Source: Promethearchaeota archaeon | GTDB taxonomy: Archaea > Asgardarchaeota > Lokiarchaeia > Sigyniarchaeales > SOKP01 | Assembly (NCBI GenBank): GCA_016839745.1 | Contig: JAEOTS010000092.1 | Coordinates: forward strand, 1 to 38,668 | Direction: 5' to 3' | DNA: 38,668 nucleotides | Shown here: piece after piece, positions 1-38,668 of the stretch | Layout: every line of letters begins with the position of its first letter | Position numbering within the stretch: the stretch's first letter is position 1 | Position numbers and translations under genes: made by a program | The notes under the pieces: generated by a model | Seen by the model: the letters and a program-made list of their open reading frames with translations, nothing else | Databases searched by the model: none | What the model was told of the DNA's origin: nothing

Positions 1-122
1 TTAAAAACAAATTAAAATATATAAATGTATTGATTGATTCAAGCAATTCTTTTAAATAAACTTAGAATTATACTAATCATCAATAAAATTTATTCAATTT
101 TCGTCGGCTACTTAAATTTAAG

Positions 123-950
123 GTGTGTGCTTTGATAAAAATTGGTTTGATTACTGATAAATATCACTTAGAAAAAAAATCAACCCAATTTTTAAAATAT
201 TGTAAGAATCTCGCAGACATATCAATCTACATTGAAGAAGATTATTTTTTAGATTTCTCAGATTATGACTTTGATGAAAATATATTTTTTGTGAAAGCCA
301 AAGGAGATTTAGTAATAAATCTGATTAAATTAATTGAACAAGAAACAGATATTCCAGTAATAAACTCGTCGAGGAGTATTTCACTCGCTTTTAATAGGTT
401 TTTAAACAGTGTCTTTTTGAGAAAAGCTGGTATCCCTGTTCCTGATTTTACTTTAAATCCCGTAGGAATCTCACCTCCTTACAAGGAATATATTATGAAG
501 AATATTATTGATCAAAAAAACTATGCTTTTAGTCCTCAAATTCTAAAAAAGGGAGGCTTCTTAAAGGTTAGCGATATGCGTGCTATTAATGAATCTAGTG
601 GCATAGAACCTAAATACAGTCATGTATATTTTCAAGATTTTGTTAAAAGTAAATGGGAGTATAAGGTGTATATCATTGGTGATGATATTTTTTACTTCAA
701 ACAAATACCAGTTTTGGTAAATCCCGATAAAATGAAATCTAGGGTGGAAATTGATAAAGATAAAGAATTAACCGAAATTGCTTACAAGGCTGCAGAAACA
801 ATTGGATTAAAAATAAGTTCGATGGACTTTCTAAGATCAAAAAAGGGTCTCTTTTATTTGACAGATATCAATTCTTCACCCAATTTTGAATACATTAAAA
901 ATGGTCCAAAAATAGTAGGAGATTATTTAATAAAACAAGCTAAGATTTGA
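123..950 (+). CDS. ATP-grasp fold protein (RimK/ITPK1-like)
   Basis: PVINS, 'LRKAGIPVP', 'YFQDFV..YKVYIIG', 'MDFL', 'TDINSSPNF' ATP-grasp motifs; GTG start at 123 (TTG at 132 alternative). Confidence 0.8.
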   Translation: MCALIKIGLITDKYHLEKKSTQFLKYCKNLADISIYIEEDYFLDFSDYDFDENIFFVKAKGDLVINLIKLIEQETDIPVINSSRSISLAFNRFLNSVFLRKAGIPVPDFTLNPVGISPPYKEYIMKNIIDQKNYAFSPQILKKGGFLKVSDMRAINESSGIEPKYSHVYFQDFVKSKWEYKVYIIGDDIFYFKQIPVLVNPDKMKSRVEIDKDKELTEIAYKAAETIGLKISSMDFLRSKKGLFYLTDINSSPNFEYIKNGPKIVGDYLIKQAKI

Positions 951-1747
951 GAACAAATAAAAATATGAAAATAGGTATTTTATCAAAAAGAACTGGAAAT
1001 TTCACTGGTAAGATGAAAAGTTATTTTAAGAGCAAAGGACATCAAGTGAGTATTTTTACAGCTACTAATTTAAGTATTAATGAATCGCTCTTGGAAAGAG
1101 ATTTTTATATATTAAAATCTAAACACATGCTTTATCTCTATGCGGGCTATTTTCTAGAAGCAAATAAAATTCCAGTTATCCCAGATACGAATCTCAGTTA
1201 TATACATAAGGATCGTATTGAATCGTACTTTGCTATAAAAAAAACCGGACTTTTAGTTCCCTTTGTATATATAGGGACTCCCAACACTTTAAAAACCCAA
1301 TTAAAAAGCTCGCATTTCCCTCTTATTTCTAAACCAATTTTTGGTTCTGGAAGTAAAGGAGTTAGAGTTTATAATACAATTAAAGATTTTGATACAATTA
1401 TAGAGGAACCTCTTTACTTAGAAAAATATATCGAGGGAACTCATTATTTAGCATATTTTATTGAGAATGATTTCTGTATTTGTGAAAAAAAGCCTTTATC
1501 AAATGAGCATGATGAAATGAAACTAATAGAATCTGATGATGAAATCGAGGATTATTTGAGAAAATGGAAAGGAAAATATAACCTCTTATTTGGCCATTTA
1601 GATATTGTAAGGGAAAATAAAACAAACCAATTATACGTGGTGGATGCAGGTACTTTTCCCGAATTTTCTAATTGGAAACATAAGATAGATCCTGTTTCGA
1701 AAATTACTGATTTAATATTAAAAAAATATCAAGAAATAAGGAAATAA
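947..1747 (+). CDS. ATP-grasp fold protein (RimK/ITPK1-like), second paralog
   Basis: 'PLISKPIFGSGSKGV', 'YLEKYIEG', 'LFGHLDIV', 'VVDAGTFPEF'; likely start is ATG at 965 (MKIGILS). Confidence 0.8.
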   Translation: MRTNKNMKIGILSKRTGNFTGKMKSYFKSKGHQVSIFTATNLSINESLLERDFYILKSKHMLYLYAGYFLEANKIPVIPDTNLSYIHKDRIESYFAIKKTGLLVPFVYIGTPNTLKTQLKSSHFPLISKPIFGSGSKGVRVYNTIKDFDTIIEEPLYLEKYIEGTHYLAYFIENDFCICEKKPLSNEHDEMKLIESDDEIEDYLRKWKGKYNLLFGHLDIVRENKTNQLYVVDAGTFPEFSNWKHKIDPVSKITDLILKKYQEIRK

Positions 1748-1779
1748 AGTAAATTTAATTTATTTGAAGTTAGTGATCA

Positions 1780-2907
1780 TTATTTACTTTCTTCTGACTC
1801 GTGGTCGTGCTCGTGATCATGCTCTTTATTATACTCTTCTACTTTTTGCATGACGGATTCTGCAGGTGTTTGTGGAATTGGCATTTTCTCGTAAATTTCT
1901 ATGAATTTAACATCTTCTATTTCGTCGCTCATGTGGGTTTGCAAATCCATTGCAAGACCAAATTTTAAATAGGTTAAGTTTTGGAACAAGAACATTTTAG
2001 GGATAGTAATTTCAAGAGTTTTATCCTTTGCATGATTTATTATAAACTCAGCAGAGTTTTCTTTAGGAATTCCTTTCGAAATCATGAAATATTCGATTTT
2101 TTCACTAAACTCGTCGATCTTATCAACAATTTCAAGGTTGTAATCTATTGATTGCCCTGCTAAGGGGTGATTGTAATCGATAATTACTTTCCCTTGTAAG
2201 ATATTAGTAATTACTCCTCTTTGACCTTTTTTGTTTGTAAAATCCTGGCCATATTCGGGATTCTTCCCATCGTTTAATTTTCTAAATTTTGCTATACCTA
2301 TTCTTTCGATTTTTTGAGGATCTCTTTTACCAAATGCCTTTGTAGAGGGAATCCTTACAGATTTTTTTTCAAAAAAGTTCATATCTTTTAATGTTTCGGT
2401 GAGTCCTTCGTTTAAAAAACCAGGTTTCCCCACAATAACAAATTCAGGTGTATAATACCCTTGTTTAGCCTTTTCTTCTTCATAAATCCCCGCTTTTTTC
2501 GCATCTTCCTCGGAAGAAACCCTAAATATTTTTCCTTTTTGGGTTCTCGCGGTCATTTTCAAGAGGACAAAATCGCCTTCTTCGATTTTTTTTCCAGCCA
2601 ATTTCTTCTTCTTTTCTTCTAATTCCTCGGCTTCTTCTGGTTTTCTTTTTTCTTCATCTTCGACTTCAGAAGATTCATCAACCTCACCTTGACTCCCTTC
2701 TGAAATTTTGTCTCCTGAAATGCCCAATAAATCTTTAGCATTACTTACGAACTTTTCAGCAGTAGCCTTTCCAATACCTTTAAGTTGTGTTAATTCATCT
2801 ACATTCGCATTTGCTAATTTCTCAACAGAATCAATCCCAGCTTCTATTAAAACTTCTTGCTTTTTGCCAAGTCCTTTTACTTCTTCTAAATTCATTGTTA
2901 ACACCAT
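1780..2907 (-). CDS. Long-type archaeal FKBP peptidyl-prolyl isomerase (SlyD-like) with N-terminal helix-hairpin-helix domain and His-rich tail
   Basis: 'IDYNHPLAGQSIDYNLEIV', 'AFGKRDP' FKBP/SlyD motifs; N-terminal 'VKGLGKK' and 'LKGIGKATA' HhH motifs; C-terminal EHDHEHDHE. Confidence 0.9.
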   Translation of the reverse strand: MVLTMNLEEVKGLGKKQEVLIEAGIDSVEKLANANVDELTQLKGIGKATAEKFVSNAKDLLGISGDKISEGSQGEVDESSEVEDEEKRKPEEAEELEEKKKKLAGKKIEEGDFVLLKMTARTQKGKIFRVSSEEDAKKAGIYEEEKAKQGYYTPEFVIVGKPGFLNEGLTETLKDMNFFEKKSVRIPSTKAFGKRDPQKIERIGIAKFRKLNDGKNPEYGQDFTNKKGQRGVITNILQGKVIIDYNHPLAGQSIDYNLEIVDKIDEFSEKIEYFMISKGIPKENSAEFIINHAKDKTLEITIPKMFLFQNLTYLKFGLAMDLQTHMSDEIEDVKFIEIYEKMPIPQTPAESVMQKVEEYNKEHDHEHDHESEESK

Positions 2908-2977
2908 AAAATTATGTTAGTTAAGTGTAAGTTACTATGATTTGGGAATTATTCATTACTTATTATTTTTTCTAAAT

Positions 2978-4090
2978 TTAGGAGACTGGCTCGTACAAAA
3001 TTCCTAAATCGTCAGCATAATTCTTTACTTCATGTATTTCTTCCATTGAGGGTCTTCTGTTTATTTCTTTATATTTATGAGCAAAATATTCAGGATGGTA
3101 CTGCTGCATTATATTCATAACCGCTTTTGGAAGTTCTTTAGCAACATAGTCTAATATTGGTTTAGAACAACATTCAATGTGATTAGGCATAATTAAATGC
3201 CGTATTATTATTTCTCCACTTCCCTCATCATGGACTCTTTTATGATTTCTGGCAATAACATCAAAATATTTGTCAATTCCAGAGTATTTTTTTCCACATT
3301 CATTATTTCCATACTTGAAATCAGGTAACCAGAAATCCATAAAATCTATTATAAGAGATAAGGATTTATCTGTTAGATAGAAGTTTGAATTCCAAAGTTG
3401 AGTAATATTCGATGTTTGATATTGTAAGCTACCAACAATAGTGTGAATGTTTGGAATAGGATCCCCTCCTACATAGTTAATATTAATAGCACCTTTCTCG
3501 ACTAATCTATTTGCAAGAGCTGCTAATTGTTTTACATCAACTTTTTGAGCAATATCCTCGATTTTTCGTCGTTCCTTCCACTTTTGAGAAATATCGTAGT
3601 TTTGGCAAAAAACACATCCAAAATTGCATCCTTGGAAAAAGATGGTACCACTTGGGATTAATGGTGCTTCCTCTCCTGTATGGAGAAAAGCAGAAGAAAT
3701 ATACGAGTCTTTAGATATAAGGCAAAAACCCTTTTCACCATCAATTCGATTAACCGAGCATTGCCTCTCGCAAAAAATACAATCTTCGAGGTATCTAATT
3801 GCTATTTCTTCAGCCAAATCGATATAGTTTTTTGAAGCAATATTTCTTTTTTTAATGTCTTGAATAGGATTTTTAAGCAACTCATTAAATTCTAATGATT
3901 TCTCTTCTAGCAATTTTTCTAGGTCTTCAATAGTATCATTTGAATTGAATTCACAACTTAAGCTTTTAGCGACAATATATCTCGCAACTTCCTTATCATC
4001 AATAATACCGCGATACCTTAGAAATCGTCTGCGAAGCTCTTTATTGTTCCAAACCAAAGCTGAGTCTGTTCGAAGAATTCTAAAAACCAT
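2978..4090 (-). CDS. pflX: PflX-like radical SAM protein
   Basis: CxxxCxxC 'CNFGCVFCQN', N-terminal 'CIFCERQCSVNR', 'HTGEEAPLIPSGTIFF', 'PDFKYGN', 'IIRHLIMPNH'. Confidence 0.85.
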   Translation of the reverse strand: MVFRILRTDSALVWNNKELRRRFLRYRGIIDDKEVARYIVAKSLSCEFNSNDTIEDLEKLLEEKSLEFNELLKNPIQDIKKRNIASKNYIDLAEEIAIRYLEDCIFCERQCSVNRIDGEKGFCLISKDSYISSAFLHTGEEAPLIPSGTIFFQGCNFGCVFCQNYDISQKWKERRKIEDIAQKVDVKQLAALANRLVEKGAININYVGGDPIPNIHTIVGSLQYQTSNITQLWNSNFYLTDKSLSLIIDFMDFWLPDFKYGNNECGKKYSGIDKYFDVIARNHKRVHDEGSGEIIIRHLIMPNHIECCSKPILDYVAKELPKAVMNIMQQYHPEYFAHKYKEINRRPSMEEIHEVKNYADDLGILYEPVS

Positions 4091-4182
4091 GATTAATATA
4101 TATTCTTTAGTTTTTATAATGGTTTTCGGTATGAGTAAATCTTAATTATGCTTAATATTCTGTTTAAAAAGGAGAAAAAGAG

Positions 4183-4911
4183 TTAGGTTTCAAAACTAAG
4201 CCATTTAATAATATTGGTAAGAAAACTAATATTATCTCCAGCGTCTAATCCAAAATCATCTTCAATCAGCCAATCTGATGAACCAATAGTGACACATCTT
4301 CCGCTGAAAAATTCACTTACGACACAAACAGGAACAGTTCCAATTCCTCCTATATCGTTGTCAATAAAATATTTAAACTCCGCTTTTTCTGAAGTAACAA
4401 TAATATCTTCAACATCTTCCTCCGTAATAGTAAGAAATGTACAGTTAGGTAGAACTACTTCCGTAATCCCTTCAGTTATTGGGTGGTTAAATAACTCGGT
4501 TACAAGAACATTTTGTTTATTAACTAAAAAATGCGATGGGGATTCTTGAATTAACCCATTCCAAAATCTTTTAACCCCCGTCATTTTATATAACACTCTA
4601 ATAGAACCCATCTTCATTGGAACATCTCTGTCGCCTCCTTCACCAGTAGTTAGGAAAAGTCCTCCACCTTCTCCAACATAACGTTTAATTGCGAGTAGTT
4701 CGTCTTTAGTAAATTTGTCTTCCTTACCATCTTTGGTTTGTTGAACATTACCAATAAAAAGAATATCGTAGTCTTCAAGTAAATCGTAATCTATCGGCCC
4801 TTCATTCTTATCAATGTATTCAACTTCTAAATCGTCATCCCCTAAGGTAAAATCCGGAAATTCCTCGATGGATTCTTTGTGCGAAAGGTCCACAATTATG
4901 TTGTAGGTCAT
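4183..4911 (-). CDS. Soluble GIFT-domain (GldG/IFT52/DUF4350-like, class I glutamine-amidotransferase-like fold) protein
   Basis: 'IIVDLSHKE', 'KFTKDELLAIKRYVGEGGGLFLTTGEGGD', 'HPITEGI', 'GRCVTIGSS', 'DNISFLTNIIKWL'. Confidence 0.7.
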   Translation of the reverse strand: MTYNIIVDLSHKESIEEFPDFTLGDDDLEVEYIDKNEGPIDYDLLEDYDILFIGNVQQTKDGKEDKFTKDELLAIKRYVGEGGGLFLTTGEGGDRDVPMKMGSIRVLYKMTGVKRFWNGLIQESPSHFLVNKQNVLVTELFNHPITEGITEVVLPNCTFLTITEEDVEDIIVTSEKAEFKYFIDNDIGGIGTVPVCVVSEFFSGRCVTIGSSDWLIEDDFGLDAGDNISFLTNIIKWLSFET

Positions 4912-5138
4912 TTTGATGCGACTCCAAGTTCCATTATAAATTTATTTTTTGCAACGAGTAAAAGTTTATTCTAAGTTGTTTAAAGTGTTAATTCTACTAT
5001 CTAAAATAATATAATTTTTATTTTTAAAGATATGGTATTATTATTAAAGGTTTCTAAATCGTAATAGAACTAACGCAAAGTTTAAATATTTAGAGGAGAA
5101 TATATAAAGGATTGAGTAGAGTAAAAAGAGAAGATTAT

Positions 5139-5837
5139 TTATTCCTTTATGGAAATGAATTCCTTTTCTGCTGGACCTTCTTTTTTAACAACAGCAATAT
5201 CTATTCCATTCCCACTCGCCATGTCTCGAATTATGGATGAGGTAATAGCTTTAATAATAATCTCTTTTCCTTCTTTAATTGTTAAATTATCTTTATATTT
5301 AGCTTCAAGAACACCATATGAAAAATTTTGACCACTACCAACCGCACAAAACTTTTCTGGTAAAATTGAACCATAGGCTCCAATGTCCAAAAGAACAGGT
5401 CCTTCTTCTTCTGACACTCCTCCAAGTATGAGACCCACCTGAAATGGATACATTTTATTCTGGAATAGAATGTTAGATAACAATTTTCCAGCGCTTTCTA
5501 TTTTGATGGGTTTTTCTTCTTTCAATTGATATAACGCAGTTTCAGCTCGTAAAACATCAACTAAATACATAGCGTCAGCGACACCACCAGCTATCGTCAT
5601 GTACAAATGCTCTTGGATTCGATGCAGTTTTTCAGCTACTTTGCTAGCAACAAAATAACTCATGGACGCTCGTTTATCAGTTCCTAAGATAACTGCGTCT
5701 TTACATATTAATCCAACTGTAGTAGTGCCCGTTTTTAAAGTGCGAGCTTCCTTTATCTGAGAATTATCGTCATTCATAAATCTAGATTCTCGCAAAAAAA
5801 CAGATTCTGAAGGTTTTACTAAATCTTCTTTTCTCAT
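5139..5837 (-). CDS. psmB: Proteasome subunit beta
   Basis: 'KTG|TTTVG' processing site with catalytic Thr, 'DKRAS', 'AGGVADA', 'GSG', 'RDMASG'. Confidence 0.97.
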   Translation of the reverse strand: MRKEDLVKPSESVFLRESRFMNDDNSQIKEARTLKTGTTTVGLICKDAVILGTDKRASMSYFVASKVAEKLHRIQEHLYMTIAGGVADAMYLVDVLRAETALYQLKEEKPIKIESAGKLLSNILFQNKMYPFQVGLILGGVSEEEGPVLLDIGAYGSILPEKFCAVGSGQNFSYGVLEAKYKDNLTIKEGKEIIIKAITSSIIRDMASGNGIDIAVVKKEGPAEKEFISIKE

Positions 5838-5883
5838 AATTTCATTAAAAGTCTCTTATCTTAATAATTTTTTTTTTAATTTT

Positions 5884-6228
5884 TTATAAATTAAAATTTC
5901 CCTTAATATTTACAATAGAATCAATATCCCATAAATATTTTTTAAGATCGACCTTATTATTATCGACAAATTTAATACCTTCTTTCTCAAGCAAAATTTT
6001 TTGATAATCTTTACCATCTTCAGATTTCAAGGCAATTTTTCCTTTTGAATTAATGACGCGATGCCAAGGTAAATTATATTTCTTTGTTGAAGAATGTAAC
6101 AACCAAGAAACTTGTCTGGCAGCTCTTGGATTTCCAGCTAATTTTGCAATTTTGCCATAAGTGAGTACTTTTCCAACTGGAATATTTTGTATTATTTTAA
6201 TTACATCTTGAGTAAATTCGCTTGGCAT
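5884..6228 (-). CDS. Alkyltransferase-like protein (ATL, MGMT family, non-catalytic)
   Basis: 'IPVGKVLTYGKIA', 'ARQV', PWHRV (Trp in place of the catalytic Cys), 'LEKEGI'. Confidence 0.9.
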   Translation of the reverse strand: MPSEFTQDVIKIIQNIPVGKVLTYGKIAKLAGNPRAARQVSWLLHSSTKKYNLPWHRVINSKGKIALKSEDGKDYQKILLEKEGIKFVDNNKVDLKKYLWDIDSIVNIKGNFNL

Positions 6229-6246
6229 AATTAGTCACCCTATTAT

Positions 6247-7725
6247 TTATAGCAGCTTTATTTTTTCGAATTCATCTCTTTTTTGAACAAATTTAATAAG
6301 TTCTTCTCGATCCGATCGTTTAGTTCTTTTAATATAAGTATTTAATCTTTCACTTGTATGAAAAGGTCCTCCTTCTTCTATTACGGTCCACATTGGGTCT
6401 TTAGGAAAGGGAGAAGTTTTCATCATCTGTACATACCATTCATCCAGAAATTGTAAACCTTTTCCTACAATATCTGGCCTCTTCCCTACAAGATTATTGG
6501 TCATATGGAAATCTTTTTCAAAATCGTAGAGCATGATTTTTGGATAATTTCTTAACCCAGGATGATATGTTCGAATTAAAGTCCAATTTCCAAACCTTAC
6601 AGCACGCTGACAAGTCCAAGCATTTTGGCTAATTACGAGATATTTTCTTCCAAATTCCTCTCCATTTTCAATCTCTTTATATATACTCTTCCCGTCCCAA
6701 AACTCAGGAACTTCTTTCCTTACCCCCTCAATTATAGTAGCAGCAATATCTGAAGCATAAAGAAGAGAATTATACTGTTTCTTCCATTTTTTCTTCGGCC
6801 ATTTTACTATCATCGGTATTCGATTAACAATATGACAAGCTGTTGCGTGATCTCCGAAGACTTGCAATTCTCCCTGATTCTCACCGTGATCTGAACTTAT
6901 AATTATAAGAGTATCGTCATAGATCCCTAAACATTTGATTTGTTCTATGATTTTACCTACAGCATCGTCAGCATATCTTATTTCAACATCATATCCATTT
7001 ATCCATGAGGTGAAGTCATCAAGGTTTTCTATTTTGGGGATATTTTGTATTCTTTTAAAGAACTGAGTAAGTTTCAATTTATCAAAGTCCCCAGTATCGC
7101 GTATTGAGTCTGGAACATCACTATTTCTAATTTCCTTAATAATTTTTTCTGTTATCCAGGAGGGAGGAGGATCATTTTCAAAGGAAGGTTCGTACGACAA
7201 ATGGGTCCTGTAAGGCGTGTGCGGATCCCAAAAATTTATATGTAAAAACCAATTATCTTTCTCACCGTTGCCTTCCAGCCATTTCTTTGCGTAGGGTAAT
7301 ATATCATCAGCTATTTCAAGACCTTCCTTACCGGGATTGTACATTTCATTCCATCCCGAACAAAACCAAAATGCTGAATGTCTTTCTGCAAAAGGTGAGA
7401 TTGATACAGTGTAATATTTTGCTCTTCTAAGGATTCCAATCCAATTATTCTTCAGGTATTTATCATCAAATCCTCGCTCTCTCCCAGTTAATCGCATATC
7501 TGCCGTAGTACCACCGTGACCTACTATTCCCGTGTGGATCCCAAATCTTCCAGTAAAAAGGGAAGCTCTAGAGGGTAAACAAGGAGCATCTGAAGCGTAA
7601 CAATTTGTAAATATTGATCCTTCTTCTGCAATTTTATCAATGTTCGGCGAAGTGTTGCGATGATACCCGTAACATCCTAGATGGTCAGCTCTAAGAGTAT
7701 CGATATCAAAATAAATTATTCTCAT
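6247..7725 (-). CDS. Formylglycine-dependent sulfatase (S1, Cys-type)
   Basis: 'DTLRADHLGCYGY', CxPxR 'CLPSRASLFTG', 'DPHTPY', 'SSDHGE'; no signal peptide. Confidence 0.93.
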   Translation of the reverse strand: MRIIYFDIDTLRADHLGCYGYHRNTSPNIDKIAEEGSIFTNCYASDAPCLPSRASLFTGRFGIHTGIVGHGGTTADMRLTGRERGFDDKYLKNNWIGILRRAKYYTVSISPFAERHSAFWFCSGWNEMYNPGKEGLEIADDILPYAKKWLEGNGEKDNWFLHINFWDPHTPYRTHLSYEPSFENDPPPSWITEKIIKEIRNSDVPDSIRDTGDFDKLKLTQFFKRIQNIPKIENLDDFTSWINGYDVEIRYADDAVGKIIEQIKCLGIYDDTLIIISSDHGENQGELQVFGDHATACHIVNRIPMIVKWPKKKWKKQYNSLLYASDIAATIIEGVRKEVPEFWDGKSIYKEIENGEEFGRKYLVISQNAWTCQRAVRFGNWTLIRTYHPGLRNYPKIMLYDFEKDFHMTNNLVGKRPDIVGKGLQFLDEWYVQMMKTSPFPKDPMWTVIEEGGPFHTSERLNTYIKRTKRSDREELIKFVQKRDEFEKIKLL

Positions 7726-7832
7726 AATTCATATTATTTTCTCTTTATTAAATAATCTTAATTAAAAAATTGTGAAATATTAACGTTCTCTTACATCCTC
7801 ACTGAGAAATAATAGAAGATAATTTTAACTAG

Positions 7833-11012
<3,180 letters not shown>

Positions 11013-11024
11013 AAAAAATACTTT

Positions 11025-12161
11025 CTAATTTATGTAATTTTTTATTTCTTTAGGTTTTCCACCATCACGAGCAGAGCGAGAGGCTTGAATCCCCGAAAGA
11101 CAGAAATTAGCTGCTACACTCGCGTGTAGAGAAGGATTTTTTCTATTTTTTATTGCTGTAAACCAATCATCTAAAATTCGAATATCTCCACCGTAATAAA
11201 GTCCTTCAATTTGAGGAATTTTATTAGTTAGAATCTTTTGATCAATTATTTGAGTTTTTCCCTTCCTATGTTGGATTTTATTAATTTTATGTCCATCAGC
11301 TATAAACAACCGTCCAGGTTTATCAGCTTGATAACATTCATATGAACCAATACGACCTACTACTTGAATTGAAATTCTAGAAGGTTCTCGAGCAAAAATA
11401 TAAGCGTTAGCACACTTGGCGATAGCTGTAGTTTCTGTTCGAAATAGCGCAACTTGGAAAGCCTTTGCAGGTTTGCATATCGGATCCCCTTGATACCCTC
11501 CAATATCGTTAGCAAAGCTCGTAACTTCAATAAAGGGCATTGGATTTTTCAGTCCACCAAGTGCAACTTGAGCAGGACCAATCGAATGAGCATACATCAT
11601 TGGATCAAACAATTGATACCATGAATCGACACGAGGTGTGTCAACATCTCCAAAACCCTTGTCTCTCCATCGATAGGTAACATCGTGAAGATATTCCGAT
11701 TCAGCATAAACGGGTTCACCAAGTTTACCCGTCGATACAAGGTGAGCAGCATATAATACCTCAGGAATAAAGCAATAATTTTCTCCAAGTTGATATGTTT
11801 TACCGGATATGTCTTCAGCGTTAATAATCCGATTAATATCTTCCTCGCGAATAGCCATTGGTATTTCTGAAAAAACATGTAGATCAGACTCTAATGCAGT
11901 AACGGCTTGATCCGCATGATACTGAGGTGGACTAGTTATAATAATTGCGTCAAGATCTTTAGTATCTAATAGGTCCTCATATGATTCTGCTGTTTTAATT
12001 CCTTTCCTCTTTTTAAGCATTTCTTTAACATCTGGATTTGGATCAAAACCAGCAATTAATTTTGATCTCCCCTTTAGTAATGGATGGTTGTCTATTTCAG
12101 CTATAAGGCCAATTGAGTGAAGCCCAAAACCTACGATCCCAATATTTATGAGATTCCCCAT
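11025..12161 (-). CDS. Gfo/Idh/MocA family NAD-dependent oxidoreductase (GH109-like features)
   Basis: Rossmann 'IGIVGFG', 'ITSPPQYH', 'SEIP', 'ENYCF', 'YLHD', 'HSIGP'. Confidence 0.85.
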   Translation of the reverse strand: MGNLINIGIVGFGLHSIGLIAEIDNHPLLKGRSKLIAGFDPNPDVKEMLKKRKGIKTAESYEDLLDTKDLDAIIITSPPQYHADQAVTALESDLHVFSEIPMAIREEDINRIINAEDISGKTYQLGENYCFIPEVLYAAHLVSTGKLGEPVYAESEYLHDVTYRWRDKGFGDVDTPRVDSWYQLFDPMMYAHSIGPAQVALGGLKNPMPFIEVTSFANDIGGYQGDPICKPAKAFQVALFRTETTAIAKCANAYIFAREPSRISIQVVGRIGSYECYQADKPGRLFIADGHKINKIQHRKGKTQIIDQKILTNKIPQIEGLYYGGDIRILDDWFTAIKNRKNPSLHASVAANFCLSGIQASRSARDGGKPKEIKNYIN

Positions 12162-12242
12162 AATTCTTGTTAATACATAAAAATATTAATAGTTAAGCAT
12201 AACTGACAAAAATGTAGATTACAGTTTCAGTGAGTTTAATTT

Positions 12243-13589
12243 TTGCGAGAGATTACACATTATATGGATAAAAAAATTGTGTTAATTGGCGCTGGGAGTG
12301 CCGCCTTTGGACCACCAACTTTTGTCGATTTGAACTTAAGTAAAGTATTGGCAGGCTCTACTATTTCGCTTGTCGACATAGATACAGAAAAGCTACACAT
12401 GATGTATGAGGTATTATCTGAAGATAATAAAAAATTAGGGGAAAAATTCAATATAGAAAGTACACCTGATAGAGAAAAAGCCCTTAAAGGAGCAGATTTC
12501 GTTATTAATTCAACTGAACATGGAGATAGATTTGAGTTGCGATGGCAAGATAACACAATCCCCAGAAACCACGGCTCAACAGAAAGGATGGGTGAGAATG
12601 GGGGTCCTGGAGGTTTTTTCCATAGTGCTCGCCAAATTCCTGAAATTATTAAGATTGCTAAAGATGTAGAAAGAATATGCCCAAAAGCTTTTTTCATTAA
12701 TTATTCAAATCCGGTGTCTCGCATATGTTTAGCTTTGAAAAGGGCTGTACCTAGTTTAAAAATGTTTGGTCTTTGTCACCAAATTGGTTTATTGACACCA
12801 CATCATCTACCAAAGATAATAGATAAAGAAGTAGGAGACTTACAGATAATCACTGGAGGTCTTAATCACTTCGCGTTTTTATTGGGGTTAAAGGAAATAA
12901 CAACTGGAAAAGATTTAATCCCTATATTTAATAAAAACTGTCTGACCTACTTTAAAGATAAATGGCACAGATTTCATTACGCCGATCTTACATTTGAGAT
13001 TTATAAAAGGTTTGGATGGTTTCCCTATGTTGGAGACAATCATATTTGTGAATATTTACAATTTGGGTCTCATTATACAACTGCTCAAGATTTAACCGAT
13101 TGGATTACTAGAATGGAACAGGAAAATAAGGCAGGAAATGCTCAATTAAAATGGTATTACAATCGTTTAAAGAAAGGAAAATATCTCAAGAAGGGTATGT
13201 TAATGAGGGGACCATCTGGAGAAAGAGCAATTCCCATTATTGAAGCAATAGTCCAAGATAGTAATTCTTATGAAATCGCTGTTAATATTCCTAACGATGA
13301 GATTATTAAAAATCTTCCTCGGGATTTAGTAATTGAATGTTCAGGAATAGTTAATAAAGAAGGTATCCGTGGAGTTAAACTTGGGAAAATTCCAAAAAAT
13401 ATTGCTGCAATATTACGAATAGAAGCCTCTATTCAGGATTTATGTGTTGAAGCTATTCTTCAAGAATCAAAGGACTTAGCCATTGACTGTCTTGCTATGG
13501 ATGTGAACTGTGGTAGTTTTCAAATGGCTGAAGCTATTTTTGAAGAGATGATTGAGGTACAAAAGGATTATCTACCTAATTTTAAATAA
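12243..13589 (+). CDS. GH4 NAD+/Mn2+-dependent glycosidase (alpha-galactosidase/glucosidase type)
   Basis: 'IVLIGAGS', 'GENGGPGG', 'NYSNP', 'GLCH', 'GLNHF'; likely start ATG at 12264. Confidence 0.93.
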   Translation: MREITHYMDKKIVLIGAGSAAFGPPTFVDLNLSKVLAGSTISLVDIDTEKLHMMYEVLSEDNKKLGEKFNIESTPDREKALKGADFVINSTEHGDRFELRWQDNTIPRNHGSTERMGENGGPGGFFHSARQIPEIIKIAKDVERICPKAFFINYSNPVSRICLALKRAVPSLKMFGLCHQIGLLTPHHLPKIIDKEVGDLQIITGGLNHFAFLLGLKEITTGKDLIPIFNKNCLTYFKDKWHRFHYADLTFEIYKRFGWFPYVGDNHICEYLQFGSHYTTAQDLTDWITRMEQENKAGNAQLKWYYNRLKKGKYLKKGMLMRGPSGERAIPIIEAIVQDSNSYEIAVNIPNDEIIKNLPRDLVIECSGIVNKEGIRGVKLGKIPKNIAAILRIEASIQDLCVEAILQESKDLAIDCLAMDVNCGSFQMAEAIFEEMIEVQKDYLPNFK

Positions 13590-13684
13590 TTTTTATAATA
13601 AGCCATCTTTAAAGTTATTCAAGGAGGATCATATTTTCAATTTGTAAAAATCTTATTAACGGTGAATAATTTTAATTTCAAAGT

Positions 13685-14578
13685 ATGAATAAAACTCCAC
13701 TTATAGAAAAACTTGGTTTTGAAACCACAGATAAAGTGGTAATTTTACACATTGACGATGTAGGATTTTCTCACGCCTCAAATGTAGCTACTTTTGAGTG
13801 TTTGGATTTTGATGTCGCGAGCTGTGGATCGGCTATAGTCCCTGCTCCTTGGTTTTTAGAAACCGCATCAATTTGTAAAAAAAAGCCCTCATATGATATT
13901 GGTGTACATATTACTCTTACAAGTGAATACGAACTTTACAGATGGCGGGCGTTGAGTAGTGTGGATCCTAAAACGGGTTTACTTGACTCAGAGAGGTCCT
14001 TGTGGCGGACTTCTGAGGAAGCGATTGGTCGTATAAGTACCCAAGCAGCAGAAGTAGAAATGCGAACGCAAGTTCAGATGGCAATTGATAACGGTATTGA
14101 TGTCACTCATATTGATACTCATATGGGTACTGTTATGGCACCTAAATTTCTCCCTTCTTATTTGAAGATTGCCCGAGAGTTTAATGTTCCTGCATTTCTA
14201 CCCCGAGTAACGAGAAGCGAAATAGAAGCTAGAGGATTAGGAGCTCTTGCAGATTTTTACTTAAAACTACTTGCTGATCTTGAGAAAAAAGGGACTCCTA
14301 TAATCGATAATTTAATTACTGAGACAATGGGTGATAGTCCTAATAAAACAGAATATTATTGTAAAATGTTTAAGGATCTTAAACCGGGAATAACACATTT
14401 TTTGTTTCACCCTGCAAAGATGAGCCCTGAATTAAAATCTATTGCCCCAGATTCAGCTAAATTTCGAGATCTTGATTACCAAGCATTTATTGATCCCAAA
14501 CTCAAAGAATGTATTAAAGAACTTGACTTAAAAATAATTGGATACAGAGAAATCAGGGAAGTTATTAGAGGAAATTGA
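13685..14578 (+). CDS. YdjC/ChbG family carbohydrate deacetylase
   Basis: 'HIDDVG', 'GVHITLTSE', 'THIDTHMG', 'FHP'. Confidence 0.88.
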   Translation: MNKTPLIEKLGFETTDKVVILHIDDVGFSHASNVATFECLDFDVASCGSAIVPAPWFLETASICKKKPSYDIGVHITLTSEYELYRWRALSSVDPKTGLLDSERSLWRTSEEAIGRISTQAAEVEMRTQVQMAIDNGIDVTHIDTHMGTVMAPKFLPSYLKIAREFNVPAFLPRVTRSEIEARGLGALADFYLKLLADLEKKGTPIIDNLITETMGDSPNKTEYYCKMFKDLKPGITHFLFHPAKMSPELKSIAPDSAKFRDLDYQAFIDPKLKECIKELDLKIIGYREIREVIRGN

Positions 14579-14591
14579 AATCAATCTGATG

Positions 14592-16559
14592 TTAAATATA
14601 ATTTACCCAAATTGGAGATGACCATCCCCTTTCACCGTCAAATTGAGTCGATCTGATGTAGTAGTAAGCAGCATCTCCTTTATTTAGAGTTTTATCTTCA
14701 AAGGCAAACTTAATTCTATCGCTTGATGGTACCCTAATTGCGATGACATCTCCATTCTTTATGAGTTCTACGCTTTCAAGCTTATCAGTACCACACACAG
14801 TTATAATTATTATAGGAGGTTTTGAAACCTCTACTTCCTCCCCCATTAGAGCTGATTCTATCGTAATTTTCATCCATATTCTTTCTCCCGTAGTAGCATA
14901 GCAACTCCGTTGATTAATGCTTTGAATCAAGTTTTTTGAACTTAATTTATCTGAAAAAATAGCTGCAATTCCTGGTCGATATCTTAGAATTGGAACTAAA
15001 TTTTTCATTTCATGCTGCCTTATAGGACATCCAGGATGTGAGTAGTGATCATCTCCGCCACCAATGAAACCTAATTTAAAGCCATTGTTTAATGCCCAAA
15101 TTACACTCCCCTTTTTTTTATTATTCACTAAAGGTCTATAATTTCCAGAAAAAGCTTCGCTTGAGCCATGAGATGAATAAATTTCGACCACTTTTTCTAT
15201 TTCATTGTCAACTTCGGTCCAAGATGTTCCCATTACATAACTAACTGGTGTATGAGAAATTATGGCGCATTCTATCCCGTTAAGTGCCTTATATAATTGA
15301 TGTTGAAAGCACCCATTCTCAGAATAATAATCAACTAAGGGAGCTTCTTCTGCAGCTTCTAAAGGAAATAGTATTACTTTATCAGATATAGATTCATAAG
15401 GGCTTTGCTCTTTTGTTGCAAGAGTTACACAATAATTCCGTCCAGACCACTCGTAACCCGGGATTGCTACAAAATCCTCATTACTCCAATCTTTACACAA
15501 ATTTATTAAAGAACTCCAAACCTTTTGGTTATATGGATAAGATACATTTGTGCGCCCCTCCATGAATTCATTATTCCTTTGGTTTAAATGATCTCCTAAG
15601 GCGGCAAAATCGTGCAAAACAACATTTTTTGCGTAATGGAACGCGTCTCTTCCCGTTCCAATACCGTCTGAAAATTCTCGAGTGTGAATATGAGTATCTC
15701 CCCAAAATACATCATTCTCTATGTCTTCATCCCAAACAATGGGATTTGAAGCTCCAGAAATAGTCTTAAATCTAACATATAATTTTCCTATAGTTGAATT
15801 TAATTCGGGAGCCACTGGAAATTGAGTATAACCTGTATTGTATTGCATTAAAGTGGTGATTTTTGAAGTCCTTGGATTTGGACTCTTAAACTTCAATTTC
15901 TGTTTAATTTTGACATACCCATTTTCTAATCTAGCGTTGTATGGATACTCTAAACACTCATCTCCGCGAATATTAACTTCCTCGTTAAAGTTATTATCCC
16001 TATTTCCGTTATTATCTAAAGCAATTATTTCAATATCTACAGGTTTTTCGTGATAAAGAGTGGGGATTTTAACTAAAAAGGAGTTAGCCTTTCCTGAGAT
16101 CATAGAAATTTTTTTAATTCCAATTCTTGAAAATAGTTTCTCTTTAGGTAGTTTCATATCTAGTGCACAGTAAACTTTATCAATATAAGCCATATCACCA
16201 GCGGTATTTATAGATTCTGTATTATTGTAATTAAACTGGATATAATCTCCGGGTTTCATTGGTTCGTTTATGAGATATCCTAACATTATACTAGAATATG
16301 TGGTTTTAACTTTACCGTTTACGGATGATTTAATTGAACAGAAATCGTTGTTGAAATTAATTAGTTCCCATCCGTAAGGTATTACAAATCTGAAAAGGGT
16401 GCGACGGGGATATTCTTTCTTGGAAGTAAATGTGATTCTTATTGAAGCAATACTGTTAACGATATATTCGTTATTGACTTCAAATTTAATATCTAATGCC
16501 TCATCTACCCTTTCTCTGTAATCAAAATACTCTCTCCCATTTTGTTCCAGTTTCATCAT
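14592..16559 (-). CDS. PHP-fold metallohydrolase (DUF3604 / CehA-McbA-like) with N-terminal beta-rich extension
   Basis: 'WGDTHIHT..SDG', 'GDH', 'GYEWS', 'EIYSSHG', 'GFIGGGDDH', 'YATTGERI', 'YYYIR...WSSPIWV'. Confidence 0.8.
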   Translation of the reverse strand: MMKLEQNGREYFDYRERVDEALDIKFEVNNEYIVNSIASIRITFTSKKEYPRRTLFRFVIPYGWELINFNNDFCSIKSSVNGKVKTTYSSIMLGYLINEPMKPGDYIQFNYNNTESINTAGDMAYIDKVYCALDMKLPKEKLFSRIGIKKISMISGKANSFLVKIPTLYHEKPVDIEIIALDNNGNRDNNFNEEVNIRGDECLEYPYNARLENGYVKIKQKLKFKSPNPRTSKITTLMQYNTGYTQFPVAPELNSTIGKLYVRFKTISGASNPIVWDEDIENDVFWGDTHIHTREFSDGIGTGRDAFHYAKNVVLHDFAALGDHLNQRNNEFMEGRTNVSYPYNQKVWSSLINLCKDWSNEDFVAIPGYEWSGRNYCVTLATKEQSPYESISDKVILFPLEAAEEAPLVDYYSENGCFQHQLYKALNGIECAIISHTPVSYVMGTSWTEVDNEIEKVVEIYSSHGSSEAFSGNYRPLVNNKKKGSVIWALNNGFKLGFIGGGDDHYSHPGCPIRQHEMKNLVPILRYRPGIAAIFSDKLSSKNLIQSINQRSCYATTGERIWMKITIESALMGEEVEVSKPPIIIITVCGTDKLESVELIKNGDVIAIRVPSSDRIKFAFEDKTLNKGDAAYYYIRSTQFDGERGWSSPIWVNYI

Positions 16560-18191
16560 CTATTTAGCATTTTTTATGTATAGAGAACTTCTTTTCGGTT
16601 CTTTAAATATCGTTAAAAAACCAAATAATTTTTTAATAAAAGTGGGCTGATATTCCTGTTTTTGAGCGTAATTAACTCCGAGGATATCTAATCGTTTGAG
16701 AAGATAATCAAGTCGGTTCGTAAAAGATTTATAGTTTTTTTGTTCTTTAGGGGTCCAATTTGACTCGGCAATTGCGATAAGGCGTGGAAAGGTTTGCCAG
16801 TCTAACTCTCTTACATTCCTGACCCATTCTGTCCACATTGGAGCCTCAATCCCTAAGATATTATTATGATAATCTTGATGTAATTTTTTAGGAACTGGTT
16901 CATAGTAATATGCTTTGCTTAAAGATGTGCGTTTATAAGAGTAATCGAGATATATATTACCAAATTGCGAGAAAACTACATTTCCTCCGTTTATTAAATG
17001 GTTCTTAATTATTTTTTTTCCAAAAAGCCATTTTTGTGCAATGATTTCATTACTTGATTTATCGTTTAGAATTTGATTCCATCCCATAATTCTACGACCA
17101 TGAGAGGATAAATACTTTTTAATCCGATTAGTAAAATATTTTTGAAGTTCTTTTTCGTTCTGTAAATTTTCTCTTTTTATTCTTTCTTGGCAATCAGAAC
17201 ATTTTTTCCATCTCTTCTTTGGAACTTCGTCTCCACCTATATGAATAATATTAGATGGAAATAGACGAACAATCTCATCTAAAGCATTGTTTAAGAATTC
17301 GAAAGTTATTTCTTTACCGACACAAAAAACATCTTTCTTGATTCCAAAGGTAGTTGATACTTGAAACGGACCTCCAGTGCAGCTAAATTTAGGGTACGCA
17401 GCTAAGGCTGCTTTTGAATGACCTGGAATATCAATTTCTGGAATAATTTTAATAAAAAGTTTATCAGCATAAGAAATTATCTCTTTTATCTCTTCTTGAG
17501 TATAATACCCTTCATGTGGGGTGGTATCCATTTTTTTACTAAGAAAACCGCCAATTTGGGTTTTTGCTCTCTTTGATCCAACTTCGGTCAGAAGGGGATA
17601 TTTCTTAATTTCAATTCTCCACCCTTGATCCTCTGTCAGATGCCAATGAAACACATTCATCTTGAAAAGTGCCATTAAATTAAGAATATGTTTTACAGCT
17701 TCTTTTCCCAAAAAATGTCTGCCTTCATCCAACATGTACCCTCTCCAAGGAAAACGAGGATAATCTTTAATCTCAATAGAAGGAATAATCCACTCAATAT
17801 TCTTTCTTTTTTCAACCTCTTCTACCTCTATCGGAAGTAATTGACGAATAGTTTGAATTCCGTAGAAAATTCCTATGGCTTTAGGTGCCGATATCACGAT
17901 TCTTTCTTGATTTATCCTAAGAGAATATCCCTCTTCGCTTAAAACATCTAACTTTCCGTTTAGCTTTAAGTATATAATATTGGATTTAGTTGAATCTGTT
18001 TTAGGATCGGTAATTACCAAATTAAAACCAGTTGCAGGCAGTAATAAATCTTTAAAATATTTGGCAACTTCTCTTAATTTCGAATCTGATTCAATAACAG
18101 TCTGCTCGGTAATTTTAAAACTTCCTTCCCCGATAATCATGTTGGTTGGTTTAGGAATTATATTAATTTCATTCATTAACATCGTCAGCAT
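16560..18191 (-). CDS. Beta-N-acetylhexosaminidase, GH20
   Basis: 'DYPRFPWRG.MLDEGRHF', 'HWHLTEDQGWR', 'PEIDIPGH', catalytic 'HIGGDE', 'WTE'; no signal peptide. Confidence 0.95.
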   Translation of the reverse strand: MLTMLMNEINIIPKPTNMIIGEGSFKITEQTVIESDSKLREVAKYFKDLLLPATGFNLVITDPKTDSTKSNIIYLKLNGKLDVLSEEGYSLRINQERIVISAPKAIGIFYGIQTIRQLLPIEVEEVEKRKNIEWIIPSIEIKDYPRFPWRGYMLDEGRHFLGKEAVKHILNLMALFKMNVFHWHLTEDQGWRIEIKKYPLLTEVGSKRAKTQIGGFLSKKMDTTPHEGYYTQEEIKEIISYADKLFIKIIPEIDIPGHSKAALAAYPKFSCTGGPFQVSTTFGIKKDVFCVGKEITFEFLNNALDEIVRLFPSNIIHIGGDEVPKKRWKKCSDCQERIKRENLQNEKELQKYFTNRIKKYLSSHGRRIMGWNQILNDKSSNEIIAQKWLFGKKIIKNHLINGGNVVFSQFGNIYLDYSYKRTSLSKAYYYEPVPKKLHQDYHNNILGIEAPMWTEWVRNVRELDWQTFPRLIAIAESNWTPKEQKNYKSFTNRLDYLLKRLDILGVNYAQKQEYQPTFIKKLFGFLTIFKEPKRSSLYIKNAK

Positions 18192-18221
18192 TTAATATTT
18201 CATTTTAAATATTGTAATCAT

Positions 18222-19439
18222 TTAAGAAGCTTGCTTCAGGAGAGAAGAAATATAATCCCATTTCTTATTGATCTTTTCGGCGGTTCGCAATCGGTTAAAA
18301 ATTTTATACTCAAAAGCCCCAATTAAATTATACAATCCTTTCACTTCTTTATATACATCGTAATTCTCGAACGATGACTTAAAGCCTTCAATGTTTTCAG
18401 AGCTCCAAAGTATTTCTTCATTTTTCATTTTCTTTGCTATGTTTTTAACCCAAAAATCTGCCATTTCCATGGAATAGTATAAGCCTGAAGATCCAAAGGG
18501 GTTCACAAAACCTGCGCTATCTCCAATAAGAACTACACCTGGAATTGGGACAATATTTTCTACCATTCGAGCGTTAGGAAGCCAAGTTACCTCTTCATAA
18601 TCAATTTTAGCCCCTTTAAAGAACTCACTAAATCCAGGATAGTATTTTTTCAAATTTCCCCAAACCTTCAAAATTTCGTCGTTATTAGGGATTTTAACCG
18701 TTTTCATTTGAGGTACTTGCGCCATTCTTAACATTAAACCCACTTCTACTCTTTTACCCTCTAAGGGAAAAATATAAGCAACGCACGGAGGGAAATTAGG
18801 CGCGTAGTCTAAATCGCCGTTTCCAATAAAAAAGAAATTCAAATCGGGAGTTTCCTTTATATTAATGTTTGCTTCGCTAATTAAGCATTTAATTATAGGG
18901 CAGTTGATTTCTTCGTCGTAAAGCACTCCATAATATCTGCCAATTACGCCGGAATATCCACTACAATCCATAATTGTCTTTCCATGAACTTCGCTAATAT
19001 TGCCAGATTTATCCTTGTAACTAACGCCAACGCACAATCCATTTTTTTCTATCGGTTTTATAACTTCACTTTCTAGAATAATCTCAACTCCTAGCTCGTT
19101 TGCTCTTTCTACGAATCTATCGATAAACCTCCGCCATTCGAAAAAATAATGAGGATATTCGCGATAAGTAGTAGTTATTTGTAGATCTCCAGGAGAATGC
19201 CAAACTCTACCTCCATTGGATTTAATTCCTATAGAGGGCAAATAGTCTTTTCCTAGAAGATCATCAACAATAGAATAATATCCCATACCTTCACCACGAG
19301 GTTTTGGTCCAGCTTCTTCTCCTTTTTCTAAAACAACTACTTTAAATCCTTCTCTAGCCGCCATTATACTTGCTGTTAAACCAGCTGGTCCGGCTCCAAC
19401 AATTATAAAATCAATATTCATTGAATTTTTAATAGTCAT
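18222..19439 (-). CDS. Geranylgeranyl reductase-family FAD oxidoreductase (divergent)
   Basis: 'IVGAGPAG', 'RFIDRF', 'DCSG', 'LIGDSAGFVNPFGSSG'; atypical 'PRGEG' and 'VAYIFP'. Confidence 0.85.
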   Translation of the reverse strand: MTIKNSMNIDFIIVGAGPAGLTASIMAAREGFKVVVLEKGEEAGPKPRGEGMGYYSIVDDLLGKDYLPSIGIKSNGGRVWHSPGDLQITTTYREYPHYFFEWRRFIDRFVERANELGVEIILESEVIKPIEKNGLCVGVSYKDKSGNISEVHGKTIMDCSGYSGVIGRYYGVLYDEEINCPIIKCLISEANINIKETPDLNFFFIGNGDLDYAPNFPPCVAYIFPLEGKRVEVGLMLRMAQVPQMKTVKIPNNDEILKVWGNLKKYYPGFSEFFKGAKIDYEEVTWLPNARMVENIVPIPGVVLIGDSAGFVNPFGSSGLYYSMEMADFWVKNIAKKMKNEEILWSSENIEGFKSSFENYDVYKEVKGLYNLIGAFEYKIFNRLRTAEKINKKWDYISSLLKQAS

Positions 19440-19519
19440 AGTTTGAAATAAGGAAAAAGAAAATTAATTATTTTTGTTGTTTTTGTTAATTTAACTACAA
19501 TTAAATTAGGATATTTTTT

Positions 19520-20692
19520 ATGTTTGATGTTGTTATATCTGGAGCAGGTCCCGCGGGTTCTAGATGCGCTCAAGTTCTTGCTGAGCAAGGTTATGAAGTC
19601 GCTCTTATTGAAAGAGATGTAACTTGGAGAAAACCATGTGGGGGGGCAGTAAGTTCGCGAATTTTTAGATATTACCCTCAGATGCGAAAAGAAAACTTTT
19701 ATCCGATTACGGGAACAGCTATCTATTCCGGGGACTACCATAAAATAGAATATTCTTGGAAAGGCATTAGAAATTATTCTATAAATGTGGATCGCTTAGA
19801 ATTTGATAACTTTATAAGAAATGTCGCGATTGATGCAGGAGCTCATTTGTTTGATAAGAATCTAGCTATCGATTTTATAACTAAAGATAAAAGAAAAATC
19901 GGAATTAAAGCAAGAACACCAGAAGGAACTAAAGAGTATTTAGGAAAAATCCTAGTAGTTGCGGATGGTATGAGCTCTAAGTTAGCCCCTAAAACAGGTT
20001 TGAGGAATAAATGGCAAATTGAAGAAATTGGATTAGCAAAATGCGCTATATTGGAAGGGGAGAATAATTTAGATAAAGATTCTATATCTTTCTTTTTTAG
20101 AAAATATAAAGGATATGGTTGGATATTCCCTCTTGATAACAACCGTTTTAACATTGGCTGTGGTACTTGGTTAGATGGAAATTTAAATAAAAACTTAAAT
20201 CAAGCATATCAAGAGTTTACAAATGACCCTTTCATAAAGAAATTCTTTCCAAAAACACATTATAAAGAAATTTGGAAAGGGGCTTACCCACTTCCAGGAT
20301 TAGGAGTGAAGGAAAAATGTTTATATGGAGATAACTTGCTAATGATTGGAGATGCTGCTGGTTTTGTCTCACCTATAAGTGGAGAAGGAATTCATTCAAG
20401 TATAGTATCTGGAAATGCCGCAGGTGAAATAGCTCGTAATGCTTTGAATCAGGGTGATGTTTCGAATGAGAGCTTAAAGAAGTATAAACGCTATCCGAAT
20501 ATCAAGAAAATTATTAGAAATTTTAAGATGAAAGTGTCTATAGTTGAATTTTTATTCGAAAAAGAGGGTCAAAACCTTTCTAAAATGTTAGAATTAGCTG
20601 AGACGGATGAATCGATAAGCGAGGAAATTATTAATATGTTCTTATCTAATAGCCCGCCTTCGAAAGAATTGCTTTTGAAAATTCAAACTTAA
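19520..20692 (+). CDS. Geranylgeranyl reductase-family protein (DGGR-like)
   Basis: 'SGAGPAG', 'KPCGG', 'RLEFD', 'ADG', 'GYGWIFP', 'GDAAGFVSPISGEGI'. Confidence 0.92.
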   Translation: MFDVVISGAGPAGSRCAQVLAEQGYEVALIERDVTWRKPCGGAVSSRIFRYYPQMRKENFYPITGTAIYSGDYHKIEYSWKGIRNYSINVDRLEFDNFIRNVAIDAGAHLFDKNLAIDFITKDKRKIGIKARTPEGTKEYLGKILVVADGMSSKLAPKTGLRNKWQIEEIGLAKCAILEGENNLDKDSISFFFRKYKGYGWIFPLDNNRFNIGCGTWLDGNLNKNLNQAYQEFTNDPFIKKFFPKTHYKEIWKGAYPLPGLGVKEKCLYGDNLLMIGDAAGFVSPISGEGIHSSIVSGNAAGEIARNALNQGDVSNESLKKYKRYPNIKKIIRNFKMKVSIVEFLFEKEGQNLSKMLELAETDESISEEIINMFLSNSPPSKELLLKIQT

Positions 20693-20746
20693 GTCCCTAA
20701 CGTTTGTTACATCAAAGTTTTTTCTTTTATCTTTTTTTAAAAATAA

Positions 20747-20820
20747 TTTATAAATGATCGAGAATAGTCATATATACATTTTTGGGAACGATACAAAAAT
20801 GTGATACATATAAAGAGGTG
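20747..20820 (+). promoter_or_regulatory. Candidate TATA box (TTTATAAA 20747-20754), 9-bp inverted repeat (20776-20802) and Shine-Dalgarno GAGGTG (20815-20820)
   Basis: Motifs read directly; SD lies 7 nt before the ATG at 20828. Confidence 0.5.
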
Positions 20821-20827
20821 AAATTAA

Positions 20828-21148
20828 ATGGTAATAGTCATTATGAGATTGATTCAGAGAGTGGCTAATGGTAAATGGGATGAATTAGAAGAGATTGATA
20901 AAAAATGCAATGAAGTTGAGGATAAATTAGGTTATCCTCCAAAAAAGCGATACCGCAGTCTATCTGGAGCTTACGGTAATAATGTTATTATTATTGAAAG
21001 AGAGTGGCAAAGCTTATCAAAAATGGAAAAAACTATGACAAAAGGTTTCTTAGACCCTGAATTGGTAAAATTAGATAAAAAACTAGATTCAATTATCGAA
21101 TGGCAAAAAACAGAATTGTATGTGCCTCATCCACCATTTCCAGAATAA
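20828..21148 (+). CDS. Small hypothetical protein, probable dimeric alpha-beta barrel (NIPSNAP-like)
   Basis: 106-aa ORF with a strong SD; pattern 'GKWDE...G....IIIEREWQSLSKME' resembles NIPSNAP/ABM folds. Confidence 0.55.
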   Translation: MVIVIMRLIQRVANGKWDELEEIDKKCNEVEDKLGYPPKKRYRSLSGAYGNNVIIIEREWQSLSKMEKTMTKGFLDPELVKLDKKLDSIIEWQKTELYVPHPPFPE

Positions 21149-21169
21149 AGAATATTTCTAGAACTTAAA

Positions 21170-21192
21170 TTCTTCTTCTTTCTTTTTTTTTT
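21170..21192 (+). terminator. Oligo-T archaeal terminator candidate
   Basis: Pyrimidine tract ending in a long T run ~20-45 nt after the stop at 21148. Confidence 0.45.
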
Positions 21193-21246
21193 ATAGGGAT
21201 GAAATAATGTTTAAAGGGATTCTGATATTTATTAAAATAAGTTACC

Positions 21247-21855
21247 ATGGGACAATTAAAGACATTTATACTTAAAACATATCATTTAATACCAGCACCA
21301 ATTTATGGATTGCTATCAGCTATAATAGGCATAACTGGAGATATTATTTCTATTTTGCTCTTCCAAGGATATAGCTTAAATCACATGATAAGTGCTTTGG
21401 GAACAGGTCCAGGAGGGATATACTTTAATATTGGAACATTCTTATCGGGTATGTTCGCTTTATTGTTCTATTTATATTTGATAAAAGCCATTGGAAAAGA
21501 GACCAATGATCAAAAAAAACACAAAGTAGGGAGCTTTTTCGCAATTAATTCTTGCATCTTTTTCTCCTTGGTTGGTGTTTTTCCAACTTCAACAAATATA
21601 GTAATTTTCGTACTTCATGGAACCTTTGCTTTAATAAGTTGGTTGAGCGCAATTGTGTATTTAAGTATTTTTAGTATTTTGATATATAAAAGTAAGAATT
21701 TTTCAAGGTTTTTCACGTACTTAGCGTTAATAACAGCGGGTACAATAATAGTTTTCCTATTGACATGGATACCGATAATTGAATGGATTATGGCTTTAGC
21801 AGTTTCAATTTGGATTACTCTAATCTCTGCTTATCTGCTTTATCGTAAGGTTTAA
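21247..21855 (+). CDS. DUF998 / Frag1-DRAM-Sfk1-like membrane protein
   Basis: About 5 hydrophobic helices; 'ISALG', 'FN', 'VGVFP', 'LH..FA', 'EW' motifs. Confidence 0.7.
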   Translation: MGQLKTFILKTYHLIPAPIYGLLSAIIGITGDIISILLFQGYSLNHMISALGTGPGGIYFNIGTFLSGMFALLFYLYLIKAIGKETNDQKKHKVGSFFAINSCIFFSLVGVFPTSTNIVIFVLHGTFALISWLSAIVYLSIFSILIYKSKNFSRFFTYLALITAGTIIVFLLTWIPIIEWIMALAVSIWITLISAYLLYRKV

Positions 21856-21931
21856 CTCTTAATTCGAGGCATTTTTTTAATATTTTAAATTTTAAAATAA
21901 TTTTAAAGCGATATTTAATAAGTTTAAGTTA

Positions 21932-22867
21932 ATGGCAGAATTAATTGGATATATTTTAACGCTAGATGCCTTATTCACATGGGGAATCGCTTCGTTAGTG
22001 TATAAATTTAGTTTGGGTAAAATTGAATCAAAACCAAGTCTACTTTTTCGATTAATCTTTGTATCTTGTTCCACATTTCTTCTTTCTCTGTTGTTTGGTT
22101 CTTTTTCTTCTATATTTTTGTTGGATACCCAATATTTAAGTGAATATCTGGTAGCGTGCTTGATTTCCGGATTATCAGTTACAATCGGAGATTTGTTATA
22201 TTTCATCTCATTAGAAAAAATTGATGTATCGCGAGCATTTCCCCTAACTCAATTGAGTTTAATATTTGTTTATCCTTTTGCTTTTATCTTGTTCGGAGAG
22301 GAATTAAAACTTTCTGTGCTTTTAGGAGGTTTTTTGATTTTACTTAGCGTGTTTTTCTTAAGCTCTAAGGATAAACCGAGTAATCACAAAGAACATTCTG
22401 AACAATCAAAAAAGGAAGGAGAAAATCTAGTTTTAGGAGTTTTATTTGCTGTTGGGGCAGCATTTCTTTGGGGGCTTTCCATAGTAGCGTTTAACCAAGC
22501 GAGGATCGTTTCGAACGATGTTTTTACCACGAATTTCATCAGGGTTTTTTTTGGAGCTATACTATTCTTAATCATTGGTATTTTTCAAAAAGATTTTTAC
22601 GCTAGTTTCACTAAGGCTAATAGAAATAACATCAAATATTTCATATTTGTAGGTATAGCTGGAGCTTTATCCTTAGGATTAGCAGATACTTTATTTTATA
22701 AAGCAGCAGAAATAAATGGTTTAGTTTTAACATCGACATTTACTGCTAATACCCCAATGGTTCAACAAATATTGTCTATATTGATTTTAAAAGAAAAATT
22801 CCGCAAAAGATTTATTGTTGCGGTCGGATTAATAATTGTTGGAAATTACATCATATTATTTTTATAA
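21932..22867 (+). CDS. DMT/EamA family transporter
   Basis: Two 5-TM repeats; 'IDVSRAFPL', 'FGEEL', 'LKEK'. Confidence 0.9.
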   Translation: MAELIGYILTLDALFTWGIASLVYKFSLGKIESKPSLLFRLIFVSCSTFLLSLLFGSFSSIFLLDTQYLSEYLVACLISGLSVTIGDLLYFISLEKIDVSRAFPLTQLSLIFVYPFAFILFGEELKLSVLLGGFLILLSVFFLSSKDKPSNHKEHSEQSKKEGENLVLGVLFAVGAAFLWGLSIVAFNQARIVSNDVFTTNFIRVFFGAILFLIIGIFQKDFYASFTKANRNNIKYFIFVGIAGALSLGLADTLFYKAAEINGLVLTSTFTANTPMVQQILSILILKEKFRKRFIVAVGLIIVGNYIILFL

Positions 22868-22894
22868 GCATTATTAATCTTTGTAAGAAGTATT

Positions 22895-23929
22895 ATGATT
22901 AGAGTCGAAATATACTTACTAACAAATAATTTTGTTATACCTTTTCAAAATATTCGAGAAAATCATTTTTTGGATTTTATTGAATTAAACAAATTATTTG
23001 CTACAAAATCGCTAGCTGAACATGGTTTAGGATTTTTAATTAATGTTTACAGTGTTATAGATTTAGATAATCCTAATAACGATAAATTATTAAAAAAAAT
23101 AGTGTTTGACACCGGAGGTACAAACCTTACCTATTTACATAATCTAGATATTCGAGGATACCCCTTATACGATGTAGATTACATAGTATTGTCGCATTGG
23201 CATTATGATCACACGGGGGGATTAATTAAGATATTGGAACGAATGAATAAGAAAGTACCAATTATCTGTCATGAGAGTGCTAAGTTCGAGAGACTTTTTA
23301 AGCGGGTTAGAAACTTAAAGAATAAAGATTTAGTGGGGAAAAAAAGAACTGACCTTTTACCTCTGCTCTCATCCTTAAAAATTGTAAATCAAGAGCCAAT
23401 AAACATAGATCAAATTAAGAAATTAGGGGGTAAGATTCACTTTACAAAGGAAAATTATGAAATCCTTAATATCAAGGGAGTTAAAATAATAGTGAGCGGA
23501 GAAATTCCTAGAAATCACATTGAAGAAGATTTTAATAACTTCTTTTCGCTTCAAGAGGGAACAGTTAAAGTTGATAAAATTTTAGATGATAAGTGTCTGA
23601 TTTTAGAGTTTGAGGAAAATATAGTTTTGCTAAATGGATGCTGTCATTCAGGTTTAATGAATACATTAGATTATGTTAGAAGTTATTCAGATAAACCAAT
23701 AAGTCATATTATTGGGGGTTTTCATATGGCAAGCGCATCTGATAAAAGGATTAAAATTACGATAGAATACTTAGATTCGCTAGAAATATTCAATAATACT
23801 CTTTATCTCTTTCCTATTCATTGTAGCGGTGAAAAGTTCATTAAAATGGTTAATGCGATCAGTAAAAGTAGAATCAAGGCGTTTAATCCTAGCGTAGGTA
23901 CAACATTCTATTTCAAAAGAATTATTTAA
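22895..23929 (+). CDS. MBL-fold metallohydrolase (MJ0301 / pterin-synthase-like subfamily)
   Basis: 'EHGLG', 'FDTG', 'SHWHYDHTGG', 'GCCHSG', 'GGFH', 'HCSG'. Confidence 0.85.
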   Translation: MIRVEIYLLTNNFVIPFQNIRENHFLDFIELNKLFATKSLAEHGLGFLINVYSVIDLDNPNNDKLLKKIVFDTGGTNLTYLHNLDIRGYPLYDVDYIVLSHWHYDHTGGLIKILERMNKKVPIICHESAKFERLFKRVRNLKNKDLVGKKRTDLLPLLSSLKIVNQEPINIDQIKKLGGKIHFTKENYEILNIKGVKIIVSGEIPRNHIEEDFNNFFSLQEGTVKVDKILDDKCLILEFEENIVLLNGCCHSGLMNTLDYVRSYSDKPISHIIGGFHMASASDKRIKITIEYLDSLEIFNNTLYLFPIHCSGEKFIKMVNAISKSRIKAFNPSVGTTFYFKRII

Positions 23930-24029
23930 AATTTAGATTTTTTAAATTAATGTCATATTTTTAGCTCCTAATAAATTAAATAATAAAGAATATAAAGTTA
24001 TTTATCAATAAAATTATTGATGGTTACTT

Positions 24030-24668
24030 ATGAGTGTTCGGTCATTAATGAATAAACAAAAACTGCTTGTTGATGATATAATATCTGTACTTCTGTTAAT
24101 AATTATAATTTTTCTAGCCTTTTTTCTTAGATTATTAGCTATTATGTCAATTGGAGTATATTCTTTATTTTGTCTACAATTGTATGGATTATATAGATCA
24201 TTTAAAGGTATTTTTGGTAGAAGATTAAAATTTATTCATAGAGTTTTAAATTTATCACTTGGAATAGCATGTGTCATTATCCCAAGTTATCTTCTAATTT
24301 ATATGTTCATGAAACCTCATACAGGTCCAACCTATATTATTTATTTCTTAAGCATCCCCATTTTTCTTATAGGACTTGCTGGATTATTAAAGGGGTTAAT
24401 TGTTAAAGTATATTCTCCACTTTTTCGGTTTTTAAACGTACTAATCGGTGCAACCACTTTACCTTTTACGGTCATCGCCATTATTTTTGCGGAGACAAAT
24501 CATGTATTTCATCTTTTCACTCTATTGACTGCTTTAACGCTTAATGGGATATTAAGAGCGGCTTTATATTTGAGTGAATATGGATTATCACTCACAAGTT
24601 TTAAAAATTTAAAGCTTATTTGGTTCATCATGGATTCACCACCTTTACTCACACAAGAGGAGAATTAA
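24030..24668 (+). CDS. Hypothetical multi-pass membrane protein (HdeD/DUF308-like repeats possible)
   Basis: About 6 hydrophobic segments; internal repeat 'RVLNLSLG' / 'RFLNVLIG'. Confidence 0.55.
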   Translation: MSVRSLMNKQKLLVDDIISVLLLIIIIFLAFFLRLLAIMSIGVYSLFCLQLYGLYRSFKGIFGRRLKFIHRVLNLSLGIACVIIPSYLLIYMFMKPHTGPTYIIYFLSIPIFLIGLAGLLKGLIVKVYSPLFRFLNVLIGATTLPFTVIAIIFAETNHVFHLFTLLTALTLNGILRAALYLSEYGLSLTSFKNLKLIWFIMDSPPLLTQEEN

Positions 24669-24807
24669 ATTTAAACTATAAAGTAAAATCTCAAGAATTT
24701 TCCATCATAGACTTAAGGTTTTAGTATAAATAATATATCATAATCTTTTATTAATACATAATATATAAAATTTAAAAAATAGCTAATTTAAGGTATTTGG
24801 TTAAAAT

Positions 24808-25926
24808 ATGTCTGAAATTCACTTCAATAAAGAAAAAGGTTCTCAAATAAAATTATTTACTCCTGGACCTGTTTACATCCCAGAAAGAATTTTGGCTGAA
24901 ATGGCAAAACCAAACGATACACATAGATCAAAACCATACGCAGAAATGCATCAACTTGTAGAAGAAGGTATTAAGAAGCTTTTATACACTTCCAATACAA
25001 TTCTTATCTCTACATCGAGTGCGACGGGCTTAATGGAAGCGTGTGTAAGGAACTTAGTGAAAAATGATGAGAAAGCTCTATTTTTCTCGATTGGAGCGTT
25101 TGGAGATCGTTGGTACAAAATTGGAGTTAGCAACGGGAAAATATCAGTAAAAGAAAGTGTAGAGTGGGGTAAAGCGATAACTCCAGGAGTCGCGCAAGAA
25201 GCATTAAATAAAGATAAATACGCTGTAGTTTTCATTCAAGCAAACGAAACTTCTACTGGAGTTTATAACCCAATTAACGAGATTATTCCTGTTATTAAAG
25301 ATTCTGGTGCTTTGGTATGCGTTGATGCAACTTCATCTATGGCTGGTATTAAGGTTGAAGTTGATAAATTAGGAATTGATGTATGTTTAGCTTCAGTTCA
25401 AAAAGCTTTTACTATACCACCAGGATTAGCTGTGTGTTCGATATCCTCTGCAGCAATTGAAAAAGTCCCTCAAGTTAAAAACAGAGGGTTTTACTTCGAC
25501 TTTCTTGATTTAGTGAAACGAAACGAAAAGCATCAAACACCAACAACACCTCCTATCCCTCAAATTAGAGCATTAGCGGCCCAATTAGATTATATCTTAA
25601 ACTACGAAGGATTAGAAAAAAGATTTGAAAGACACATCCAATTAGGAAAGCGCACAAGAATGTGGGCAAGGGATGTTAATTTTGAAATGTTTCCAGAAAA
25701 AGGATATGAATCGGATACTGTTTCTACAATGAAAAATTCCTTAAACATTGATATTGCGAAAATGGTATCAACGCTGTTAACTAAGGGATATCGCATTGTA
25801 AATGGATATGGAGACTTGAAAAATAAAACATTCCGTATTGGTCATATGGGTGAAATTACATTAAAACAGCTTGAAGAAATGCTAAAAGTTCTAACTGATA
25901 TCGTATCTGATTTAAGATTGAGCTAG
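24808..25926 (+). CDS. Class V PLP aminotransferase (serine-pyruvate / archaeal phosphoserine aminotransferase-like)
   Basis: 'LFTPGP', 'NETSTG', 'VDATSS', PLP-Lys 'SVQKAF..PPGL', 'FRIGHMG'. Confidence 0.9.
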   Translation: MSEIHFNKEKGSQIKLFTPGPVYIPERILAEMAKPNDTHRSKPYAEMHQLVEEGIKKLLYTSNTILISTSSATGLMEACVRNLVKNDEKALFFSIGAFGDRWYKIGVSNGKISVKESVEWGKAITPGVAQEALNKDKYAVVFIQANETSTGVYNPINEIIPVIKDSGALVCVDATSSMAGIKVEVDKLGIDVCLASVQKAFTIPPGLAVCSISSAAIEKVPQVKNRGFYFDFLDLVKRNEKHQTPTTPPIPQIRALAAQLDYILNYEGLEKRFERHIQLGKRTRMWARDVNFEMFPEKGYESDTVSTMKNSLNIDIAKMVSTLLTKGYRIVNGYGDLKNKTFRIGHMGEITLKQLEEMLKVLTDIVSDLRLS

Positions 25927-26089
25927 TAAAATTAATAATTTTAACCTATTCTTTTTTTATTCTTATTTTCTGTAATTTTTTTAATTGAACAGTTGGTTAG
26001 CATCATTAAGGATATCTATTTAATTAAACAAAAGTTCTTAAAACATAATCATATTAAAAATAATAGTAATCTGATTTAAAGCATAAATA

Positions 26090-27031
26090 GTGATTCATAT
26101 GAAAATTTTAATTAGCGATAAATTGCAAGAAGAAGGAATAAAAATTTTTAAGGATAATGGGTTTGAGGTTGTTACGAACTTCGAGATAACTAATGAGCAG
26201 CTTAAGAATGAAATTGGAAATTATGATGGGATTGTCATACGTTCTCGAACCAAGTTAACGGCAGATATATTAGAACACGCTAAAAACCTTAAAGCTATTG
26301 GTAGGGCTGGAGTAGGATTAGATAATGTGGATAGGGAAAAAGCAACCGAATTAAATATTGAGGTTTTAAACACACCACAAGCACCGTCCGTTTCGGTTGC
26401 AGAATTAGCTTTAGGTTTAATGTTTACGTTAGCTAGGCATATTTCGAATGCAGATCGAACTATGCATAATGGAGAATGGAACAAAAAGCAATATCTCGGT
26501 TATACCCTGAAAGGGAAGAAATTAGGATTAATAGGATTTGGGAACATAGCAAAACAACTCGCAAAAAAAGCAGTAGCTTTAGAAATGGAAGTCGGAGTCT
26601 ATTCAAGATTCAGTAGAGGCCCTGAAGCTGTAGAAGAAGCTAAAAATATTGGATGTAAGATTTATTCTTCTATTGATGATCTGCTCAAGGATGCACAAAT
26701 TGTATCTTTACATCTCCCTGCAACACCTCAAACAGAGAATACAATTAATACAGCAACTTTAAAACTGATGAAAAAGGATTCAATTTTAATTAATACTGCT
26801 AGAGGGAAGCTCGTTGAGGAAAAAGCTTTAATAAATGCCTTGTTAAATAAAGAAATCGGTGGAGCCGCCTTAGATGTTTTTAGAAAGGAACCTTTAAAAG
26901 ACACGGAGTTGATTAAGTGCGAAGGGAACTTAATTCTTACACCTCATATTGGAGCTCAGACATTAGAAACTCAAGTCTACGCAGCTACAAAAATCGCTGA
27001 AAAAATGTCAAATTTCTTAAAAAATCTATAA
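26090..27031 (+). CDS. serA: D-3-phosphoglycerate dehydrogenase-like 2-hydroxyacid dehydrogenase (short form, no ACT domain)
   Basis: 'RSRTK', 'RAGVGLDNVD', 'SVAE', 'GFGNIA', 'NTARG', 'DVF..EP', 'TPHIGAQT'; likely start ATG at 26099. Confidence 0.85.
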   Translation: MIHMKILISDKLQEEGIKIFKDNGFEVVTNFEITNEQLKNEIGNYDGIVIRSRTKLTADILEHAKNLKAIGRAGVGLDNVDREKATELNIEVLNTPQAPSVSVAELALGLMFTLARHISNADRTMHNGEWNKKQYLGYTLKGKKLGLIGFGNIAKQLAKKAVALEMEVGVYSRFSRGPEAVEEAKNIGCKIYSSIDDLLKDAQIVSLHLPATPQTENTINTATLKLMKKDSILINTARGKLVEEKALINALLNKEIGGAALDVFRKEPLKDTELIKCEGNLILTPHIGAQTLETQVYAATKIAEKMSNFLKNL

Positions 27032-27081
27032 AATTCGTTTTTTTATTTAATTTTTCTTCTCTTTTTAGACTCATTAACGGT

Positions 27082-29157
27082 TTAAATTTTAGATATTTTA
27101 ACAGTCACCGAGAAGTACGCTCCTGAAAGCTCTGATTCCTCGGGTTTTTCTGGAGTGAAAAAATTAACATTCTCATATTCCGCGTTTACAAAAGGTAATC
27201 CTGAAAAAATTAAAGCGGTTCCTGGTTTTAAAGTATTGTTTTGATCTAAAATAAATTTTGCTTCACTGTATTTGTTAGAAACTAATACTTCCTCGTTTGG
27301 TTTTAGTTTGATTAATTCAATATCATAGGGATTTAAAAAGATCTTACCGAAAACATTTTCGAATTCTTTATGAATTTCACCCATTTGGGAGTGAATGAAA
27401 TATTTATGAGCCGGTGAGAGTAAATAAAACTCGTTTTGTCTTCGGTGTAAGAGAAAATCTAAATTAGGGTCAAACAATTCTAAATCAGAACTTTGAATTT
27501 GAATTTTTCCATTGAATGTAGGAAAATTTAAATCTTCATAGAGTACATCATTAATTCTGAACGGGATATAGTATCCGTTGAGTTTTAAACTTTGTTGAAC
27601 CTCTGTAGGGAGCAGTTCAATGCACTTTTCAAAAATCTCTTCTTGAGTTTCTTGAAAAAGTTTGTTATCCTCCCATCCATATTTTTTTGCTAATAGTTGA
27701 AAGAACTCGAAATTTGATAAACAATCCGAATATGGACACGGACCACCTTGATTTATCGATATTCCAGGAGTAAAATAAGGCGTTATAAAATCATTACTCT
27801 CAAGATCAAATTTTGCGGGGATAACGATATCTGCAAACTTTGTTGTCTCGTTTAAAAACATGTCCAATACTACTAAATAAAGATCCTCTCGAGATAAAGA
27901 TTTTCTTAAGATGGTCTGATTTGGGAGAGAGCTCGCAGCATTAAGATTATATACAAATAACATCTTAAATTTATTCGAGTTTAAAGAAGATCCAAGAGTT
28001 ACTAGTGGAATGTTGTTAGATGGAGGGTATAAGTGTGGAAGGGTGATATAATTCATAAGTGAATATGTAAATTCTTTACTAAAGCCACTTTGAGAGAATA
28101 TAAATCCTGTTCCTGGTTTTCCGAAATTACCAAGGAGGACTTGGATTAAAGCAATTGTAATCAGATTTTTTCCACCGTAAAAATACTTCTGAGGTCCAAA
28201 TCCTACAATGAACAGAGTTTTATGTTGATATTTAAAAAGTAATTTTATAAAAGCATCTAAACTTTCGCAAGTTAAGCCTGTATGGTGAATAATTTTATTT
28301 TCATCGATTTTTTCTACCCCCGTAAAAATTTTTTTATAATTGTCAACATGTTGTACAAGGAAATCTCTATCGTATTTTTCAGCTGCTAAGATTTTATTCA
28401 TAACATACTTTGCAATCAGATAATCTGAACCAGGAAAAGGTTGTAGATGTAAAGTCGCATTTTCTGCTAATTTAGTTTTAACAGGATTCACTTCTACGAC
28501 AAACGAGCCATTTTTTATTGCTTTTTTAACTAAGAAATAAGCGTGATTATTTCGCTCCGATAAATTACTACCCCAAATGACGATTAATTTATTATTGGGA
28601 TTATTAATTTGGAAAGGATTTGTAGTGGAATAATTACCAAATATCTGACTTAACGCGTGATTTCCAGCTTCGTTACATATACCGCCGGTCGTAATTGTGG
28701 CTCCAAGTTTGCCGAAGAATCTAATTGGAGAAAACTGTGATATTAGCCCACTATTTCCCGCATAGAAAGCAGCTACAATCGAGGAGGGTTCAAACTTTTC
28801 TTCGACAGTTGTTAGTTTTTCTGAAATAAGATTTAACGCAGAGTCAAGACTAATTGTCTTAAAGGAGTTTGAACCTTTAGGACCCGAACGTACTAAAGCT
28901 GATTTCAATCGATCAGGATGGTAAAGTAATTCTTCCCTATGATTAAATTTTGGGCAAAAAAATCCGTTTGTTAAAGGGTGATTTTTTAAGGGTTTAGCGC
29001 TTAAGAGTTTCTTCTCAGGAGCCTGATCGTTCCATTCTCCCATAAATACACATGAACCGTAGCAATCTTTGGAGCATGTTCCATATCTTTTTACATTTTC
29101 TATGTATTTTTTCAATCTTTTAAGCTCCAATTTTAAATATAAATTGTTAATCTTCAC
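27082..29157 (-). CDS. Molybdopterin-dependent oxidoreductase (DMSO reductase superfamily) with N-terminal 4Fe-4S motif
   Basis: 'CSKDCYGSC...FCPK', 'ICNEAG' putative Mo ligand, 'WGSN', 'ETTKFADIVIPA'; likely start TTG at 29115 behind GGAG. Confidence 0.88.
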   Translation of the reverse strand: MKINNLYLKLELKRLKKYIENVKRYGTCSKDCYGSCVFMGEWNDQAPEKKLLSAKPLKNHPLTNGFFCPKFNHREELLYHPDRLKSALVRSGPKGSNSFKTISLDSALNLISEKLTTVEEKFEPSSIVAAFYAGNSGLISQFSPIRFFGKLGATITTGGICNEAGNHALSQIFGNYSTTNPFQINNPNNKLIVIWGSNLSERNNHAYFLVKKAIKNGSFVVEVNPVKTKLAENATLHLQPFPGSDYLIAKYVMNKILAAEKYDRDFLVQHVDNYKKIFTGVEKIDENKIIHHTGLTCESLDAFIKLLFKYQHKTLFIVGFGPQKYFYGGKNLITIALIQVLLGNFGKPGTGFIFSQSGFSKEFTYSLMNYITLPHLYPPSNNIPLVTLGSSLNSNKFKMLFVYNLNAASSLPNQTILRKSLSREDLYLVVLDMFLNETTKFADIVIPAKFDLESNDFITPYFTPGISINQGGPCPYSDCLSNFEFFQLLAKKYGWEDNKLFQETQEEIFEKCIELLPTEVQQSLKLNGYYIPFRINDVLYEDLNFPTFNGKIQIQSSDLELFDPNLDFLLHRRQNEFYLLSPAHKYFIHSQMGEIHKEFENVFGKIFLNPYDIELIKLKPNEEVLVSNKYSEAKFILDQNNTLKPGTALIFSGLPFVNAEYENVNFFTPEKPEESELSGAYFSVTVKISKI

Positions 29158-30349
29158 TTAAATCGTGAAGAACTAAACCCGATAAAAGCTTAGGATCAAA
29201 CCATGTCGATTTTGGTGGCATCACGCCTCCGGAATCAGCTATTGACTCCAAGTCCTTTATATCGACAGGATAAAGGTTGAAAAATGCATCATTACCTTTA
29301 TCAGTCGTGTACTTTTCCATATCATTTGGATCTTGTAATCCCCCAACAAAGAAGATGTTATCATCAGCACGAATGTTGATAATCCTTAATATTGGCCCCA
29401 AAACTTGATCTTGGAGAATAGTCACATCCAAGCTGTCCCGTCTTGACTCAAAAGTTTTCTCTTTAGTTTCTAACTTATACCATTTTCCTCTTATGCAGAG
29501 CGCAGTTTGATTTTTTCTATTTGGATTAAAAGCAGTTTTAACCTTTTCAATGTAATAAATTTCCTCCAACTTTTCCAAAAAATCTTCCTTACCATCTTTT
29601 AAACTTTTAATAACCCGGTTATAAGGTAGAATTCGAATCTGGTCGTCTGAGGCAACATAAGATAATAAAAATTGCCAAGGAGAATTAGAATTTTCACTTC
29701 CGTTATTTTCTTCCATCCTAATTTTACGATACTCTGCCGCACTTGCTGCTCGGTGGTGCCCATCAGCTATATAGACTTTTTTATCTTTAAAGAGAACAGA
29801 TAATCTGGTAATAATATTAAGTTCTGTTTCCTGCCAAAGTATGTGGCGATAACCGTATTTATTAAAGTCAAATTTAGGTTTGTTTTGTTTAATCTGCTCG
29901 ATTACTTCATTAATCTCAACATCATGGCGAAAAACTGACCATACGAGCCCCGCTGCTACTTTAGAAGTTGTAATATGCTTAGTCCGATCTTCAAGTGGTT
30001 TAACTCGAGTATACTCGTGTTTAACAATGTTATTTTCTTCATAATCTTGAAGTGCGATTCCCATAATTAACCCTTCCTGACTAAAATGAGGTGATTCTTG
30101 ACGATAAACAAATATACTTGGTTTTTCTTCTCGACTAATAAGATTTGAAGCTTTAAAATTTGTGTAAGCGGTTAATGCATTATTGTAAACCTCCTCTCCT
30201 TCACCATCTGGCAAGATGAGATGAATTAACGAATTCAAGTTTTGTTTTAATTCTTTTTCTTCTCCTTTTCCTATAACATCATATGGATTTGTAGTGAAAT
30301 CACTTGGATTATTAGGGCAATAAGGACGGAGAGCTGATATTATAACCAT
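29147..30349 (-). CDS. DUF1015 family protein (ParB/Srx-like GHHR motif)
   Basis: 'PYDVI', 'KHEYT', 'YIADGHHR', 'ILPYNR', 'MPPKSTWFDPKLLSGL'. Confidence 0.9.
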   Translation of the reverse strand: MVIISALRPYCPNNPSDFTTNPYDVIGKGEEKELKQNLNSLIHLILPDGEGEEVYNNALTAYTNFKASNLISREEKPSIFVYRQESPHFSQEGLIMGIALQDYEENNIVKHEYTRVKPLEDRTKHITTSKVAAGLVWSVFRHDVEINEVIEQIKQNKPKFDFNKYGYRHILWQETELNIITRLSVLFKDKKVYIADGHHRAASAAEYRKIRMEENNGSENSNSPWQFLLSYVASDDQIRILPYNRVIKSLKDGKEDFLEKLEEIYYIEKVKTAFNPNRKNQTALCIRGKWYKLETKEKTFESRRDSLDVTILQDQVLGPILRIINIRADDNIFFVGGLQDPNDMEKYTTDKGNDAFFNLYPVDIKDLESIADSGGVMPPKSTWFDPKLLSGLVLHDLSED

Positions 30350-30454
30350 AATATGATTTAGAAGTAATTAACTTTTAAATTAGTTTCTATTCCCTTAGAA
30401 CGCTAAGAATTACAATACTCAAGTAAAATTAGGGATAATAAATTAGAAACAAAA

Positions 30455-30946
30455 TCAATCTGATATTACATTGCCTTCAATTTCTAATAAGCTTCTTTTT
30501 AGTTGGATTTGCCACTCTTTATTCATTTTTCCCATAAACCCGCCAATTTTTCCATCTTTTTTTATAACGCGATGGCAAGGGATTATCAAAGGTAGTGGAT
30601 TGTTTTTAAGAACTCCTCCTACAGCCCTATACGCTTTTGAATTGATTTTTTCAGCTAATTCTGAGTAAGTAGTAAGTTCACCGGGTTTAATATTGATGAG
30701 AGCGTGCAAAACTTTTTCTGAAAAATCTGATTTAAATTTATTTTTGAGATCGAGTAAAACATCCGTATCTTTCAGTTTCTTTAAGAGTTCTGTTTTTCCA
30801 TTTGATAAGTATTCGTTAATCAAGTTTTGTAATTGGATGAGAATAGATTGCTCCTTATCTTTTTTATTTTTAGCTACTATAAGATTAAATTCATTAATAT
30901 ACTTTAAAATATCCGACTCAGCTTCAAAAAAGGTGATCTCTCTCAA
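30455..30946 (-). CDS. ogt: Methylated-DNA-protein-cysteine methyltransferase (frame continues upstream to an in-frame TAG at 31042-31040 and an ATG at 31072)
   Basis: 'GELTTYSELA', 'RAVG', 'NPLPLIIPCHRV', 'LLEIEG'. Confidence 0.9.
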   Translation of the reverse strand: MREITFFEAESDILKYINEFNLIVAKNKKDKEQSILIQLQNLINEYLSNGKTELLKKLKDTDVLLDLKNKFKSDFSEKVLHALINIKPGELTTYSELAEKINSKAYRAVGGVLKNNPLPLIIPCHRVIKKDGKIGGFMGKMNKEWQIQLKRSLLEIEGNVISD

Positions 30947-31232
30947 CTTTATTTTTTGTTCGCTCTCTTGATATTCGTATAATACAAAAATAAACGGATC
31001 AATAATCTTGGGTTTAAAATAAAAAACAGCTATTATCTCCTACCTCTGTTTCTTTATATTTTGCATTTTCATAATTAGGTACGATATATTTATCAATTCG
31101 ATAAGTATATAAATTGAATCTATTATCTCAATAATAATAAGAAGTGGTTTGAATAGATATAGAATAAAAATATCTTTCAATTATAAACCATGGTTATCAA
31201 TATATCTAATTAAAGAATCGAGCAAATAACCT

Positions 31233-32270
31233 ATGCCTAAAGATCTTAAAAATGTTATAGATGGGATCGAATCGAACGAGAAAGAAACTGCAGTTTTTCA
31301 ATCAAAAATCGATCGCTTACAAGAAATACTAGAAAAACAAAAGAGAGTTATCAATAATCAGGAAAGTATTATTGAGGAACAGAAAGTTAAGATAACCAGA
31401 ATGTATGATATTCCAGAAGATGTATTAGAATTAAAAGAATTAATCGGAACACAAAGAGCATTACTTAACGAAAGAGAAAGTGAGCATGACCTCGCGAAAG
31501 GTGAAGTCCTTGCAATAGAAAAAGAACTGGAATTTATGAAAAGACAAAACATTCCAACTCAGAAGAGATTGGACGAAAGTTTCGAAACAATTGGAAATCT
31601 TAAAGCTGAATTAGCCGAGAGGAATTCAGAAATAATTCTTAAGGATGGAAACATCAAATCATTAGAGAATAAGGTGAAAGAACTTCAAACTTTTGCGAAT
31701 AAACTGCAAGACGAACAAGTAAAGCTATTATCAGATATGGATCAAAAATGGAAAAAAGAACTGGAACAACTAAGGACTGATCACATCAAAGAGAAGCAAG
31801 ATTTGATTGGGAAAATCTCCGATTTAGATACATTTCTCCTAGATAGTAAGTTGGTTTCAACTGAGGCAACCTCAGAAGCAAAAGATTTGAAATCTAGGTT
31901 TGATGAAATTCGAACAAGACAAGAGAATTTGATAAAAAAACTAGAAGATGCTTTAGAGAACAAACGCGAAGCAGATGAGGTTGTAAGAAAATTAAATTCT
32001 GATATGGAAGGACTTAAAGAATTTAAGAAGAAGAATTTGAAGAAGATTCATTATTACGATAAATTAACTGAGCTAATGGAACACGAAGCCCAATTCAAAG
32101 CATTCTTAATATTAGAACAAGTAGGATCAATGGCGATTGATGATTTGAGAAGTGCTCTTGGTTCACCTATTGTATTAGTAAAAAAAATAGTTCAGAATTT
32201 ACAGGATGTCAATCTTGTTGATATTAACGATGTTGGTAAGATTTTTGTAAAGAAAATAGAAGAAAATTAA
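31233..32270 (+). CDS. Long coiled-coil protein with C-terminal winged-helix-like domain
   Basis: Heptad-rich E/K/L sequence over ~280 aa; C-terminal 'AFLILEQVGSMAIDDLRSALG...VKKIVQNLQDVNLVDI' HTH-wing pattern. Confidence 0.7.
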   Translation: MPKDLKNVIDGIESNEKETAVFQSKIDRLQEILEKQKRVINNQESIIEEQKVKITRMYDIPEDVLELKELIGTQRALLNERESEHDLAKGEVLAIEKELEFMKRQNIPTQKRLDESFETIGNLKAELAERNSEIILKDGNIKSLENKVKELQTFANKLQDEQVKLLSDMDQKWKKELEQLRTDHIKEKQDLIGKISDLDTFLLDSKLVSTEATSEAKDLKSRFDEIRTRQENLIKKLEDALENKREADEVVRKLNSDMEGLKEFKKKNLKKIHYYDKLTELMEHEAQFKAFLILEQVGSMAIDDLRSALGSPIVLVKKIVQNLQDVNLVDINDVGKIFVKKIEEN

Positions 32271-32301
32271 GTTACTTTACTTTTTTAATAAAGCTGTTGG
32301 G

Positions 32302-32679
32302 TTATATCTTAGCCAAATCTTTATAGAGGTTAGGAAGAAGTTTCAAAAATTTACCATCTTGAGTTTGATCGAGTATTTCAGCAGCTATTGTTTTTAAAAT
32401 TTCTCGATATTTACTTGGTTTTTCATCCCTACGTAATAACAAGGCAACTACATAATTCTCCACACTTATGTGGTCATCTCCTACACCAGAGAAGAAGGAA
32501 ACAACCTTATTGTTCTTTAGCGAGATGCTTGCAAACCCTGGTTTAAGGCTTTGATACCTATGCGAAGAATATACCTGTGTGAGTAGATTATTTGTGATTT
32601 TGAGGTTATCAGGATAAAAACCTTCGTTAATCGGCCCAATTTCATTATCCCAGCGAATTATAAGTATACCAACAGGCAA
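32302..32679 (-). CDS. Stand-alone longin / uDENN-like domain protein
   Basis: N-terminal beta-hairpin 'ILIIRWDNEIGP.....YP', then helix, three strands and C-terminal helices; 125 aa; TTG start. Confidence 0.65.
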   Translation of the reverse strand: MPVGILIIRWDNEIGPINEGFYPDNLKITNNLLTQVYSSHRYQSLKPGFASISLKNNKVVSFFSGVGDDHISVENYVVALLLRRDEKPSKYREILKTIAAEILDQTQDGKFLKLLPNLYKDLAKI

Positions 32680-32989
32680 TATACAAACCTCGTAGAAGAT
32701 TAAAATAATATTATATTTGTTTTATTATAATTTTAATATCTTGTTATTATTTATTTATTTTTATTTTTCTCAGTTAACTCATTCGTTTTGCAATGTTCGA
32801 AACTATTTTAAAAATAGAATTAATATCTATATATCCTTCAAATAAAATAGAACACTAATTAGAGGGTTAACTCTTAAGGTAAAAATTTAAATTAAAACTA
32901 AAATTTCTCAATAGTACACTTAAAACCTATTAGATTCGACAAAAACATAGTATTATAATAAAAGTAATTTATTAATAGCATAATAAATT

Positions 32990-33109
32990 GGCGGGATTAC
33001 CGAGTCTGGTCAAAGGTCTTATGGTTTAGAAGGGTCAAGACCGATTATAGGTGCTGGACTTAAGATCCAGTGGCAAAGGCCTTCGGGAGTTCGAATCTCC
33101 CTCCCGCCA
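32990..33109 (+). tRNA. tRNA-Leu(TAA) with a 35-nt intron (33014-33048) in the D-loop
   Basis: Acceptor GGCGGGA/TCCCGCC plus discriminator A; D-stem ACC/GGT; anticodon arm CTGGA-CTTAAGA-TCCAG (TAA at 33061-33063); variable arm GGC-AAAG-GCC; T-arm GGGAG-TTCGAAT-CTCCC; CCA not encoded. Confidence 0.93.
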
Positions 33110-33111
33110 CA

Positions 33112-33122
33112 TTCTTTTTTTA
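33112..33122 (+). terminator. Oligo-T terminator after the tRNA
   Basis: TTCTTTTTTT immediately downstream of the tRNA 3' end. Confidence 0.55.
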
Positions 33123-33226
33123 ATTAATATTGATTTTTAGTTAACATAATAATGTGAAAGAATAAAATTAATATTTCGATGATTTCTAATTAAATATTAA
33201 TTCATTATTAACCTAAAAAGATTAAA

Positions 33227-34531
33227 ATGAAATTAACTGAAATAATTGGTTTAGAAGAAAAACACGCCCGACTTCTAGAAAAAGCGGGTATAAAGGAAGT
33301 AGAAGATCTTCTGAGTTTAAGTTACTATCACATTAAGCAATTAGCGAGAAGTATTGGCGTGACAGTAAAAGCGCTTGATACATGGCAAGAACACGCTGAT
33401 TTAATGAGGATGCAAGGCGTTAGTCCTGAATTAGCAAACGCTATAAACTTGATAGGGATCGATTCTGTTAAGGAATTCGCGTATCGGAATGCAAAAACAA
33501 CGCTTGAGAAGTTAAAGGAATTAAAAAAGAACAATCCTAAAATCCTTGCTAAAGTTCCGACTTTAAAAAACATTGAAGATTGGATAAATGAAGCGAAAAG
33601 TCTTGCAGAAGTGCCAAAGAAAGGTGAAAAGGTTAAAAAAAAGCCAGCACCAAAGACAAAACCCGTACCAAAGGGGGATTCAAGTCCAGACATCCCAATT
33701 ATTCCTAACTATAAACCATTTGAAACATTTGATAAAGATTACGGCGAATATGGCCCTGATTACTGGAATAGCAAATGGGATACGGCACCAATCATATATA
33801 CCGGCCGAGCATTGAGAGGAGAATCGTATAGTAAACAAATTGATGTTGATGTAAAAGCGTTCATAAAAAAAAATGACGCGATATTATGGCATGTTTTAAC
33901 TCAATTAGAACTAAGGAAAGACACTCCAAACAATACGGCTTTAGCAATCCAAAACTTTGTATGTAATTTTCTAAAATATAAATATGATGACATCGCATCA
34001 GAATGTCCTGAATTTTGGTTATTTCCCTTCGAAGCGATTCAATCAGAAATCGGTGACTGTGAAGATGGAGCCATCTTAATTGCAAGCTTGTTAATTAATG
34101 TTGGCATCCCTTCATGGAGAGTCAAAGTGTGTGCGGCTCAAGTAATGGCAGATCCCGTTTTTGCACCATCAGATGAGGAATTAGGCGGGCATGCGTATTG
34201 TATATATTTAGCAGATCGCCCAGAATCAGAACGGAAATTAGAATGGATAATTTTAGATTGGTGTTATTTACAGGATCCAGAAGTATCGATAGAAAATAAA
34301 CCTTTAGCACGAAATGGGGGGACAGAGGGGGCTTATAGGGATATATGGTTTACTTTTAATGACGAACAATCTTATGCGCAAAGTAGTTTTGAAGTTAAGG
34401 AGAGAAGGATTAGTAAGAATCGAACAATGCAGAAAGACGAAGTTTTAGCTCCATTAGAAGACATTTTAAGAAGTCTCGCATCCGACACAATTGATAAAAT
34501 TTTCAGGAACCTAAATATTGACATTGAATAA
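33227..34531 (+). CDS. DUF4332-like tandem HhH domain fused to a transglutaminase-like cysteine peptidase domain
   Basis: N-terminal 'IIGLEEKHARLLEKAGI', 'WQEHADLMRMQGV', 'GIDSVKEFA'; K/P-rich linker; triad motifs 'GDCEDGAIL', 'GHAY', 'WIILDW'. Confidence 0.8.
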   Translation: MKLTEIIGLEEKHARLLEKAGIKEVEDLLSLSYYHIKQLARSIGVTVKALDTWQEHADLMRMQGVSPELANAINLIGIDSVKEFAYRNAKTTLEKLKELKKNNPKILAKVPTLKNIEDWINEAKSLAEVPKKGEKVKKKPAPKTKPVPKGDSSPDIPIIPNYKPFETFDKDYGEYGPDYWNSKWDTAPIIYTGRALRGESYSKQIDVDVKAFIKKNDAILWHVLTQLELRKDTPNNTALAIQNFVCNFLKYKYDDIASECPEFWLFPFEAIQSEIGDCEDGAILIASLLINVGIPSWRVKVCAAQVMADPVFAPSDEELGGHAYCIYLADRPESERKLEWIILDWCYLQDPEVSIENKPLARNGGTEGAYRDIWFTFNDEQSYAQSSFEVKERRISKNRTMQKDEVLAPLEDILRSLASDTIDKIFRNLNIDIE

Positions 34532-34614
34532 TTGTAAAAACTTGATAACAATTATTTTTTTTTCACTTTTTTTTGATTTTATATATAATAAAAAGAAAAA
34601 AATTAAAGTACAAT

Positions 34615-35250
34615 TTATTCGCTACTCTCCTTTATAGCAGTTTGAGTTAATTGAATTCCACAAAAAGGGCAGTATATTACTTTTCTTCCGATCTCGGAGC
34701 CGCAATTTGAACATTTAGTTTTGAATTTAAGAGTTGATGGAATGCTATCTTTAATTCTTTCAAAAGACCTGTTTAGTAATTCTTGCACTTCTTTACTAAT
34801 TTCCTTTATATCTTCCTGAGGATGTGATTTAATGTATATAGATGACAAATCCACAATAAAATTTTCAATTAATAGGAGTTGCTCTAAATAATTTTTATTC
34901 ACTTTCAATTTCAACAGTTCTTCTCCTGCTTTAGTTAATGTATAGAGTTTTCTTAGAGGTCCAATTGGGCTTTTTACCATTTTTGATTTAAGAAATCCAC
35001 TTCCCTCCAGCTTTGATAAAATCGGATAAATTGTCCCCGATTTAGCTTCCCATGTTCCTGCAAAATGTTTATTTAAAGCTAGCATTAAATCATATCCAGA
35101 TAGGGCTTGACTATTGAAAATGACTTCAACTATTGTAAATTCTAAAGGAGTTAACTTGCTTTTGGTAATATTAGCAAAAATTTCTTGCTTAATTTCAGAT
35201 CTTAACTCTTCAATATCTTCTTCAAGATCTAAAAATTTTCCTAGCCACAT
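34615..35250 (-). CDS. PadR family transcriptional regulator with C-terminal zinc ribbon
   Basis: 'SGYDL', 'SGTIYPILSKLE..G', 'RKLYTLTKAG'; 'CSNC...CPFC'. Confidence 0.9.
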   Translation of the reverse strand: MWLGKFLDLEEDIEELRSEIKQEIFANITKSKLTPLEFTIVEVIFNSQALSGYDLMLALNKHFAGTWEAKSGTIYPILSKLEGSGFLKSKMVKSPIGPLRKLYTLTKAGEELLKLKVNKNYLEQLLLIENFIVDLSSIYIKSHPQEDIKEISKEVQELLNRSFERIKDSIPSTLKFKTKCSNCGSEIGRKVIYCPFCGIQLTQTAIKESSE

Positions 35251-35274
35251 TATTAGAAAACTCCTTAAGTATTA

Positions 35275-35784
35275 TTATTTTTTAAACTTTCTTTGCATTT
35301 TTTCTAATTCTCTATCTATAGCGCGCTCTTTTTTTGATTTAAATCCACTGAAATCTACGGTTGATCCACGATAATAGACTAAATAGACAACCATATGGAT
35401 ACCTAAAGCTATACTCCAAAAGAAAGCAGGAAAGATAACCCAGAAAACTATGATGTTAGTCAAAAAATTAATTACAAATAATAGTAGCATCACGGTAATA
35501 AAAGTAACAATGTGAAAAATTACGCCTCTTTTTGCCATAGGATATACTCCACGAGCATAAACTAAATAAGCTGTAAGATGCTCAACGAAACCGATAGACC
35601 ATCCTAAAATTGGATATAGAAACCATAAATAGGAAGAAGTAAATCCATTTACAACAAAAAATAGGGCACAACCAAATAAAAATACCCCCAAGTGAATTTT
35701 TACGGACATCCTGAAATTTACTTTTTTGAGGGCTATAATACGAAGGTCATCTTCTGAAAACCCATTATATCTTTTTTCACTCAT
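35275..35784 (-). CDS. Tandem 2TM-domain membrane protein
   Basis: Two copies of 'H..(V/T)F.....L.F..N..T....W..(Y/F)P...W.I....H'. Confidence 0.8.
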   Translation of the reverse strand: MSEKRYNGFSEDDLRIIALKKVNFRMSVKIHLGVFLFGCALFFVVNGFTSSYLWFLYPILGWSIGFVEHLTAYLVYARGVYPMAKRGVIFHIVTFITVMLLLFVINFLTNIIVFWVIFPAFFWSIALGIHMVVYLVYYRGSTVDFSGFKSKKERAIDRELEKMQRKFKK

Positions 35785-35869
35785 TTTTTAGCTCTCTTTA
35801 CCTTAAATTGAAAATTAAAACTTCAAACAAAATTTATTATTATTATAGTGTGTTTTATCATTTTTAAAC

Positions 35870-35905
35870 TTGTTGATTCTACATAGTTAATGTTGAAACT
35901 ACATA
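35870..35905. promoter_or_regulatory. Tandem palindromic operator candidate (wTGT-N7-ACAT x2, 20-bp period)
   Basis: TGTTGATTCTACATA (35871-35885) and TGTTGAAACTACATA (35891-35905), 13/15 identical, upstream of the 2TM-PadR pair. Confidence 0.6.
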
Positions 35906-36034
35906 CCTTAAAAAACATTTAAATTAAAGCCTATCACGATGATTAAAAGTATTAAACTGCTTATGGTTAGGAAAAAGTTTTAATATCACAATTTACGTTA
36001 ATTCTCTATCTATAAGTCTAATCGGTTTATTGCG

Positions 36035-36676
36035 TTGTTTTCTGAATATATAGAAAAAATTGAGAAATGGGATCGAAAAACATTCCTTAGCCTCTATCAG
36101 AGCGATTTCTCTCAGAGAACAAAGCAATTTGCGAAAGTTTTTAGTTTTTTCGGGAGCTTGTATTTTTGGTCACTTGTTTGGATTTCATGGTTTATTTATG
36201 GTTATATAACCAAGGATTATTATTTATTAGTATTATTCACAGGGGCTTTTGACCAATCTATAATGATTCACCTTATTATTCGATATGGAATAGTTAGAAG
36301 AAATAGACCTTTTATCAAACTTGAGAAAGAAGGTGTAAAACAACACGACGAATTTATAAGGATCCCATATTTAATGTCAGAATCGGAAGGAAAATCGTTT
36401 CCAAGTGGCCATGTTACATTCTTTCTTCTATTTGGAATGGTTTTTAGTTTTTATTTTAACAGTTGGACTATGTTTGTTATAGTCTTGGGATTAAGTGTAG
36501 TAATGGCATTTTCACGCTTAATTTTAGGAGTTCACTTTCCGAGCGATGTTATTTTTGGATTTATTTTTGCATTCTTGTATGCTTTTTTATATCTTGGATG
36601 GACTTATGTTTATTGGATTGAATTTTACTACTGGATAGGACCAATTTTCTCTGAAATTTTCCACTTTTGGAGATAA
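36035..36676 (+). CDS. PAP2 superfamily membrane phosphatase
   Basis: 'R.RP', 'SFPSGH', 'SRLILGVHFPSDV'. Confidence 0.92.
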   Translation: MFSEYIEKIEKWDRKTFLSLYQSDFSQRTKQFAKVFSFFGSLYFWSLVWISWFIYGYITKDYYLLVLFTGAFDQSIMIHLIIRYGIVRRNRPFIKLEKEGVKQHDEFIRIPYLMSESEGKSFPSGHVTFFLLFGMVFSFYFNSWTMFVIVLGLSVVMAFSRLILGVHFPSDVIFGFIFAFLYAFLYLGWTYVYWIEFYYWIGPIFSEIFHFWR

Positions 36677-36737
36677 AAATTATTAAGATTTAGTCTATTA
36701 ACAAATCCTTTAAAATATTTCAAGCATTTTTTCTTAT

Positions 36738-38165
36738 ATGATTGAAAGTGAAACTGAAACTAAAGTTGGGTTTTTTCGTATCGTAAAACGGTTATGGCCT
36801 AGTTTTGTTTTGCATAATTCTTTTGCTTTTACCGTATCCACGATTTTTATAAATTTCTTACTAGTTTCCAATATAATTTGGCCTGGTGAGAGTTTTCACT
36901 CTGCGGAAATGGGAATATTAGTAGGCACTAGCACTTATACAATGGCTTTATCTGGTATCCTCTTTGGTGTATTAGCAGACAGATACTCGCGCAAAATTTT
37001 GATGTCTATTACAGAAATAATCTTTGGTTTTGGATATTTACTAAATGGATTTGTCTTACAAGGTTTAGGTTTAGAGACATTTACATACTTCTTACTATTT
37101 AGTCTATTGAGAGGATTTGCAACAGGTGGTTTTTGGCCAATAATTAACTCCTTTGGAAACGATTCTACTGAGGAGGGAGAAAGATCACAATTTTTTGGTA
37201 CATTACAAGCGTTATTCCAAGTTTTTCAAATAGTTGGAATGGTAATTTCAGCAATTTTGTTCCAAAATTCTTTTTGGAGAGAATATTTCTGGGTTATAGG
37301 TATCATTTACATCTTGTTTGGATTAGTGATATTAGCTAAAGGGAGAGAGCCTAAGCGCGCATCAACTCATAAAGAATTAAGTGAAGTTTTACTAAATGAT
37401 GATATAAGTTATGATTATAAATTGAATAAGGAGACAATTAAATCAACAATTTTTACTCCTACTAATATTATTGCTTTTGTTGAAGGCTTATTCACTACTG
37501 TAATGTTAATGGTACCGGATTTCTTGTTTGTTCCCTACATTCAATCTGATCCCTATAATATTTCTCCCTTTGCATCTAGTATTTTTATGATAATGTTTGG
37601 TTTACCAGGCGGTTTATTGGGTTCTCTAGCCTTTGCAAAGTTATCAGACAGATTAGCTAAAAGAAACATTAAAAATCGAGTTTATATGATTGCATTATCA
37701 ATTATTGGGTTATTTGGATTCTACATCGCATTATTTTTTCTCCCTCTCCCTCACTTAAATGAAACTCAAGGAAATGATATAGGATTATTATTGACTCTAC
37801 CTATGCTTTGGATGTTAGGATTGTTTACTTTAATCGCGCGGGCAGTTGTTGGATTATGGAACATAAATCAACCCCCGATATTGCAAGCTATAAACTTACC
37901 AGAAGCTCAAGGAACAATTAGCTCTGCTAATCAGTTTCTTGAGAATCTAGGGAGTGGTACTGGCCCCATTATAGCTGGAACAATATTAGTTTTGTTTTAC
38001 AATAATTATCAACTGACAGTTGGGGTAACAATGGGAATAGGAATCATTGGAGGAATGTTATGGTTGTTAGCTACTCGGTGGATAAACAAAGATGTGAATA
38101 GAATTTCGGAGATATTAAAAAAGCGTAGTGTCGAATTAGATATAAACAATAAGAATGAAAATTAA
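36738..38165 (+). CDS. MFS transporter
   Basis: Motif A 'GVLADRYSRK', second 'LSDRL', about 12 TM helices. Confidence 0.92.
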   Translation: MIESETETKVGFFRIVKRLWPSFVLHNSFAFTVSTIFINFLLVSNIIWPGESFHSAEMGILVGTSTYTMALSGILFGVLADRYSRKILMSITEIIFGFGYLLNGFVLQGLGLETFTYFLLFSLLRGFATGGFWPIINSFGNDSTEEGERSQFFGTLQALFQVFQIVGMVISAILFQNSFWREYFWVIGIIYILFGLVILAKGREPKRASTHKELSEVLLNDDISYDYKLNKETIKSTIFTPTNIIAFVEGLFTTVMLMVPDFLFVPYIQSDPYNISPFASSIFMIMFGLPGGLLGSLAFAKLSDRLAKRNIKNRVYMIALSIIGLFGFYIALFFLPLPHLNETQGNDIGLLLTLPMLWMLGLFTLIARAVVGLWNINQPPILQAINLPEAQGTISSANQFLENLGSGTGPIIAGTILVLFYNNYQLTVGVTMGIGIIGGMLWLLATRWINKDVNRISEILKKRSVELDINNKNEN

Positions 38166-38199
38166 TAATTTGTTAAAATTCAATAGTAAAATCTTCGAA

Positions 38200-38667
38200 T
38201 TAAAACCAGTCTGTAAATTCGTCCAAAGATCTTCTCTTTCTTTCTTCTTCTTTTTCAACGGATTCGTTAATTAGACCAACCGTGAGGACTCCCATTAGTT
38301 CATATCTTTCTGGAGAAAACTTAAAGATTTCGTTAATTTTTTCTCTATTTTTTAAGATTTCTCCTATCCAGACTGCACCTAGTCCTTTTGCATGAATTGC
38401 TAACAGCATATTTTGAATAAACGCTCCTATAGCTAGAATATCTTTTACACGATCGTAACCTCTTTCTAGATCTAAGAAAACGACGAAATTCAGATAAGCA
38501 CTTTCAATAATACCACCATATTTCGATTGTTCTGCAATCATTCTCTTGACAGTCGGATGGGAAACAATACAGACTTTCCAAGGTTGGCTGTTTTGACCAG
38601 AGGGAGCCCATCGTCCACAATCTACTATTTGCTTAATTGTATCGTTATCAATTTTCTTGTAAACAAA
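38200..38667 (-). CDS. Nitroreductase family protein (5' end outside the window)
   Basis: Frame is open to the window edge: 'CGRWAPSGQNSQPW', 'QNMLLAIHAKGLGAVWIG'. Confidence 0.9.
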   Translation of the reverse strand, partial: FVYKKIDNDTIKQIVDCGRWAPSGQNSQPWKVCIVSHPTVKRMIAEQSKYGGIIESAYLNFVVFLDLERGYDRVKDILAIGAFIQNMLLAIHAKGLGAVWIGEILKNREKINEIFKFSPERYELMGVLTVGLINESVEKEEERKRRSLDEFTDWF

Positions 38668-38668
38668 A

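Follow-up and report, generated by a model that had tools for sequence, protein, structure and literature searches.

A divergent stand-alone GIFT-domain protein encoded beside a proteasome beta-subunit gene in Asgard archaea

Does a small GIFT-domain protein from an Asgard archaeon stand close to the ancestor of IFT52, a subunit of the ciliary transport machinery, or is it a different branch of the same superfamily with a role of its own? The question arises from a gene at 4183-4911, on the minus strand of the window, by which we mean the whole 38,668-nt stretch of DNA that was analysed. A reading of the window made from its letters alone (the sequence-only reading) had described the product as a soluble GIFT protein that closely echoes IFT52 and may lie near its ancestor. 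We find that the first part of that description stands: the protein is soluble, it consists of a single domain, and its best solved structural match is the N-terminal domain of IFT52 (IFT52N). The second part does not, given that the protein is not especially close to IFT52 and is not a likely near-ancestor. Instead, the gene belongs to a strongly conserved, unannotated family whose only stable neighbour is the gene for a proteasome catalytic subunit. Asgard archaea are the closest prokaryotic relatives of eukaryotes, and this pair of genes provides a concrete and testable hypothesis about proteasome biology in them. The host genome is 3.5 Mb with about 32% G+C and is 89% complete; the sequencing runs that contain the stretch are sediment and soil DNA metagenomes, with no RNA run listed.

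Domain and predicted fold of the protein

Read from its ATG, the gene at 4183-4911 (-) encodes 242 residues, and the whole protein is one domain. The strings quoted in the sequence-only reading (IIVDLSHKE, KFTKDELLAIKRYVGEGGGLFLTTGEGGD, and GRCVTIGSSDWL...DNISFLTNIIKWL) are all present in this translation, and the protein is as acidic and as free of membrane signals as had been described. Its pI is 4.19, with 47 Asp and Glu residues against 19 Lys and Arg, and the maximum 19-residue Kyte-Doolittle mean is 1.21, so there is no TM-like segment or signal peptide. The acidity is restricted to the window's own family, f1; members from the sister family have pI values of 6.1-9.5. At the end of strand 1, a DxSHxE motif comprising D8, H11, and E13 (4873-4890, -) is at least 90% conserved in the alignment of the stand-alone family. 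Nearly all of the sequence similarity to IFT52 falls in residues 66-94 (4630-4716, -), which read KFT...E71...G82 G83...GEGGD. In both the family and the superfamily alignments, the GIFT domain closes with a strand and a C-terminal helix formed by residues 204-238 (4198-4302, -; GR.V.IGSS...DN....I..WL). A superfamily alignment of 74 sequences shows almost no variation at E71, G82, G83, G112, and G204. There is no conserved Cys across the stand-alone family, C157, C196, and C206 being conserved only in f1.

The best Pfam match of the protein is IFT52_GIFT (PF23355), with an E-value of 1e-5 and 25.2 bits over residues 62-97 only; this score does not reach the cut-off of 27.2 bits, and no NCBIfam model matches the protein. 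We considered several other identities and rejected them. GldG proteins are exported or membrane-anchored and are encoded with ABC-transporter genes; our protein scores 12.9 bits on ABC_transp_aux (PF09822), where the cut-off is 34.7, it has no hydrophobic segment, and its neighbours are psmB, radical SAM, and FKBP genes, without ABC-transporter genes. ThuA (PF06283) gives no match to the protein itself, and the best member of its family reaches 31.4 bits against a cut-off of 33.4. Catalytic class I glutamine amidotransferases carry a Cys-His-Glu triad with the Cys at the nucleophile elbow after strand 4; the elbow here reads TTGEGGD, and since it holds no Cys the protein is probably not an amidotransferase.

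We predicted the structure of the protein with AF2. A shallow input alignment, made of orthologues at least 70% identical, gave a pLDDT of 41 and was replaced by the 74-sequence alignment, with which the model has a pLDDT of 92.2 and a pTM of 0.91; because this alignment contained IFT52-like paralogues, the model may be pulled towards them. When we searched the PDB with Foldseek, the comparison that the sequence-only reading had proposed, IFT52 N-terminal domains ranked first (5FMR, E 9e-13, TM 0.72; 5FMS, TM 0.74-0.82), with lower matches to OST48/WBP1 (TM 0.64-0.71), ThuA-like proteins (about 0.58), and STM3548 (0.57). With VIA-align, the mouse IFT52 N-terminal domain (5FMS_A) superimposes with a Z-score of 23.6 and an rmsd of 2.6 Å over 211 of 228 residues, followed by 8BD7_B (19.3), OST48 (18.8 and 17.0), STM3548 (16.9), and GATase1-like and ThuA-like chains (about 16); true amidotransferases score 10-15. 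The matches to IFT52, OST48, STM3548, and the GATase1-like and ThuA-like chains (Z 23.6-15) span residues 1-242, and these structural matches point to a GIFT domain of the class I glutamine-amidotransferase-like fold. The nearest solved structure to the predicted model is the IFT52 N-terminal domain; to our knowledge, there is no solved prokaryotic GIFT protein of the GldG or the Asgard type. By fold and by profile homology alike, the protein is a member of the GIFT superfamily, which takes in IFT52_GIFT, ABC_transp_aux, DUF4350, and OST48_N.

Two other groups of known proteins share this architecture in part. OST48/WBP1 (PDB 6S7O chain G and 6C26 chain B; PF03345) has the GIFT fold, and the family profile aligns to WBP1 over positions 23-247, nearly the whole domain, at 28.5 bits. 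OST48, however, is a lumenal, membrane-anchored subunit of oligosaccharyltransferase, and the archaeal protein has neither a signal peptide nor an anchor; an OST48-like identity was rejected. The Salmonella proteins STM3548 and STM1381 (PDB 2GK3 and 3SOZ) are cytoplasmic, and like our protein they are soluble, about 250 residues long, and built of a single domain of the class I GATase-like fold; the family profile finds its best sequence match in STM3548, at 31.6 bits. They differ in being bacterial, in being structurally less similar to the model than IFT52N, and in having no known link to the proteasome.

Range of the stand-alone family and its proteasome neighbour

Searching a collection clustered at 90% identity yielded 354 relatives at E<=1e-3; the best 120 of these 354 are at least 71% identical to the protein and 214-246 residues long. 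The MAGs in which near-identical proteins occur are labelled for the most part as Lokiarchaeota or Promethearchaeota, and the look-alike clusters in the ESM Atlas are from Promethearchaeota, with no eukaryotic cluster in that look-up. Among 1.8 billion representatives at 50% identity, we found about 22 clusters of full-length stand-alone proteins of 235-273 residues and then many longer GIFT proteins; when the representatives were searched with a narrow profile, none of the best 150 was identifiable as a eukaryotic IFT52 (ten were checked with Pfam). Full-length orthologues are present in most genomes of f1, where they score about 267-333 bits with the profile of the stand-alone family, and in the sister families f2 (13 of 13) and f29 (one of one). 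A few f1 assemblies gave only paralogue-level matches, and the same is true of f28, which belongs to the same order; f30-f32, of the same class, yielded no full-length orthologue (0 of 7). Across 200 genomes of the phylum, we found only longer ORFs outside f1 and f2, of 300-480 residues and with E-values of 1e-6 to 1e-15. Judged by these searches, the stand-alone family is found in only one Lokiarchaeia-type Asgard order.

Within f1, the GIFT protein is 54-96% identical and PsmB, the product of the adjacent proteasome gene, 61-88%; the two are about equally conserved, which indicates strong constraint on the GIFT protein, that is, purifying selection. In the searchable literature, no paper turned up in which both IFT52 and Asgard archaea are mentioned. 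Going by their titles and abstracts (for one paper, by a search for terms), papers on GIFT domains and archaea, or on Asgard archaea and intraflagellar transport, do not seem to report proteins of this kind. The stand-alone family is a real, conserved, and undescribed subfamily of a known domain superfamily.

The gene upstream, psmB (5139-5837, -), encodes an archaeal 20S proteasome beta subunit (Pfam Proteasome, 179 bits; NCBIfam arc_protsome_B, 217 bits), with a conserved MRKEDL start and a propeptide of about 37 residues before the GTTTVG active site. It lies upstream of the GIFT gene and in the same orientation at all 16 f1 loci that include upstream sequence and at 10 of the 13 f2 loci; at one more f2 locus it is convergent, and two are without psmB. 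The genome carries three proteasome genes of the beta type and two of the alpha type, so the GIFT gene is linked to one particular beta paralogue. In the linked PsmBs of f1 and f2, the propeptide is about 36-60 residues long and often begins with MRKEDL; in the best-matching PsmBs from f28, f30, and f32 genomes, it mostly has 0-20 residues. In five genomes of these last three families, no GIFT gene stands beside any psmB. The link to psmB is guilt by association, and these counts are not independent, since the carriers are all related and belong to one order, and shared descent explains part of the pairing. The psmB pairing and the propeptide correlation each amount to a single evolutionary event, and the propeptide correlation is therefore weak evidence.

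Several other genes in the vicinity deserve mention. At two f28 loci (L046:1-1217 and L047:1-1274, both -), what follows the psmB orthologue downstream is an unrelated ORF of at least 405-424 residues that runs to the edge of the locus. In f1, the conserved array has a fourth gene (1780-2907, -), which encodes a helix-hairpin-helix (HhH) protein with an FKBP-type prolyl isomerase domain (NCBIfam: RadA/HhH-like, residues 4-65; FKBP-type PPIase, residues 164-270), and a 40%-identical homologue is found upstream of psmB at one f2 locus (L035). On the other side of psmB, the gene at 5884-6228 (-) encodes a 114-residue protein with an MGMT DNA-binding domain only. MGMT methyltransferases have PCHRV where this protein reads PWHRV, which suggests an alkyltransferase-like (ATL) damage sensor and not an active O6-alkylguanine transferase; some genomes of the same genus keep this gene beside psmB. 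Beyond it, at 6247-7725 (-), lies the gene for a sulfatase-family protein of 492 residues (Pfam Sulfatase, 127 bits). Its translation shows no obvious N-terminal signal, which is unusual in a family that is mostly exported.

Possible roles beside the proteasome gene

We think it somewhat probable that the protein is a cytosolic, single-domain, divergent GIFT paralogue that serves as a non-catalytic binding module with a role linked to PsmB. It is a relative of the longer GIFT proteins of the IFT52 type, also soluble, that these genomes encode. In IFT52, the GIFT domain itself is a docking surface for IFT88 and IFT57/38 (PMC9753473). Because the GIFT domains of IFT52 and OST48 are protein-docking platforms, the analogy favours a binding module here as well, and its conserved surface would be formed by D8, H11, and E13 together with the GGD loop at the strand ends. 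The link to PsmB is suggested by the fact that the gene is kept directly downstream of one long-propeptide psmB even though the GIFT proteins of f1 and f2 are only about 27-34% identical (the PsmBs are 49-60% identical). The protein might then act as an accessory factor in beta-subunit maturation, in 20S assembly, or in substrate handling.

Alternatively, the protein may be a generic binding or scaffold protein that sits next to psmB through inherited gene order, with no functional meaning. The restriction of all carriers to one order would fit this explanation, as would the number of proteasome genes, since three beta and two alpha genes make such neighbours frequent by chance. The spacer in the window also looks promoter-bearing: it is 227 nt long (4912-5138, -), with a T-rich tract immediately after psmB ends and, 22-29 nt ahead of the GIFT start codon, a TATA-like TTTATAAT (4933-4940). 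If the two elements serve as terminator and promoter, as their sequences suggest, the GIFT gene could be transcribed separately in this window. In several f2 genomes, however, the gap between the two genes is only 16-22 nt, which is operon-like, and the psmB-GIFT adjacency is the only one kept between f1 and f2, whose other flanking genes differ and whose GIFT proteins have diverged so far. We regard gene order without function as possible but on the unlikely side.

A second alternative gives the protein a catalytic role, as a ThuA-like or GATase1-like hydrolase acting through D8, H11, and E13, possibly in one pathway with the product of the gene that follows it. That gene (2978-4090, -) encodes a radical SAM enzyme distantly resembling PflA and other activases (Pfam Radical_SAM and Fer4_12; NCBIfam activase-type models at 31-33 bits, which is weak). 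The radical SAM protein has 370 residues, with a CxxxCxxC cluster and an N-terminal extension of about 140 residues. In f1 and f29 its gene lies 14-92 nt downstream of the GIFT gene, and in f1 the GIFT gene is coupled more tightly to it than to psmB; it is missing, however, at all 13 f2 loci. The three residues themselves lie at the end of strand 1, which is where active sites sit in this fold, and in mouse IFT52, a non-enzymatic protein, N stands in place of the D and K in place of the H. IFT52 may thus have lost a site, for a ligand, a metal, or catalysis, that D8, H11, and E13 may still form in the archaeal proteins. Six of 28 stand-alone members also match ThuA at E<=1e-3, all below threshold. 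Yet there is no conserved Cys to act as nucleophile, no Pfam enzyme family is matched at its cut-off, and the best structural matches are non-enzymatic scaffolds. On balance, an enzyme appears unlikely.

Returning to the binding module with a PsmB-linked role, its most specific form would make the protein the dedicated partner of one long-propeptide beta subunit, and so an accessory or assembly factor of a new kind for the proteasome. We consider this strong version quite improbable. If it were true, such a factor would be built on the same docking fold as eukaryotic IFT52 and OST48.

Relation to IFT52 and to the longer GIFT paralogues

How close, then, is the protein to IFT52 (OSM-6/BLD1), a core subunit of IFT-B1 (PDB 5FMS, 5FMR, and 8BD7 chain B; Pfam PF23355)? 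The archaeal protein and IFT52N are both cytosolic and have the same fold over nearly the full length, and a KFT..E...GG....GG(D/E) segment and the C-terminal DN....WL helix are common to both. The IFT52 motifs given in the sequence-only reading turned out to be roughly right: HMMER pairs residues 61-96 with residues 64-98 of mouse IFT52 (EKFT...LKKYL..GG...GEGGE) and with residues 67-104 of Chlamydomonas IFT52, and it finds a weak second segment in which the C-terminal GS...D..N....WL is aligned to IFT52 217-246. The family profile matches IFT52 chains with E-values of 7e-6 to 2e-5. The similarity of the protein to IFT52 is more than chance. In contrast to these likenesses, the identity is only 16-21%, and the score of the archaeal protein lies below the Pfam cut-off. 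It also lacks the middle region that binds IFT88 and IFT70 and the C-terminal domain that binds IFT46, because it ends at residue 242 and is filled by the GIFT domain (its orthologues have 235-273 residues); in IFT52, the central segment and the C-terminal domain run from about residue 271 to the end (PMC9753473).

The claim of a close echo fares worse when IFT52 is set beside other GIFT proteins. The GEGG(D/E) loop had been taken as a mark of likeness, but its E varies even among close orthologues, where the position of the E in GEGGD is occupied by E, D, G, S, A, or V, and the sister family reads G..GD and LF(T) at the corresponding positions. The family profile scores 28.7 bits on IFT52, 28.5 on WBP1, and 31.6 on STM3548; these scores being level, the family is no closer in sequence to IFT52 than bacterial homologs are, the outcome that the sequence-only reading had named as its refutation. 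A narrow profile made from f1 gives only 19-20 bits on IFT52. On PF23355, stand-alone members range from no match to 25 bits, some scoring higher on ThuA or OST48_N, and a Peribacillus comparator (17.4 bits) and members of a membrane-anchored GIFT clade (clade D, below; 19-32 bits) fall in the same range as our protein. The search for IFT-B-like partners that had been suggested came out negative: with the IFT46_B_C, IFT81_CH, IFT57, and Cluap1 profiles, the best score in the 89%-complete genome is 13 bits, no better than bacterial controls, and homologues of IFT46, IFT81, IFT57, and CLUAP1 were not found.

A phylogeny of GIFT domains had also been proposed. We ran one on 112 domains, without IFT52 or OST48, and the stand-alone family forms its own clade in it (22 representatives, SH-aLRT 100), apart from clades A, B, and C, which contain four paralogues from the same genome as the window, and from clade D, a group of proteins with hydrophobic anchors. 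With hhalign, the stand-alone family aligns to clades A-D, members of which pass the PF23355 cut-off, with probabilities of 99.7-99.9 over 214-226 columns and, for A, B, and C, with probabilities of 99.8-99.9 and E-values of 1e-29 to 1e-35. Its scores against the other clades are 183-233, compared to 270-369 among those clades, and the stand-alone family is therefore the outlier. The clade D representative has no match at E<=1e-20 in 121 Asgard genomes, and a search for related loci returned one Peribacillus locus, at 27% identity.

We then searched the profiles of each GIFT clade against all PDB sequences. On Chlamydomonas IFT52, clade B scores 91.0 bits, C 70.0, A 66.3, and D 64.2, compared to 28.7 for the stand-alone family. 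It is very improbable that the stand-alone protein lies near the ancestral form of IFT52's GIFT domain: IFT52N is its top solved match, by about 5 Z units over OST48, IFT52_GIFT is its best Pfam match and the commonest sub-threshold one in the family (12 of 28 members at E<=1e-3), and its host is an Asgard archaeon, but its profile score on IFT52 is far below those of clades A-D, about level with WBP1 and lower than STM3548, some members fit ThuA or OST48_N better or match nothing, the family is found in one order only, neither the E of GEGGD nor the acidity is conserved, there is no tail for IFT88, IFT70, or IFT46, the partner families were not found in the genome, and soluble GIFT proteins are common, including three other soluble Asgard clades and Salmonella STM3548/STM1381.

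The four longer paralogues, all soluble, have 308 residues (L001:934-1860, -), 292 residues (L002:961-1839, -), 421 residues with a weak C-terminal HeH/SAP-like match (L003:1363-2628, +), and 457 residues with a long low-complexity or coiled-coil tail (L004:1486-2859, +); all four are on other contigs of the same genome. There is no psmB neighbour at any of these four loci. Like the stand-alone family, clades A, B, and C show homology over the full domain and have no signal peptide or TM segment, and clades A and C have the DxSH motif of the D8-H11-E13 site. Unlike it, they carry C-terminal tails of 50-230 residues (coiled coil, SAP/HeH-like), they are found across the phylum, and their profiles reach 66-91 bits on IFT52. 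All four paralogues pass the PF23355 cut-off, with 32-48 bits, and related representatives score 44-84 bits. By these comparisons, the longer paralogues are better candidate relatives of IFT52 than the stand-alone protein. If the GIFT domain of IFT52 has an archaeal source, the candidates are the longer soluble Asgard GIFT proteins and not the stand-alone one; an attractive but mistaken lead can be dropped in favour of the better paralogues that the same genome encodes.
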